A stretch of DNA of 64,000 nt from an uncultured Gemmatimonadales bacterium (GCA_963708135.1 OY970192.1:1888001-1952000), one strand, 5' to 3'; counted from the first letter of the stretch, positions 1-64,000 are shown. Translations and numbers: made by a program. Notes: a model not told the origin generated them from the sequence alone.

Positions 1-3000
1 CGGTCGCGGCGCGCCCGCAAGTCGCTCGCGGATCCGCTCCCGCCAGGCCGCCTTGCCGCCGTCCGGCTGCACCACCACCAGCAGGTCCAGATCGCTGTCC
101 GGCCGCGGGTGGCCCCGCCCCCACGAGCCGATCAGTCGCACCTCCTCCACGCCCTTCAGCGCGCCGATCCGCGCACCGAGCTCGCGGATCTCTTCGGGGA
201 CCTCCGGCTCGATGCCCGCCTTGCGCAGCCCGCGATAATACAGCCCCTCCAGCCACCGGCCGAGCTCCTGGCGGGTGCGCTCGGGGGTGCGCTCGGCGAC
301 CTGCCTGATCGGCACGCGCTCCATGTACTGGGCGCGCAGCTCGATGTACGCATCCGAGCCAGCCGGTCCCTCCAGCCGAGCGGCCGCGTTCCGCAGATAG
401 AAGAAGCAGAGACGGCTGTTCAGGAGCGCGAGCACCGATCCATCGTCCGTGGCGAGAACGAAGCACTTATCGTTGACGAAGCGGCCGCCCTTGTCGAGAC
501 CGAACCGTGGCTCCCTCGTGATGATCGGATAAACGATCTTCGGCCGTTCGTAGATGTTCCGAAACGCTTTCTGCGGCTGCTGCAGCTCATACCAGGCCTG
601 CTCCGTCGCGCGCCTCTCGAGCCGCTCCCGGAACGGCGCGAGGTGCGCTTCCACGGCCGGGTACCGGCGGATGTCCACCCCGTGCGGCAAGTACAGCAGC
701 CAGCGGTCGGCGCTGCGGATGTGGTAATGCCGGACGTCGTCGCCAATGACCAGCGGCTTGATCACCTCGGCCGAGCGCGCGTCCTCCGCGATCAGGCGTT
801 CACGGGTGGCTCGATCGATCCAGAACGCCTCATTCAGACCGGTCTTGATTCCCCAGCAGATCCCGCTTGGGAGCATCTTTCCGAGTGGCTCACCAAGCGC
901 CGGCAGTCGCGCCAGGATCTCGGCCGTACGCCTGTCAACGAGCTGCCATTCCTCACCCGCGAGAGTCCCAGGATTCAACTCGAACGCGGCCTTCTCGACG
1001 GCGATTCGCAAGTCATCGAACTCGCCCAGCTCGGCGAAGCGGGCGGGCACGGCCGCGCCGCCCTTGCGGACGAAGACGAGCGCGGGCCGGACGGTAGCCT
1101 CGGGGAACACGCCCGATCCGGCGAAGTCCACGATCTCCCTGACCCGTCCGATTCGACCGATCAGCCCGCGCAGCTTCTTGCCGTAATTCGCGCGCAGGAA
1201 CTTGTTCGAGACGATCGCCCCGTACTCGCCGCCGTCGCGGAGCAGCTCGAGCGAGCGCTCGATGAAGTAGACGTACAGGTCGCTGCGGGTGGCGTAGGTC
1301 TCGTATTCCTGGCGGAGGAAGTCCTTGATCCCCTTGAACTCCTCCATACGCACGTAGGGCGGATTGCCCATCACCGCGTCGAAACCGGGACGCTCGAGCC
1401 GGTGTCCGGTCTCCGCGTCGTGGAAAGCCTCCCCGAACTCGACCTCCCAGTGGAAGAAGACGTGCTTCGCGCGGAGGCGCGCGAGCGCTTCGGCGTCCAC
1501 GATGGCCGAGGCCTCCCCCCACTGCTGCCGGTCCGATTTGAGGGCGCCGAGCAGCGCCGCATACCTGTCCTCGTCGATCGACAGGCCGAAGAACGTGGCG
1601 CACCAGACATCGCCCACGAAACGCGCGCGATCGAGGAGCCGGTCGGCTTCGGCCAGCAGTTTCTTCTTGAGCGCGACGTCGCGCAGCGAGTCGGTGGCCG
1701 TCGCCTCGATCTGGCGCGTCATGCCGACGGCCTGGCGGAGCGCGAGCGCGAGGGCGTCCCCGAAGGCGTTGTACTGGCCCGCTGCCTCGAGCCGGGCCGC
1801 CTTGCCCCTTGCCGGCGGTCGGCTCATCCGTTCGATGCGCCCGCCGAGCAGGGAGTCGCCGACCTTCAGGTGATGGTCCAGGAAGTTCAGCGGCTTGTTC
1901 TTCTCGACTGTCGCGAGCCAAAGCGACAGCTTCGCCAGCTCGACGGCGCGCGGGTTCCTGTCGACGCCGAAGATGCAGCGCTCGACCACCAGCCTTCCGA
2001 CGTGCTCCGGATCGAGGTGGGCGAGCTCGCCAAGTGATCCCTGGTCGTCCGCATCGACAGCCGCGACCGCGGCGCGCACGAGGTACGCCGTCGCGGCGAC
2101 GAGGAAGTGCCCGGAGCCCATCGCCGGGTCCAGTACGCGCACCGAGAGGATCTCGCCCGCGCGCCGGCGCTCGACGAGCGGTGCCAGCGTACGCTCGACA
2201 ATGTACTGGACGACGTAGTCGGGCGTGTAGTAGGAGCCGGTGACCTTGCGCTCGCCCTTGTCGTTGGCGAGGTAGACGTCGCCTTCCGGGACGGCGGTGC
2301 GGATCACGCGGCCCTTCTCCCGGATCTCCGGGAGCGTCGCGTCGGCGACGCGGAGGACATACTCGAGCAGGCCCTCGTAGACCGAGCCGAGGTGGCGCAC
2401 GTCGAGCGGGCCGTAGTCCACATAGTGGAGCGATCGCGTGTCCGGATCGGAGGCCCGAGAAAGCAGGTCGATCGCTTCGGCGAGCTGCGGGTCGGGAACG
2501 TAATGGTTCTCGAGCCAGGGATGCCGGTCCGGGTCGAACAGACCTCCGTCGTAGACGGGCAGACCGTCGAGTCTCCAATCCGGGTGCCCGTCGATGATCT
2601 GGAAGAGGTCCGCCAGATCGTTCCAGAAGTCGCGGCCGTGAGGGAAGCAAGTCTGCTCTTCGTCGCGTACGCGCTTTGCGCGCTCGCGTAGCTGCAGGAG
2701 GCTCTTGCTCCGGTAGGTCGGGTTGGTGCGCACGGGCAGGAGGTCGCGCGCTTCCGCGAAAAGCACGAACAGGAGTCTGAACAGCAGCGTGAGCGAGTTG
2801 TCGAGGATCGTGCGGCCCAGCGTCTCATCCCGCCGCAGCAACGCCGCATCCACGCCTGCGGACGCCGCGAAGCCCGCGCACAGCGCCGTGACCGCGCGGT
2901 AGGCACGCGGCTTGAGCTCCGCTTCGACGGCGCGCGCATAGCTCAGCGAATCGGCGCGCGCATTGTCCACCCAGCGCAGGCCGTGTTGATCCGGGCGGAA

Positions 3001-3693
3001 CGACGGCGGAGCGAAGAACAGGTAGAAGTAACGGAACGCCTCCTCCGCCCGGATGGTTGCGCCCTCCTCCGTGAGCGCCAGCGGCTCGTCCCCGAGCAGC
3101 GCGGCCAGATCCAGTGAGAAGTACGCCGTATCGGCGAAGTCCACGTCGCGATTGTAGAGGCGCCACTCGCGGCCGTTCGTCAGGATACCCCACGGCTGTT
3201 CCGCGCGGAAGAGGTAGTTGACGATCTGTGTGGACGGCACGCGGTTCGGCTCGAGATCGCCGGGCCCGCCGCGGGCGTCCAGGGGGCGGTCCCACCGCTT
3301 CGCTTCGAGCACGGCCAGAGCTTGCTTGAGCACCGAGCGGCGTTCTCGCCCGGCGGCGGCGCGGCGTGCATCCTCATCGGTTGCGAACAGCGCATAATCG
3401 GGGAACTGTGTCGCGCCCAGGCGCTGCGAGCGCGGTTGCACCTCGTACCCCCATCCAAGCGCCTGAAGCACCGGACGAAGCAGGTGCTCCTCCGTCTGCG
3501 CCTCATTCGCCGCGGTAAGGGTGTCGCCCTCGCGACGGTACACCTCGCGGACGCGCTCTCGCAGCGCGCGCGCGGCGCCGGCGCACTCATCCCACTGGCG
3601 GTCTCTCCGCAGGCGCGTCTCGAGGAAGTGGTTCGAGAAGAGCTGCCGATTGCCGTAGGCTGGTGCGAACTGGAGCTCAGCGTGATTGGTCAT
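1..3693 (-). CDS. Type IIG/Eco57I-like fused restriction endonuclease-adenine methyltransferase with in-frame nucleotidyltransferase (MNT) domain; 3' end lies beyond the window
   Basis: Translated by hand from ATG 3693 (MTNHAELQFAPAYGNRQLFSNHFLETRL). It shows PDYALF...LEAKRW (PD-D/ExK), QIVNYL..WGILTNGREWRLY, RKVTGSYYTP (motif X), VLDPAMGSGHFL (motif I), FDAVMGNPPY (motif IV), LALLNS...QYMERVPI (TaqI_C-like), then IGSWGRGHPRPDSDLDLLVVV. The ORF track lists no minus-strand ORF in this frame, consistent with no stop down to base 1. Confidence 0.9.
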   Translation of the reverse strand, partial: MTNHAELQFAPAYGNRQLFSNHFLETRLRRDRQWDECAGAARALRERVREVYRREGDTLTAANEAQTEEHLLRPVLQALGWGYEVQPRSQRLGATQFPDYALFATDEDARRAAAGRERRSVLKQALAVLEAKRWDRPLDARGGPGDLEPNRVPSTQIVNYLFRAEQPWGILTNGREWRLYNRDVDFADTAYFSLDLAALLGDEPLALTEEGATIRAEEAFRYFYLFFAPPSFRPDQHGLRWVDNARADSLSYARAVEAELKPRAYRAVTALCAGFAASAGVDAALLRRDETLGRTILDNSLTLLFRLLFVLFAEARDLLPVRTNPTYRSKSLLQLRERAKRVRDEEQTCFPHGRDFWNDLADLFQIIDGHPDWRLDGLPVYDGGLFDPDRHPWLENHYVPDPQLAEAIDLLSRASDPDTRSLHYVDYGPLDVRHLGSVYEGLLEYVLRVADATLPEIREKGRVIRTAVPEGDVYLANDKGERKVTGSYYTPDYVVQYIVERTLAPLVERRRAGEILSVRVLDPAMGSGHFLVAATAYLVRAAVAAVDADDQGSLGELAHLDPEHVGRLVVERCIFGVDRNPRAVELAKLSLWLATVEKNKPLNFLDHHLKVGDSLLGGRIERMSRPPARGKAARLEAAGQYNAFGDALALALRQAVGMTRQIEATATDSLRDVALKKKLLAEADRLLDRARFVGDVWCATFFGLSIDEDRYAALLGALKSDRQQWGEASAIVDAEALARLRAKHVFFHWEVEFGEAFHDAETGHRLERPGFDAVMGNPPYVRMEEFKGIKDFLRQEYETYATRSDLYVYFIERSLELLRDGGEYGAIVSNKFLRANYGKKLRGLIGRIGRVREIVDFAGSGVFPEATVRPALVFVRKGGAAVPARFAELGEFDDLRIAVEKAAFELNPGTLAGEEWQLVDRRTAEILARLPALGEPLGKMLPSGICWGIKTGLNEAFWIDRATRERLIAEDARSAEVIKPLVIGDDVRHYHIRSADRWLLYLPHGVDIRRYPAVEAHLAPFRERLERRATEQAWYELQQPQKAFRNIYERPKIVYPIITREPRFGLDKGGRFVNDKCFVLATDDGSVLALLNSRLCFFYLRNAAARLEGPAGSDAYIELRAQYMERVPIRQVAERTPERTRQELGRWLEGLYYRGLRKAGIEPEVPEEIRELGARIGALKGVEEVRLIGSWGRGHPRPDSDLDLLVVVQPDGGKAAWRERIRERLAGAPRP

Positions 3694-3696
3694 CGG

Positions 3697-5244
3697 CTAC
3701 AACGGCATGTTCCCATGCTTCTTCCACGGGTTCTCGTCCCGCTTGCTCTGCAGCATGTCGAGCGCGTTGATCAGGCGGGGCCGGGTCTGGCGCGGGTCGA
3801 TGACATCATCGACGTAGCCGCGGCCGGCCGCGATGTAGGGGTTGGCGAAGCGCTCGCGGTACTCCCGCTCCCTCTCCCGGGTGGCGGCCTCGCGATCCTC
3901 CGCTTCCGCGATCTCCTTGTGGTACAGGATCTCGACCGCGCCCTTCGGCCCCATGACGGCGATCTCGGCGGTGGGCCAGGCCAGGTTGACGTCGCCACGG
4001 ATGTGCTTGGAGTTCATCACGTCGTACGCGCCGCCGTACGCCTTGCGCGTGATCACCGTGATGCGCGGCACCGTGGCCTCGCAGAAGGCGAAGAGAAGCT
4101 TGGCACCGTGCTTGATGATGCCGCCGTGCTCCTGCGCGACGCCCGGCAGGAATCCCGGCACGTCCTCGAAGACGACGAGCGGTATGTTGAAGGCGTCGCA
4201 GAAGCGGACGAAGCGGGCTCCCTTCAGCGAGCTGTTGATGTCCAGCACGCCCGCCAGCACGGCCGGCTGGTTCGCCACGATGCCCACCGCGTGCCCGCCC
4301 AGGTGGGCGAATCCCACGAGGATGTTGCCGGCGTACGCGGCGTGGACCTCGTAGAACTCGCCATCGTCCACCACCCGCCCGATCACGTCGTGCATGTCGT
4401 AGGGCCGGCTCGGCTCGTCCGGCACCACGTCGAGGAGCGCCTCGTCCGCGCGGTCGAAGGGGTCCGCTGTCTCGCGCCGGGGCGGGTCTTCCCGGTTGTT
4501 CTGCGGGATGAAGCGGAAGAGGCCCCGGATCGACTCCAGGCACTCGAGCTCGCTGTCGAACGCGAAGTGGGCGACACCGGACGTGCCCGCGTGAACGTCC
4601 GCGCCGCCGAGCCCCTCCATGTCGATGTCCTCGTGCGTGACCGTCTTCACCACGTTCGGGCCGGTCACGAACATGTAGCTGGTGCCGCGCACCATGTAGA
4701 TGAAGTCCGTGATGGCCGGGGAGTAGACCGCGCCGCCCGCGCACGGCCCGAGCACGGCGCTGATCTGCGGCACCACGCCCGAGGCGAGGGTGTTGCGGAG
4801 GAAGATGTCGGCGTAGCCGCCGAGCGAGACCACGCCCTCCTGGATGCGCGCGCCGCCCGAGTCGTTCAGGCCAATGAGCGGCGCTCCGATCTTCAGCGCC
4901 ATGTCCATGAGCTTCACGATCTTGGCCGCGTGCGCCTCCGAGAGCGAACCGCCGTACACCGTGAAATCCTGGCTGAACACGTAGACGAGTCGGGCGTGAA
5001 TGGTGCCGTAGCCGGCGACGACACCGTCGCCGAGGAACCGCTCGTCCTCCTCGCCCGCCGCGCCGCGGCCGACCGCGAAGCGGTCCAACTCCACGAAGCT
5101 GCCCTCGTCGAGCAGCAGGTCGAGCCGCTCGCGGGCGGACAGCTTGCCCCGCCGATGCTGCGCCGCGAGCCGCCTCTCGCCGCCGCCCCGCTCCGCGCGC
5201 TGGCGCAGCTCGTCCAGCTGCCGGAGCCGCTCCCGCATGTCCAT
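3697..5244 (-). CDS. pccB: Acyl-CoA (propionyl/methylmalonyl-CoA) carboxylase, carboxyltransferase beta subunit
   Basis: [48 protein letters not shown] and C-terminal KKHGNMPL motifs. Confidence 0.92.
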
Positions 5245-5245
5245 G

Positions 5246-6439
5246 TCAGCGCCCCTTCCCCGCATCCCCCGATGTGGTGTCCGCCTGCTCCAGCGTCACG
5301 AGCTTGCCGCCCTCGATGCGGACGATGAACGGCCGGCGCACCACGGCGCCGTCCCGCAGCGAGAGAATGCCCGTCGCCCCTTCGAGGTCCCGCTCCCGGC
5401 CGAGGCGCCGCGCCACTTCGCGCGCGCCGCCGCCACCCTCGAGCGCCTGGAGCACCATGCGTGTGGCGTCGAAGCCGAGCGCCGGGAACGGGTTGTCCAG
5501 CGACTTCCGGTACGCCGCTTCATACAACGAGACGAACCGGCTCCACGCCACGCGCGGACTCGAGCGCTGGAGCGGCGTGGCGGCGATCACGCCGTCGGTG
5601 TTCTCGGCCGGGAGCACGCGCAGCAGCTCGTCGCTCGTCCACGCCTCGCCGCCGAGGATCTGCAGCCCCTTGCCGGTGACGCCGTAATAGGCGAGCTGCG
5701 GCGCGATCTGGCGCACGTCGCGCTCCGGCGCGGGGATGAACAGCGCCTGCGCGCCCGACGCGAGCGCGCGCCGCAGCGGACGGGCGAAGGTCGTGGTGCC
5801 GGAGTCGTAGGGCAGGTCCACGACCACCCGGCCTCCGGCGCGCGCCAGCGCCAGCTCGAAGACCCGGGCCGTCCGCTGGAAGTCGGCGGAGCGCGGATAC
5901 AGCATGGCCACCCGCGGCCACCCGTGGCGCGCGGCATAGGCGGCGAGCGCCGCCGCGCCCCGCGTGTCCCCCGCGTTCAGCGAGTAGACGTTGGGCAGCC
6001 CATCGGGAACCGTCGAGGCGGTGGGGCTCACCAGCGCCAGCATGGAATCCGTCCGGGCGCGTCCCGCGGCCGTCAGGCCCGGGCTGAGCAGCGGGCCGAG
6101 CACGGCCACCGCGCCCCGCCGCTCCAACTCCTTCACCAACGCCGCGTCGCGCTCCGCATCGCCGGCATCGTCCAGCAGCACCAGATCTGGCACGAGGCCC
6201 CGCGGCGCCTCGTGCGAGAGCGCCAGACGGATCCCCTCCAGCACCAGGTCACCGTACTGCGTCAGGTACGGCGAGCCCGTGCGCGGCAGGATCGCGCCGA
6301 GCACCGGCCTCGCCGCCGCCTCCGGCGGCCGGCGCGCCGGCGGCTTTGCCGACGGAGTCCCCGACGGGCCGCTCCGCGCGCACGCGGCGACGAGCCCGAG
6401 GAGCCCTCCCAGCAGGAGGGCACGCGTCCGGATTTGCAC
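5246..6439 (-). CDS. LpoA-like / type 1 periplasmic binding-protein lipoprotein
   Basis: Lipobox LVAAC after a hydrophobic stretch; [22 protein letters not shown] and LEGATGILS of the periplasmic binding protein type 1 fold. Start uncertain (GTG 6439 or ATG 6484). Confidence 0.7.
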
Positions 6440-6501
6440 TCTTCTCGATCCTTTGCTGCGGGACGTCCGGGGTCGCGACAACATATGGGCGCCCCCTGTA
6501 C

Positions 6502-6536
6502 AAATAAAGGATGGGGCCCCTCGCGGAGCCCCATCC
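6502..6536 (-). terminator. Intrinsic terminator downstream of rpsA
   Basis: GGATGGGGC...GCCCCATCC hairpin followed by TTTATTT on the minus strand, about 30 nt after the rpsA stop. Confidence 0.8.
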
Positions 6537-6563
6537 CGTCCAGCGACCGGAGGCCGTGCCGGC

Positions 6564-8705
6564 CTACTTCTCGGCCTCCTCCGACGCGCCCTCCTCGGCG
6601 CCGCCCTCGGGCGCGGCCGCCTCGGCCTGCTCGGCGACTTGCTCGGGCTGCTCCGGCGCCTCACCGTCGGCCGTCGCTGCCTCGGGCCCCGCCGTTTCGG
6701 CGACGGCCTCTGGCGTCTCCGTCTCCGCCGCCTCGGCAGGAGCCCCTGGCTCCGTCTCCGCGACGGCCGTCGCTGCCTCGGGCTCCGCCGTTTCGGCGAC
6801 GGCCTCCGGCGCCTCGGCAACAGCCGCCGGTGCCTCCGCCTGCGCCGCCTCCGCGGTGACCTCGGCAGCGCTCTCCGGCACGGCCTCGGGGGCGCTCGAC
6901 TCCACCGTCTCGGCCCCGGCCTCCGCCTGATCCTCGGTGGGCCGAACCTCCGCGTCCGTCTCGAGCTCGGCGCCGTCGGGCGGACTGGCGCCCTCCCACT
7001 CCGGGATTGCCGTCACGGCCAGCACGATGCGCCGGTTGGCGGCATCGCACTCGAGCACGCGCAGGTCGAGCGGCTGGCCCTCGCCGAACCTGTCCGCGGG
7101 GTCGCGCAGGTTCTCCACCCCGAGCTGGCTCTTGGGCACGAAGCCCTCGAGGTCGTTGCCCAGGTCCACCACCACCCCGTCATCGAGCAGGCGCACAATG
7201 GTGCCGCGCGCCTCCACGCCCGGCGCGTACTGCTCGGCGATGCGGTACCAGGGGTCCTCCTCGGTCTGCTTGAGCCCGAGCGAGATGCGCTTGTTCTCGG
7301 GGTCGACCCCCAGGACCACGACCTCGACGTCGTCGCCCTTGCGCAGCACCTCGGAGGGGTGCTGGATCCGCTTCGTCCAGCTCATGTCCGAGATGTGGAT
7401 CAGTCCGTCGATGCCGGGCTCGATCTCAACGAACGCGCCGAAGGAGGTCAGGTTGCGGACCTTCCCCTGCACCCGCGTGCCGACCGGGTACTTGACCGGC
7501 AGCGCGAGCCACGGATCTTCCTCGATCTGCTTCATCCCGAGCGAGATCTTCTCCTCATCCCGGTCCACCTTCAGCACAACGGCCTCGATCTCGTCGCCGA
7601 TGGTGACCAGCTTCGAGGGGTGCTTCACGTTGCGCGTCCAGCTCATCTCGCTAATGTGGACGAGCCCCTCGACGCCCTTCTCCAGCTCGACGAACGCGCC
7701 GTAGTTGGTGATCGAGACCACCCGCCCGCGAACGCGCGCGCCGACCGGGTACTTGCGCTCGATGTCCTTCCAGGGATACGGCAGCAGCTGCTTCAGCCCC
7801 AGCGAGATCCGCTCCCGGTCCCAGTCGATGTCGAGCACCTTCACGTCCATGTCGTCGCCGATGCTGACGATCTCCGACGGATGCCCGACCCGCCCCCAGC
7901 TCATGTCGGTGATGTGCAGCAGCCCGTCCAGGCCGCCCAGGTCGATGAAGGCGCCGAAGTCCGTGACGTTCTTGACCACGCCCTTCCGCACCTGCCCGAC
8001 CAGCAGCTCCTTCACGAGCTGCTCCCTCTTGGTCTCGCGCTCCTGCTCCAGGATCACTCGCCGGCTCACAACGATATTGCGGCGCCGCTTGTTCAGCTTG
8101 ATGATCTTGAAGTCGAACGTCTGCCCGATCAGGTCCTCGATGTTCGGGACCCGGCGAAGCGCGATCTGCGAGCCCGGCAGGAACGCGTCCACGCCCATCA
8201 GGTCCACCGTGACCCCGCCCTTGATCTTCCGCATGAGGGTGCCCGGCACCTGCTCGTCGTCCTCGTGCGCCTGCTTGATCTTCTCCCACACGCGCAGGAA
8301 GTCCGCCTTCTTCTTGGACAGGACGACCACGCCCTCCTGGTCCTCCAGGTTCTCCAGGAAGACCTCCACCTCGTCGCCAGGCTGCAGCGCATCCGGATTC
8401 TTGAACTCGTCGCGGGAGATGGAGCCTTCGCTCTTGAAGCCGACATCCAGGATCACCGCGTTCTCCGTCACGCGCAGCACGTGCGCCTTGACGATCTCGC
8501 CTTCCTCGATGTTGGTGAGCGTCTCCTCGTACATCTCCAGCATCGCCTCGAACTCCTCGGGCGAGTACTCGTCCTCCTCGAAGACGTCCATCTGCGCCAT
8601 CTCGCGACGCGTGGGACGCTCCTCCGTGGCCACGCCGCCGTCCGCCGGCGCCGTCGGCTGCTCGTCGACCTGAATCTCGTCGGGCTGAATTGGCTGATCC
8701 GCCAT
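6564..8705 (-). CDS. rpsA: 30S ribosomal protein S1 with long acidic C-terminal tail
   Basis: Repeated S1 domains (FGAFIDLGGLDGLLHITDMSW, YGAFVELEKGVEGLVHISEMSW, FGAFVEIEPGIDGLIHISDMSW); cmk-rpsA synteny. Confidence 0.96.
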   Translation of the reverse strand: MADQPIQPDEIQVDEQPTAPADGGVATEERPTRREMAQMDVFEEDEYSPEEFEAMLEMYEETLTNIEEGEIVKAHVLRVTENAVILDVGFKSEGSISRDEFKNPDALQPGDEVEVFLENLEDQEGVVVLSKKKADFLRVWEKIKQAHEDDEQVPGTLMRKIKGGVTVDLMGVDAFLPGSQIALRRVPNIEDLIGQTFDFKIIKLNKRRRNIVVSRRVILEQERETKREQLVKELLVGQVRKGVVKNVTDFGAFIDLGGLDGLLHITDMSWGRVGHPSEIVSIGDDMDVKVLDIDWDRERISLGLKQLLPYPWKDIERKYPVGARVRGRVVSITNYGAFVELEKGVEGLVHISEMSWTRNVKHPSKLVTIGDEIEAVVLKVDRDEEKISLGMKQIEEDPWLALPVKYPVGTRVQGKVRNLTSFGAFVEIEPGIDGLIHISDMSWTKRIQHPSEVLRKGDDVEVVVLGVDPENKRISLGLKQTEEDPWYRIAEQYAPGVEARGTIVRLLDDGVVVDLGNDLEGFVPKSQLGVENLRDPADRFGEGQPLDLRVLECDAANRRIVLAVTAIPEWEGASPPDGAELETDAEVRPTEDQAEAGAETVESSAPEAVPESAAEVTAEAAQAEAPAAVAEAPEAVAETAEPEAATAVAETEPGAPAEAAETETPEAVAETAGPEAATADGEAPEQPEQVAEQAEAAAPEGGAEEGASEEAEK
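6668..6806. repeat. 43-bp direct repeat (6668-6710 and 6764-6806) in the rpsA tail
   Basis: cggccgtcgctgcctcgggc[c/t]ccgccgtttcggcgacggcctc occurs twice, 96 bp apart, with one mismatch. Confidence 0.85.
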
Positions 8706-8833
8706 GGGCTGGTGTGCCTCCACTCGCGCGTTCGGGCCCGGGGGGTCCCGCCGCGGAAAAGGGAAAGTGAACGAAAGGGGCGCCGCGCGCCCCCTGTCGG
8801 TGGAGCCCTGCACCCGGGCAGAGCCAGACCAAA

Positions 8834-8862
8834 AAGTTACTCGGGGCGTGCGGGAGCGTCAA
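8834..8862 (-). promoter_or_regulatory. sigma70-type promoter for rpsA
   Basis: TTGACG-N17-TAACTT on the minus strand, overlapping the cmk stop. Confidence 0.6.
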
Positions 8863-9575
8863 GCCCCGGCCGGCCCGCCGGAGGGGCCCGCGGCGCCGGG
8901 CGCGGCGCCCGCCCCGCGCGCGTGTGCCAGCTCGACGACGCGCTCGACCTGCGCCTCGAAATCGAGGCCCGTGGTGTCGAGGCTCACCGCGTCGGAGGCG
9001 CGCCGCAGGGGTGCGAGGGCCCGCTCCGAGTCGATCCGGTCCCGGGCGAGGAGCCGCGCGGCCTCCGCATCGACGTCGGCGGACGTGGGCTCCGGCGTTC
9101 CTTGCTCCGCCAGGCGGCGTCGGGCGCGGACCGCGGGGTCGGCGACGAGGAAGACCTTGAGCTCGGCATCGGGAAAGACCACCGTCCCCATGTCGCGACC
9201 GTCCGTGACCAGGTCGGTGCCGCGGGCGGCCTCCCTGAGCCGTCCGAGCAGCCACCCGCGCACGGCGGGCACACGGGCCATGTGGGAGACGTGCGCGTTG
9301 ACCTCCGGCGCGCGGATGCGGGCGGTGACGTCGTCGCCGGCGGCGAAAAAACGGTAGCCCTCGCCGGCGGGCTCGGCACGCACCCCCAGCGCATCGAGCT
9401 CCGCCTCCGTGAGCGCGGGCCAGCGCTCCGGCGGCACCCCGACGCGCAGCGCCGCGTGTGTGAGGGCACGGTAGAACGCCCCGGAATCGAGGTGACGGAA
9501 GCCGAGTCGGCGGGCCACGGCACGCGCCGTGGAGCTCTTTCCAGAGCCGGCCGGGCCATCCAGCGTGATGATCAC
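8859..9575 (-). CDS. cmk: Cytidylate kinase
   Basis: IITLDGPAGSGKSS P-loop, LDSGAFYRA, DGRDMGTVVFPDA. Confidence 0.96.
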   Translation of the reverse strand: MIITLDGPAGSGKSSTARAVARRLGFRHLDSGAFYRALTHAALRVGVPPERWPALTEAELDALGVRAEPAGEGYRFFAAGDDVTARIRAPEVNAHVSHMARVPAVRGWLLGRLREAARGTDLVTDGRDMGTVVFPDAELKVFLVADPAVRARRRLAEQGTPEPTSADVDAEAARLLARDRIDSERALAPLRRASDAVSLDTTGLDFEAQVERVVELAHARGAGAAPGAAGPSGGPAGA

Positions 9576-10876
9576 CTCGCCCCCAGCGCCCGGCGCGCGG
9601 TGTCGAGCGCCGCCCAGAACCCGGGAAAGCTGACGCCCACCACGTCGCGGTCGTCGATCTCGATGGCGTTCCCCGGCAGGGCGGCGAGCACGCCGAAGGC
9701 CATGGCGATGCGGTGGTCACCGTGCGTGGCGACCCGGCCGCGGAGTGGCTGCTGCCCGCCGACCACCACGAGCCCGTCCGGCAGCTCATCCGCCTTCGTG
9801 CCGAGGGCGCGCAGGTTGGCCGCCAGCGCGGTCAGCCGATCCGATTCCTTGACCCGCAGCTCGCCGGCCCCGGTGATCCGCGTCTCGCCCTCGGCCCGAG
9901 CCGCGAGGATGGCCAGGATCGGCACCTCGTCGATGAGGGCCGGGATCTCGGGCGGCAGGACCTCCGTGCCCCGGAGCGGCGCCGGAGCGGCCAGCAGGTC
10001 GGCCACCGGCTCGTCCGCCTCGAGGCGCTCCTCCGTCCGCTCGATCGCCATCCCCATGCGGCGCAGGACGGACAGGAGCCCGGTGCGCGCCGGGTTGACT
10101 CCGACACCCGGGAGACGGAGCGTCCCGGCTGGCGCCAGCGCCGCCAGCGCCAGGAAGAACGCCGCCGAGGAGAAGTCACCGGGGACGCGCAGATCGAGCG
10201 GCTCGAGCCGGGCCGGGGGCTCGAGTCGAGCGTATGGACGCGCTTCCTCATCGAGGCCGCTCTCCACCACGACGCCCATTGCGCGCAGCATGCGCTCCGT
10301 ATGGTCGCGCGAGAGCGTCGGCTCCCGCGTGCGCACCGCGACCCCCCCGCTCAGGCCCGCGAGGAGCAGGGCGCTCTTGACCTGGGCGCTGGCACGCGGG
10401 CTCGCGTAGTCGATCGGCCGGAGCCCCCCGCCGCCCACCTCCACCGGCAGCCGGTCCGGCGCGCCGAGCTCGCGGAAGACGGCGCCCATCGCCTCGAGCG
10501 GCTCCGTCACGCGGCGCATCGGGCGCCCGCGCAGTGACGCATCGCCGGTCAGCGTCGCCGCGAACGGGTGGCCGGCCAGGGTCCCGAGCAGCAGGCGCGC
10601 GGTGGTGCCGCTGTTTCCGCAGTCGATCGGCACCGGCGGCGGCGTGAGCCCCCGCACACCGCGCCCCGACACGATGATCTCCGCCCCGTCCGGCGGCAGC
10701 GCGGGCACGGCGCAGCCGAGCGCCCGCAGCGCCGCCGCCGTGGAGCGCGGGTCTTCCGCCGGGAGCAGCCCGCGCAGCCGGCTGCGGCCGTCCGCCAGGG
10801 CGGCCAGCAGCAGGGCCCGGTGCGTGACCGACTTGTCACCCGGAACCCTGACCTCCGCCGCGGCGCGCTCAGGCAT
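9572..10876 (-). CDS. aroA: 3-phosphoshikimate 1-carboxyvinyltransferase (EPSP synthase)
   Basis: PGDKSVTHRA, DCGNSGTTARL, SAQVKSA, RDHTERML, ELRVKESDRL, DHRIAM. Confidence 0.96.
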   Translation of the reverse strand: MPERAAAEVRVPGDKSVTHRALLLAALADGRSRLRGLLPAEDPRSTAAALRALGCAVPALPPDGAEIIVSGRGVRGLTPPPVPIDCGNSGTTARLLLGTLAGHPFAATLTGDASLRGRPMRRVTEPLEAMGAVFRELGAPDRLPVEVGGGGLRPIDYASPRASAQVKSALLLAGLSGGVAVRTREPTLSRDHTERMLRAMGVVVESGLDEEARPYARLEPPARLEPLDLRVPGDFSSAAFFLALAALAPAGTLRLPGVGVNPARTGLLSVLRRMGMAIERTEERLEADEPVADLLAAPAPLRGTEVLPPEIPALIDEVPILAILAARAEGETRITGAGELRVKESDRLTALAANLRALGTKADELPDGLVVVGGQQPLRGRVATHGDHRIAMAFGVLAALPGNAIEIDDRDVVGVSFPGFWAALDTARRALGAR

Positions 10877-11789
10877 CTTCGGGCGGGTATGGGACCTCGA
10901 TCTCGAGACCGTCCCACGCGACCACCGAGCGGCCGAACACCTCGCGTGCCTCCCGCTCGAGCGCCCTTGGATCCTCGGCGTAGCGGGATGAGATGTGCGT
11001 CAGAACGAGCCGGGCCACGCCGGCCCTGCGCGCGATGTCGGCGGCCTCGCGTGCGGTCGAGTGTCCGGTGCCCCGCGCGCGCTCCGCCTCCTCCTCGGCG
11101 AACGTGGCGTCGTGGATCAGCAGGTCGGCGCCGCGCGCGGCATCCACGGTGTCGCGGCAGGGGCGGGTGTCGCCGGTGTAGACGATCCGCCGCCCCGGGC
11201 GCGGCGCTCCCACCACCTCGGCCGGCGTGACGATGCGGCCATCCACCTCGACCGCTTCGCCCCGGTGCAGTCGCCCGAACGCCGGCCCCTCCGGCACGCC
11301 CAGCTCGCGGGCGCGATCCGGGTTGAAGCGGCCCAGCCTCTCCGCCTCGACCAGTGCGTAGCCGACCGCGCGCGTCCCGTGCTGGGCGCGCCAGGCGAGG
11401 ATCTGGTAGCCGTCGCGCGTCACACGCTCGCCCGGCTGCAGCTCGCGAATCTCGATCTCGAACGGGACCCGGTCCACCCCGAGGTGCACGGCCTCGCGGA
11501 GCACGGGGCCCGCGCCCTCCGGCCCCCAAAGCCGCATCGGCTCCGTCCGCCCCTGGAGCCCGAGCGTGCGTAGCAGCCCGATCACGCCGAGGAAGTGGTC
11601 CGCGTGCATGTGCGTGAAGAAGATGTCGGCGAGGTTGAACCCGGAGCCATAGCGCATCATCTGCCGCTGGGTGCCCTCGCCGCAGTCGAACATGAGCGTC
11701 TCGCCCTCGCGGTGCAGGACCAGCGCGCTGACGTTCCGTCCGACCGTCGGGCGGCTCGCGGCCGTGCCCAGGAAGGTGATCCGGATCAC
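10869..11789 (-). CDS. rnz: Ribonuclease Z
   Basis: FLGTAASRPT, FDCGEGTQRQ, THMHADH metallo-beta-lactamase motif, GP exosite, GHST, LTHISSRY. Confidence 0.95.
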   Translation of the reverse strand: MIRITFLGTAASRPTVGRNVSALVLHREGETLMFDCGEGTQRQMMRYGSGFNLADIFFTHMHADHFLGVIGLLRTLGLQGRTEPMRLWGPEGAGPVLREAVHLGVDRVPFEIEIRELQPGERVTRDGYQILAWRAQHGTRAVGYALVEAERLGRFNPDRARELGVPEGPAFGRLHRGEAVEVDGRIVTPAEVVGAPRPGRRIVYTGDTRPCRDTVDAARGADLLIHDATFAEEEAERARGTGHSTAREAADIARRAGVARLVLTHISSRYAEDPRALEREAREVFGRSVVAWDGLEIEVPYPPEDA

Positions 11790-11790
11790 C

Positions 11791-12123
11791 TCACCCCCTC
11801 CGCCGCCAGGCGTGGAGGAGCCACAGCGGTGCGCACGCGGCGTAGATCACCGCCGCGCGGTGCGTGAAGGATGGGCCGATGAGCAGCACGCCCCACCCGA
11901 GCACCCGCACGACCGCGCCCCATTGCCGCCTCCGCGCTCTCGACCGCCACTGCCGCGCCTCCGCCATTCCGGTGAGATCCCCGCGCTTCGCCCGCGTCTC
12001 CTCCGCGTCTCCGGCCACGAAGCGCTCCGCCCCCGCGCGCAGCAGCCGGTACAGCGCCCGGGCGAAGAGCCACAGCAACGCTGCCAGCCCCAACGCGCCG
12101 AGGAGGAGGATGAGCGAGCGCAT
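11791..12123 (-). CDS. Hypothetical small membrane protein
   Basis: 110-aa ORF with three hydrophobic segments, abutting rnz in the same orientation. Confidence 0.6.
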   Translation of the reverse strand: MRSLILLLGALGLAALLWLFARALYRLLRAGAERFVAGDAEETRAKRGDLTGMAEARQWRSRARRRQWGAVVRVLGWGVLLIGPSFTHRAAVIYAACAPLWLLHAWRRRG

Positions 12124-12244
12124 CCGTGAAGCTACCCCGCCGCGCGCGGCCGCGGCAACACGCCCGCGGCCACTCCTGCGACCCCCGGCGCGCCCCGCCT
12201 GAACATACAGGCGCCGCCGCGGCGAGCCGCGGCGGCGCCTGCGA

Positions 12245-12327
12245 TGCCGGGGGTGGGATTCGAACCCACAAGGCCTCTCGGCCAGCCGGGTTTAAGCCGG
12301 CCGCGTATACCGTTTCGCCACCCCGGC
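12245..12327 (-). tRNA. tRNA-Leu (UAA)
   Basis: GCCGGGG acceptor stem, anticodon arm GCCGG-CTTAAAC-CCGGC, long variable arm, GTTCGAATC T-loop; CCA not encoded. Confidence 0.93.
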
Positions 12328-12362
12328 GGAGCGGGCGAATCTACAACCGCGCGGGACCCGTC

Positions 12363-13031
12363 TCAATCCCCGCCAGCCGCGGCGGCGCGCAGCGCGGCGA
12401 GGTTCTCGGCTACAGCGCCGTCGCCGAAGATGGCGGCGCCGGCCACGAGCACGTTGGCGCCGGCGGCCGCGACCTCGGGCGCCGTGGCGGGGGAGATGCC
12501 GCCGTCCACCTCGAGCGCGATCCCCGTGAGGCCGCGCTCCTCGAGCATGCGCCGCAGCCGGGCGATCTTGACGGTGCTGGTCGGAATGTAGCGCTGGCCG
12601 CCGAACCCGGGGTTCACGCTCATGACGAGCACGAGGTCGATGTAGGGGAGGATCTCGTCCAGGGTGGCAAGCGGCGTGGCGGGATTCACGGCCACGCCCG
12701 GACGCACCCCGAGCTCCCGGATCGCCTCCACCGTCCGGTGCAGGTGGACGCACGCCTCCTGGTGCACCGTCAGCCGATCGGCCCCGGCCGCCACGAACGC
12801 CTCGGCGTAACGCTCCGGGTGCTCGATCATGAGGTGGACGTCCAGGGGCAGCTCCGTCACCCGCCGCACGGCGGCGATGACCGCGGGTCCGAGCGTGAGG
12901 TTCGGCACGAAGTGGCCATCCATGACGTCCACGTGAATCCAGTCCGCGCCCGCGGAGGCGGCCGCGTCGATCGCCTCGGCCAGCCGCGCGAAGTCCGCCG
13001 ACAGGATCGACGGCGCGATGCGCACGCTCAC
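12363..13031 (-). CDS. rpe: Ribulose-phosphate 3-epimerase
   Basis: IAPSILSADF, HVDVMDGHFVPN, DVHLM, MSVNPGFGGQ, EVDGG. Confidence 0.97.
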   Translation of the reverse strand: MSVRIAPSILSADFARLAEAIDAAASAGADWIHVDVMDGHFVPNLTLGPAVIAAVRRVTELPLDVHLMIEHPERYAEAFVAAGADRLTVHQEACVHLHRTVEAIRELGVRPGVAVNPATPLATLDEILPYIDLVLVMSVNPGFGGQRYIPTSTVKIARLRRMLEERGLTGIALEVDGGISPATAPEVAAAGANVLVAGAAIFGDGAVAENLAALRAAAAGGD

Positions 13032-13735
13032 GTGGCCGCGCCCTCCGCGCTGAGGACGCGCGTGCCGCCAGGCCCGCCCACCACCACGACGTCCGCAAGG
13101 CTCAGGAACAGGCCGGACTCCACGACCCCGGCGTGTTGCCGCAGCTCCCGCTGGAGCCGCACGGGCTCCGTGATGCCGGCCTCGAATCGGCAGTCGAACA
13201 TGTAGTGCCCGCCGTCGGTTACGAACGGGCTGCCGTTCGGGCTCATCCGCAGCGTTGGCTGCGCGCCGAGATGGTCCAGGAAGGAGAGGTGGGTGTTCCA
13301 GCCGAACGGGACGACTTCCACCGGAAGCGGCGCCCGCTCCCCGAGCCGCTGGACCAGCTTGCCCTCATCGGCCACGATCAGCAGCCGCTCCGACGCGCAC
13401 GCCACGATCTTCTCCCACAGGAGCGCGCCCCCGAGCCCCTTGATCAGGTTCAGCTGCGGGTCGATCTCGTCCGCGCCATCCAGCGTCAGGTCGATGCGCG
13501 GCTCCTGCTCCAGCGTGGCGAGCCGCAACCCCAGCTCCCGCGCGTACCACTCCGTGGCACGCGACGTCGTGACGCCCACCACGCGCCGCAGCGCGCCCCC
13601 CTGCCGGCGCTCCGAGAGCACGTCCATCACGTGCCGCGCGGTCGAGCCCGTGCCGAGGCCCAGCACCATCCCGTCCTCGACGAAGTCCACCGCGCGTTCC
13701 GCGGCAGCGCGCTTCAGCCGCTCGATCTCGTTCAA
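13028..13735 (-). CDS. rpiA: Ribose-5-phosphate isomerase A
   Basis: GLGTGST, DGADE, IKGLGGALLWEKI, PVEVVPF. Confidence 0.96.
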   Translation of the reverse strand: MNEIERLKRAAAERAVDFVEDGMVLGLGTGSTARHVMDVLSERRQGGALRRVVGVTTSRATEWYARELGLRLATLEQEPRIDLTLDGADEIDPQLNLIKGLGGALLWEKIVACASERLLIVADEGKLVQRLGERAPLPVEVVPFGWNTHLSFLDHLGAQPTLRMSPNGSPFVTDGGHYMFDCRFEAGITEPVRLQRELRQHAGVVESGLFLSLADVVVVGGPGGTRVLSAEGAAT

Positions 13736-13873
13736 GCCGGGAACCGCCGCAGCAGGTCCGTCATCTCGGCGGCTCCGTTCACGATTTTCCCGTCCATGTC
13801 GGCAGAAATCCGGCTCCGAGTGGGTGCTCCGGCTGCGTCGTCCGGCAATCTACGCACGTCAATTCACGCATGC

Positions 13874-13906
13874 AAAAAAAGGACGCCCGGCCGAGGCCGG
13901 GCGTCC
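13874..13906 (-). terminator. Intrinsic terminator downstream of the outer-membrane protein gene
   Basis: GGACGCCCGGCC/GGCCGGGCGTCC perfect inverted repeat followed by T7 on the minus strand. Confidence 0.88.
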
Positions 13907-13931
13907 CGTGCTTCCCTGCGATGCGCTCCGC

Positions 13932-15323
13932 TCAGTCGCCGCGGACCTTGCGCACCTGCTCCTGCAACTGCACCGGCTGGAACACGCAGCCCGTGGGCTG
14001 CAGCGGCGTGTACAGAACCTTCATGTTGTTCAGGTCCATCCGGACCTTGCGGTTGGTGTCCACAACCGTCGTGAGCTCACCGGGCGTCGTGGTGTTCAGG
14101 TCCGTCATGAGCTGCGCCGCCTGGTCCTTGTCGGCGTAGACCGGCATGCCGTTCACCGTGCCGACGAAGGTGAGGTCGGTCGGCTCGATCATGCGCGAGC
14201 TGCCGAAGCTGACGTACTTGACCTGCCGCGTCTGCCCGATCACCAGCGGCTGGCCCTGGATGTACCAGGTCGCGTTCGACGCCACCGGCACCGTGCCCAC
14301 CGCCTGGCTGATCGCCACTTCCTGCCCGTTCACCGTCACCGTCGTGTCGCCCGTCGACGGCGTGAACGTCGCCGTCATCGTGCGCAGCCCGTTCGGCGCG
14401 GTCACATCCACCGTGCACACGCTCACCGTCTGCGTCTCCGGAGCCGGCGCGGGGGCCGGAGCCGGGGCCGGCGGCGGCGGCGGAGCCGGCGCGGGCGCGA
14501 TCGCCACGACCGGCGCTGAGGCCAGGCCCATGAGCAGGTGCAGCCCGACCTGTACGTACGGCTCGTTCACCGTGTGCCCGACCTTCGTGTCACTGTTCGT
14601 GGCCGTCACCAGCGTCGGGTACGCCGTCGGCGAGACCGCGATCATCGGCGCCTTCCAGATCCGGTCGCCGACCTCGGTGCGGATGGCGAAGTGCGGCGCC
14701 ACGCGCCAGTCGGCGCCCAGCCCGACCAGCCCCATCAGCACGTGCTCTTCGCTCAGGAAGTAGCTCTGCACGCCCGGCACCGTCAGGATGTTCGTGCCCT
14801 CCGGCGGCCCGTTGCAGATCCCCGTGTTCGGAGCGCACGCGAACGGAACGCCGTTCCACTGCTCGTTCGCGGTCGGGTCGTTCACGGAGTAGCTGTCCCA
14901 TGCCGGATTCGTCCACTTGTCGCCCAGACCCAGGGCCAGGTACGGAAGCAGCTCGAACCCGGGGAAGGTCGGCGCCGGCTTCTTGAACCGGAACATCAGG
15001 TCCCCGGTGCCGCTCCACAGGTTGTTGTCATGGAAGACGTCCACGTCCCCCGACTGCAGCTTCGTATCCGTGTACGTCATGTTCGCCCGCAGCCCGATCG
15101 ACGGCGTGAACCAGAAGCCCAGCTGGGCTCCTGTCAGCCAGTTCGGGTGGAACTTGACACCCGGGCCGTCCGTCGCTCCGAAGTCCTCCGGCTTGATCGA
15201 CTTCGTGTACCACGAGTAGCCGCCGTTCACACCCAGATCGAACCGCCAGCTCTGCGCCTGCAGCGGCCCGGCAGCCGCCGCCGTGGCCAACGCGGCAAAC
15301 GCGACCAGCTTTCTTCCGCTCAT
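13932..15323 (-). CDS. Exported outer-membrane beta-barrel protein with Pro/Ala linker and uncharacterised C-terminal domain
   Basis: SD GGAGATGAGG and signal peptide MSGRKLVAFAALATAAAAGPLQAQ. Amphipathic beta-strands (FDLGVNGGYSW, PYLALGLG, VGLGADW, YVQVGLHL) are followed by an APAPPPPPAPAPAPAP linker. Confidence 0.75.
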   Translation of the reverse strand: MSGRKLVAFAALATAAAAGPLQAQSWRFDLGVNGGYSWYTKSIKPEDFGATDGPGVKFHPNWLTGAQLGFWFTPSIGLRANMTYTDTKLQSGDVDVFHDNNLWSGTGDLMFRFKKPAPTFPGFELLPYLALGLGDKWTNPAWDSYSVNDPTANEQWNGVPFACAPNTGICNGPPEGTNILTVPGVQSYFLSEEHVLMGLVGLGADWRVAPHFAIRTEVGDRIWKAPMIAVSPTAYPTLVTATNSDTKVGHTVNEPYVQVGLHLLMGLASAPVVAIAPAPAPPPPPAPAPAPAPAPETQTVSVCTVDVTAPNGLRTMTATFTPSTGDTTVTVNGQEVAISQAVGTVPVASNATWYIQGQPLVIGQTRQVKYVSFGSSRMIEPTDLTFVGTVNGMPVYADKDQAAQLMTDLNTTTPGELTTVVDTNRKVRMDLNNMKVLYTPLQPTGCVFQPVQLQEQVRKVRGD

Positions 15324-15525
15324 ACCCTCATCTCCTCGTTCTAACACTGGTTGAGACTCCACTCCGAGCCGCCGTCGCCGGCCGTCATTGGCCGCCGGGC
15401 GGGGCGAACGCCCTTGCAGAATCCAGACCAGAGTCGAGTCGCTGCACGGGACCACAACAGATCCCCGCCTCGACCCCGGGAGAAACCACCCGGTCGGAGC
15501 CCGTGCGGGTTCCGCGGCCACGAAC

Positions 15526-15541
15526 GCAATTGCTGTTCCAA
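15526..15541 (-). promoter_or_regulatory. sigma54 (-24/-12) promoter for the outer-membrane protein gene
   Basis: TTGGAACAGCAATTGC, i.e. TGG-N-AC...TTGC with exact GG-N10-GC spacing, about 200 nt upstream of ATG 15323. Confidence 0.65.
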
Positions 15542-15810
15542 GTTTCGCGAAATCCGCCCCTCCCGGGGACCTGCGGCGCGGTGCGACCCGGGATTGGTAC
15601 GGACGAGATCCAGGACGGCCACCGGCCCACGACCGCAACCGCCGCGGCCACAATGACTTCCGAATCTCCGACCGGGTGCGGACCGGCCCCGCCGGACCGG
15701 CGCGGGAGACGCCGGACGCACGAACGCCGCGGGAACCCTCGTCCGCGGCGTTTTTGCATCTTCTTGTCGCTCCGGCCGGTCGGCTCCCGCCCCACCCGAC
15801 CCCGCCGGAG

Positions 15811-16500
15811 TTAGCCACCTTCGCTCTCCACCATGCGGAGGTGGCGCGCCTCGCGGGGGCCCGTGCCCTCCGAACGCTGCGGCACTGGGATCGTCCGCCC
15901 GGAACCGGGCGAAGGGAGGCGGTCCTCAGCGATCCGCGCGAGCGCCAGGTAATAGGCTACCTCGGCGATGCTGTCACGGACGTCGAGCGCCTCGAGGTAG
16001 AGCTCGACGGCCTCGGTGAACGGCATCTCCTTCTCGAGCAGCTCCACGAAGTCGAGCGCGTTCTCGACGTGTTGCTCGAGGAGCGCTACCTCGGTGCGGG
16101 CGGCGGCCAGTTCCACCCAGCGTCGGAGCTCGTCGTTGACGCGGCCCTTGAGGCGCTGCCGCAGCTGCCGGAAAAACGAGCGACCGCCCGTCTCCTCCTC
16201 CGACTCCGGTGGCTCCGCTTCAGGGATGGACTCCGGCCACCCGGCCGTGTCCGCGCGTTCGCCGATGATGGCCAGGGCCCGCGTGGTGATGGTGCGGGCC
16301 TCGTCATCGGAGAGGCGGAGCAGCCGCGTGTAGATGGCGAGCGCGCCCTCGAAGGGGACCTGCTCGCCGATCAGCTCGATAAGCCTGAGGATGTTGTCGA
16401 CATGGGAGCTTAGGAGTCGTTCCTGCGCTACCGCGACCGCGAGCTCGACCCGCCGGCGGAGCGGCTCGGAGAGGTCCCGGGACGCGAAGGGGTTTTTCAC
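15811..16500 (-). CDS. Hypothetical helical protein with internal tandem duplication
   Basis: GGAGG SD before GTG 16500; two similar halves, LRRRVELAVAVAQERLLSSHVDNIL.. and LRRWVELAAARTEVALLEQHVENAL.. Confidence 0.75.
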   Translation of the reverse strand: MKNPFASRDLSEPLRRRVELAVAVAQERLLSSHVDNILRLIELIGEQVPFEGALAIYTRLLRLSDDEARTITTRALAIIGERADTAGWPESIPEAEPPESEEETGGRSFFRQLRQRLKGRVNDELRRWVELAAARTEVALLEQHVENALDFVELLEKEMPFTEAVELYLEALDVRDSIAEVAYYLALARIAEDRLPSPGSGRTIPVPQRSEGTGPREARHLRMVESEGG

Positions 16501-16591
16501 GAAAATCGCCTCCGACTGAGCGATGAGAATCCGACGTTCTTGATGGTCCGGCCGGGGGCTCAAGTCGCAATTTCCGTTCCCTGCCCCTCCT

Positions 16592-18025
16592 TCAGGAAAG
16601 GGCCCTGCGCGCGGCGGCGAGCTGGGCCAGAACGGCGCCGCGGCCCGTCCCGCCGGGCACGCCCCGGGCATCGACGGACGCCGCGGCGCTGAGGGTCGGG
16701 CGGCCGCCCTGCACGAAGGCGGGATGGGCGTCCCGCCACGCCTCATCGGGCAGCTGCGCGAGCGGGACCCCGCGCTCGTCGGCGGCGCGCAGCAGGCGGC
16801 CGACCGCGCCATGGGCCTCGCGGAAGGGCACACCGCGGCGTACCAGCTCGTCGGCGAGATCGGTGGCGAGAAGGCCCTCGTCCTCGGCCGCCGCGGCGGT
16901 TCGCTCGGCCAGGATCTCGATGCCGGCCACCGTCTCTCGGGTGGCGGGGAGCAGGAGCAGGAGCGCGTCGACCGCGCCGAAGAGCAGCGTCTTGTCCTCC
17001 TGCAGATCCTTGCTGTACCCGGAGGGCAGGCCCTTGAGCATGGCGAGGGCGGCGGCGACATCGCCCGCCAGGCGAGCGGCCTTGCCGCGCGCCAGCTCGA
17101 GGCCGTCCGGATTGCGCTTCTGCGGCATGAGGCTGGAGCCGGTCGTGTAGGCCTCCGGAAGCCTGAGGAAGCCGAACTCCTCCGAGGAGTAGAGGATCAG
17201 GTCCTCGGCCAGGCGGGAGAGGTGCCCGGCCGTGAGCGCCGCGACGAAGACCAGCTCCACGACCCAGTCGCGGTCCCCGACCGCGTCGAGCGAGTTCTCC
17301 GAGACCGCGCGGAAGCCGAGCAGCTCCTTCAGGAGCGTGCGGTCCACGGGGAAGCCCGAGCCGGCAAGGGCGGCGGACCCGAGCGGCAGCGTGGAGGTGC
17401 GGCAGAGCGCGTCCGAGAGGCGCCGCCGATCGCGCTCGAGCGGCCAGAAATGGGAGAGCAGCCAGTGCGCGGCGCGCACCGGCTGGGCGCGGCGGAGGTG
17501 GGTGTAGGCGGGGATGAGCACATCGACGGAGGCGGCGGCCTTCTCCACGAGGGCCGAGCCCAGCGCGCGGAGCTCGTCGTCCAGCCGCTGGCCCGCCCGC
17601 AGTGCCCACAGGCGAGAGTCGGTGGCCACCTGGTCGTTCCGGGAGCGGCCGGTGTGCAGCTTCCCGGCCACGTCGCCGACCTCCTCGTAGAGGAGCCGCT
17701 CCACGAGCGTGTGGATGTCTTCGTCGGCGGCGCCGATGGCCGCTCCGTCGGCCAAACGCCGGGCCACGCGGGCGAGCCCGTGGTCGAGCGTCTGCGCCTC
17801 GTCGCGGGTCAGCACGCCGGCCCGCGTCAGCGCCTGCACCCATGCCCGGCTGGCCTCCACGTCTTCCGGCCAGAGGCGCTGGTCGACCTCCAGGCTCCGG
17901 TTCAGCTCGTCCAGGGCCGGCGCCGGGGGGACGCTGTAGCGCCCGCCCCAGAGCCGGTGCGTCCCCTGGTTCGCGGCTCTCTGGCCGCCGCGGCCCGTCG
18001 TGGTCTCGCCGTCAGCGTGGCCCAT
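16592..18025 (-). CDS. argH: Argininosuccinate lyase
   Basis: LWGGR, LHTGRSRNDQVATD, YTHLRRAQP, GSSLMPQKRNPD, YSKDLQEDK. Confidence 0.96.
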   Translation of the reverse strand: MGHADGETTTGRGGQRAANQGTHRLWGGRYSVPPAPALDELNRSLEVDQRLWPEDVEASRAWVQALTRAGVLTRDEAQTLDHGLARVARRLADGAAIGAADEDIHTLVERLLYEEVGDVAGKLHTGRSRNDQVATDSRLWALRAGQRLDDELRALGSALVEKAAASVDVLIPAYTHLRRAQPVRAAHWLLSHFWPLERDRRRLSDALCRTSTLPLGSAALAGSGFPVDRTLLKELLGFRAVSENSLDAVGDRDWVVELVFVAALTAGHLSRLAEDLILYSSEEFGFLRLPEAYTTGSSLMPQKRNPDGLELARGKAARLAGDVAAALAMLKGLPSGYSKDLQEDKTLLFGAVDALLLLLPATRETVAGIEILAERTAAAAEDEGLLATDLADELVRRGVPFREAHGAVGRLLRAADERGVPLAQLPDEAWRDAHPAFVQGGRPTLSAAASVDARGVPGGTGRGAVLAQLAAARRALS

Positions 18026-18046
18026 GGCCGATCCCTCCGGTCCCGC

Positions 18047-19336
<1,290 letters not shown>

Positions 19337-19362
19337 CCCTTTACCCTCCATCGGGGGCGAGA

Positions 19363-19941
19363 TCAGAAGTCGAGATCGCGAATCACCGCGATCTCCCGAC
19401 AGGTTGTACGCCTGGCGCAGCCGGCACAGTCGGCCGCGATCTTTTCCGGCAGCGTGGCGATCGGCTCGATCCGGAACCCCTGCCGCTGGAAGAAGCCCTC
19501 CTGCAGCGTGAGCGCGAACACCCGCCGGATCCCCAGCTGCCCCGCCTCTGCCACCACAGCCTCCACCAGGGAGCGCCCGAGTCCCTGCCCGTGACAGCGC
19601 TCCGCGACCGCCAGCCCGCAGACCTCCGCCAGCCGCGGCGAGTAAAGCCGCAGCCCGGCGCAGCCGACGATCCCCCGCGCGTCCACCGCCACCGTGAACT
19701 CGCGGATGTGGCGGCACACCTGCTCCGGCGTGCGCGGCAACAGGAGCCCCTGGCGCGCAAAGCCGTCCAGCAGCGCGTGCAGCTCCGGCGCGTCCGCGGG
19801 GCGCGCGCCCCGCAAGAGCGCCAGCGGCGACGCGGCCACGGCAGTGCCCGCATGCACGGCAACGCCCACCCCGGTCACCGCCAGCGGCCGAAGCGGCAGC
19901 TCGAAGCCGTCCTCCAGCACCCAGCGCAGTGCCGTGCTCAC
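19363..19941 (-). CDS. argA: GNAT amino-acid N-acetyltransferase (short ArgA type)
   Basis: [27 protein letters not shown], and the C-terminal KIAADCxxC..C.EIAV pattern of short N-acetylglutamate synthases; lies inside the arg operon. Confidence 0.75.
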
Positions 19942-21167
19942 GAGAGCACCTCCGACAGGATGGCGAGCCCCGTCTCCAGTTCGGACTCCGAGATCGAAAG
20001 CGGGGGAAGCAGCCGGACCACCTTCTCACCCGCCGAGATGACCAGCAGGCCCCGCTCGAGCGCAGCCGCGATGAGCGGCGCGGCCGGGACCGAGAGCTCG
20101 ATGCCCCACATGAGACCCCGCCCGCGCACGGCCACGACCGGACCGCCGCCCGCGCGCAGCGCCTCCAGCGCCGCCGCAACGCGTGCTCCGCGGGCACGCA
20201 CGTCCGCCAGGAACGCCGGCGCCGCCACTCGCCCAATGACCTCCAGCGCCACCCGCGAGACGAGAGGGCCGCCGCCGAAGGTGGTCGCGTGATCTCCGGG
20301 CTGGATGGCCGACGCGATCTCCTCCGTCAGCAGCACGGCCCCCATCGGCAGTCCGCCCGCCAGCGGCTTGGCCAGCGTCAGCAGGTCCGGCCGCACGCCC
20401 GAGGCCTCGTAGGCGAACAGGTGGCCGGTCCGGCCGAGCCCGCACTGCACCTCGTCGAAGATGAGCGCGGCCCCGGCCTCGTCCGCCAGCGCGCGCAGGA
20501 ACGCCAGCCACGCATCCGGCAGCGGATGGATCCCGCCCTCGCCCTGCACCGGCTCGGCGATGATCGCCGCCGTGCGCTCCGCCGAGACCGCGGCCCGCGC
20601 GCCCGCCTCGTCGCCCACCTCGATGAAGCGGACGCCCGGCATCAGCGGCGCGAAGGGCGCCTGGTAGCCGGGCCGGTCCGTCGCGGCGAGCGAGCCGAAG
20701 AGGCGGCCGTGGAAGGCACCGCGCAGGGCGACGATCTCGTGCCTGGCCTCGCCGCCGCGCGCCCGCGCCCACCGGCGCGCGAACTTGAACGCCGCCTCGT
20801 TGGCCTCCGCCCCCGAGTTGCAGAAGAACACGCGGTCCGCGAACGAGCGCGCCACGAGCTCCGCCGCCAGCTCGGCGGCCGGCCGCGTGCGGTACAGGTT
20901 CGAGAGGTGGATGATCCCGGACGACACGGCCGTCGCGAACGCCTCCGCGATCCCGTCGTCGCCGTAGCCCAGCGCGTTCACGCCGATCCCGGCCGTGAAG
21001 TCCACGTACTCCCGGCCCGCCTCGTCGTAGAGCCGCGCGCCCTCGCCCCACGAGAACTCCGGCGCCGCCGGGCGGTAGACACCGAGCAGCGCAGCGCGGG
21101 AATCCGAAGCCGTCGCCGACGCGGGCGCCGCCGCCCCGTGGGAGGCCACCTTCAGCTTCGTCGTCAC
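19938..21167 (-). CDS. argD: Acetylornithine aminotransferase
   Basis: [52 protein letters not shown]; its GTG overlaps the argB stop. Confidence 0.93.
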
Positions 21168-21922
21168 GCCGCCACCTCCACCGCCGGCCGCAGCGCGGTC
21201 CCGGCCGTCAGGTCCGTGAGCATCTCGAGACCGCCGATGCGCACCAGGGGCACCCCGGCCTCCAGGGCCGCCAGCGCGGACCGCACCTTCACCGCCATGC
21301 CGCCCGTGGCGACTCCGGCCGCGAGCAGCTCGGCCGCCTCGCTCGACGACAGACAGGCCCGCCAGTCCCTCCCGTCGTGCACTCCCGCCACGTCCGTCAG
21401 GAAGAGAAGCTCGGCCGCCCCCACTGCCACGCCGACCCCCGCCGCCACCTCGTCCGCGTTCACGTTCAGCGAGCCATCCTCGCCCCGCGAGATCGGCGAC
21501 ACCACGGGCGTGTGCCCGTGCGCCAGCAGGAGCTCCAGCAGCTGCGCCCGCACACCGCGAAGCTCGCCCACCCGGCCCAGCACGCCGCCATCCCGGGCGC
21601 TCGCCGCCAGCAGGCCGCCATCCTCCCCGGAGAGACCCACCGCATCCACGCCCGCGCCGAGCAGCGCCGCCACCACCCGCTTGTTGACCCGCCCGTTCAG
21701 CACCATGGCCGCCACGTCCAGCATCTCTGGCGTCGTCACCCGCCGGCCATCCACCCACGAGACCGGGATCGCCAGCCTCTCCGCCAGCCCGCTGATCTCC
21801 GGCCCACCGCCGTGCACCACCACCAGCGGACGCGCCGCCTCCCCCGCATGCGCCGCGAAGCGGGCCAGCCACTCGGCGTCACCCAGCACGCTCCCACCGA
21901 TCTTCACCACGAAAGGAGTCAC
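21164..21922 (-). CDS. argB: Acetylglutamate kinase
   Basis: VVKIGG, VHGGGP, GRRVT, NVNAD, LTDVAG, GGMAVK. Confidence 0.93.
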   Translation of the reverse strand: MTPFVVKIGGSVLGDAEWLARFAAHAGEAARPLVVVHGGGPEISGLAERLAIPVSWVDGRRVTTPEMLDVAAMVLNGRVNKRVVAALLGAGVDAVGLSGEDGGLLAASARDGGVLGRVGELRGVRAQLLELLLAHGHTPVVSPISRGEDGSLNVNADEVAAGVGVAVGAAELLFLTDVAGVHDGRDWRACLSSSEAAELLAAGVATGGMAVKVRSALAALEAGVPLVRIGGLEMLTDLTAGTALRPAVEVAA

Positions 21923-22887
21923 AGCGGCAGACCCTCCAGCTCGTCGAAGCCCAGCATCAGGTTCGCGTTCTGCACGGCCTGGCCGGCCGCGCCCTTCACG
22001 AGGTTGTCGATCGATACCACCACCAGCAACGTCGGCGCATCCACGGACACGTCCGAGAAGCCCACCACCGCCACGTTCCGGCCCACGCTAGCCCTCAGAC
22101 CCGGCGTCCCCTCCCGCCACACCTCCACGCACGGCTCGTCGCCGTATGCGTCCCCCCATGCCGCCGCCGCCTCCGCCGCCGAGAACGGCGCCCGCAGCGG
22201 CAGCACCATCGTCGCCAGGATCCCGCGCCGCACCGGCAGCAGGTGCGGCGTGAAGACGAACGGAACCGCCGCCCCGTCGCCGAGCCGCGCCAGACCGGCC
22301 CGGATCTCCGGCACGTGCCGGTGGCGGTTGCCGACGCCGTACGCCCGGTAGTCCTCCGCCACCTCGCCGAACAGCATGTCGCGCTTCGCCGCCCGCCCCG
22401 CGCCCGTCACGCCCGAGGCCGCATCGATCACCACCGCACGCCCCTCCTCCAGCAGCCCGAACCGCGCCGCCGGCGCCAACCCCAGCAGGATCGCCGTCGG
22501 GTAGCACCCCGGATTCGCCACCACGTCCGCTCCCGCCACCTCGTCCCGCCACAGCTCCGTCAGCCCGTAGACCGCGCCCGACGAGCCATCCCGCAGGTCC
22601 GCCGAGAGATCCACCACCTTCGTGCCCGCGCGCGCCGCCCGCTCCGCCCACGCGCCCGACTCCCCCGTCGGCAGACACGTGAACACCACGTCTACCTCGC
22701 CCAGCGGCGCCTCGGCCACCGGGATGTAACGGAGCCCGCTCCCCGCGACGGCCGCGCCCGTCTCCGACTCGGACGTGGCGAAGCCCGCCTCCAGGCGCGG
22801 GTGGCGGCGCAAAAGGGCCAGGATCTCCTGGCCCGAGTAGCCGGTTGCCCCGACCACACCGGCCCGGGCAGCGCGTTTATTCATCAT
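21919..22887 (-). CDS. argC: N-acetyl-gamma-glutamyl-phosphate reductase
   Basis: GATGYSG, DLSADLR, ANPGCY, SGVTGAGR, HRHVPEI, DNLVKGAAGQAVQN. Confidence 0.95.
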   Translation of the reverse strand: MMNKRAARAGVVGATGYSGQEILALLRRHPRLEAGFATSESETGAAVAGSGLRYIPVAEAPLGEVDVVFTCLPTGESGAWAERAARAGTKVVDLSADLRDGSSGAVYGLTELWRDEVAGADVVANPGCYPTAILLGLAPAARFGLLEEGRAVVIDAASGVTGAGRAAKRDMLFGEVAEDYRAYGVGNRHRHVPEIRAGLARLGDGAAVPFVFTPHLLPVRRGILATMVLPLRAPFSAAEAAAAWGDAYGDEPCVEVWREGTPGLRASVGRNVAVVGFSDVSVDAPTLLVVVSIDNLVKGAAGQAVQNANLMLGFDELEGLPL

Positions 22888-22926
22888 TCTTGCATAATTA
22901 TACAACCCGCCGGCGCGCGCGGTCAA
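22868..22926 (-). promoter_or_regulatory. arg operon promoter with ARG boxes
   Basis: TTGACC-N18-TATAAT on the minus strand. ARG box TGCATAATTATACA (22891-22904) covers the -10, and a second weaker box (..TTTATTCA) lies 21 bp away over the argC start. argR is adjacent. Confidence 0.85.
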
Positions 22927-23134
22927 GGGTCGAGCGATGCCTGCGCCCTGCGGACGGAGCAGGCGGCGAGGGCCCTGGCCGGGGACGGCGGTGCCGAGGA
23001 GAAGATATTCAGGGGGGGTCCGTCACCGCGCGTGTGGCGTGAGGCCCACGCGTGAGCGCTCGGCGGTGGTCCGGCTTTGCCGGGAGTGCGGGCAGGAGCG
23101 GCCGGGGCGGCGTGCTCGCGGGCGGAGCGGGGCG

Positions 23135-23593
23135 TCAGTCCCGGAGTCCGGCGAGCTCCTCGATGCGGGTCTGGACGGTGGCGAGGTGGGCGGCGTCGCG
23201 GAGGACGACGAGGATGGTGTCGTCGCCTGCGATGGTTCCGAGGACCTCGGGCCATTCCTCCCAGTCGAGGGCGACGGCGACGGGTTGGGCACCGCCCTGA
23301 AGGGTGCGGACGATGAGGAGGTTGCCTGTGCCCTCGGCGTCGACCAGGAGGGTGCCGAGCAGGCGCTCGAGGGGAGGCGTCTGCTCCCACTCCTCGGGGG
23401 GAAGCGTGTAGTGGGTGCCGCCCTCGGCGTCGGGCACCTTGATCAGGCGGAGCTCGCGGATGTCGCGGGAGAGGGTGGCCTGCGTGACGTCCACGCCGCG
23501 CTCGGCGAGTGCCTCGCGGAGGTGCTCCTGGCTGGTGAAGCGGTTGCTGCGGACCAGCTCTCGGATGGCGATGTGGCGCTCGTACTTGGCCAT
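23135..23593 (-). CDS. argR: Arginine repressor
   Basis: VTQATLSRDIRELRLIKV, GTIAGDDTIL. Confidence 0.96.
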   Translation of the reverse strand: MAKYERHIAIRELVRSNRFTSQEHLREALAERGVDVTQATLSRDIRELRLIKVPDAEGGTHYTLPPEEWEQTPPLERLLGTLLVDAEGTGNLLIVRTLQGGAQPVAVALDWEEWPEVLGTIAGDDTILVVLRDAAHLATVQTRIEELAGLRD

Positions 23594-23620
23594 GGGCTCC
23601 GGGGGTGGGTCGGGCCGCGC

Positions 23621-24082
23621 TCAGGCGGGCACGACGTAGACGTAGCCGAGCAGCCCGCCGTAGAGGACGTGGGCGAGCACGATGGCGATCGGGGTGGCGG
23701 CGCCGAGGTTCCTGCCGAAGAAGCCGGGGTGCACGCCGTCCGGGGCGCAGCGGGCGCCGCGCGCGAGCCAGGGCAGCGCCGCGCCGGCGGCGAGGGCGTG
23801 GAGCCCGCCGAGCAGGATGCCGAGCCCGGCATCCGCGCGCCCGGCGCGGGCGAAGACGAGCGCGTAGCCGGCCGGGAAGACGAAGGTGCCGAGGCCGAGG
23901 TGGAGGCCGAGGCCGACGGCGGCGGACAGCCAGCGAGGTCGGGCCACGACCAGGCAGCCGAGCAGTCGCGCGGGACGCAGGCGGGTGATCCCGCTGCCGG
24001 CGGCCACGGCGGCCACCCAGGTCACCGCGAGCGTGGCGGCCAGGCCGGACCAGGCGAGCAGCGTCCAGGCGACGTCGGTCAT
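23621..24082 (-). CDS. Hypothetical membrane protein (4 TM, conserved His residues)
   Basis: Hydrophobic segments with LHLGLG, LHAL, PGFFG and AHVLYG; co-oriented just upstream of argR. Confidence 0.65.
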   Translation of the reverse strand: MTDVAWTLLAWSGLAATLAVTWVAAVAAGSGITRLRPARLLGCLVVARPRWLSAAVGLGLHLGLGTFVFPAGYALVFARAGRADAGLGILLGGLHALAAGAALPWLARGARCAPDGVHPGFFGRNLGAATPIAIVLAHVLYGGLLGYVYVVPA

Positions 24083-24245
24083 CGTCCGTCCAGGGGCCTC
24101 GGGAGAGAGATCGGGCCGACGCGGGGCCCGTTCGGCGCGCGACGAAGCTACCGCGCGGCTCCGCGCCCCGGCAACCCGGGCGGGCGGCGCGGCCCACGCG
24201 GCGTGAAGCTTGCCACGGAGGCGGCGGCGCTTCTTCGGGGGAGGA

Positions 24246-25106
24246 ATGAACGAGCGGATCCTGGCGGTCAACCAGTGGGTGATCGGAGTCTTCTACGGCG
24301 TGCAGGAGTACTTCACGCTGGGAGGCCGCGCGCTGAGATTCGCCTTCAGCCGGCCCTTCTACTTCCGGGACCTGCTCCGGCAGATGGACCAGATCGGCGT
24401 CGGCTCCCTGCCGCCGCTCATCCTGACCGGGATGTTTACCGGGATGGTGCTGGCGCTCCAGACCGCCGTGCAGCTCCAGCTGATCGGCGCGGAGTCGCTG
24501 CTCGGCAACCTGGTGGGCGAGGCGCTGATCCGGGAGGCGGCGCCGGTGCTGTCAGCGCTCATGATCGCCGGCCGCGTCGCCTCGGGCATCGCCGCGGAGC
24601 TCGGCGCGATGCGCGTGAGCGAGCAGATCGACGCGCTCCAGACGTTCGGCACCGATCCGATCCGCAAGCTCGTCACCCCCCGCATCCTGGCCGGCATGAT
24701 CATGGTCCCGGTGCTCACCATCATCACCGTGGCCATCGGCGCCTTCGGTGGCCTCATCGTGGCGGTCCTGAAGGGGGTCGTGGCGCCGGACGTCTACGTC
24801 AACGGCGTCATCAGCGCGCTGGCGCGCAAGGACTTCATCTTCGGCTTCTTCCCGCTGATCCTGCTGCTGGTCATCGTGAAGCCGCTCGTCTTCGGGCTGA
24901 TCATCACCCTCTCCGGCGCCTACTACGGCCTCGAGGCGAGCGGCGGCGGCGAGGGCGTGGGCCGCGCCACCACGCGCGCCATGGTCCTCTCCTTCGTCCT
25001 CATCCTGGTCAGCGACTTCTTCCTGACCTTCGTGCTGTCGACGCTCTTCAACCTGATCCGCTACGGCGGGCTCAAGCACCCGGGCAACGCGAGCGCGGGC
25101 GCCTGA
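24246..25106 (+). CDS. mlaE: MlaE-family ABC transporter permease
   Basis: IGVGSLP, FTGMVLALQ, REAAPV, AGRVASGIAAELGAMRVSEQIDAL, GVGRATT. Confidence 0.9.
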   Translation: MNERILAVNQWVIGVFYGVQEYFTLGGRALRFAFSRPFYFRDLLRQMDQIGVGSLPPLILTGMFTGMVLALQTAVQLQLIGAESLLGNLVGEALIREAAPVLSALMIAGRVASGIAAELGAMRVSEQIDALQTFGTDPIRKLVTPRILAGMIMVPVLTIITVAIGAFGGLIVAVLKGVVAPDVYVNGVISALARKDFIFGFFPLILLLVIVKPLVFGLIITLSGAYYGLEASGGGEGVGRATTRAMVLSFVLILVSDFFLTFVLSTLFNLIRYGGLKHPGNASAGA

Positions 25107-25183
25107 GCCGGGCCATGGCGCGCTGGCCGGCCGATTGCAGTTGATGCGTTCGCCACCAGGCGATGTCCCTCGGAGGAAGAACC

Positions 25184-25753
25184 GTGGCAGAGGTCCTCGT
25201 CCGTTTCGACCGCGTCGTGACCGCGCAGGACGGCAGCGCCCATGCGGCACGCGTGTGCGGCCGGGAGCTGGAGAGCGGACAGTGGGAGGGCTGGATCGAG
25301 TTCGACCCGCGGGAGGGCGGCGGCGTCACGCTGCGGACGCCGCGTGAGACCGTGCAGCCCAACCGCGCCGATCTCGAGTACTGGGCCACCGGTCTCACAC
25401 TCACCTATCTACAGGGCGCGCTGGAGCGGGCCCGCCGCCCGGCCGCCGCCGCGCGCCCTGCCGCGCTGGTTCCGGAACGGCCCGCCTATGATGGGCCCGC
25501 CGTCCCTCCGGCCCCGGTCCCCTGGCCGACAGCCACGCCACCCCGGCGCGCGCCGCTCCTGGATCCGTACGCCGTCTACACGCAGGGAGAGAACGTGCTG
25601 CGGCGCGAGCTGCTCGCCCTGGATGAGGCGCGGCTCCGTGACATCGTGTGGGCCTACGACCTGGTGGGAGAGGTGGAGTGGGACGAGCGCGCCGCGGACC
25701 GGCGTGCGCTGGCGGAGATGATCATCGCCGCCATCCGGAAGAACGCCGGCTGA
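25184..25753 (+). CDS. Hypothetical protein
   Basis: GGAGG SD before GTG 25184; ordered-looking sequence (WEGWIEF, RETVQPN, YWATGL, LDPYAVY). Confidence 0.7.
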   Translation: MAEVLVRFDRVVTAQDGSAHAARVCGRELESGQWEGWIEFDPREGGGVTLRTPRETVQPNRADLEYWATGLTLTYLQGALERARRPAAAARPAALVPERPAYDGPAVPPAPVPWPTATPPRRAPLLDPYAVYTQGENVLRRELLALDEARLRDIVWAYDLVGEVEWDERAADRRALAEMIIAAIRKNAG

Positions 25754-25846
25754 GCGCGCGCTCCACCTCGCCGCGATCGCGGCGCGCTGGCCGTATGGCC
25801 GATGGAACGCCGGCTCCTCACCTCCTGAGGGAATGTTGCCGCCGCC

Positions 25847-25885
25847 AAGCCAGACGGCCATCCGGATCGGATGGCCGTCTGGCTT
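25847..25885. terminator. Perfect 18-bp inverted repeat just 3' of tRNA-Cys (probable bidirectional terminator)
   Basis: AAGCCAGACGGCCATCCG-GAT-CGGATGGCCGTCTGGCTT, between convergent transcripts. Confidence 0.65.
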
Positions 25886-25887
25886 AG

Positions 25888-25959
<72 letters not shown>

Positions 25960-25997
25960 GTAACGGGCGGGGCGACCCCCGGGGGGCCGCGCCGGAG

Positions 25998-26070
25998 ATC
26001 GGGAAACCGGACTCGAACCGGCGACCTTCTGCATGGCAAGCAGACGCTCTGCCAACTGAGCTATTCCCGC
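25998..26070 (-). tRNA. tRNA-Gly (GCC), with G1-A72 mismatch
   Basis: GCGGGAATAGCTCAGTTGG, anticodon arm TCTGC-TTGCCAT-GCAGA, GTTCGAGTC; the 3' strand reads TTCCCGA-T. Confidence 0.88.
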
Positions 26071-26209
26071 GCTTCGACAGTTGGGGAAGCTAGCCGTCCT
26101 CGGCGATGCGGTCAACCGCCCGGCCGCGGCCGCGTTCCGGCACGGCGGCGCCTGCCGGGCGCCGGACGGGCGCCGGAGCGGATCCTCGCGCGCGTTCGCC
26201 GATGGGGGC

Positions 26210-28135
26210 TCAACGCCCAGTCTCCTGCGAGGCTTCCCAGAGCGCGAACGCCAGGAGCCCCGCCAGGCCGGCGGCGTGGAGCCCGGCCAGCGCCTGCCCG
26301 GTCTCCGGATCGTAGCGGTCGCAGGCCAGGCCGCCGTCGAGCGGCATTTCGAGCAGACGGGGCAACGTCTCTTCGGGCCTCGCGAGCAGCGCCGCGCAGA
26401 GCACGGCCAGGTGCGCCTCGCGAGGGTGGGCCCGGGAGCCGAGGCCGCCGAAGCGGCCGTCGAGCCAGAACGGGTTCCGCTGCGAGCGCAGCAGCTCGAG
26501 CGTGTTGCGCCAGATCGGGTCGTCCGCGGGGCAGAAGCCGAGCGAGGGCAGGAGCTCGAGGGTGCCGGCCGGATCGTCGTAGACCGCGGCCTCGCCCTCC
26601 AGGTCGGAGGACCACGCGAGGACCCTGAGTCCCTCGACCTCCGTTGGGAAGCGCTGCCAGATGGCCGAGGCGATCTCCTCCGCCCGGCCAGAGAGCGCCG
26701 GCCGGTCCGCGGCGTCGCGCGCGCGCCAGACGCGGTCCAGCGCCCGCGAGAACTGCCACAGCCGGACGTTGTCGTAGGCGACGAAGGGGTGATCGGCGGC
26801 GTCGCCTGACGGCAGCAGCTCGGTGCCAGCGAGGAAGACGTCGGGGTGGAGCTCGTCGTAGGCGGCGGCGTCGAGCTCCCGCAGCACCTCCTGCACGACC
26901 GGCTCCTCCAGCACGCTCTCGTCCCGGCTCTCCCGGACGTAGCTGTCGAGGGCGATGCCGTAGGCGCAGAGCTGGTCCAGCAGGAACCCCGGCGCGAGCA
27001 CGCCGCCGTCCAGGTAGTGGACGTGCTCGCCCGCCCGGTGGGCGTACTGCTCGAAGGCGCGCAGCAGCACCTCGCGGGCGAGCGGCGGATCCGCCAGAAG
27101 CAACCCGGGCTGGCTCCAGAGGAGCGCGTCCCGCTCCCGGAACACCGCGCTCTCGCCGTGCAGCGACGACCGGGAGACCACCGGATAGAGACGGTCATCG
27201 TCGATCGCGCGGCCGATTGCGAAGAAGTAGTTGAGGAGCAGGTTCCGGTTCAGGCGCCGCGAAAGCTCCGGCGACGCGGTGGCGCGCATGAGGCCGGCCA
27301 GCTCGAGGCGCGCGCCGCGCACCACCTCCGTGGCGCCGATCCGGCGCAGCCGGGCGGCCACCGCCACCGCCCCGTCGCGCTCCGTCGCCACTCCGAGATG
27401 GAAGGCGAGCGCCACGCGCCGGCCGCGCGCGACCCGCACGCGCTGCGCGATCCGGAAGCGGAGCGCCTCGCCGTTGGCGCCCGCGAGGGTGGCCCCCGGC
27501 GCGGCCGGCTCGAGCGCAGCGTCCTCCCCGGCCGCCCAGACGGGGGACGCCGCTTCCCGGGATCCCAGCACGGCCAGCGCGGCGCCCGCCGCGGCCGTTC
27601 CCGCCTCCAGGACGACGGCGCCGCCCGGCGCCTGATGCAATCGGTTCCCGGCCTCGAGCGGACGCACGGTCGAGAGGGCACGCAGGCTCCAGCGCCAGCG
27701 GCCTTCGAGCGCGAGGAGCACCTCCCGCTCGGCGCTGCCGCGGTTCTCGAGCTCGAAGGCGTAGACGGCGCCATGGACAGTGGACTCCTGCCCGGGCGGC
27801 GCGCAGATCGTGCCCCGGACGCTCAGCCCTTCTGCGAGCTCCGCGCGGAAGCTCGGGATCCAGCGCTCGAAGTTCTCCCAGGAGAGCGCTGCCGGCGCGA
27901 CCGGCTCGCCATCGACCTCGAAGCGCGGAGCGAGGAGCGGCTCGGCCGGCGACTCCAGCGCAGGGTCGGCGGCCCATTCCACGAGCCCGTTAAGGCCGCG
28001 GTGCAGCACGTTGACCCGGTACACCGCCCCGTCCGCGAGGCCGATGCACGGCAGCGCGAGCGTGTGATTGCCCGTGAGTCCCCAGAGTGGCGGGGCCGTT
28101 TCGGTCCCCCGCTTCCGTCCCCGTCTGGCTGGCAT
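26210..28135 (-). CDS. GH125-like (alpha/alpha)6 glycoside hydrolase family protein
   Basis: Strong SD before ATG 28135. VSRS..SAVFRERDALLW, GFLLDQL, PSGD..HPFVAYDN and YDDPAGTL.LLP..GF resemble long-form GH125-like proteins. Confidence 0.6.
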   Translation of the reverse strand: MPARRGRKRGTETAPPLWGLTGNHTLALPCIGLADGAVYRVNVLHRGLNGLVEWAADPALESPAEPLLAPRFEVDGEPVAPAALSWENFERWIPSFRAELAEGLSVRGTICAPPGQESTVHGAVYAFELENRGSAEREVLLALEGRWRWSLRALSTVRPLEAGNRLHQAPGGAVVLEAGTAAAGAALAVLGSREAASPVWAAGEDAALEPAAPGATLAGANGEALRFRIAQRVRVARGRRVALAFHLGVATERDGAVAVAARLRRIGATEVVRGARLELAGLMRATASPELSRRLNRNLLLNYFFAIGRAIDDDRLYPVVSRSSLHGESAVFRERDALLWSQPGLLLADPPLAREVLLRAFEQYAHRAGEHVHYLDGGVLAPGFLLDQLCAYGIALDSYVRESRDESVLEEPVVQEVLRELDAAAYDELHPDVFLAGTELLPSGDAADHPFVAYDNVRLWQFSRALDRVWRARDAADRPALSGRAEEIASAIWQRFPTEVEGLRVLAWSSDLEGEAAVYDDPAGTLELLPSLGFCPADDPIWRNTLELLRSQRNPFWLDGRFGGLGSRAHPREAHLAVLCAALLARPEETLPRLLEMPLDGGLACDRYDPETGQALAGLHAAGLAGLLAFALWEASQETGR

Positions 28136-28249
28136 CGCCCCTCCTCCCTCCGCGAGCGGCCAAACATGCCCGCCCCGCGTGCGGCCGTCAACGTGGGGCC
28201 GCGGGGGCCGACGGGACGCCTCCGGCGCGCGGGCGGCCCGAGGAGATGC

Positions 28250-28279
28250 TTGACGGCCCGAAGACGCGCCCGGTATAGT
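28250..28279 (+). promoter_or_regulatory. sigma70-type promoter for the TonB-dependent receptor
   Basis: TTGACG-N18-TATAGT, about 55 nt upstream of ATG 28334. Confidence 0.65.
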
Positions 28280-28333
28280 GGGCGCGCTCACCCGTATGGC
28301 ACCCCTTTCCGGGCTGAAACGACGAGGTTTCCC

Positions 28334-31048
28334 ATGGGTGCATGGCTCAGGCGTTGCGTTCTGGCGGGACTTCTCGGACTCCTCGCGGGCGCCCCCGCCG
28401 CGGCGCAGGCCGGCTCGATCTCGGGCCGGCTCACCGACGCCGGCACGGGGGCGCCGCTCGCGAACGCCCGCGTCGAGGTGCGTGGCCCGGACGGGACGGT
28501 GGTGGGGAGCGCCGTTTCGGCCGAGGACGGCGCCTACCGGGTCAGCGCACTGCCCGCCGGCAGCTATGAGGTCGTGGTGACGATGCTCGGCTACGAGACC
28601 GGGCGGAGGGCGGACGTCCGGGTGAGCGCCGGCCGTGAGACCGTCGTCGCGCTCCAGGTCGCCTCGCTGGCCTATCCGCTCAACCCGGTGATCGTCACCG
28701 CCTCGAAGAAGGCGGAAAAGGCGACGGATGCTCCCGCCACGGTCTCCGTCGTCACGGCCCGCCAGATCGAGGAGCGGCCCGTCGTCACGCCGGTCGATCA
28801 CCTGAGGGAGACGCCCGGCGTCAACATCATCACCGAGGGGCTCCAGGCCTCCAACGTGGTGCTGCGGGGCTTCAACAACATCTTCTCCGGCTCCCTGCAC
28901 ATGCTCACGGACTACCGTATCGCGTCCGTGCCCTCGCTGCGCGTGAACCTGATTCACTTCATCCCGGCCAACGACGAGGACATCGACCACATCGAGGTCG
29001 TGCTCGGGCCCGGCTCCGCGCTGTACGGGCCGAACACCGCCAACGGTGTGCTGCACATCATCACCAAGTCCCCGCTCTCCGAGCAGGGCAGCGTCGTGTC
29101 GGTGGGCGGCGGCGAGCGGAGCGTCTTCCAGGCCGAGTTCCGCACGGCGCAGCTCCTGTCGCCCAACTTCGGCATCAAGGTGTCCGGCCAGTACCTGCGC
29201 GGCGACGACTGGCGCTACACCGACCCGGTGGAGGACACCGCGCGCCAGCACGCGCTCGTCTCGGACCCGGCCACGCGCATCGGGCTGCGCAGCTTCGGCG
29301 TCGAGAAGATCGCCGGAGACGTGCGCGCCGACTGGCGCACGAGCGGCGGCGTGACGACCGTCTTCTCCGCGGGCTGGACGGATGCGGCGCGCGGTATCGA
29401 GCTGACCGGGATCGGCGCCGCGCAGGTGCGCAACTGGCTGAACTCATACTACCAGGTCCGGACCAGCTACGACCGCTTCTTCGGTCAGGTCTACCTGAAC
29501 GCCAGCAACGCCGGCGACACCTATACGCTGCGCGACGGCAACGCGATCATCGACCGCTCGAAGCTGTTCGTCGCTCAGCTCCAGCACGGCCTCGCGATCG
29601 GCACGCGCCAGAGCTTCACCTACGGCGGGGACTACATCCGGACCATGCCCGCCACCGAGGGCACGATCAATGGCAGGAACGAGAACGACGACAACATCGA
29701 CGAGGTCGGGGCCTACCTGCAATCGCGGACCGCGCTCAGCCCGAAGCTCGACCTCGTGCTGGCCGGCCGCGTGGACAAGCACTCCGAGCTCGACCATGCC
29801 GTCTACTCACCGCGCGCGGGGCTCGTCTTCAAGCCCACCGAGACGCAGAGCTTCCGGTTCACCTACAACCGCGCCTTCTCGACGCCGTCCGCGCTGAACC
29901 TGTTCCTCGACATCAACGCCGGCCCGCTCCCCGCCCCGCTCGGAGCCCTCGGCTTCGGCGCACGCGCGCAGGCGCCCGGCCGGCAGGGCTTTCAGTTCGG
30001 CTCGAACGGCGGCTTCGTCATGCGCTCCCCCTTTGCGCCTCAGTCCGCGCTGCCGGTCAGCACGGGCGCCCTGTGGCAGATCGGGATCCCCGTCCTCGCC
30101 GCCCAGGCCACCCTGCCGCCCAGCCTGGTCGCGCTGCTCCGCTCGCTCACGCCCACGAGCGCCGACATCGGCATCTCCTACCTCGACCTGGCCGCCGCCA
30201 TCCAGAAGCTCGAGCCGCTCACCTCCTCGAGCAACTTCGACCTGCCGGGGATCCGCGAATCGGCCACGCAGACCTTCGAGGCCGGATACAAGGGCATCCT
30301 CGCGGACCGGCTCGTCATCGATGCCGACCTCTGGCACTCGCACGAGAGCAACTTCGTCTCGCCGCTCACGCCGCAGACGCCGCTGCTCTTCCTGAACGGC
30401 GCCGACATAGCCCGCTACCTCGTGCCGCAGCTCGTGGAGAAGGCCGGGATGAGCGTGGCCGAGGCCACCGCCACGGCCACGCAGATCGCGCAGGGCCTCG
30501 GCCAGCTGCCGCTCGCCGTCATCACGAGCGACGCCGTCGACTCGCAGCGCGCGGACGTGCTCGTCACCTATCGCAATTTCGGGAAGGTGGACCTCGTCGG
30601 GGGCGACCTGGGGGTGACCGCGCTGCTCTCCGACACCTGGTCCGCGCTGCTGACGGGATCCTTCATCAGCAAGGACTACTTCACGACGCAGGGCGAGAAC
30701 GTCGCCCTCAACGCGCCGAAGTGGAAGGGCACCGCCAGCCTGGCATACCGCGATGAGGGCGCCGGCCTCAACGGCGAGGCACGTGTGCGCTACACCGCGG
30801 GATTCCCGGCCAACTCCGCCACCTACCGGGCCACGGCCTGCCTGGGCGGCGCCGAGAACATCGCCACGGAGCCGTGCGTCAAGGCCTACACGCTCGTCGA
30901 CCTCAGCTTCGGCTACCGCCTCCCCGGCATGCGCGGCGCGAGCCTGCTCGTGAACGTGCAGAACCTGCTGAACACCGGCTACCAGCCCTTCCCCGGCGTG
31001 CCCACCATGGGACGCTTCGCTCTCGCCAGGATCCGCTACGCGTTCTAG
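28334..31048 (+). CDS. TonB-dependent receptor with N-terminal carboxypeptidase-regulatory-like domain
   Basis: Signal peptide, GSISGRLTD.GTGAPL domain, TonB-box-like VIVTAS, plug (IEVVLGPGSALYG.N..NGV..IITK), NLLN..Y and terminal ...RYAF. Confidence 0.93.
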   Translation: MGAWLRRCVLAGLLGLLAGAPAAAQAGSISGRLTDAGTGAPLANARVEVRGPDGTVVGSAVSAEDGAYRVSALPAGSYEVVVTMLGYETGRRADVRVSAGRETVVALQVASLAYPLNPVIVTASKKAEKATDAPATVSVVTARQIEERPVVTPVDHLRETPGVNIITEGLQASNVVLRGFNNIFSGSLHMLTDYRIASVPSLRVNLIHFIPANDEDIDHIEVVLGPGSALYGPNTANGVLHIITKSPLSEQGSVVSVGGGERSVFQAEFRTAQLLSPNFGIKVSGQYLRGDDWRYTDPVEDTARQHALVSDPATRIGLRSFGVEKIAGDVRADWRTSGGVTTVFSAGWTDAARGIELTGIGAAQVRNWLNSYYQVRTSYDRFFGQVYLNASNAGDTYTLRDGNAIIDRSKLFVAQLQHGLAIGTRQSFTYGGDYIRTMPATEGTINGRNENDDNIDEVGAYLQSRTALSPKLDLVLAGRVDKHSELDHAVYSPRAGLVFKPTETQSFRFTYNRAFSTPSALNLFLDINAGPLPAPLGALGFGARAQAPGRQGFQFGSNGGFVMRSPFAPQSALPVSTGALWQIGIPVLAAQATLPPSLVALLRSLTPTSADIGISYLDLAAAIQKLEPLTSSSNFDLPGIRESATQTFEAGYKGILADRLVIDADLWHSHESNFVSPLTPQTPLLFLNGADIARYLVPQLVEKAGMSVAEATATATQIAQGLGQLPLAVITSDAVDSQRADVLVTYRNFGKVDLVGGDLGVTALLSDTWSALLTGSFISKDYFTTQGENVALNAPKWKGTASLAYRDEGAGLNGEARVRYTAGFPANSATYRATACLGGAENIATEPCVKAYTLVDLSFGYRLPGMRGASLLVNVQNLLNTGYQPFPGVPTMGRFALARIRYAF

Positions 31049-31069
31049 GCGAGCGGCACCCGGCGCCGG

Positions 31070-32749
31070 CTAGACCAGCGCACGCCCCGGCGCCGCCTCC
31101 GAGAGGAGCGCCCGGGCGTGCTCCCGGCTCACGGCGCTCTCGGGGTCGCCGCCGAGCATGCGGGCCAGCTCGCGCACGCGTGCCTCGCCGGCCTGCTCCG
31201 TGACCCGCGTGAGCGTGGTCCCGGCGCGCTCGACCTTCTCGACCAGGAGCTGGTGGTCCGCCCGCGCGGCCAGCTGCGCCAGGTGCGTGATCACGAAGAC
31301 CTGGTGCTCGCCCGCCACGCTCCGCAGCCGCTCCGCCACCCGCGCCGCGACGCGGCCCCCGATGCCGACGTCGATCTCGTCGAAGACGAGGGTCGGCACC
31401 CGGTCCAGCCGGGCCAGGATCGTCTTCAGCGCGAGCATGATGCGCGAGAGCTCGCCTCCCGACGCCACCCTCGACAGCGGCCCCGGCGCGAGGCCGGCGT
31501 TCAGGGAGACCCGGAACTCCACCGTCTCGGCCCCGTCGGCGCCGATCCGCTCGGCGGGCTCGAGGGAAACGATGAAGGAGCCCGAGAGGCCGAGCTCGGG
31601 CAGCAGCGCCTCGACCTCCAGCGCGAGCGACGCCGCCGCCACGGCCCGGGCGGAGCTGAGCCGCGCGGCCGCCGCCGCGAGCGCCGCCTCCGCCGCCGCC
31701 GCCTCCCGGTCCAGCGTCTTCCGCTCCAGCGCCGCGCCATCGAGCAAGTCCAGCTCGCGCCGGGCGCGCGCGCCCACCTCCACGACGTCGGACAGCTCCG
31801 GCCCGTACTTCGTCTTCAGCCGGAACAGCAGGTCCTGCCGGCGACGCAGCGCGTCCAGCCTCGTCGGGTCGTGCTCGACTCCGGCCGCGTAATCTCCCAT
31901 CCGCCGGCCGACCTCCTCCACCCCGTAGTAGGCGCTGTCGAGGAGCTCCCGGGCGGCCTCCGGGCCGGCGTCGATACGGAGCAGCTGCTCGAGCCTGCGG
32001 CGCGCCTCCCCGAGCCGCTCCGTGAGCGAGCGGTCCGCCGCATAGAGGGCCTGGTGCAGCTCGCCCGCGATCCGGGCCAGCTCCTCGGCGTGCTCCAGGC
32101 GCCTCGCCTCCTCCTCCAGGCGCGGCTCCTCGCCGAGCTCGATGGCCGCCCGCTCGATCTCCTCGGCCTGGAAGCGCAGAAGATCCACGCGCTGCTCCGC
32201 CTCCCGGCGGCGGGCCTCCAGCTCCTCGAGCGCCGCCCGCGCAGCCCTCGCCCGCGCGTGGGCGTCGCGCACCGTGACCGCCTCTGCCTCGGCCCCTCCG
32301 AACGCGTCCAGGATGGCCCGCTGCGCGTCCGGGGCGAGGAGAGTCTGGCTCTCGTGCTGGCCGTGAAGGTCGATCAGGAGGCGGCCCAGCGTGCCGAGGA
32401 AGGCCGCGGTCGTGGCGGAGCCGTTCACCCAGGCCCGGTTCCGCCCCTCGACCGCCACTTCCCGCCGCAGGATCAGGAGCCCGTCGTCCGCCTCGATCCC
32501 CTGCTCCGCGAGGCGCGCCTCGAGCTCCGGCCGCGCCGCGGCGTCGAACACGCCCTCGACCACGGCCCGGTCCGCGCCGCTGCGCACCACGTCGCTCGTG
32601 GCCCGTTCACCGAGCAGCAGGGAGAGGGCACCCACGATGATCGACTTCCCCGCCCCGGTCTCTCCGGTCAGCACGTTCAGTCCCGGATCGAGGCGCACCG
32701 CAAGGCGCTCGATGACCGCGTAGTTCTGGATCCGGAGCTCGATCAGCAT
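31070..32749 (-). CDS. recN: DNA repair protein RecN
   Basis: LTGETGAGKS Walker A, HGQH, ASGGELSR, FDEIDVGIGG, ITHLAQLA. Confidence 0.97.
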   Translation of the reverse strand: MLIELRIQNYAVIERLAVRLDPGLNVLTGETGAGKSIIVGALSLLLGERATSDVVRSGADRAVVEGVFDAAARPELEARLAEQGIEADDGLLILRREVAVEGRNRAWVNGSATTAAFLGTLGRLLIDLHGQHESQTLLAPDAQRAILDAFGGAEAEAVTVRDAHARARAARAALEELEARRREAEQRVDLLRFQAEEIERAAIELGEEPRLEEEARRLEHAEELARIAGELHQALYAADRSLTERLGEARRRLEQLLRIDAGPEAARELLDSAYYGVEEVGRRMGDYAAGVEHDPTRLDALRRRQDLLFRLKTKYGPELSDVVEVGARARRELDLLDGAALERKTLDREAAAAEAALAAAAARLSSARAVAAASLALEVEALLPELGLSGSFIVSLEPAERIGADGAETVEFRVSLNAGLAPGPLSRVASGGELSRIMLALKTILARLDRVPTLVFDEIDVGIGGRVAARVAERLRSVAGEHQVFVITHLAQLAARADHQLLVEKVERAGTTLTRVTEQAGEARVRELARMLGGDPESAVSREHARALLSEAAPGRALV

Positions 32750-32754
32750 GGCCA

Positions 32755-32793
32755 ACTATACCCGTGCCGTACAGGGCGGTTCAATAGGAGTTC
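32755..32793 (-). promoter_or_regulatory. recN promoter with GTTC-N7-GTTC LexA-type box
   Basis: TTGAAC-N18-TATAGT lies 5 nt before the ATG; GTTC-AATAGGA-GTTC at 32779-32793 overlaps the -35. Confidence 0.65.
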
Positions 32794-32845
32794 AAGACTG
32801 GCGACTCGGGATTCGGGGCAGGCGATCCGGGGCCGGCAGCTCGGA

Positions 32846-33784
32846 TCAATGGCTCGACAGCGGGGTCTCCGGCGCGGCCGCCAATGCGCCGGCGGCGGCG
32901 CCGCGCGCGCCCTGGTCGACCGCCCAGTGGAGCTTTCGGCGCAGCGTGCTGAAGAAGCTCTGGCCGGGAAAGCGGACCAGCCGAACCGGCGACTCGCCTC
33001 GCCGCACCACCAGCCGGTCGCCCGGCTGCAGCGCCGCGCCCTGCTGCCCGTCCACCGTGAGCACCAGCTCCTCCGTGGGCGAGGTCGGCTCGACGGTCAC
33101 GGTCACGTCGGCCGGGAAGATCAGCGGCCGCACCGCCAGGGTGTGCGGGCAGATCGGCGTCGCCAGTATGCATTCCACCCTCGGCACCACGATCGCGCCG
33201 CCCGCGGAGAGCGAGTAGGCGGTGGAGCCGGTCGGGGTGGACAGGATGATGCCGTCGGCGCTGTAGGCGCCCACCTCCTCGCCGTCCGGTCCGACGCGGA
33301 GCGCCAGCCGGACCGTGCGGGCGAAGCCGCCCTTGTGCAGCACCGCATCGTTGAGCGCCACGAAGGAGGTGTGCCGCGCCCCACCGCGACCCTCGACCTG
33401 CGCGTCCAGCGTCATCCGCATGTCGAGCCAGTACTCGCCGGCCAGCAGGCGCGTCAGCGCCGCCTCCAGCTCCGGCGGCGCGATGGATGTGAGGAAGCCG
33501 AGGTAGCCCAGGTTCACCCCGAGCACGGGCGTGTCGTGGGCGACGACGGCGCGCGCTCCGCGCAGCAGCGTGCCGTCCCCGCCGAGCGTCAGCAGCAGGT
33601 CGACCTCGCCCGGCCGCAGCTCCGCATGCCCGGGAAGCACCCTCTCGAGGCCGGCCTCGACGCGCAGCTCCAGCTCGTGCGCCTCCGCGAACCGGGCCAG
33701 GTCGCGCAGCGTCTGCTCCAGCCCGCCGTAGCGCGTCTGGCCGAGCACTCCGATCCGACGGAAGGGAGAGCGGTTCGCCGCCAT
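32846..33784 (-). CDS. nadK: NAD(+) kinase
   Basis: LGGDGTLL, GVNLGYLGFL, ALND, DGIILSTPTGSTAYSLSAGG. Confidence 0.95.
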   Translation of the reverse strand: MAANRSPFRRIGVLGQTRYGGLEQTLRDLARFAEAHELELRVEAGLERVLPGHAELRPGEVDLLLTLGGDGTLLRGARAVVAHDTPVLGVNLGYLGFLTSIAPPELEAALTRLLAGEYWLDMRMTLDAQVEGRGGARHTSFVALNDAVLHKGGFARTVRLALRVGPDGEEVGAYSADGIILSTPTGSTAYSLSAGGAIVVPRVECILATPICPHTLAVRPLIFPADVTVTVEPTSPTEELVLTVDGQQGAALQPGDRLVVRRGESPVRLVRFPGQSFFSTLRRKLHWAVDQGARGAAAGALAAAPETPLSSH

Positions 33785-35703
33785 CAGGCCGTCTCTTTGA
33801 TGCGCTGCCCGGGCGCGCGGTCGAGCAGCGCGCGCGCCCGCGCGGCTATGCCCTCGGGCGTGAGGCCGACCTGCTCCAGCTGCTCGGCCCGGCTGGCGTG
33901 CTCCACGATCCGGTCCGGAACACCCATCACGTCCATGACCAGCTCCGGCCGCTCGGCCCGCTCGGAGGCCGTCACCGCCGCGAGCATGGCCCCGAAGCCG
34001 TTGACCACCGTCCCCTCCTCGATCGTCAGGAGCGCGGTGTGGCGCTCGATCACGCGGGCCAGCGTCTGCTCGTCGAGCGGCTTCAGGAACCGGCAGTTGA
34101 CCACCGTGGCCTCGATCCCCGCGGCCTGGAGCTGCTGCGCGGCCTCGAGCGCCGGCAACACCATCGTGCCCACCGCCAGCAGCGCGAGGTCCCGCCCCTG
34201 CCGGAGCACCTCCCACGTGCCGTACTCGACGGCGGGGATCTCTTCCAGCGGCGGGACCGCGGCCGGAACCGCGTCGCGCGGGTAGCGCAGCGAGAACGGC
34301 CCGTCTCCGCGCTCCACCCCGAGCCGGAGCAGCGCCAGCATCTCGGCGCCATCCTTTGGCGCCGTCACCGTGACGTTCGGCACCGCGAGCAGGTAGGCAA
34401 TGTCGTAGAGGCCCATGTGCGTGGGCCCATCGTTGCCCACCAGCCCGGCACGGTCCATCGCGAAGACCACCGGCAGGCGCTGGATGGCCACGTCGTGGAT
34501 GATCGAGTCGTAGGCCCGCTGCAGAAAGGTCGAGTAGATCGCGGCGACGGGGCGGATCCCCTCCGTCGCGAGCCCGGCCGCGAACGTCACCGCGTGGCCT
34601 TCCGCGATTCCGACGTCGAAGAACCGCGCGGGGTAGGCGTCGCCGAAGGCGCCCGTCCCGGTGCCGCCCGGCATCGCGGCCGTGATGACGGCCAGGTCCC
34701 CGCACCGCTCACCCAGCTCCACCAGGCCACGGCCGAACACGCTCGTGTAGGAGGGCGGCGCGGATTTCTTCTTGGTCATCTCGCCGCTGATCTTGTCGAA
34801 CGGCGTGGCGCCGTGCCACACCACCGGGTTCGCCTCCGCCATCTGGAAGCCTTTCCCCTTCCGCGTCAGCACGTGGATGAGGCGGGGCCCCTTCCAGCCC
34901 TTCACCTTCTCCAGCGTGGAGAGCAGCGCGTCCAGGTCGTGGCCGTCCACCGGCCCGACGTAGCGGAAGCCGAGCTCCTCGAAGAGCGTGCCGGGAACCA
35001 GCAGGTTCTTGATGCTCTCCTCCAGCTTCATGATCCCCGACTCCATCGCGCCCGAGATCCCCGTCGGTCGCCGGTGCAGCAGGTGCTTCACCTCCTCGCG
35101 CATCCGGTTGTACAGCGGATTCGTCACCGCCCGCGTCAGGTAGCGGTGCATCGCGCCGACGTTGCGCGCGATCGACATCTCGTTGTCGTTCAGCACGACG
35201 ATGAGGTCCGTGTCCGTGTTGCCGGCGTTGTTCAGGGCCTCGTAGGCGATCCCGGACGTGAGCGCCCCGTCCCCGATGACCGCCACGACGTCGAAGTCGT
35301 CGTGGCGGAGGTCGCGCGCCGTCGCCATGCCGAGCGCCGCCGAGATCGAGGTGGCCGCGTGGCCCGCGCCGAACGGGTCGTACTCCGACTCGCGGCGGCT
35401 CAGGAACCCCGAGGGGCCGCCCTTCTGCCGGATGCGCGCGAACGCCTCGTTGCGGCCGGTCAGGATCTTGTGCGGATAGCCCTGGTGCCCGACGTCCCAC
35501 ACCAGCTTGTCGCGCGGCGTGTCGAAGACGTAGTGCAGCGCGATGGTGAGCTCCACCACCCCCAGGCCCGGGGCGAAGTGGCCGCCGACCCTGCTGACCA
35601 CGTCCACCATCCGGTCCCGCACCTCCTCGGCGAGCTGCGGCAGCCGGTCCCGCGGGATACGGCGCAGGTCCGCGGGCGAAGCGAGCTGCTCCAGTAGCGA
35701 CAA
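33784..35703 (-). CDS. dxs: 1-deoxy-D-xylulose-5-phosphate synthase
   Basis: WDVGHQGYPHKILTGR, GDGALT, NDN.MSI, IAEGHA, YSTFLQRAYD, DRAGLVG.DG.TH; TTG start after GAGGAGG. Confidence 0.96.
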   Translation of the reverse strand: MSLLEQLASPADLRRIPRDRLPQLAEEVRDRMVDVVSRVGGHFAPGLGVVELTIALHYVFDTPRDKLVWDVGHQGYPHKILTGRNEAFARIRQKGGPSGFLSRRESEYDPFGAGHAATSISAALGMATARDLRHDDFDVVAVIGDGALTSGIAYEALNNAGNTDTDLIVVLNDNEMSIARNVGAMHRYLTRAVTNPLYNRMREEVKHLLHRRPTGISGAMESGIMKLEESIKNLLVPGTLFEELGFRYVGPVDGHDLDALLSTLEKVKGWKGPRLIHVLTRKGKGFQMAEANPVVWHGATPFDKISGEMTKKKSAPPSYTSVFGRGLVELGERCGDLAVITAAMPGGTGTGAFGDAYPARFFDVGIAEGHAVTFAAGLATEGIRPVAAIYSTFLQRAYDSIIHDVAIQRLPVVFAMDRAGLVGNDGPTHMGLYDIAYLLAVPNVTVTAPKDGAEMLALLRLGVERGDGPFSLRYPRDAVPAAVPPLEEIPAVEYGTWEVLRQGRDLALLAVGTMVLPALEAAQQLQAAGIEATVVNCRFLKPLDEQTLARVIERHTALLTIEEGTVVNGFGAMLAAVTASERAERPELVMDVMGVPDRIVEHASRAEQLEQVGLTPEGIAARARALLDRAPGQRIKETA

Positions 35704-35732
35704 GGCGTTCCTCCTCAGCGTTCCCTTCGAGT

Positions 35733-36638
35733 TCAACGCGACCGCCGCGCGGCGTAGCGCGCGAGCGCCTCGAGACGCACGTCCCCGACACCCGCTTGCC
35801 GGAGCGCGGCGACGGCGCGCTCGGCTTCCGCTTCGGCTCGGCGCCGCGCCCCTTCGATCCCGAGCAGCGCCGGAAAGGTGGCCTTCCCGAGCGCCTCGTC
35901 CCGGCCGGCGGCCTTGCCCAGCTCCGTCGGGCTTCCCGTCACGTCCAGGACGTCGTCGGCAACCTGAAAGGCGAGGCCGAGCGCGTGGCCGTACGCCGCC
36001 AGAGCTTCCACCACCTCCGCCGGTGCCCCCGCCGCCATGCCGCCGATGCGGGCAGAAACGGCAAGGAGCGCGCCCGTCTTGGCGCGATGAATGGCCTCGA
36101 GCTGCCCGAGCGCCACCCCCTCCCCCCGCCCCTCCGCGGCCAGGTCCAGCAGCTGCCCGCCGACCATGCCCTTCGCCCCGGCCGCGCCGCACAGCACAAC
36201 CACCAGCGTCACTCGGTCAACCTCGCCCAATCCCAGCACCCGCCCACCCAGCAGCACGGCCCGCACCGCCAGCGGGATCATCGCGGCGCCCGCGAGCACC
36301 GCGCGCCGCTCGTCGTAGCGTCGGTGCGCCGTCGCCCGGCCCCGCCGCAGATCGTCATCGTCCATGCACGGCAGGTCGTCGTGCACGAGCGAGTACGTGT
36401 GGATCAGTTCGAGCGATGCGGCGAGCTCGTAGACCGCCGCTCCGCCGCGCCCCCCGGCCGCGTGGTACGACGTCGCGCACAGGATGGGGCGCAGCCTCTT
36501 GCCCCCAGCATCCAGCGCGTAGCGGATCGGTGCCGCCACGGCCTCGGGCGCGGCAAGCAGCATCCCATCCACGACGCGGCCGAGCGCCGCATTCACCGCG
36601 GTCCGCTCGGCCTCCAGGAACGATTCGAAATCACTCAA
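35733..36638 (-). CDS. ispA: Polyprenyl (farnesyl/geranyl) diphosphate synthase
   Basis: GGKRLRP, SLVHDDLPCMDDDDLRRG, GQLLDL, KTGAL, FQVADDVLD; xseB-ispA-dxs synteny. Confidence 0.92.
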   Translation of the reverse strand: MSDFESFLEAERTAVNAALGRVVDGMLLAAPEAVAAPIRYALDAGGKRLRPILCATSYHAAGGRGGAAVYELAASLELIHTYSLVHDDLPCMDDDDLRRGRATAHRRYDERRAVLAGAAMIPLAVRAVLLGGRVLGLGEVDRVTLVVVLCGAAGAKGMVGGQLLDLAAEGRGEGVALGQLEAIHRAKTGALLAVSARIGGMAAGAPAEVVEALAAYGHALGLAFQVADDVLDVTGSPTELGKAAGRDEALGKATFPALLGIEGARRRAEAEAERAVAALRQAGVGDVRLEALARYAARRSR

Positions 36639-36642
36639 GGCG

Positions 36643-36891
36643 CTACGGCGTCTCGGCCTCGCCCGCCCGCGGCATTGGCTCCACCACCACCTCGCCGCTC
36701 GCCTCCTCCAGCAGCCGCTCGATCCGCAGCTCGCTGTCCCGCAGCAGCTTCTCCGCCGCCCGCAGATGGGTGATCCCTTCCTCGAAGAGCTCGAGCGCAT
36801 CCTCGAGCTCCACGTCCTCGCGCTCGAGCCGGACCACGATCGCGTCCAGCCGTGCCAGCCGCTCCTCCAGGCGGGGAACCTCCTCAGGCAT
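36643..36891 (-). CDS. xseB: Exodeoxyribonuclease VII small subunit
   Basis: LEERLARLDAIVVRLE..DVELEDALELFEEG; located between xseA and ispA. Confidence 0.9.
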   Translation of the reverse strand: MPEEVPRLEERLARLDAIVVRLEREDVELEDALELFEEGITHLRAAEKLLRDSELRIERLLEEASGEVVVEPMPRAGEAETP

Positions 36892-38119
36892 TCCCTTCCT
36901 CCTTGCCGTCCGCCTCGACCTCATCCACCGTGCAGCCGACGGACCCGTCGACGACCCGCAGCCGCAGCCGCTCGCCCGCCGTGAACTCGGCCGCGCCCCG
37001 CAGCACCCGGCCGTCCGCCGCCAGCGGCACCGCGTACCCGCGGCGCAGCGTCGCCAGCGGCGAGAGCGCCTCCAGCCGGCCCGCGGCGAGGCCGAGCCGG
37101 GCGCGGCGCAGCCGCACGGCCTCGCCGGTCGAGGAGCGCAGCGCCTCGGCCAGTCCCTCGAGCGTGGCCCGGCGCGCGGCCGCGCGCCGCACCGTACCCT
37201 GCTCGAGGCGCGAGCGCAGCTGCTCGAGGCGGCCCAGCAGATCGCGCCCGTCCGGCACGGCCCGCTCCGCCGCGGCCGAGGGGGTGGGCGCCCGCGCGTC
37301 CGCCACCAGGTCCGCGATCGTCGTGTCCGTCTCGTGGCCCACCGCGCTGATGACAGGGATCGGGCACGCCGCGATCGCGCGCGCCACGACCTCCTGGTTG
37401 AAGCCCCAGAGGTCCTCGATCGAGCCGCCACCCCGCCCCACGATGAGCACGTCGACGCAGGCCGCGCGGGCGAAGAGCCCGATCGCGCGGGCCACATCGT
37501 CGCCGGCGCCGTCGCCCTGCACCCGCGCCGGGCAGAACACCACGCGCGTCCACGGCGCGCGGCGCTCGATCACGTGCAGGATGTCGTGCAGCGCCGCGCC
37601 AACCGGGGAGGTGATCACACCCACCGCCCGCGGGTGGCGCGGCAGGGCGCGCTTGCGCTCGGCCGCCAGCAGGCCCTCGGCGGCGAGCTTCGCCTTCAGC
37701 CGCTCGAAGGCGAGGCGCCACAGCCCACCCTCCCGCAACCCATCGAGGGCCCGCACCACGAGCTGGAAGTCGCCGCGCCGCTCGTAGAGCGTGACCGAGC
37801 CGAGGGCCCGCACCTCCATACCATCCTCGGGGTCGGCGGGGAGCCGCTGCGCATCGCTCCGCCACATGACGCAGCGCAGCTGTGCCCGCGAGTCCTTGAG
37901 GGAGAAGTAGCAGTGCCCGGAGGTGTGTCGCTTCCAGCCGCTCACCTCGCCGCTGACGAGCACCGGCGGAAGCGTGCTCTCCAGCAGCTCGCGCGCGAAG
38001 GCGTTCAGCGCGGAGACGGTCAGCGTCCGCGGCTCGCCGCCCGGCGCGCGGCCCCAGCCGTCCCGCGGCTCCGGGCCCGCCGGCAGCGGTCCCGGCGGAT
38101 CGAAGAGGTCGAGCGTCAA
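36884..38119 (-). CDS. xseA: Exodeoxyribonuclease VII large subunit
   Basis: SGHCYFSLKD, VITSPVGAALHD, RGGGSIEDLWGFN, SAVGHETD, TPSAAAE. Confidence 0.96.
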   Translation of the reverse strand: MTLDLFDPPGPLPAGPEPRDGWGRAPGGEPRTLTVSALNAFARELLESTLPPVLVSGEVSGWKRHTSGHCYFSLKDSRAQLRCVMWRSDAQRLPADPEDGMEVRALGSVTLYERRGDFQLVVRALDGLREGGLWRLAFERLKAKLAAEGLLAAERKRALPRHPRAVGVITSPVGAALHDILHVIERRAPWTRVVFCPARVQGDGAGDDVARAIGLFARAACVDVLIVGRGGGSIEDLWGFNQEVVARAIAACPIPVISAVGHETDTTIADLVADARAPTPSAAAERAVPDGRDLLGRLEQLRSRLEQGTVRRAAARRATLEGLAEALRSSTGEAVRLRRARLGLAAGRLEALSPLATLRRGYAVPLAADGRVLRGAAEFTAGERLRLRVVDGSVGCTVDEVEADGKEEGNA

Positions 38120-39033
38120 ACGGCCATCCCCTCCGCCCGCTCCGCCCCCGCCGCGTGCTGGTTCCGGGCCGCCTGGAGCGTATTGCGGAGCAGCATCGTA
38201 ATGGTCATCGGACCCACGCCTCCAGGCACTGGCGAGATCGCCTCGGCCACCTCGGATACGCCCGCGAAGTCCACGTCGCCGACGAGGCGATAGCCGCGCT
38301 CCCGGCTCGGGTCCTCGACCCGGTTGGTGCCCACGTCGATGACGACGACGCCCGGCCGGACCATGTTCCGCGTGATCAGCTCGGGACGCCCCGCAGCCGC
38401 GATCAGGATGTCCGCCTGCCGCGTGATCGAGCCGAGGTCCGGCGTGCGGCTGTGCGCCACCGTCACGGTCGCGTTGCCGCCGCGGCAGTTGCGCAGGAGC
38501 AGCAGCGCCACCGGTCGGCCCACGATGTTCGAGCGCCCGACGACGACGACGTGCTTCCCCGCCGGATCGTAGCCGTTGCGCAGCAGCATCTCGATGACGC
38601 CGGCGGGCGTGGCGGGCGGCAGCACGTCCAGGTCGCCTGTCGCAAGACGGCCGACATTGGCCGGATGGAAGCCGTCAACGTCCTTCTCCGGCGCGATCCC
38701 CTCGATCACGGCGCGCGCCTCGATCTGCGCCGGCAGCGGCAGCTGCACCAGGATCCCGTGGATCTCCGGGTCGGCGTTCAGCCCGTCCACCACCCCCAGC
38801 AGCTCGGCCTCCGGCGTGCTTTCCGGGAGCACGATCTCGCGCGAGAGGAAGCCGGCCTCCCGGCACGCCTTCCCCTTCATCCGCACGTAGATCTGGCTCG
38901 CGGGATCCTCCCCCACGAGCACCACCGCGAGCCCCGGCTGCACACCGGTCTCCGCCCGAAACCCCGCCGCCTCCTCCGCGATCTCCGGCCGCATCGCGGC
39001 CGCGAGCTCGGTCCCACTGATGATCTTCGCCAT
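38116..39033 (-). CDS. folD: Methylenetetrahydrofolate dehydrogenase/cyclohydrolase
   Basis: GILVQLPLP, KDVDGFHP, GRSNIVGRP, PVPGGVGPMT. Confidence 0.97.
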   Translation of the reverse strand: MAKIISGTELAAAMRPEIAEEAAGFRAETGVQPGLAVVLVGEDPASQIYVRMKGKACREAGFLSREIVLPESTPEAELLGVVDGLNADPEIHGILVQLPLPAQIEARAVIEGIAPEKDVDGFHPANVGRLATGDLDVLPPATPAGVIEMLLRNGYDPAGKHVVVVGRSNIVGRPVALLLLRNCRGGNATVTVAHSRTPDLGSITRQADILIAAAGRPELITRNMVRPGVVVIDVGTNRVEDPSRERGYRLVGDVDFAGVSEVAEAISPVPGGVGPMTITMLLRNTLQAARNQHAAGAERAEGMAV

Positions 39034-39055
39034 GCTCCCCTTCCGTGGCGCCCGT

Positions 39056-40618
39056 CTAGCGCGCGAAATCCACCGCGCGCGTCTCGCGGATCACCACGAC
39101 CTTGATCTGTCCGGGATACTGGAGCTCCTCCTCCAGCCGCCGGGCGATCTGCTCGCTCAGCTCCGCCATCCCGGTATCGTTCACGTTCTCCGGATTCACC
39201 ATTACCCGCACCTCCCGCCCGGCCTGGATCGCGAAGCAGCGCTCCACCCCCGAGAATCCCTGCGCGATCGACTCCAGCTTCTCCAGCCGCTTCACGTACG
39301 TCTCGAACATCTCCCGCCGCGCGCCCGGCCGCGAGCCGCTGATCGCGTCCGCCGCCGTCACCAGGAACGTCTCCGGGTAGCGGTGCGGCTCCTCGTCGTG
39401 GTGCGCCCGGATCGCGTTCAGCACCACGTCCGGCTCGTTGTATTTCTTGCACAGCTCCCAGCCAAGCTCGACGTGCGTGCCCTCGTGCTCGTGCGTGAGC
39501 CCCTTCCCCACGTCGTGCAGCAGCCCCGCGCGCTTCGCCATCGTCGCATCCAGCCCCATCTCCGCCGCCATGTTGCCGGCCAGCGTCGCGACCTCGCGCG
39601 CGTGCAGCAGCTGGTTCTGCCCGTAGGAGGTCCGGTACTTCAGCCGGCCCAGCACCCGGACGATCTCCGGGTGCACCCCGTGCACCCCCAGGTCGTACAG
39701 GATCGACTCCGCCGACTGCACCATCGTCTCCTCCACCTCCTTGCCGCTCTTCTCCACGACCTCCTCGATCCGGCCCGGGTGGATCCGGCCGTCCGCCACG
39801 AGCTTCTCCAGTGCCAGGCGCGCCGTCTCACGCCGCACGGGATCGAACGCGGACAGGATCACCGCCTCTGGAGTGTCGTCGATGATCACGTCCACCCCCG
39901 TTGCCTGCTCGAACGCCCGGATGTTGCGGCCCTCCCGCCCGATGATCCGCCCCTTCATCTCGTCCGAGGGCAGGCTCACCACCGACACCGTGGTCTCCGC
40001 CGTGTGGTCCGCCGCGATCCGCTGGATCGCCAGCGAGATGATGTTCTTGGCCTCCCGCTCCGCCTCCCGGCGCGCGTTCTCCTTGATCTCGCGGATCGTA
40101 TTGGCCGCCTCCGCCCGCGCCTGGTCCTCCAGGTCGCGCACCAGCTGCCGGCGCGCCTCCTCCGCCGTCATCCCCGCCAGCGCCTCCAGCCGCGCCCGCG
40201 CCGTAGCCACCAGCCCGTCATATTCCTCGGAGCGCTTCTCCACCTGCGCCGCCCGCTGGCCGAGCGCCTTCTCCCGCCCTTCCAGCTCGTGCTCCTTCTC
40301 GTCCAGGATGTCGTACTTCCGATCCAGCGCCGTGCGCCGCTCGTCCAGCCGCCGCTCCGCGCGCTCGATCTCCTCGCGCCGCCGCGCCTCCTCCCGCTCC
40401 CACTCCTCCCGCGCCCTGTAGGCCTCCTCCCGCCCGGCGAGCTCCGCCGCCTTGCGCAGCCGGTCCGCATCCTCCTCCGCCGCCCGCCGGATGCGGGCGG
40501 ACTCCGCTTCCGCTCCCTTGCGCGCTCGCGCGACCCGGATGCGCTCGGCAAAGAAGCCGATCGCGCCGCCCAGGACGACCGCGAGCACGGTCGCTCCGAT
40601 CAGCAGGGGTGTCTCCAT
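39056..40618 (-). CDS. rny: Ribonuclease Y
   Basis: N-terminal TM plus coiled coil, KH domain (MKGRIIGREGRNI), HD domain (GLLHDVGK), DAISGSRPGARRE. Confidence 0.97.
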   Translation of the reverse strand: METPLLIGATVLAVVLGGAIGFFAERIRVARARKGAEAESARIRRAAEEDADRLRKAAELAGREEAYRAREEWEREEARRREEIERAERRLDERRTALDRKYDILDEKEHELEGREKALGQRAAQVEKRSEEYDGLVATARARLEALAGMTAEEARRQLVRDLEDQARAEAANTIREIKENARREAEREAKNIISLAIQRIAADHTAETTVSVVSLPSDEMKGRIIGREGRNIRAFEQATGVDVIIDDTPEAVILSAFDPVRRETARLALEKLVADGRIHPGRIEEVVEKSGKEVEETMVQSAESILYDLGVHGVHPEIVRVLGRLKYRTSYGQNQLLHAREVATLAGNMAAEMGLDATMAKRAGLLHDVGKGLTHEHEGTHVELGWELCKKYNEPDVVLNAIRAHHDEEPHRYPETFLVTAADAISGSRPGARREMFETYVKRLEKLESIAQGFSGVERCFAIQAGREVRVMVNPENVNDTGMAELSEQIARRLEEELQYPGQIKVVVIRETRAVDFAR

Positions 40619-40659
40619 GATCTCTCCAGAAGGGCGCCGTCCGCGCCCGAGGCAGGCAA

Positions 40660-40679
40660 GCTATTGATCTATAATAGCA
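40660..40679 (-). promoter_or_regulatory. Extended -10 promoter and palindromic site upstream of rny
   Basis: TG-C-TATTAT on the minus strand, inside the AT-rich inverted repeat GCTATT-N7-AATAGC. Confidence 0.45.
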
Positions 40680-40756
40680 TAGGCTCGTCGCGCCCATGGC
40701 GCGGACCCATCACCACATGTCGATATTAGCGCGCCGAACGGACCAGACGCAAGCGA

Positions 40757-41056
40757 TCACCCGCGCAGGACCGCATCGATCTCCGAGCGCAGCGCGGCGG
40801 CCTGCCGCGCGAGCTCCGCGCGCAGGCTCGCCGTCTCGGCGCGCGCCTGGAAGAGCTGGTCCGTCAGCGAGAGCGCCGCCAGGATGGCAGCCTTGTGGCC
40901 CTCCACCAGCGGCCCCTGCCGCAGAATCTCCGAGAGGGTGCGATCCACGTAGGCGGCGCAGTCCCGCGTGTAGTCCGGCGTGGCATCGGCGCGCAGCTTG
41001 TACTCCTCGCCGGCGATGACGACGGTGACGATCGTCTTGCTTCCCTGCTCGCTCAC
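40757..41056 (-). CDS. zapA: Cell division protein ZapA
   Basis: VTVVIAGEEYKL, AAYVD, AAILAALSLTDQL; pheT-x-zapA-rny synteny. Confidence 0.88.
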   Translation of the reverse strand: MSEQGSKTIVTVVIAGEEYKLRADATPDYTRDCAAYVDRTLSEILRQGPLVEGHKAAILAALSLTDQLFQARAETASLRAELARQAAALRSEIDAVLRG

Positions 41057-41355
41057 CGCTCCTCCTCGATGAACTGGATGCGGCCGAAGATGCGGCGCAG
41101 GTGCTCGGCCGCGGCTTCCATCCGGTCGCGGAGCCGGGCGTTCTCGGCCTCGAGCTCGGTGGCGCGCTCGCGAAGCGCGACCGGGTCGAGCGAGCCGGAG
41201 GAGACGCGCTCGAGGGTGGACTCGAGCTGCCGGACGCGCGCCTCCGCGTCGCGGGCACGCCTGCGCCAGCTCTCGTAATCGTCCAGGAGGCGCCGGATCG
41301 AGAGCTCGAGGCGCTCCCACTCGGGCGAGGTGGGCACCGCGGGCCGTTCAGCCAC
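41053..41355 (-). CDS. Coiled-coil protein (ZapB-like)
   Basis: Heptad-rich (LEAENARLRDRM); overlaps pheT and zapA. Confidence 0.65.
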   Translation of the reverse strand: MAERPAVPTSPEWERLELSIRRLLDDYESWRRRARDAEARVRQLESTLERVSSGSLDPVALRERATELEAENARLRDRMEAAAEHLRRIFGRIQFIEEER

Positions 41356-43762
41356 GTCGTTCGACACCGAGCTCCTCCTTCAGGCGGCGCAGCACGCGCT
41401 CGATCGCGCGATCGGCATCCTGGTCGGTGAGCGTGCGGTCCTCCGCGCGCAGGCGAAGGCGGTAGGCGATGCTCCTCTGACCTCGCGGGACGGCGTCGCC
41501 GCGGTAGACATCGAAGACCGCGAGCGCCTCCAGGAGCGGCCCCGCGGCGCGGCGCACGAGGGCCTCCACCTGCTCGGCCGGCAGTGACTGCGGCACCAGG
41601 AGCGCGAGGTCCCGCTCGATGGCGGGGAACGCCGGCAGCGGCCGGAAGCCCGGAACGGGAGGCACGGTCATCGCCCGCGTGAGCTCCAGCTCGAAGCCCC
41701 AGACCGGCTCGGCCCACGCCGGAGCATCGACGGCCGCGGCGTCAATGCGCCCGCCGCGGCCGAGTTCCCGCCCGCCGGCCTCGAGCAGCCGGAAGCCAAG
41801 CTGGCCCAGGAGGGGTCCCGCATGATCCGGGATGCCGGCTTCGATCCGCGTCAGGGCGGCGCCCAGCACGGGGGCGAGCCCCTCGAGCAGCCCCTTCAGG
41901 TCCCAGACGTCGAACGCTTCGGGCGCGCCGGACCAGTGCGGCGGCTGCCGGGCGCCCGTGAAGGCGGCGGCCAGGTGCGTCGCTTCGAGCGGGCGCTCGC
42001 TGCCCGGCGCGAACACGGTGCCCACCTCGAAGAGCCGGATGTCACGCGTGCCGCGGCTGAAGTTGTGCTCCAGGCGCCGCAGCAGCTCCGGGAGCAGCGC
42101 GCGCCGGAGGTGGCTCTCCGCCGTGGACAGCGGGTTCAGCAGGGCGACGTCGCCGTGCGCCTCCGCGGCGAACGCCGCCGTCCGGGACTCCGCGAATCCG
42201 CGGCCGACCATGAACGTGCGGACGCGGTCCTCGAGGAGGGAGAAGGCGTCCTCCGGGACGGCGCTCGGACGGAACGCCCGCAGCTCGTCCGGGAAGCCCT
42301 CGTAGCCGTGGCGGCGGGCGACCTCCTCGATGAGATCGATCTCGCGACGCACGTCGTAGCTCCGGTGTCCCGGAACCCGCACCAGCAGCGCGTCCTGGTC
42401 ACGGGCGTCCGCGACCTCGAAGCCGATCGGCTCGAGCAGCGCGCGGACTGCCGCGGCGTCGAAGGGCAGCCCCAGGACCGTGCCCACTCGCGACGGCCGC
42501 AGCCGGACGTCAACGCGCTCCGCCGGGCGGGGACACACATCCAGCAGAACCGGCTCGGCCTCCCCGCCCGCCACCGCGCCGACGAGCGCGAGGGCCCGCC
42601 GGGCCGCGGCCTCCATCCCGTCGGGATCGACCCCACGCTCGAACCGGTAGCTCGCGTCGGTGCTCAGGCCGAGGAGGCGCCGCCCCGCCCGGACCGTGGC
42701 CGGATCGAACAGCGCACACTCGAGGAACACGTCCGTCGTCTCCGCCGTGACCTCGCTCTCCCTGCCGCCCATGACGCCCGCGACGGCCACGGCGCCCGCG
42801 GCGTCCGCGATCACCAGCACGGAAGGGTCGAGCGCGCGCGTCTCGGCGTCGAGGGTGACGATCCGCTCGCCGGCCCGGGCGCGGCGCACACGCACCTGCG
42901 CGCCGCCCAGGCGGGCGAGGTCGAAGGCGTGCAGCGGCTGGCCGAGCTCGTAGAGCACGTAGTTCGTCGCATCGACAATGTTGTTGATCGGCCGGAGTCC
43001 CACGGCGCGGAGCCGGGATGCCAGCCATTCCGGCGACGGAGCGACACGCACGCCGCGCACGACTCCGGCAATGTAGCGCGGGCAGCCGGCGGCGTCCTCT
43101 ACGGCAACGCGGATCCCGCCGACCACGCCGCCCGAGGGCGTCGACTCGAGGCAAGGCTCGCCGGCGTGGGGATCCGCATCCGGGAACGGCGGCAGCGTGA
43201 GGGCCGCCACGCCGCCGGGCGCCAGCTCGCGAGCGATGCCGAAATGGGAGAGGAGGTCCGGCCGGTTGGGCGTCACGTCCACCTCGATCCGCCAGTCCTC
43301 GAGGCCGAGCGCCTCGACGAGCGGCTCGCCGGGGGTGAACTCGCCGTGGAGCTCCATGATCCCCTCGTGCTCGCGACCGAGGCCCAGCTCGCGGGCGCTG
43401 CAGAGCATTCCACGGCTCTCCTGGCCGCGGATCTTGCGCCGCCCGATCGTGATCCCGCCCGGCAGCGAGGCGCCCACGGGCGCGAAGGGGTAGAACGCCC
43501 CCTCGCGCACGTTCGGCGCGCCGCACACGACCGGGACCATCTCGCCGGTGCCGGCGTCCACCTCGCACAGCGAGAGGCGGTCGGCGTCCGGATGCGGCCG
43601 CGTGGCCAGCACACGCGCCACACGGATCTCGCGCAGCGGCTCACCGAGCGGGACCAGCGCGTCCACCGGCGCGCCATACATGGCCAGGCGTTGCGCCACC
43701 TCCTCCGCAGTATCCGTCAGGTCGGGCGCCAGCGCCCGCAGCCAGCGATAGCTCACGTCCAT
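41348..43762 (-). CDS. pheT: Phenylalanine-tRNA ligase beta subunit
   Basis: VCGAPN, S.GMLCS, TPNRPD, INNIVDATNY, SYRFERGVD, FDX-ACB C-terminus. Confidence 0.97.
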   Translation of the reverse strand: MDVSYRWLRALAPDLTDTAEEVAQRLAMYGAPVDALVPLGEPLREIRVARVLATRPHPDADRLSLCEVDAGTGEMVPVVCGAPNVREGAFYPFAPVGASLPGGITIGRRKIRGQESRGMLCSARELGLGREHEGIMELHGEFTPGEPLVEALGLEDWRIEVDVTPNRPDLLSHFGIARELAPGGVAALTLPPFPDADPHAGEPCLESTPSGGVVGGIRVAVEDAAGCPRYIAGVVRGVRVAPSPEWLASRLRAVGLRPINNIVDATNYVLYELGQPLHAFDLARLGGAQVRVRRARAGERIVTLDAETRALDPSVLVIADAAGAVAVAGVMGGRESEVTAETTDVFLECALFDPATVRAGRRLLGLSTDASYRFERGVDPDGMEAAARRALALVGAVAGGEAEPVLLDVCPRPAERVDVRLRPSRVGTVLGLPFDAAAVRALLEPIGFEVADARDQDALLVRVPGHRSYDVRREIDLIEEVARRHGYEGFPDELRAFRPSAVPEDAFSLLEDRVRTFMVGRGFAESRTAAFAAEAHGDVALLNPLSTAESHLRRALLPELLRRLEHNFSRGTRDIRLFEVGTVFAPGSERPLEATHLAAAFTGARQPPHWSGAPEAFDVWDLKGLLEGLAPVLGAALTRIEAGIPDHAGPLLGQLGFRLLEAGGRELGRGGRIDAAAVDAPAWAEPVWGFELELTRAMTVPPVPGFRPLPAFPAIERDLALLVPQSLPAEQVEALVRRAAGPLLEALAVFDVYRGDAVPRGQRSIAYRLRLRAEDRTLTDQDADRAIERVLRRLKEELGVERRG

Positions 43763-43766
43763 CGGG

Positions 43767-44798
43767 TCAGGCGAACTGCTCGAGGAATCGCATGTCCGAC
43801 TCGTACTCGAGCCGGATGTCCGGGATGCCATAGCGCAGCAGCGCGATCCGGCCGGGTCCCATCCCGAACGCGAAGCCGGTGTAGCGCTCGGGATCGTAGC
43901 CGACGTTCTCGAACACGGCCGGATCCACCATCCCCGCCCCCATGATCTCCACCCAGCCCGTCCCCTTGCACGCGGGGCAGCCGCGCGCGCCGCACAGGAA
44001 GCAGCTGACGTCCACCTCCGCGCTCGGCTCCGTGAACGGGAAGAACGAAGGCCGGAAGCGCACGCGCGCGTCCTCGCCGAACATGCGCCGCGCGAACTCC
44101 GCCAGCGTGGCCTTCAGGTCCACGAACGTGATCCCCGCGTCCACTGCCAGCCCCTCGATCTGCTCGAAGGCCGGCGCGTGCGAGGCGTCGAACGGATCGC
44201 GCCGGTACGCCATTCCCGGGACCACCACCCGGATCGGCGGCGCGTACGCCTCCATGGTCCGGATCTGCACCGGCGAGGTATGGCTGCGCAGCAGGAGCCC
44301 CTCGGCCAGATAGAACGTGTCGTGCATGTCCGTCGCCGGGTGGTCCAGCGGCGTGTTCAGCGCCACGAAATTGTACCAGTCCGTCTCCGCCTCCGGGCCG
44401 CGCACGCGTGTGAAGCCGAGCGAGCGGAAGATATCGCAGATCTCGTCGATCACGAGCGTCACGGGGTGGCGCACGCCCCGCCACGAGGGCCGCCCCGGAA
44501 GCGTCAGGTCCAGGTCGGCTCCCGCCGCCCCCGCGCCCCCGTCCGCGAGCGCCGCCGTGCGTGCCTCGAGCAGCGCCGTGATCGCCTCCTTCACCCGGTT
44601 CGCCGCCGCGCCCACGGCCGGCTTCTCCTCCGGCGGGAGTGCGCCCAGCCCGCGCATGATGCGCGTGAGCCGGCCTTCCTTTCGTCCCAGCAGCGAAACC
44701 CGGAGCGCCTCCAGCGCGGCAGCATCCTCGGCCGCGCCCGCCGCCTCCCGCGCCTCCCCCTCGAGCGCCTCCAGGTCCCGGATCAGATCGTTCGCCAT
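43767..44798 (-). CDS. pheS: Phenylalanine-tRNA ligase alpha subunit
   Basis: HPA.DMHDTF, LRSHTSPVQIR, FRPSFFPFTEPS, GFAFGMG. Confidence 0.97.
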   Translation of the reverse strand: MANDLIRDLEALEGEAREAAGAAEDAAALEALRVSLLGRKEGRLTRIMRGLGALPPEEKPAVGAAANRVKEAITALLEARTAALADGGAGAAGADLDLTLPGRPSWRGVRHPVTLVIDEICDIFRSLGFTRVRGPEAETDWYNFVALNTPLDHPATDMHDTFYLAEGLLLRSHTSPVQIRTMEAYAPPIRVVVPGMAYRRDPFDASHAPAFEQIEGLAVDAGITFVDLKATLAEFARRMFGEDARVRFRPSFFPFTEPSAEVDVSCFLCGARGCPACKGTGWVEIMGAGMVDPAVFENVGYDPERYTGFAFGMGPGRIALLRYGIPDIRLEYESDMRFLEQFA

Positions 44799-44842
44799 TC
44801 GTGCCGCTTTATGGGGGTTTTCAGGTACGTCCCAGGATGCGT

Positions 44843-44888
44843 TTGCACCCACCCGGACGAAACTAGCCGATCGTCCGAATGGGTGCAA
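44843..44888 (-). other. Long RNA stem-loop between rplT and pheS
   Basis: Minus-strand UUGCACCCAUUCGGACGA-N10-UCGUCCGGGUGGGUGCAA forms an 18-bp stem including two G-U pairs. Confidence 0.6.
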
Positions 44889-44942
44889 TTCACCGCGTTT
44901 CCTGCCGCCGCGCGTCCGCGCGCGGCGCGCCCGGCGGCGGAG

Positions 44943-45299
44943 CTACTCCAGCGCCGCCTTGACGCGCTCCACCAGCGCCGCGAACGCCGCCGGCTCACGC
45001 ACGGCCAGGTCCGCCAGCACCTTCCGGTTCACCTCGATACCCGCCCGCTTCATGCCCTCCATAAAGCGCGAGTAGCTGAGGTCGTGCGTGCGCGCCGCCG
45101 CGTTGATGCGCGTGATCCAGAGGCGGCGGAAATCCCGCTTGCGCTGCTTGCGATCCCGGTAGGAATACTGCCAGCCCCGCTCCACCGCGTTCTTGGCGAT
45201 CCGCCAGAGCTTGGAGCGACCCCCGAAGTACCCCCGCGCGGCGCGCAGGATCTTCTTCTTCTTCCTGTGGCGCGGGACCGCCGTCGTGGTGCGTGCCAT
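44943..45299 (-). CDS. rplT: 50S ribosomal protein L20
   Basis: [37 protein letters not shown]. Confidence 0.98.
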
Positions 45300-45302
45300 G
45301 GC

Positions 45303-45503
45303 TCAGCCTCCCATCCCGAGCATCTTGCGGACCCGGGCGGCATCGGGCTTCGAGCACATCTCGGCCTTGCGCAGGTGCCGCTTCCGCTTCTGCGACTTCT
45401 TCGTGAGGATGTGGCTCTTGTTCGCGTGCCCGCGCTTCACCCGCCCCGAGCCGGTGACCTTGAAGCGCTTGGCCGCGCTCTTGCTCGTCTTCATCTTCGG
45501 CAT
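45303..45503 (-). CDS. rpmI: 50S ribosomal protein L35
   Basis: [26 protein letters not shown]. Confidence 0.97.
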
Positions 45504-45517
45504 GCTCGCCTCCCCCG

Positions 45518-46051
<534 letters not shown>

Positions 46052-46079
46052 GGTTCTCGTCTCCCGAAAGAAGGCAATG

Positions 46080-46220
46080 AAAAAAGGCCCGCGCCGCGGG
46101 CCTCGAACGTCGCGCGCCGCCTGCCCCGCGCCTGCGGGTGCCCGGCGGCCCGTCTCGAGAACCCGGCGGTACCGCGACCGCGGACCGAAGGGTGGGGAGT
46201 CAGGTGCTCCCACTTCCTCA
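46080..46220 (-). promoter_or_regulatory. L20-leader-like attenuator upstream of infC-rpmI-rplT
   Basis: AAGTGGGAGCACCTGACTCCCCACC hairpin, then terminator AGGCCCGCG..GCGGGCCT-TTTTT about 30 nt before infC. Confidence 0.6.
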
Positions 46221-46233
46221 GTTTTCGCCGCGA

Positions 46234-46262
46234 AAGCTACCGGTGCGGACGGCCTCTGTCAA
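46234..46262 (-). promoter_or_regulatory. sigma70 promoter of the infC operon
   Basis: TTGACA-N17-TAGCTT on the minus strand. Confidence 0.7.
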
Positions 46263-46302
46263 CCGGGCATCCCCCACCGTCGCACCCGCGCAGAGCGGGA
46301 GG

Positions 46303-48218
46303 TCAATTGAAGAACTGCCACTTGATCCCGTAGACCATGCGTGGCCCCGGGATCTCGGTGTCGGGGATGTCGTAGACGCCCTTGCTGTGCATTGCATCCT
46401 CGTAGCGGACAAACGCGCGCAGGTCGAGGATGCGGATCTGGAGGTAGAAGTCCAGGGCGTTGACCTCCGGGACCTGGACCACCGGGATGCTGTCGGCCTG
46501 CGGCACGTTCATGAGGCCGCGCGAGCGATACTCCGCCCGGGCCAGGATCTCCAGGTGCCCGCTCGGCAGCGGCTCGCCGTGATAGGCGAGCGCCGCGCGC
46601 CAGGAGCGCTGAGGCGTGTAGAGGGCGAGGAAGCCGCTCGTCCAGTTCGTGAAGGAGCCGTCCAGGTAGAAGGGCGTCCCGAAGAGCGGCACGAACGCAT
46701 GGCCTTCCCAGCCCGACAGCTTGCCCGCGACCACCGGCCCGAGCCGCCGGTCGAAGGGCAGCCCGAACCCCGGAACCGAGTCCTCCTGCAGCGTCACGTA
46801 TGCGGCGCCGGCGGCGATGCCATGCCAGGCCAGCTCCCCGCCCACCCTCAAGGCGGTGCGGTGGCTGAAGCGCGCTAGCCCCGCCGTGTCCGCCGCGGCG
46901 GGGATGCCGCGGTCGCCGGACGCGTACTCCGCGACGGCGCGGATGCCGGCGAAGGGGCCGACTTCACCGTGGAGATCGGACGAGACCGCACTGCGTCCGC
47001 GCCAGTCGGCCCGGTCAACCGTTCCGGACACCGAGAGCAAGCGCACGGGCGAGATCCCGCCGCCGAGGTCGAGCTCCGACTTCGGCAGCACGTCGCTGGT
47101 ATGCAGGCGGAGCTCGGCGCGCGCCCAGCCACGCTCGCCGGCCCAGGCCAGCCAGGCACCGGACTGCCGGTCGGAGCGCTCGATCGGGAACGTGTCGAGC
47201 GCCGCCGTGTCGACGGCCAGCGTGCTGTCGGGCAGGAGCGCGGTGTCGGGCGGCAGCGTGGTGTCCGGGGGCAGCGGCGGCTCGGTGACGGACGTCGCGC
47301 CGGTGTACAGCTCGGCCACCAGGCCGGGCCGCAGCTCGTCGCGCGCCCGGATCGTCCAGTCGGTCCGGTCCAGGGTGCCGACCCACGGCACGCCATCGGT
47401 GCGCTCGAAATGGCCGCGGCGCAGCTCGGCCTCGATGCCGCGGCCCTTGCGGAGGATGCCCCACTTGGCCCAGCCCTCGAACCAGTTGACCGGCTCGTTG
47501 CGATGGGTGCCATCCGTGTCCAGCCGCTCGATGCCGCCCGAGAACGGGCCGAGCAGAAAGTGCGGCGTCAGGAAGATGCCGCGGAAGAGCTTGGTGTTGG
47601 GGACGCCGACGGCGGCCTCGATGCGCGCGTAGCTCTGCGGCGTCGCCGGCGCGGTGCTCTGCAGATCCACCCGCAGCACGTCCAGCCGGCGTTCGACCCG
47701 CACGCTCTCGATGCCCACGAGCGGCAGACGGGAGAGATCCGGCACGCCGGAGGTCAGCGGCTCGAGCTGGTATCCGTCGAGGTAGATCTCGATCCGCCCG
47801 GCCGTCTCGCCCAGCGACGACACGGCCTCCGGCTGTCCGTACCAGCCCGACCGGATGGTCGTGACGCCGGGAATCCGCTCCAGCAGATCGCCGAGGGTCA
47901 CCGCGCCGGTCAGCAGCAGATCGTCGCGGCGCCAGAGCCAGACGCCCGCGCCCCAGCCGGTCCGCGCCGGGGTGGGCATGGACGGCAGCAGAGGCGGCGG
48001 CACCGTGTCGGCGGCCGCCCTGGACGTGTCCGGGCGCGCGGCTCCGGTGTCCGCGGCCACGCGCGCGGTATCCCGCTTCACGGCGGTCGTGTCCTGCGCG
48101 CGGGCCGGGCGCGGCGCGCAGAACGCGAGCCCTCCCGCCAGGAGCAACGAGAGCGGGAGGGCCGCAAAAACGCCCCCGCGTCGCCGCTGGGGGCGTTGGC
48201 CCGCTTCGTGGAGCCGCA

Positions 48219-48219
<1 letters not shown>
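46303..48219 (-). CDS. Outer-membrane protein with TonB-dependent-receptor plug domain
   Basis: Signal peptide, plug-like TLGDLLERIPGV...IYLDG...IESVRVER, terminal YGIKWQFFN; TGATG overlap with the pepA stop. Confidence 0.75.
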
Positions 48220-49736
<1,517 letters not shown>

Positions 49737-49753
49737 GTCCCCCCGCTCCGATC

Positions 49754-50974
49754 CTACATGTTCTCCACGATCCGCTCCGCGAAGCCGGAGGTGGATACCA
49801 ATGTGGCACCCTCCATCTGCCGCTCGAGATCGTAGGTGACGGTTCGGTCGGCGATGGCGCGCTCCAGCCCCCGCACCACCAGGCGCGCGGCGTCGTCCCA
49901 CCCGAGGTGCTCGAGCATCATCACGCCCGACAGGATGAGCGAGCCGGGATTCACCTTGTCCTGGTTGGCGTACTTCGGCGCGGTCCCGTGCGTCGCCTCG
50001 AAGACCGCGACCTCCTCGCCCACGTTCGCGCCCGGTGCCATTCCCAGCCCGCCGACCTGCGCGGCCGCGGCATCGGAGAGATAGTCGCCGTTCAGGTTCG
50101 GCGTCGCGAGCACCGAATACTCGTCCGGCCGCAGCAGCAGCTGCTGGAACATGGCGTCCGCGATGCGGTCCTTCACGACCAGCTTCCCGGCTGCCGCCTC
50201 GCCCTCCTTCACCGTGCGGTCGCCGAACTCCCGCGCGGCGACCTCGTAGCCCCAGTCGCGGAACGCGCCCTCCGTATATTTCATGATGTTGCCCTTGTGC
50301 ACGAGCGTCACGGACGGACGTCCCCGCTGCAAGGCGTAGCGGACGGCGGCCGCGACGAGCCGCTTCGAGCCGAACTCGCTCATCGGCTTGATCCCGATGG
50401 CGCTGCCCTCGCGGATGTTCGCGCCGAGCTGCTCCACGAGGAAGTCGCGCACGCGCGCCGCCTGCTCCGAGCCGGCCTGCCACTCGATCCCCGCGTACAC
50501 GTCCTCTGTGTTCTCGCGGAAGATCACCACGTCCAGCTTCTCCGGCTCCTTCATGGGGGAGGGCACGCCCGGGATGTAGCGCACGGGCCTGATGCACGCG
50601 TACAGGTCGAGCACCTGGCGCAGCGTCACGTTCAACGAGCGAATGCCGCCGCCGACCGGCGTCGTCAGCGGTCCCTTGATCCCGACCTTGAACTCCTGCA
50701 GCGCCGCCAGCGTCTCCTCCGGCAGCCATTCCCCCGTGACCCGGACGGCCTGCTCGCCCGCGTACACCTTCATCCAGACGATCCCGCGCTCTCCCTCGAA
50801 GGCCTTCTCGACCGCGGCATCGAGCACCCGGCGCGTGGCGCGCCAGATGTCGGGGCCCGTGCCATCGCCCTCGATGAAGGGAAGGATCGGGCGATCGGGG
50901 ACGCTCAGCTCACCGGCGCGCGCCTCGATGCGCTCGCCGCCCTCCGGCACCTTCGCGTGCACGTACTCTGACAT
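49754..50974 (-). CDS. icd: NADP-dependent isocitrate dehydrogenase
   Basis: [59 protein letters not shown]. Confidence 0.97.
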
Positions 50975-50980
50975 GAGACC

Positions 50981-52114
50981 TCAACCCCGCTCCTCGAGCG
51001 GCGTGACGTGGCGGTTTTCCGGCCCCGTGTACTCGGACTGGGGCCGAATCAGTCGATTGTCCGCGAACTGTTCCATCACGTGCGCCGTCCAGCCCGCCGC
51101 ACGCGCGCACGCAAAGAGGTTCGTGAACAGGTCCATCGGAATGCCCAGCGTGTAGTAGACCGACGCGCTGAAGAAATCCACGTTCGGATAGATCTGCTTC
51201 CCCTTCGCCTCCATCTCCTCCCCCACCGTCCGCTGGATCTCCTCCGAGATCCGCAGCCAGCGCGTGTCACCCGCGCTGGACGCCAGCTCCTCGGCCAGCT
51301 TCTTCAGGATCGGCGCGCGCGGATCCAGCACCCGGTACACGCGGTGCCCGAATCCCATCACCTTCTCGCCCCGCTCAAGCGCTCCGCGCACCCAGGCGCC
51401 CGCCTGCTCCGGCTCGCCCACCGCCAGGAGCATCGCCATCACCCTCTCGTTCGCGCCCCCGTGCAGCGGGCCCTTCAGCGTACCGATCGCCGACGTCACG
51501 GCGGAATGCATGTCCGACAGCGTGGCGGCCGTCACCCGCGCGGCGAACGTCGATGCGTTCATCCCGTGCTCGGCGTGCAGCGTGAGCGCGGTGTCGATGA
51601 TCCGTACGGCCAGCTCGTCCGGCTGCTGCCCCCGCAGCATGTAGAGAAAGTTGCCCGCCAGCGTGAGCCCCGGCCGCGGCTCCAGCGGCTCCCGGCCGTT
51701 CCGGATCCGGTCAAGCGCGGCCGTGATCGTGAAGAGCTGCGCCGTGATCCGGACCGCCTTCCGCAGGTTCGCCTCCGCCGTGGACTCCTCCGCATCCGGA
51801 TCGAAGAACCCGAGCGCGGACGCCGCCGTGCGCAGTATCGTCATCGGGTGGGTGCCCTCTGGCGCGAGCCGAACGACCGCGAGCACCCGCTCATCCGGCG
51901 CCGCCGCCGAGCGCAGCTCCTCCCGCAGCGATTCGAGCTGCTTGCGCGTGGGCAGCTCCCCGTGCCACAGCAGATGGCACGTCTCCTCGAAGCTCACCCG
52001 CCCCGCCAGCTCCTCGATCGCGTACCCCGCGTAGCTCAACCGCCCCTCGGCGCCGCCGACCTGGCTCAGGGCCGTTCTCGCGGCGACGATGCCCTCCAGA
52101 CCTCGACTCGCCAT
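50981..52114 (-). CDS. gltA: Citrate synthase (type I / 2-methylcitrate synthase family)
   Basis: GLEGIVA, HAEHGMNASTF, GPLHGGAN, MGFGHRVY, YPNVDF. Confidence 0.9.
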   Translation of the reverse strand: MASRGLEGIVAARTALSQVGGAEGRLSYAGYAIEELAGRVSFEETCHLLWHGELPTRKQLESLREELRSAAAPDERVLAVVRLAPEGTHPMTILRTAASALGFFDPDAEESTAEANLRKAVRITAQLFTITAALDRIRNGREPLEPRPGLTLAGNFLYMLRGQQPDELAVRIIDTALTLHAEHGMNASTFAARVTAATLSDMHSAVTSAIGTLKGPLHGGANERVMAMLLAVGEPEQAGAWVRGALERGEKVMGFGHRVYRVLDPRAPILKKLAEELASSAGDTRWLRISEEIQRTVGEEMEAKGKQIYPNVDFFSASVYYTLGIPMDLFTNLFACARAAGWTAHVMEQFADNRLIRPQSEYTGPENRHVTPLEERG

Positions 52115-52258
52115 GTACGCTTCCTCCCGGGGACGAAAAGCAGTGCCGCGGCCGGCCGGACCCCACCCCCTGATGCACGCGCGGGGCCGACATCCCCCGC
52201 CAAACGTGCGAGGAGCCAGCCCCGCTGGAGGCGGGCGAAAACACGCGGCCAGAGCCCG

Positions 52259-52287
52259 AGTATAGCGGCGGGTCCTGAGCGATGCAA
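52259..52287 (-). promoter_or_regulatory. sigma70 promoter of gltA-icd
   Basis: TTGCAT-N17-TATACT on the minus strand, about 145 nt upstream of gltA. Confidence 0.6.
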
Positions 52288-52557
52288 GGGACCGTGGCGG
52301 CCCGGTTTTACGCCGTTTTCGGCACCCCCACCCGAGCTCGCCGCGCGCCGAGTTTCGGCCCGATTGCGGGCCGCCAGCGCGCCCGCCGGGAGCCTGCGTC
52401 GGCACCGGGAATCGGCGCGCGCGCCACGGTGTCGCTCGCCCGCGCGCTGGCCCGCGTTCGGGCGCTCCCGTGGGTGCACCGCGCGCTTGCCGCTCCGGCT
52501 CTGCGCGCCTAGATTAGAAGCGGAATCGCTTGCGCTTGCCGACCGAGCGCGGCGAGG

Positions 52558-52598
52558 GCCCCGCCGCCCAGCGGAATGCTGCGCGCCGGGGCTTTTTT
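52558..52598 (+). terminator. Terminator-like hairpin in the leader of the FeoA-domain gene
   Basis: GCCCCG...CAGC-GGAAT-GCTG...CGGGGC followed by TTTTTT, about 75 nt before ATG 52673. Confidence 0.55.
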
Positions 52599-52672
52599 CT
52601 TGCAGGCTCGATCGCCCCGGGGACGACCGTCCCCGATCGAAGCAGCGTTCTTCCGAGGCAGAGGAGAAGCCG

Positions 52673-52972
52673 ATGTCGACCGCGCATGCCTCGCGACCCA
52701 CCCGCAGCCTGGCCGCGGTAGAGACGGGAGAGCGGATCGAGATCCGCAGGATCCTGTTCGGCGCGCTGCGCACGCTGTGCGACGACCTCGGACTGCATGA
52801 AGGCGAGGTGGTCCGGTGCCGGGCGTGCACGCCGTCGCACGTGCTGATGGAGACGACGGAAGGGCGGACGATCTCGCTCGAGCGGGACTGGGCCCGGTTC
52901 ATTCAGGTCGCGCCGCCGCACGAGAGCCGTCCCGCCCGCCTGCGGAATCGGCCGGCGCCGCTTCCCGGCTGA
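52673..52972 (+). CDS. FeoA (SH3-like) domain protein
   Basis: GAGGAG SD; SLAAVETGERIEIRRI....LCDDLGLHEGEVV....GRTISLERDWARFIQV follows the FeoA pattern. Confidence 0.65.
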   Translation: MSTAHASRPTRSLAAVETGERIEIRRILFGALRTLCDDLGLHEGEVVRCRACTPSHVLMETTEGRTISLERDWARFIQVAPPHESRPARLRNRPAPLPG

Positions 52973-53276
52973 CCTGCCGCCGCCCCGCGATCCTGCCGAT
53001 CGCCGCACGACGCCGCGAGCCCGCGCACGTCGCTCGCTGGCAGGGCCGCCACACGGGTGGGACGAAGGGTCGGGGCGATCTGGCGCGGGCGCATGGCAGG
53101 GCGCCCACCTCTTCCCTCGCAATCCATCACAACAACAGTCTTCGCAACGAGATACGGGCGCCGCTCCGGAAGCGCTGAACGGCCGGGTCCGGGCACGGAT
53201 TACGCCCCGCAGCTGTCGTGGCCCGCGTGACAGTGAATGCACCCGGGCAGCCCCCTCCCCGGACACGAGGACGACC

Positions 53277-53954
53277 ATGAAGACCGCACTCGAGCTGCAG
53301 CGGGACGTGCTGGACGAGCTGGACTGGGAGCCGAGCGTCGAGGCGGCCGAGGTCGGCGTGACGGTGATCGAGGGTGTCGTGACACTGGTGGGCGCGGTGT
53401 CGAGCTTCGCGGAGAAGCGGGCGGCCGAAGGGGCCGTCAAGCGGGTGGCGGGCGTGCGTGCGGTGGCGAACGATCTCCGGGTTCGGCTGCCGAGCGGGGC
53501 CGAGCGAACGGACACGGACATAGCGCAGGCGGCGCTCAAGGCGCTGGAATGGACCGTGACCGTGCCGCGGGAGCGGATCATCGTGAGCGTGCAGGAGGGG
53601 TGGATCACCCTGGAAGGCGACGTGGAGCGGCAGTTCCAGCGGGAAGCCGCGGCGAGCGCGGTGCGGGACCTGATCGGCGTGAAGGGCGTCACGAACCGGA
53701 TCGAGGTGAAGCCCGCGGCATTCACGCGCGAGATCCAGGGCCGGATCGAGGAGGCGCTCCGTCGCAGCGCCGAGGTGGACGCGCGCAGGGTCCGGGTGGA
53801 GGCGGAGCGAGGGCGGGTGGTGCTGCGCGGCACCGTTTCGTCGTGGACCGAGAAGGAGGCTGCAGAGCGCGCGGCGTGGGCCGCGCCGGGCGTGGTCCGG
53901 GTGGAGAACGCGGTGGAGGTGGAGGCCGCGCCTCCAGGCCTGGTCCTGGCCTGA
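53277..53954 (+). CDS. Triple BON-domain (OsmY-like) protein
   Basis: Three BON repeats (GVVTLVG..V.GVRAVANDL; GWITLEG..GVKGVTNRI; GRVVLRG..APGVVRVEN). Confidence 0.92.
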   Translation: MKTALELQRDVLDELDWEPSVEAAEVGVTVIEGVVTLVGAVSSFAEKRAAEGAVKRVAGVRAVANDLRVRLPSGAERTDTDIAQAALKALEWTVTVPRERIIVSVQEGWITLEGDVERQFQREAAASAVRDLIGVKGVTNRIEVKPAAFTREIQGRIEEALRRSAEVDARRVRVEAERGRVVLRGTVSSWTEKEAAERAAWAAPGVVRVENAVEVEAAPPGLVLA

Positions 53955-54028
53955 CGGGACCCGCGCGGCAAGGGGCGGCGTGACAGCCAGTCCGCCGCTC
54001 GATGAGACCTACCAAGGGGAGGTCGAAA

Positions 54029-54490
54029 ATGACACTGATCAAGTATCGCGGGCCGACGCCCGAGCTGTTCCCGACGGTGCCGTTCGAGGATTTCCAGAAC
54101 CGGATCCGGAAGTTCTTCAACGACGCCGCGCTGCCGGCCTACCTCCCCACCGAGACGGTTGCGTTCACGCCGCCGGTCGAGGTGGTGGAGACGGAGAAGG
54201 CCATCATGCTCACGGCCGAGCTGCCGGGGCTGAAGAAGGAGGACGTGTCGATCGAGCTGGAGGACAACCTGCTCACGCTCAAGGGCGAGAAGAAGACGGA
54301 GCGGGACGAGAAGGACGCCCGCTACCACGTCTGGGAGCGGAACTACGGCTCGTTCGAGCGCTCCTTCACGCTGCCCCGCTCGGTGGACCCGAAGGCCATC
54401 GAGGCCGTCTTCGAGGACGGGATCCTCACGGTCCGGATGGTCAAGAAGGCGGAAGCGAAGGGGAAGCTGATCGAGATCAAGGCGAAGTAG
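54029..54490 (+). CDS. Hsp20/alpha-crystallin small heat-shock protein
   Basis: AELPGL, LTLKGEK, ERNYGSFERSFTLP, FEDGILTV. Confidence 0.95.
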   Translation: MTLIKYRGPTPELFPTVPFEDFQNRIRKFFNDAALPAYLPTETVAFTPPVEVVETEKAIMLTAELPGLKKEDVSIELEDNLLTLKGEKKTERDEKDARYHVWERNYGSFERSFTLPRSVDPKAIEAVFEDGILTVRMVKKAEAKGKLIEIKAK

Positions 54491-54570
54491 CCGCCCACCC
54501 CGGAGTCGGGGAAATGGCGGGGGGGGCGCGGCGCGCCTCCCCCGCCCTGCATCCGGCAGGCATAGGGGAA

Positions 54571-54653
54571 TGCCGGGGGCGGGACTCGAACCCGCAAGGG
54601 ATTGCTCCCGCTCGATTTTGAGTCGAGTGCGTTTGCCGTTTCGCCACCCCGGC
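54571..54653 (-). tRNA. tRNA-Leu (CAA)
   Basis: GCCGGGG acceptor stem, anticodon arm CTCGA-CTCAAAA-TCGAG, long variable arm, GTTCGAGTC. Confidence 0.94.
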
Positions 54654-54668
54654 CGGGGCGGGGGTAAG

Positions 54669-55349
54669 CTAACGCCGCGGCGGGAGGCCTTCCAGTCCCT
54701 TGGGCGGCCCCAGGATCTCCCGGGCGAGGATGGCGCGCCGGAGGGCGGCACGCTGCCCGGGGCGGCGCCCGCCGCGGGCTGCTTCGGCGCGAGAAGCTTC
54801 GGCCTCCGCGGTGCCGGCCGCGGCCGGCGCCCCCGAGCGGTCAGGCACCGGGCGGTCGGACGCGGGCGCCGGGGCCCAGCCCACCGACTGCGGGCCACCG
54901 GACGAGCGGCCCGCGGCGTGCTCCCGGCGAATCTCATCGAGGGATGCGTTCGCCACGGTGGAGAGATCGCGGCGAGGCCCGGTCTCCTCGTCGTAAGCGC
55001 CGGCGCGGGCCGCCGCGATCGCCTGGTCGTCGTAGTCGTACGGCGTGGTGGCTGCGCGCGGTGCCGGCGCCGGTGGTGCAGCCGGGTCGGGCGCGGGCTG
55101 CCGGCCGCGGGCGACCTGCCCGGTGAGCAGCTCCCAGAGATCCTGTGGCACCATGTCGGCGGCCGAGCCGGGGCGCCGCTCGCCCGGAAGCTCGCGGCCC
55201 GAGCGCGGCGAGGGCGGCAGCGGCATCGGCCGCTGCCCCGGAAAGCGGCCGCGCGGCGGGGGCGCGCCGGTCCCCCGCCCCATCTTCCTCAACCCGCCGA
55301 TCACGACGAAGAAGACGTAGACGACGATGAGCAGGACGACGAGATTCAC
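54669..55349 (-). CDS. Hypothetical protein, YqfB-like (third gene of the nfeD-floA operon)
   Basis: N-terminal TM, low-complexity middle, C-terminal LRRAILAREILGPPKG. Confidence 0.7.
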   Translation of the reverse strand: MNLVVLLIVVYVFFVVIGGLRKMGRGTGAPPPRGRFPGQRPMPLPPSPRSGRELPGERRPGSAADMVPQDLWELLTGQVARGRQPAPDPAAPPAPAPRAATTPYDYDDQAIAAARAGAYDEETGPRRDLSTVANASLDEIRREHAAGRSSGGPQSVGWAPAPASDRPVPDRSGAPAAAGTAEAEASRAEAARGGRRPGQRAALRRAILAREILGPPKGLEGLPPRR

Positions 55350-55356
55350 GTGTGCC

Positions 55357-56346
55357 TCAGAGGTCGGCGGAGAGGACGTCGTCGCCGCCGCCGGCGATGG
55401 CGTGCCGCATCTCCGTGTCGGCGGAGATGTTCTTGTAGCGGGTGTAGTCCATGATGCCGAGGTTGCCGACGCGGAACGCCTCGGCTATGGCGAGCGGGAT
55501 CTCCGCCTCGGCCTGCACGACGTGGGCGCGCATCTCCTGGACCCGGGCCCGCATCTCCTGCTCGGCGGCGACGGCCATGGCGCGGCGCTCCTCGGCCTTT
55601 GCCTGGGCGATGCGCTTGTCGGCCTCGGCCTGATCGGTCTGCAGCTGCGCGCCGATGTTCTTGCCGACATCCACGTCCGCGATGTCGATCGAGAGGATCT
55701 CGAAGGCGGTGCCCGCATCGAGTCCCTTGGCGAGGACGGTCTTCGAGATGGCGTCGGGATTCTCGAGCACGGCCTTGTGGGACGCGGCCGAGCCGATCGT
55801 CGAGACGATCCCCTCGCCGACCCGCGCCAGGATGGTCTCCTCGCCGGCACCGCCCACGAGCCGGTTGATGTTGGCCCGCACGGTCACGCGCGCGAGCGCG
55901 ATGAGCTGGATGCCATCCTTGGCCATGGCGGCGACCCGCGGCGTCTCGATCACCTTCGGATTGACCGAGACGCGGACCGCCTCGAGCACCTCGCGCCCGG
56001 CGAGATCGATGGCGGCCGCCTGCTGGAAGCTGAGGCCGAGGTTGGCCTTGTCCGCGCTGATCAGCGCCTTCACGACCCGGTCCACGTGGCCGCCCGCCAG
56101 GTAGTGGGCCTCGAGCAGCTTCCCGCTCAGGTCGAGGCCCGCCTTCGTGGCCGCGATGAGGGGCCGGATCACGGCGGCGGGATTCACCTTCCTCAGCCGC
56201 ATTCCGATCAGGTCGGTGAGGCTGACACGCACGCCGGCGAACACCGCCTCGACCCACAGCCGGAGCGGCACCGTCCACGAGATCAGGAGCAGGGCCGCAA
56301 CGGCCGCGATCAGGATGAATACCGGGAAGGCCTGGGATGCAGGCAT
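55357..56346 (-). CDS. floA: Flotillin-like protein FloA (YqfA)
   Basis: [67 protein letters not shown]. Confidence 0.95.
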
Positions 56347-56450
56347 GGTTCGTCTCGCCGATGAGGGGACGGAAGCGTTCCGGGTGTAGGATGGGCTACC
56401 CGCGGCGAACGCGGACGTGCCGCAGAGCGGCCGGCGTGGCGCCCGCGCGC

Positions 56451-57131
56451 TCAGCCGTGGGGGCGGACCACGTGCCGGTAGCCGTCGGCGCGCACCACCT
56501 CCACGGGCGTGCCCGCCGGGATCCACGTGCCCTCGGCCACGACGTCGAGGCGTTCGTCGCCGATCTGCGCGGCCCCGGCCGGACGCAGGTCCGTGACCGC
56601 CACGCCGGCCGCGCCGAGGAGCTCCGGGCGCGCCGCGGCGGAAACGTAGCCCCCGGCGCGGCCGGTGCTCTCGCCGAGCAGCAGGCCGCTGCGCGCCAGG
56701 TGCTCGCTACGGGGCAGCAGGCGCGCCAGGCTCCAGGCGACGACGAGCCCGGCCACGAGCGTCGCGCCGAGCACGCCCGCCGCCTGCGTGTACTCCGCCA
56801 CCCCTGCGCCGGGAGGGACCAGGCTGAGCAGGATGCTGCCGAGCACGGAAAGCAGCCCGATGGCGCCGAAGAAGCCGAATCCCGGTACGGCCGCCTCCAC
56901 GCCGAGCAGCACCACGCCGCCCGCGAGGAGCATGAGCTCCGGCCAGCCGGTCATGCCGGTCAGGTAGTGGCTACCGAAGAAGAGCGTCAGCGCGAGGGTG
57001 CCGAGCGCACCGAAGAGGCCGTGCCCGGAGGCCTTCACCTCCAGGACGATCCCCAGGAAGCCGGCCACGAGCAGCACCGGCGCGACCCAGGGCAGGGCGA
57101 GGAACGCCGCCAGCGCCTCCCACCAACCCAT
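56451..57131 (-). CDS. nfeD: NfeD-family membrane protein (no N-terminal protease domain)
   Basis: Multi-TM N-terminus ([10 protein letters not shown]) plus C-terminal OB fold ([10 protein letters not shown]....[17 protein letters not shown]); upstream of floA. Confidence 0.85.
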
Positions 57132-57967
57132 CAACTGCCTCCGCCGCGCAGCAACTCCCGGGCGTAGAAGGCGCGCTGGATCGCAAGCTCGTACTGCCGC
57201 GCCGCGAGCGCCTCGCGCGCACCGCGGACGAGCCGGTCGGCCCGCTCGATCCGATGCTGCGCCGGGTCCTCGCGGCGCTCGCCGCGCTCGAACTGAATGC
57301 GCGAGAGGAGCGCCTCCGCGTCTGCCGTGAGGCGCGCCGCGACAGCGGGCGGGGTCGTCGCCGACAGGCCGTCGGACGCGAGCAGCGTCGCGCGCACGGC
57401 CCCCGCCCGGTCCCCTGCCGCCTCGGCCTGGCGCGCGTCCGCCAGCAGCGACCGCCCGGACTCCAGCCGCGCGGCCAGATCCGGCAGATCGGCCCGCTTC
57501 ATGGCGGACGAGGCGAGCGATGCCCAGCGCTCGAGTCTGCGCTGGAGCCGGTGCAGCACCGCCGTGTCCAGCCCGGCCGCCAGCACCGGGACGGCCACCT
57601 CGTAGGCCTCGCGCCGGAGGGCCTCGCCATCCTCGCCCCGGGCGGAGAGCGAATCCGCCGCGGCCCAGAGGGCCGAGGCCCGCGCCAGCGCCGGCTGGTC
57701 CACCGAGGCCGCGGGCTCCGGTCCCGCTTCGGCCGTGGAGCCCGCCGCGCGCGGCCCGGCGCCAGCCGGCCGCGCGAGGACGGGCGCCGGTCCCACCGCG
57801 GCCAGGAAGGCCGGAAGGCGCGGCAGGGACTCGCCCACGGCGAGCGCCGCCTGCGTCTCCGGCGTGACCAGCAGCGCGTCGGGAGAGGTGGGCGCATCGC
57901 CACAGGCCGCGAGGCCGAGAAGCAGCGCGGGGAGGGCCGCCAGCAGGATCCGGGAGGGGTCGCTCAT
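57131..57967 (-). CDS. Hypothetical helical lipoprotein
   Basis: Lipobox LAAC after a hydrophobic stretch; Ala-rich helical body; TGATG overlap with nfeD. Confidence 0.65.
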   Translation of the reverse strand: MSDPSRILLAALPALLLGLAACGDAPTSPDALLVTPETQAALAVGESLPRLPAFLAAVGPAPVLARPAGAGPRAAGSTAEAGPEPAASVDQPALARASALWAAADSLSARGEDGEALRREAYEVAVPVLAAGLDTAVLHRLQRRLERWASLASSAMKRADLPDLAARLESGRSLLADARQAEAAGDRAGAVRATLLASDGLSATTPPAVAARLTADAEALLSRIQFERGERREDPAQHRIERADRLVRGAREALAARQYELAIQRAFYARELLRGGGS

Positions 57968-58052
57968 CGCCTCAAACGCAAGCAATACCAGTTGTTTCGC
58001 TGTCATGAACAAGGTACGCGCGGGCGCGCCCGGAATCAAGCGCGGCGGCCAC

Positions 58053-58099
58053 TTGACCGGGATGTGGGGCGGGTCCTAGGTTCACGTTCGGACGTTCGA
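58053..58099 (+). promoter_or_regulatory. Promoter and candidate TetR operator
   Basis: TTGACC-N18-TAGGTT followed by the near-palindrome TCGGACGTTCGA (58088-58099), just before the TetR gene. Confidence 0.5.
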
Positions 58100-58117
58100 C
58101 CGAAAGGCACGCGAGGC

Positions 58118-58765
58118 ATGGGCGAGGACCGCGCCAGGTACGATGAGAAGCTGGACCTGATCCTGCGCAAGGCGGCGGCGATCTTCGCGGAGAAGGGGTA
58201 CCATCAGGCAAGCATCCGCGACATCAGCCGGGCGACGGGGATCAGCCTTTCGGGGCTGTACTACTACGTGCGCAGCAAGGAGGAGCTTCTCTTCCGCATC
58301 CAGGACCACGCCTTCGGGACGGTCCTCGCGAATCTCGATGAGGTGCTTTCCGGCGTGACCGATGCCGAGCAGCGGCTGCGGCTGCTCATCGAGAACCACC
58401 TGCGCTTCTTCGTGAGCAACATGAAGGAGATGAAGGTGCTCTCCCACGAGGCGGAGTCGCTGACGGGGGAGTCGCGCCAGCGCGTGGACGCGAAGAAGCG
58501 TCGCTACGTGGACCTGTGCGCGGAGATCCTGCGGGAGCTGCGTCCGGCCGAGAGCACAGTGGATCTGCGGGTGGCGACGTTCTCGCTGTTCGGGATGATG
58601 AACTGGATCTACAACTGGTACCACCCGGAGCGGGATGTGGCGGTGGAGCAGCTGGCCGCAGACATGGCGCAGCTCTACCTGAATGGTTATCTCAGTTGTG
58701 CGCCCGCGGCCGCGGGCGAAGGTCGAGGAATGGGAGACTCGAAGCCCTCCATCTGGAGGCGCTGA
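58118..58765 (+). CDS. TetR/AcrR-family regulator (KstR2/PaaR-like)
   Basis: ILRKAAAIFAEKGYHQASIRDI....SGLYYYVRSKEELL HTH; GMMNWIYNWY C-terminal motif. Confidence 0.92.
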   Translation: MGEDRARYDEKLDLILRKAAAIFAEKGYHQASIRDISRATGISLSGLYYYVRSKEELLFRIQDHAFGTVLANLDEVLSGVTDAEQRLRLLIENHLRFFVSNMKEMKVLSHEAESLTGESRQRVDAKKRRYVDLCAEILRELRPAESTVDLRVATFSLFGMMNWIYNWYHPERDVAVEQLAADMAQLYLNGYLSCAPAAAGEGRGMGDSKPSIWRR

Positions 58766-58847
58766 CCGCGGCCGCGGGCGTCGTGCTGCCGGGGATCGCG
58801 GTGCCGGGGGCCCCGGCGCCGGCGAGGGTCCAAGAGTGGAGGGTGCG

Positions 58848-59678
58848 ATGGCAAATGTGATGGAATCGGAGCAGGGGGTGGCGCAGAAGACGCTCGTGCA
58901 CTACGAGGCGGCGGACGGCGTGGCGGTGCTCACGCTGGATGCCGCGCCGGCGAACACGTACACGTACGAGATGATGCGGCAGCTGGACGAGGCGCTGTTG
59001 CGCGCGCGCATGGACGACGAGGTCTGGGTGATCGTGCTGACGGGCGCGGGCGAGAAGTTCTTCTGCGCCGGCGCGGACATCGCCATGCTGAATTCGGTGA
59101 CACCGACGTTCAAGTACTACTTCTGCCTGCACGCGAACGAGACACTCTCGCGGTTCGAGCAGACGCCGAAGCTGGTGATCGCGGCGCTCAACGGCCACAC
59201 GGTGGGCGGCGGGCTGGAGATCGCGATGGCGGCGGACATGCGGATCGCGCGGCGGGGCGGCGGAAAGATCGGGCTGCCGGAGGTGAGCCTGGGCGTGCTC
59301 CCGGGCACGGGCGGGACGCAGCGGCTGGCGCGGCTGGTGGGCAAGGCCAGGGCGATCGAGATGATGGCGACCGGCACGACGTTCGACTTCGAGGAGGCGC
59401 AGGCGCTCGGGATCGTGAACGACACCTACGAGGCGGACGGCCGCGAGGCGTTTCTCGAGAAGGTGATGGCCTACGCCCGCAAGTTCACGCCGCCGAACCG
59501 GGCGGCGAAGGCGGTGGGCAACATCAAGCGGGCGGTGCAGACGGGCGCGGAGCTGCCGTTCGCGGAAGCGCTGGCGGTCGAGCGGGAGCTCCAGCAGCTG
59601 CTCTTCCAGAGCCAGGACGCCAGGGAGGGACTCGCGGCCTACATCGAGAAGCGCAAGCCGCAGTTCAAGGCAAAGTAG
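58848..59678 (+). CDS. Enoyl-CoA hydratase/isomerase family protein
   Basis: KFFCAGADI, NGHTVGGGLEIA, GLPEVSLGVLPGTGGTQRL. Confidence 0.92.
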   Translation: MANVMESEQGVAQKTLVHYEAADGVAVLTLDAAPANTYTYEMMRQLDEALLRARMDDEVWVIVLTGAGEKFFCAGADIAMLNSVTPTFKYYFCLHANETLSRFEQTPKLVIAALNGHTVGGGLEIAMAADMRIARRGGGKIGLPEVSLGVLPGTGGTQRLARLVGKARAIEMMATGTTFDFEEAQALGIVNDTYEADGREAFLEKVMAYARKFTPPNRAAKAVGNIKRAVQTGAELPFAEALAVERELQQLLFQSQDAREGLAAYIEKRKPQFKAK

Positions 59679-59794
59679 CAGAGGCTCCGGCGCGGGGCCG
59701 GGGCCGAGACCCCGGCCCCGCGCCGCGTCGAGCACGGCCGGGCGGATCCCAGCGCGCGACCGGCCCCACCCCGATCCTTCCGACGGCGAGACGC

Positions 59795-61270
59795 ATGGCG
59801 ACGACAGAGATCCAGGTCGAGCGCAGGGCACCGAACCAGCTCTACATCGGCGGCGAGTGGGTGGACGCGCGGAGCGGCGCCACGTTCGACACGCGGCACC
59901 CGGCCACGGGCGAGGTGCTGGCGCACGTGGCGGAGGCGGGGGCGGAGGACATCGCGGCGGCGGTGGCCGCGGCGCGCGCGGCGCTGCGGGAGGGCCAGTG
60001 GAGCGACATGGACGCGGCCGACCGCGGTGAGCTCCTGTGGCGGATCGCGGATGGGATCGCGGCGCGGGCGGAGGAGCTGACCCGGCTCGAGGTGCTGGAC
60101 AACGGCAAGCCGTACCGCGAGGCGAAGATCGACATCCGGCAGGCGGTGGACGCCTTCCGCTACTTCGCCGGCTGGACGACGAAGCTGGGCGGGGAGACGA
60201 TCCCCGTGCGCGGCAAGATCCTCAACTACACGCTGCGCGAGCGGGTGGGGGTGGTGGGCGCGATCATCCCGTGGAACTTCCCGCTGCTCATGGCCGCGTG
60301 GAAGGTGGCGCCCGCGCTGGCGTGCGCGAACGCGGTGGTGCTGAAGCCGGCGGAGCAGACCCCGCTCACGGCGCTCGAGCTCGCGGCGATCGCCGCGGAC
60401 GCGGGGCTGCCGGGGGGCGTGCTGAACGTCGTTCCCGGCTTCGGCGAGACGGCGGGCGCTGCGCTCGTGCGGCACCCGGACGTGGACAAGATCGCCTTCA
60501 CGGGCTCCACGGCTGTTGGCCGGGTCATCATGCGTGAGGCGGCGGACACACTGAAGAAGGTCTCGCTCGAGCTGGGCGGGAAGTCGCCCAACATCGTGTT
60601 CGCGGACGCGGACCTCGATGCCGCAGCGCGCGGCGCCTTTTCCGGGATCTTCTACAACGCGGGGCAGTGCTGCACGGCGGGGTCCCGCCTGCTGGTGCAG
60701 AGCTCCATCCACGACGCCTTCATGGGGCGGCTGGTCGAGCGGGCCCGGAAGCTCGTGCCCGGCGACCCGCTGGATCCCGCGACGCGCATGGGGCCGCTCG
60801 TCTCGGAGGAGCAGCTGGAGCGGGTCCTCGGCTATATCGAGCGGGGCAAGGAGGAGGGCGCCGCGGTGCTGACCGGCGGCCGCCGGGCGGCCTACGCGGG
60901 CCGCGAGGTCGGCTACTGGGTCGAGCCCACCATCTTCGACCTCGTACACCCCGACCACACGATCGCCCGGGAAGAGATCTTCGGTCCGGTGCTCGCTGCC
61001 ATGAGCTTCGGCGACGAGGACGAGGCCGTGCAGCTGGCCAACGACACGCCCTACGGCCTGGCGGCGGCGGTCTGGACGAGCGATCTGAAGCGGGCGCACC
61101 GCATGGCGAGCCGGATCCACGCCGGCACGGTCTGGATCAACACCTACCATCCCCTGGACGCTGCCTCTCCGTTCGGCGGCTACAAGGAGTCGGGCTACGG
61201 GCGCGAGCTGGGCGCGCACGCGCTCGACCTCTACACGCAGGTCAAGAGCGTCTGGGTCGACCTGAGCTGA
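59795..61270 (+). CDS. Aldehyde dehydrogenase
   Basis: [48 protein letters not shown]. Confidence 0.95.
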
Positions 61271-61274
61271 AGCC

Positions 61275-62474
61275 ATGAGAGAAGCCTGGATCATCGATGC
61301 CGTGCGAACCCCCGTTGGGCGGCACGGCGGCGCGCTCGCCAGCGTGCGGCCGGACGACCTGGCGGCGCATGCGGTGCGTGCGCTCATGGAGCGCACCGGC
61401 GTGGCGCCCGCGCTCGTCGAGGACGTGATCCTCGGCTGCGCCAACCAGGCGGGCGAGGACAACCGGAACGTGGCGCGCATGGCGGCGCTGCTGGCGGGCT
61501 TCCCGGACAGCGTGCCCGGCCAGACGGTGAACCGCCTGTGCGGCTCCGGGCTGCAGGCGGCGAACGACGCGTTCCACGCCATTCGCGCCGGCGAGGGCGA
61601 GGTCTTCGTGGTTGGCGGAGTGGAGTCCATGAGCCGGGCGCCCTTCGTGCTGCTGAAGCCGGCGGAGGGCTACGCCCGCGGAGCCCCGGAGCTGGCCGAC
61701 ACCGTGCTGGGCTGGCGCTTCGTCAACCCCGCCTTCCCCGCGGACACGACGGTCGGGCTCGGCGAGACGGCCGAGCGCGTGGCGGAGCGCTGGGGCGTCT
61801 CGCGCGAGGACCAGGACGCCTTCGCGCTCGAGAGCCAGCGGCGCGCGGCCGAGGCACAGCGCGCCGGGCGCTTCGCGGACGAGATCGTCCCGATCGAGCT
61901 GCCGCAGCGGAAAGGACCGCCCGTCCGGGTGGAGGCGGACGAGCACCCGCGCCCCAACACGACGGCCGAGAAGCTGGCCCAGCTCAGGCCCGCGTTCAGG
62001 AAGAACGGCACCGTCACGGCCGGCAACGCGTCGGGGCTGAACGATGGCGCCGCGGCGCTGCTCGTCGTCGAGGCGGAGCGGGCGCGTGCCTTGGGGCTTA
62101 CGCCGCTCGCCCGCATCATTGCCAGCGCCGTGGCCGGCGTAGCGCCGGATGTCATGGGCATGGGGCCGGTGCCCGCGACCCGCCGGGCGCTGGAGCGCGC
62201 CGGCATCGGTACGGGCGACGTCGCCCTCTACGAGGTCAACGAGGCGTTCGCCTCCCAGAGCGTAGCGTGCGTGCGGGAGCTCGGGCTCGATCCCGCGCGC
62301 GTCAACGTCAACGGCGGCGCCATCGCGCTCGGGCACCCGCTCGGCTGCTCCGGCGCCCGCATCCTCACGACCCTGGTTCACGAGCTGCGCCGGCGGGGCG
62401 GCGGCTACGGCGTCGCCACCATGTGCATCGGCGTGGGCCAGGGCATCGCGACCGTGGTGAAGGCAGACGAATGA
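61275..62474 (+). CDS. Acetyl-CoA C-acyltransferase, 3-oxoadipyl-CoA thiolase (PcaF/PaaJ)-like
   Basis: [58 protein letters not shown]. Confidence 0.9.
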
Positions 62475-63298
62475 ACGACCATCCCATCGTGCTGGAGCGC
62501 GACGGCACCATCGGCTGGATCCGCATCAACCGGCCGGAACGCCTGAACGCCTTCTCCGGGACCATGCGAGAGCAGCTGGATGAGGCCCTCGCGGCGCTCG
62601 AGGCCGAGGATGACGTTCGCTGCGTCATCGTGACCGGCGTCGGCCGCGCCTTCTCCACCGGAGGCGACGTATCGGTCATGGCCTCCCTCATCGACTCCGG
62701 CGACGTCGAATCGTTCGAGCGTCTCGTCCGCGCCGGCGCCCGCGTGGTCGAGCGGATCGAGCGCATGAGGAAGCCGGTGATCGCCGCGGTCAACGGCCCC
62801 GCGGCCGGCGCGGGCGCCTGCCTCGCCCTCGCCTGCGACCTCAGGATCGCGTCGGAGACCGCCTCGATCGGCTTCGCCTTCGCCCGCGTCGGGCTCCACC
62901 CGGACTGGGGCGGCAGCTACTTCCTGCCCCGCCTGGTCGGCCCGGCGCTGGCCGCCGAGCTCGTCTACACGGGCGGCATGATCGGCGCCGAGCGCGCCGA
63001 GCGACTGGGGCTGTTCAACCGGGTGGTGCCCGCCGCCGAGCTGGAGCCGGCGGCACGCGGCATGGCCGGCCAGATCGCGGCGGGCCCCGCGGGCGTGATC
63101 GCGCACGCCAAGAAATCACTGCGCGCGAGCCTCACAAGCGACTTGAACAGAATGCTGGAACTAGAGACCGAAGCTCAGCTTGCGGCGTTCGCCTCGCCCG
63201 ATTTCCGGGAGGGGATCACGGCGTTCCTCGAGAAGCGGGCGCCCCGCTTCGGGAAGCGGTCGAACGGGGCGCACGGCACCCACCGGGAAGGAGCCTGA
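62471..63298 (+). CDS. Enoyl-CoA hydratase/isomerase, PaaG-like
   Basis: [54 protein letters not shown]. Confidence 0.88.
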
Positions 63299-64000
63299 TG
63301 CCGGGGCGGATGGCCGTCATCGGGGCCGGAACCATGGGCCACGGGATCGCCCAGGCCGCGGCCGCGGCGGGGTGGCAGGCGACGCTGGTGGACGAGGTGC
63401 CGGCGGCGACGGAGGGGGCGCTGCGCCGGATCCGCGCGAACCTGGATGCGGGCGTGGAGCGCGGGAAGGTGACGTCCGAGGAGCGGGAGCGGGTGCTGGC
63501 GCGCGTGCACGGAGCGAGCGAGCTCTCCGCGGCGGTGAGCGCGGCGGACGTGGTCGTGGAGGCGGTGCCGGAGCGGCTGGAGCTGAAGGCGAGCGTCTTC
63601 CGGCGCGTGGAGGAGAGCGCGCCGGTGGCGTCGTTGCTGGCGACGAACACGTCGAGCCTGAGCGTGACGGCGCTCCAGGAGCGGCTGACGCATCCCGGGC
63701 GCGTGGTCGGGCTGCACTTCTTCAATCCCGTCCACATCATGAAGCTGGTGGAGGTGGTGCGCGGTCGGCACACCGCGGACGCGACGGTGGCGGCGGCCGT
63801 CGCGCTGGCGCGCGAGCTGGGGAAGGATCCGATCGTCGTGAAGGACAGCCCCGGGTTCGCATCCTCGAGGCTCGGGATCGCGCTGGGGATGGAAGCGATC
63901 CGGATGCTGGAGGAAGGCGTCGCGAGCGCGGAGGACATCGACAAGGCGATGGAGCTCGGATACCGGCATCCAATGGGGCCGCTGCGGCTGACGGACCTGG
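63298..64000 (+). CDS. 3-hydroxyacyl-CoA dehydrogenase (3' partial)
   Basis: Hand translation gives [50 protein letters not shown]; runs off the window. Confidence 0.92.
   Translation, partial: MPGRMAVIGAGTMGHGIAQAAAAAGWQATLVDEVPAATEGALRRIRANLDAGVERGKVTSEERERVLARVHGASELSAAVSAADVVVEAVPERLELKASVFRRVEESAPVASLLATNTSSLSVTALQERLTHPGRVVGLHFFNPVHIMKLVEVVRGRHTADATVAAAVALARELGKDPIVVKDSPGFASSRLGIALGMEAIRMLEEGVASAEDIDKAMELGYRHPMGPLRLTDL

Follow-up and report, generated by a model that had tools for sequence, protein, structure and literature searches.

A type IIG restriction-modification gene that runs off the left edge of the window, by which we mean the whole 64,000-nucleotide stretch of DNA that was analysed, harbours a class II MNT-to-HEPN cassette (PF01909/PF05168), nested at an inter-helix surface loop. 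One reading frame encodes the enzyme's nuclease, methyltransferase and target recognition domain plus one helix and runs on into the MNT domain, the HEPN gene follows, and the C-terminal tail of the enzyme forms a third, translationally coupled ORF. It is the HEPN gene and the displaced type IIG tail, both left of the window, that place the cassette within the type IIG gene. The sequence-only reading had described an MNT domain fused in frame to a type IIG enzyme; the fusion stands, but the domain is not simply appended, since the cassette is nested and has displaced the enzyme's C-terminal tail. The computational checks suggested with that reading all gave favourable results. Several related soil bacteria retain this layout, suggesting that restriction and toxin-antitoxin defences work together; the restriction enzyme most likely serves as a tethered antitoxin for a putatively toxic class II HEPN protein.

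Architecture of the divided type IIG gene

The minus-strand frame that had been traced from an ATG at 3693 to window base 1 was confirmed as 1231 codons without a stop, and it extends 36 codons past the left edge to a TGA (G000:C1:1887890-1887892). The complete product is a type IIG core plus MNT fusion of 1267 aa (P0002), of which codons 1-1231 occupy window positions 1..3693. The whole ORF lies on the minus strand at G000:C1:1887890-1891693 (L003 11890-15693), its end, with the last 36 codons and the stop, being 110 bases left of window base 1.

Of the Pfam families for which a search had been proposed, Eco57I (1.5e-35), N6_Mtase (1.7e-13), TaqI_C (2.5e-9) and NTP_transf_2 were matched. The first two define a gamma-class N6-adenine methyltransferase at aa 481-863 (window 1105..2253, minus strand), in which motif I, DPAMGSGHFL (aa 522-531; 2101-2130, minus), and NPPY (aa 777-780; 1354-1365, minus) were found where they had been placed earlier, as were the GS and DxD motifs of the MNT domain; D522-G528 and N777-P779 are invariant in alignment A4. 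A TaqI_C/MmeI_TRD-like target recognition domain occupies aa 980-1129 (307..756, minus), the MmeI_TRD match (1.9e-5) being under the Pfam cut-off. The PD-(D/E)xK nuclease claimed from the sequence is a weaker call: a PD...ExK motif can be read at D99...E130-A-K132 (3298..3399, minus), P98, D99 and K132 are nearly invariant among 31 homologues, and the PADLOC type IIG profile covers aa 12-453 (3.4e-45), but the Pfam matches to HSDR_N (E 0.001) and MmeI_N are both under cut-off. The methyltransferase motifs, the N-terminal nuclease and the C-terminal target recognition domain of a type IIG enzyme are thus all present; the single polypeptide is not, the last ~170 residues being encoded by a separate ORF behind MNT and HEPN. 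The best PADLOC match of the fusion is the DISARM methylase DrmMI (3.5e-110), which covers the methyltransferase part only (aa 457-832), and we set a DISARM identity aside, as no drmA, drmB or drmC is found among the immediate neighbours (carboxyltransferase, AIM24 and biotin carboxylase genes).

The tail ORF encodes 177 aa on the minus strand, 483-1016 bases left of window base 1 (G000:C1:1886984-1887517; L003 10984-11517). It begins with a GTG that shares bases with the HEPN stop codon (GTGA), and a GGAGG precedes it. It has matches in 45 longer proteins, exclusively in their C-terminal ~170 aa, as pairwise and multiple alignments also show; N6_Mtase and/or Eco57I is present in 38 of these proteins, and PF01909 is listed in none. 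The tail falls at positions 1028-1065 of 1066 in a PADLOC type IIG profile, and in the alignment with the contiguous relative P0004 the core extends up to residue 1102 and the tail resumes from residue 1100. The insertion point, given by this alignment and by the AF2 model, is the last core helix (aa 1138-1158) with the 8-residue linker AGIEPEVP (aa 1159-1166), which together span window 196..282 (minus strand; AF2 secondary structure). In a model of the intact relative P0042, this point corresponds to a 3-residue loop between helices 995-1015 and 1019-1029. The severed tail is predicted to re-dock on the core with an ipSAE of 0.81 (best of 3 controls, 0.00), a level attained in 116 of 157 solved complexes and in 2 of 215 mismatched pairs, although core and tail are halves of a split gene, and such pairs tend to pass by likeness. 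The docking runs share at least 95% of contacts, and partner pLDDT is at least 86.

The MNT domain comprises aa 1167-1267, of which aa 1167-1231 are encoded within the window (1..195, minus strand; Pfam NTP_transf_2, AF2). The GS (aa 1189-1190; 124-129, minus) and the DxD (aa 1201-1203, D1201-L-D1203; 85-93, minus) are separated as an intact GS-X10-DXD, and the third catalytic Asp, for which the truncated sequence left a question, is present at aa 1233 (VDLHVY; 3-5 bases left of window base 1, minus). In their complete form, the last 119 aa match NTP_transf_2 at 7.1e-8 in Pfam, as compared to 7.5e-5 for the window-truncated protein. Predicted at pLDDT > 90 throughout, the domain has the fold of MNT antitoxins, its top Foldseek matches being the MNT antitoxins 8xeo, 8xeh, 7bxo and 1no5, in agreement with the Pol-beta fold proposed for it. 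There is no equivalog-level match to MntA, the NCBIfam model MntA_antitoxin giving 19.5 bits where its cut-off is 60. Across 50 sequences, little or no variation is seen at GS, S-D-x-D and the third D, and all seven fused sequences retain GS-X10-DXD together with the third Asp, as opposed to the degenerate residues by which the domain might have been discounted.

A HEPN gene had been suspected downstream, and one of 129 aa follows directly after the fusion, 97-486 bases left of window base 1 on the minus strand (G000:C1:1887514-1887903; L003 11514-11903). It starts at an ATG within the fusion ORF, 14 nt ahead of the point where the stop codon of that ORF ends. The product is a single-domain protein identified by Pfam PF05168 (4e-22), and Pfam assigns it to PF05168 only, DUF86 having been the other family under consideration. 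Its closest solved structure is 1ufb (1.4e-5), and no HepT chain was found at E 0.01 among the solved structures searched. H64 and R98-Y99-P100 are invariant in all five aligned HEPNs. The RX4HXY motif of characterised HepT toxins is absent (the sequence reads ...APAVPTHDLS...), the G000 and G018 proteins having no Arg 4-6 residues ahead of His64 and no Tyr at +2. The locus shows the class II pattern, in which a PF01909 MNT is followed directly by a PF05168 HEPN that has a conserved Tyr but no RX4H; we infer that the Tyr of R98-Y99-P100 is the conserved Tyr meant by Yao 2020 (PMC7641770). As described there, class II modules retain GSX10DXD and a conserved Tyr, no RX4H being found in their HEPNs, for which a different catalytic function is suggested; the toxicity tests in the accessible text cover class I pairs, none being found in it for class II (Yao 2020, PMC7641770).

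Recurrence and constraint of the fused layout

Four distinct loci carry the fusion layout at the same chromosomal site: the one described here (genome G000), G018, G127 and L042. Three further metagenome proteins (P0049, P0050 and P0051) are fused as well, so the architecture is no singleton. All three ORFs recur in G018, at 61% identity, and G127, from another family, has the same layout, with 45% identity to G000 across the junction piece; the 14-nt overlap of fusion and HEPN gene is identical in both. In L042 the fusion and the tail are present, but just 22 codons are left of HEPN. A biotin carboxylase gene adjoins all four loci for which context is available, with an AIM24 gene intervening in G000.

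That the fusion reflects a misjoin or frameshift in the assembly, or a type IIG gene killed by insertion, is extremely improbable. Run X1, which contains the stretch and may be its source sample, is of low depth, and 128 bases to the left of its contig are uncovered (L003 11908-12035), which would allow for an artefact. Against this, the Logan contig from the run spans the core-to-MNT junction (window 36-471) with 0 differences, in answer to the concern about misassembly at that point, and because the fusion is also found in three other diverged loci, apart from the three metagenome proteins, a local artefact is very unlikely. A dead gene is not what would be expected from three intact frames, intact nuclease and methyltransferase motifs, and a tail that is the most conserved part of the locus. 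The dN/dS values between G000 and G018 (core 0.31, MNT 0.57, HEPN 0.59, tail 0.20, hence a range of 0.20-0.59) indicate that purifying selection is acting on all parts.

The least constrained parts are MNT and HEPN (dN/dS about 0.58; 52% residue identity over the two between G000 and G018), and the layout is rare, occurring in 2 of the 73 genomes of the family and in 2 of the 401 that make up the phylum sample. Both observations fit a mobile MNT-HEPN addiction cassette that sits in a permissive loop and persists by addiction and by the coupled starts of the tail, with no link to restriction or phage defence. Such a selfish insertion, which we regard as fairly unlikely, would also be consistent with the presence in one tight clade of the cassette-free G007 (core and tail split) and P0003 (contiguous), with the deletion of HEPN in L042, and with the free MNT-HEPN-type pairs found elsewhere in the same genome. 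It explains less readily why the diverged G000, G018 and G127 all retain the fusion in frame, with its 8-residue linker and the 14-nt overlap, and why a free-standing MNT start has been regained in none of the seven fused sequences. Moreover, fusions of MNT to type I specificity subunits (P0106/P0199, P0113 and P0172) hint at selection for tethering, and an addictive role on behalf of the host gene would already be a functional link. Because L042 lacks HEPN and G007 lacks the cassette, the latter is dispensable, and MNT may have a HEPN-independent role. A PF05168-like HEPN lies directly downstream in 34 to 36 of the 78 free-standing relatives of the fusion's MNT and an MTase-like gene nearby in just 2 of 78, so linkage to restriction is no general habit of this MNT clade.

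Proposed role of the tethered MNT domain

With moderate confidence, we favour a role of the type IIG enzyme as a tethered antitoxin for HEPN, acting in addiction or as a guard, with the cassette nested in its loop. The tail would re-dock on the core, making the restriction enzyme whole, while the MNT domain would hang from it on the 8-residue linker. Through its GS-X10-DXD, the tethered MNT would nucleotidylylate and thereby neutralise HEPN, the candidate acceptor of the nucleotide being the invariant Tyr of the RYP motif; with the neutralising domain in the enzyme's own chain, the restriction enzyme would become the antitoxin. Loss, shut-off or destruction of the enzyme would free HEPN. As a single chain, a type IIG enzyme does not outlive its own methylase and cannot kill by that route once its gene is lost; the freed HEPN would provide it with an addiction or abortive-infection back-up. 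AMPylation of a HEPN toxin and a PrrC-like guard had been suggested in the sequence-only reading, and both are inferred; for the first there is an analogy in MntA/HepT, where MntA AMPylates HepT via GSX10DXD (Yao 2020, PMC7641770).

The lack of RX4H in a class II HEPN could also be read otherwise, in that MNT and HEPN may together form a two-subunit nucleotidyltransferase that tunes restriction by modifying the enzyme, its tail, DNA ends or a phage factor. This alternative is modelled on the aminoglycoside nucleotidyltransferases, which consist of a nucleotidyltransferase and a helical domain, and the adenylyltransferases AadA and ANT do appear in the Foldseek list; in addition, the PDB title for HI0073/HI0074 (1no5) is 'two protein nucleotidyl transferase', and the MNT of L042 keeps its catalytic residues without HEPN. 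We nonetheless consider it improbable, since the best structural matches are the MNT antitoxins of toxin-antitoxin pairs, the gene order and overlap are those of a toxin-antitoxin cassette, a locus that has lost HEPN but kept MNT shows the usual toxin-first decay, and the analyses indicate no substrate.

In weighing the tethered-antitoxin role, we counted L042, with HEPN gone and MNT kept, as toxin-first decay and thus in its favour, along with the canonical MNT-HEPN order among the free-standing relatives. Counted against it were the HEPN without RX4HXY, the sub-threshold MntA_antitoxin match, the dispensable cassette, the weak constraint on MNT and HEPN, the rarity of the layout and the scarcity of MTase-like genes near the free-standing relatives.

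More tentatively, and with some doubt, the enzyme may be antitoxin and sensor at once, and the same logic may have arisen independently in type I systems with MNT on the specificity subunit. Because MNT is part of the type IIG chain, a phage that removed or blocked the enzyme or stopped its synthesis would release HEPN and abort the infection. If this is true, loss of the gene would kill the cell likewise, and the welding of an antitoxin to a DNA-recognition module would represent a recurrent coupling of immunity to suicide.

Comparison with known systems

Through comparative genomics, HEPN nucleases have long been linked to restriction loci, and an immunity-suicide coupling has been proposed for them (Anantharaman 2013, PMC3710099; Makarova 2013, PMC3632139), HEPN domains being described as fusing to nucleases and helicases 'but not to the methylases' (Anantharaman 2013, PMC3710099). 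Neither a type IIG-MNT fusion nor a toxin-antitoxin cassette nested in a restriction gene was found in the literature searched, which covered few subscription journals. What distinguishes the locus is an antitoxin-type enzyme placed covalently in a restriction-methylase chain and evolutionarily kept with a HEPN and the severed tail in one coupled unit.

The closest counterpart of the cassette is the type VII HepT/MntA system (Shewanella oneidensis SO_3166/SO_3165; Yao 2020, PMC7641770), in which a GS-X10-DXD MNT is likewise upstream of, and coupled to, a small HEPN, and whose solved MntA antitoxins match the MNT fold found here. Unlike in that system, the HEPN belongs to PF05168 (class II) rather than DUF86 and lacks RX4HXY, the MNT has no start of its own but forms the C-terminal end of a restriction enzyme of 1267 aa, and the pair is nested inside another gene. 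In FhepTA (Yao et al. 2026, PMC13000451), MNT is also covalently joined to another domain, but the partner is its own HEPN, whereas here it is a restriction enzyme and HEPN is separate.

PrrC, in the EcoprrI type Ic locus, is similarly a HEPN-superfamily gene within a restriction-modification unit, where the restriction protein is proposed to silence the HEPN nuclease until restriction fails (Anantharaman 2013, PMC3710099). PrrC has an ABC ATPase domain and is masked non-covalently by a three-subunit type I enzyme (hsdMSR), whereas the HEPN described here is a single domain of 129 aa, and its enzymatic antitoxin domain is built covalently into the chain of a type IIG enzyme of the single-chain kind. 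A toxin-antitoxin-like pair, the Phd-Doc-like tvrAT, is also found in the pneumococcal SpnIV type I locus, but its genes are separate and stand among the hsd genes, neither fused to one nor splitting one, and no evidence of addiction was reported for them (PMC6265443).

The contiguous Eco57I/MmeI-like type IIG enzymes (P0003, P0004 and 43 others) share the domain order, the motifs and a homologous tail with the present enzyme, P0003 being 57% identical to the fusion over 1118 residues. In these relatives core and tail are one chain with no insert, whereas here the chain is cut in the inter-helix loop by MNT and HEPN. The locus also provides an example from nature of a gene divided by a nested cassette whose product is predicted, from modelling, to assemble from two chains. 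As a compact three-gene object, it makes the proposed coupling of restriction to a toxin-antitoxin pair directly testable with point mutants.

The split type IIG gene and its nested cassette

The sequence-only reading had described one minus-strand frame open from the ATG at 3693 to base 1 of the window, and this frame was confirmed (1231 codons in the window); read leftwards along the contig, it stops 36 codons beyond the window and encodes a protein of 1267 aa (P0002). The Pfam domains Eco57I (1.5e-35), N6_Mtase (1.7e-13) and TaqI_C (2.5e-9) were found in P0002, as was NTP_transf_2 (7.1e-8) at its complete C-terminus, and PADLOC type IIG profiles match along its length. A DISARM identity was rejected, the top PADLOC match, DrmMI, spanning only the methyltransferase part. 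The motifs quoted in the sequence-only reading lie where it had placed them; that of the MNT domain is GS-X10-DXD, and the third Asp (VDLHVY) falls just outside the left edge of the window. Both this motif and the third Asp are retained in seven of seven fused sequences. The MNT domain also matches two MNT-containing defence candidates of PADLOC, PDC-S09 (4e-8) and PDC-M05 (3.1e-5), the role of the latter being termed unconfirmed (PMC12988326).

Beyond the left edge of the window, the same strand carries a HEPN gene (129 aa; PF05168, 4e-22) whose start lies 14 nt ahead of the last base of the P0002 stop codon. It is followed by a third ORF of 177 aa, which is preceded by GGAGG and whose GTG start overlaps the HEPN stop (GTGA). 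This third ORF corresponds to the final ~170 residues of 45 longer proteins, 38 of which carry N6_Mtase and/or Eco57I, while NTP_transf_2 is listed in none of the 45. On P0004, a contiguous type IIG relative, the alignment of the P0002 core ends at residue 1102 and that of the third ORF begins at residue 1100; likewise, positions 1028-1065 of a PADLOC type IIG profile of 1066 positions match the third ORF. The third ORF is thus the type IIG C-terminus, and the MNT-to-HEPN cassette therefore lies inside the type IIG gene, with the tail cut off. The fusion of a type IIG enzyme to an MNT domain, as originally claimed, stands as an in-frame fusion, but the MNT is more than an appendage, because the cassette splits the gene and severs its tail.

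In an AF2 model of the junction piece (mean pLDDT 83.7; >90 across the MNT), the last core helix spans aa 1138-1158 and is joined to the first helix of the MNT by a linker of 8 residues (AGIEPEVP); the best PDB matches of the MNT model are the MNT antitoxins 8xeo, 8xeh, 7bxo and 1no5 (E 2e-4 to 8e-4). In a single-chain model of the intact relative P0042 (mean pLDDT 79.0), used for secondary structure only, the insertion point corresponds to a loop of 3 residues that connects helices 995-1015 and 1019-1029, the position being transferred via a nearly invariant Tyr (Y1152 in P0002, Y1009 in P0042). The contiguous relative P0003 has ~45 extra residues (~1125-1170) precisely here, after the final helix of the core and before the first of the tail.

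Recurrence, loss and chromosomal site

G018, which belongs to another genus of the family, has all three ORFs (61% identity) and the same 14-nt overlap (locus L041, identical to that of G018 across 6777 bases, was counted once), and the layout recurs in G127, from another family of the class, where a 14-nt overlap is followed by an ATGA overlap. Overall, the fusion is present in 2 of 73 family genomes, which include the unpublished G015 and G016 (no result depends on either), and in 2 of the 401 genomes of the phylum sample. With a junction profile, HMMER found four proteins at E ≤1e-30 among 1.84 billion representatives. Of these four, P0049 (1272 aa) shows the complete architecture, P0050 is partial and holds TaqI_C and MNT, and P0051 (133 aa, on a 46-kb contig) is a called ORF that opens with the last ~28 core residues, followed by linker and MNT; judged from its sequence, P0051 looks like a remnant left after loss or disruption of the core. 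The fourth, P0052 (287 aa), carries an MNT that belongs to the clade of the fused MNTs (123.5 bits) and stands behind an unrelated N-terminus without a Pfam match.

When aa 1130-1267 served as query in a word-index search limited to proteins of 696-2218 aa, only the query itself came back; this search overlooked relatives found by later searches and therefore has no bearing on rarity. A scan of metagenome contigs gave a single weak, short locus (L040, 31% identity), which was left out of the analysis. One apparent junction-spanning match, in G055:C392, was rejected: the 303-aa protein encoded there (L030 1474-2385, minus strand) is unrelated to type IIG enzymes and has an N-terminal HEPN fused to a C-terminal MNT, the reverse of the cassette order.

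Reduced forms of the locus were also found. In L042, from a MAG labelled Gemmatimonadaceae, the fusion and the tail are kept and HEPN is cut to a 22-codon remnant (414-482), the start of which overlaps the fusion end and the stop of which overlaps the tail ATG (ATGA), an internal deletion of HEPN that preserves the predicted translational coupling to the tail. In G007, core and tail are two ORFs, and neither MNT nor HEPN is present. A frameshifted gene was considered for G007 and dropped, since the core stop and tail start overlap (GTGA; L016 1441-1470), and the locus was therefore treated as a cassette-free split form. The G007 core ends in ~20 low-complexity residues after AGLDP, which could mark where a cassette was lost or could represent the pre-insertion state. 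In a core tree built from rows 1 to 12 of the core alignment A4, which has 31 rows (19 were left out), the clade of G000 (the genome of the window, which is C1:1888001-1952000), G018, G007, P0049 and P0003 is supported 100/100, and the fused P0049 pairs with the contiguous P0003 at 85/96; because branching inside the clade is not resolved, this 12-row tree does not fix the order of cassette gain and loss.

The restriction block lies within an acyl-CoA carboxylase operon, in the interval between the carboxyltransferase and biotin carboxylase genes and 3 nt after the carboxyltransferase stop, as seen at window 3691-5265 and at 8596-10970 of L003, the locus extended leftwards; loci L123-L127 served for comparison. 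The type IIG gene comes after the carboxyltransferase gene in G000, G018 and G007, and the biotin carboxylase gene comes after the tail in G018, L042 and G127; in G000 only, an AIM24-family gene stands between tail and biotin carboxylase. The two carboxylase genes are adjacent in all five family genomes examined at the site that have no close match to P0002 or its junction piece.

Constraint, predicted reassembly and proposed mechanism

Between G000 and G018, dN/dS (Nei-Gojobori) is 0.31 for the core, 0.57 for MNT, 0.59 for HEPN and 0.20 for the tail, values that are taken qualitatively because dS is near saturation. One DNA run covers the stretch with contigs, L003 11908-12035 being uncovered, and a search for RNA datasets holding the stretch listed none. 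An artefact or dead gene is disfavoured and comes last among three rival explanations. When core aa 460-1163 and the tail were modelled as a complex, the ipSAE was 0.81 (best of three controls, 0.00), runs agreed in at least 95% of contacts and partner pLDDT was at least 86; the ipSAE mark was attained by 116 of 157 solved complexes vs 2 of 215 mismatched pairs. In the predicted interface, two conserved tail helices, DVVRDLLAFLA and TDRLIDRIVYRLYGL, face recognition-domain aa 1084-1101 and the last core helix. Because two pieces of one split gene are apt to pass docking by likeness, the model supports re-docking of the tail on the core, short of demonstrating it.

Beyond the observed anatomy, recurrence, constraint, MNT fold and MNT catalytic motif, we propose that the tethered MNT neutralises HEPN, a putative toxin, by nucleotidylylation, on the model of MntA, which AMPylates HepT via GSX10DXD (Yao 2020, PMC7641770). 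In this scheme the role of antitoxin would fall to the restriction enzyme, whose loss or shut-off would free HEPN. By our reasoning, a single-chain type IIG enzyme loses nuclease and methylase together and alone could not kill cells that lose the gene, so that a nested toxin-antitoxin pair would add addiction or an abortive back-up. Three points count against this mechanism: the cassette can be lost, as in L042 and G007; MNT persists without HEPN in L042; and toxicity of class II HEPNs is only putative. His64 and Arg98-Tyr99-Pro100 are invariant in all five aligned HEPN sequences, and in G000 and G018 there is no Arg 4-6 residues before His64 and no Tyr two residues after it; in class II PF05168/PF01909 modules, GSX10DXD and a conserved Tyr are kept and RX4H is absent (Yao 2020, PMC7641770). 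Of the other rivals to neutralisation by the tethered MNT, we give most weight to a selfish insertion that is tolerated and functionally unconnected with restriction, and next most to a two-subunit nucleotidyltransferase acting on another substrate.

Comparison with known systems

Established precedents are HEPN genes within restriction loci and the PrrC/EcoprrI paradigm. Clustering of PF05168 HEPNs with restriction operons is described in Anantharaman 2013 (PMC3710099), and MNT-HEPN pairs close to BREX loci receive a mention in PMC12839542. Our literature search found no account of a restriction-methylase chain that carries a fused MNT, or of a cassette nested in, and splitting, a restriction-methylase gene. 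Free-standing MNT-to-HEPN pairs and another MNT occur within ~16 kb elsewhere in G000 (C1:5113699-5114389, 5119109-5119727 and 5129983-5130213), at 29-41% identity to the nested pair.

Among 78 free-standing MNT relatives, a PF05168-like HEPN follows immediately in 34 to 36 cases and an MTase-like gene is found close by in just 2, so that linkage to restriction genes is special to this lineage, with type I specificity-subunit-MNT fusions as a possible exception. A Methylase_S domain with a C-terminal MNT of the same kind is found in P0106/P0199 (a 9-member cluster), P0113 and P0172, all named 'type I restriction enzyme S subunit' at source; P0199 had no match in a viral contig scan, and 0 of 1069 plasmid records cover at least 80% of it. 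In these HsdS-MNT proteins, an MNT may have been joined to a module that recognises DNA for a second time and independently.
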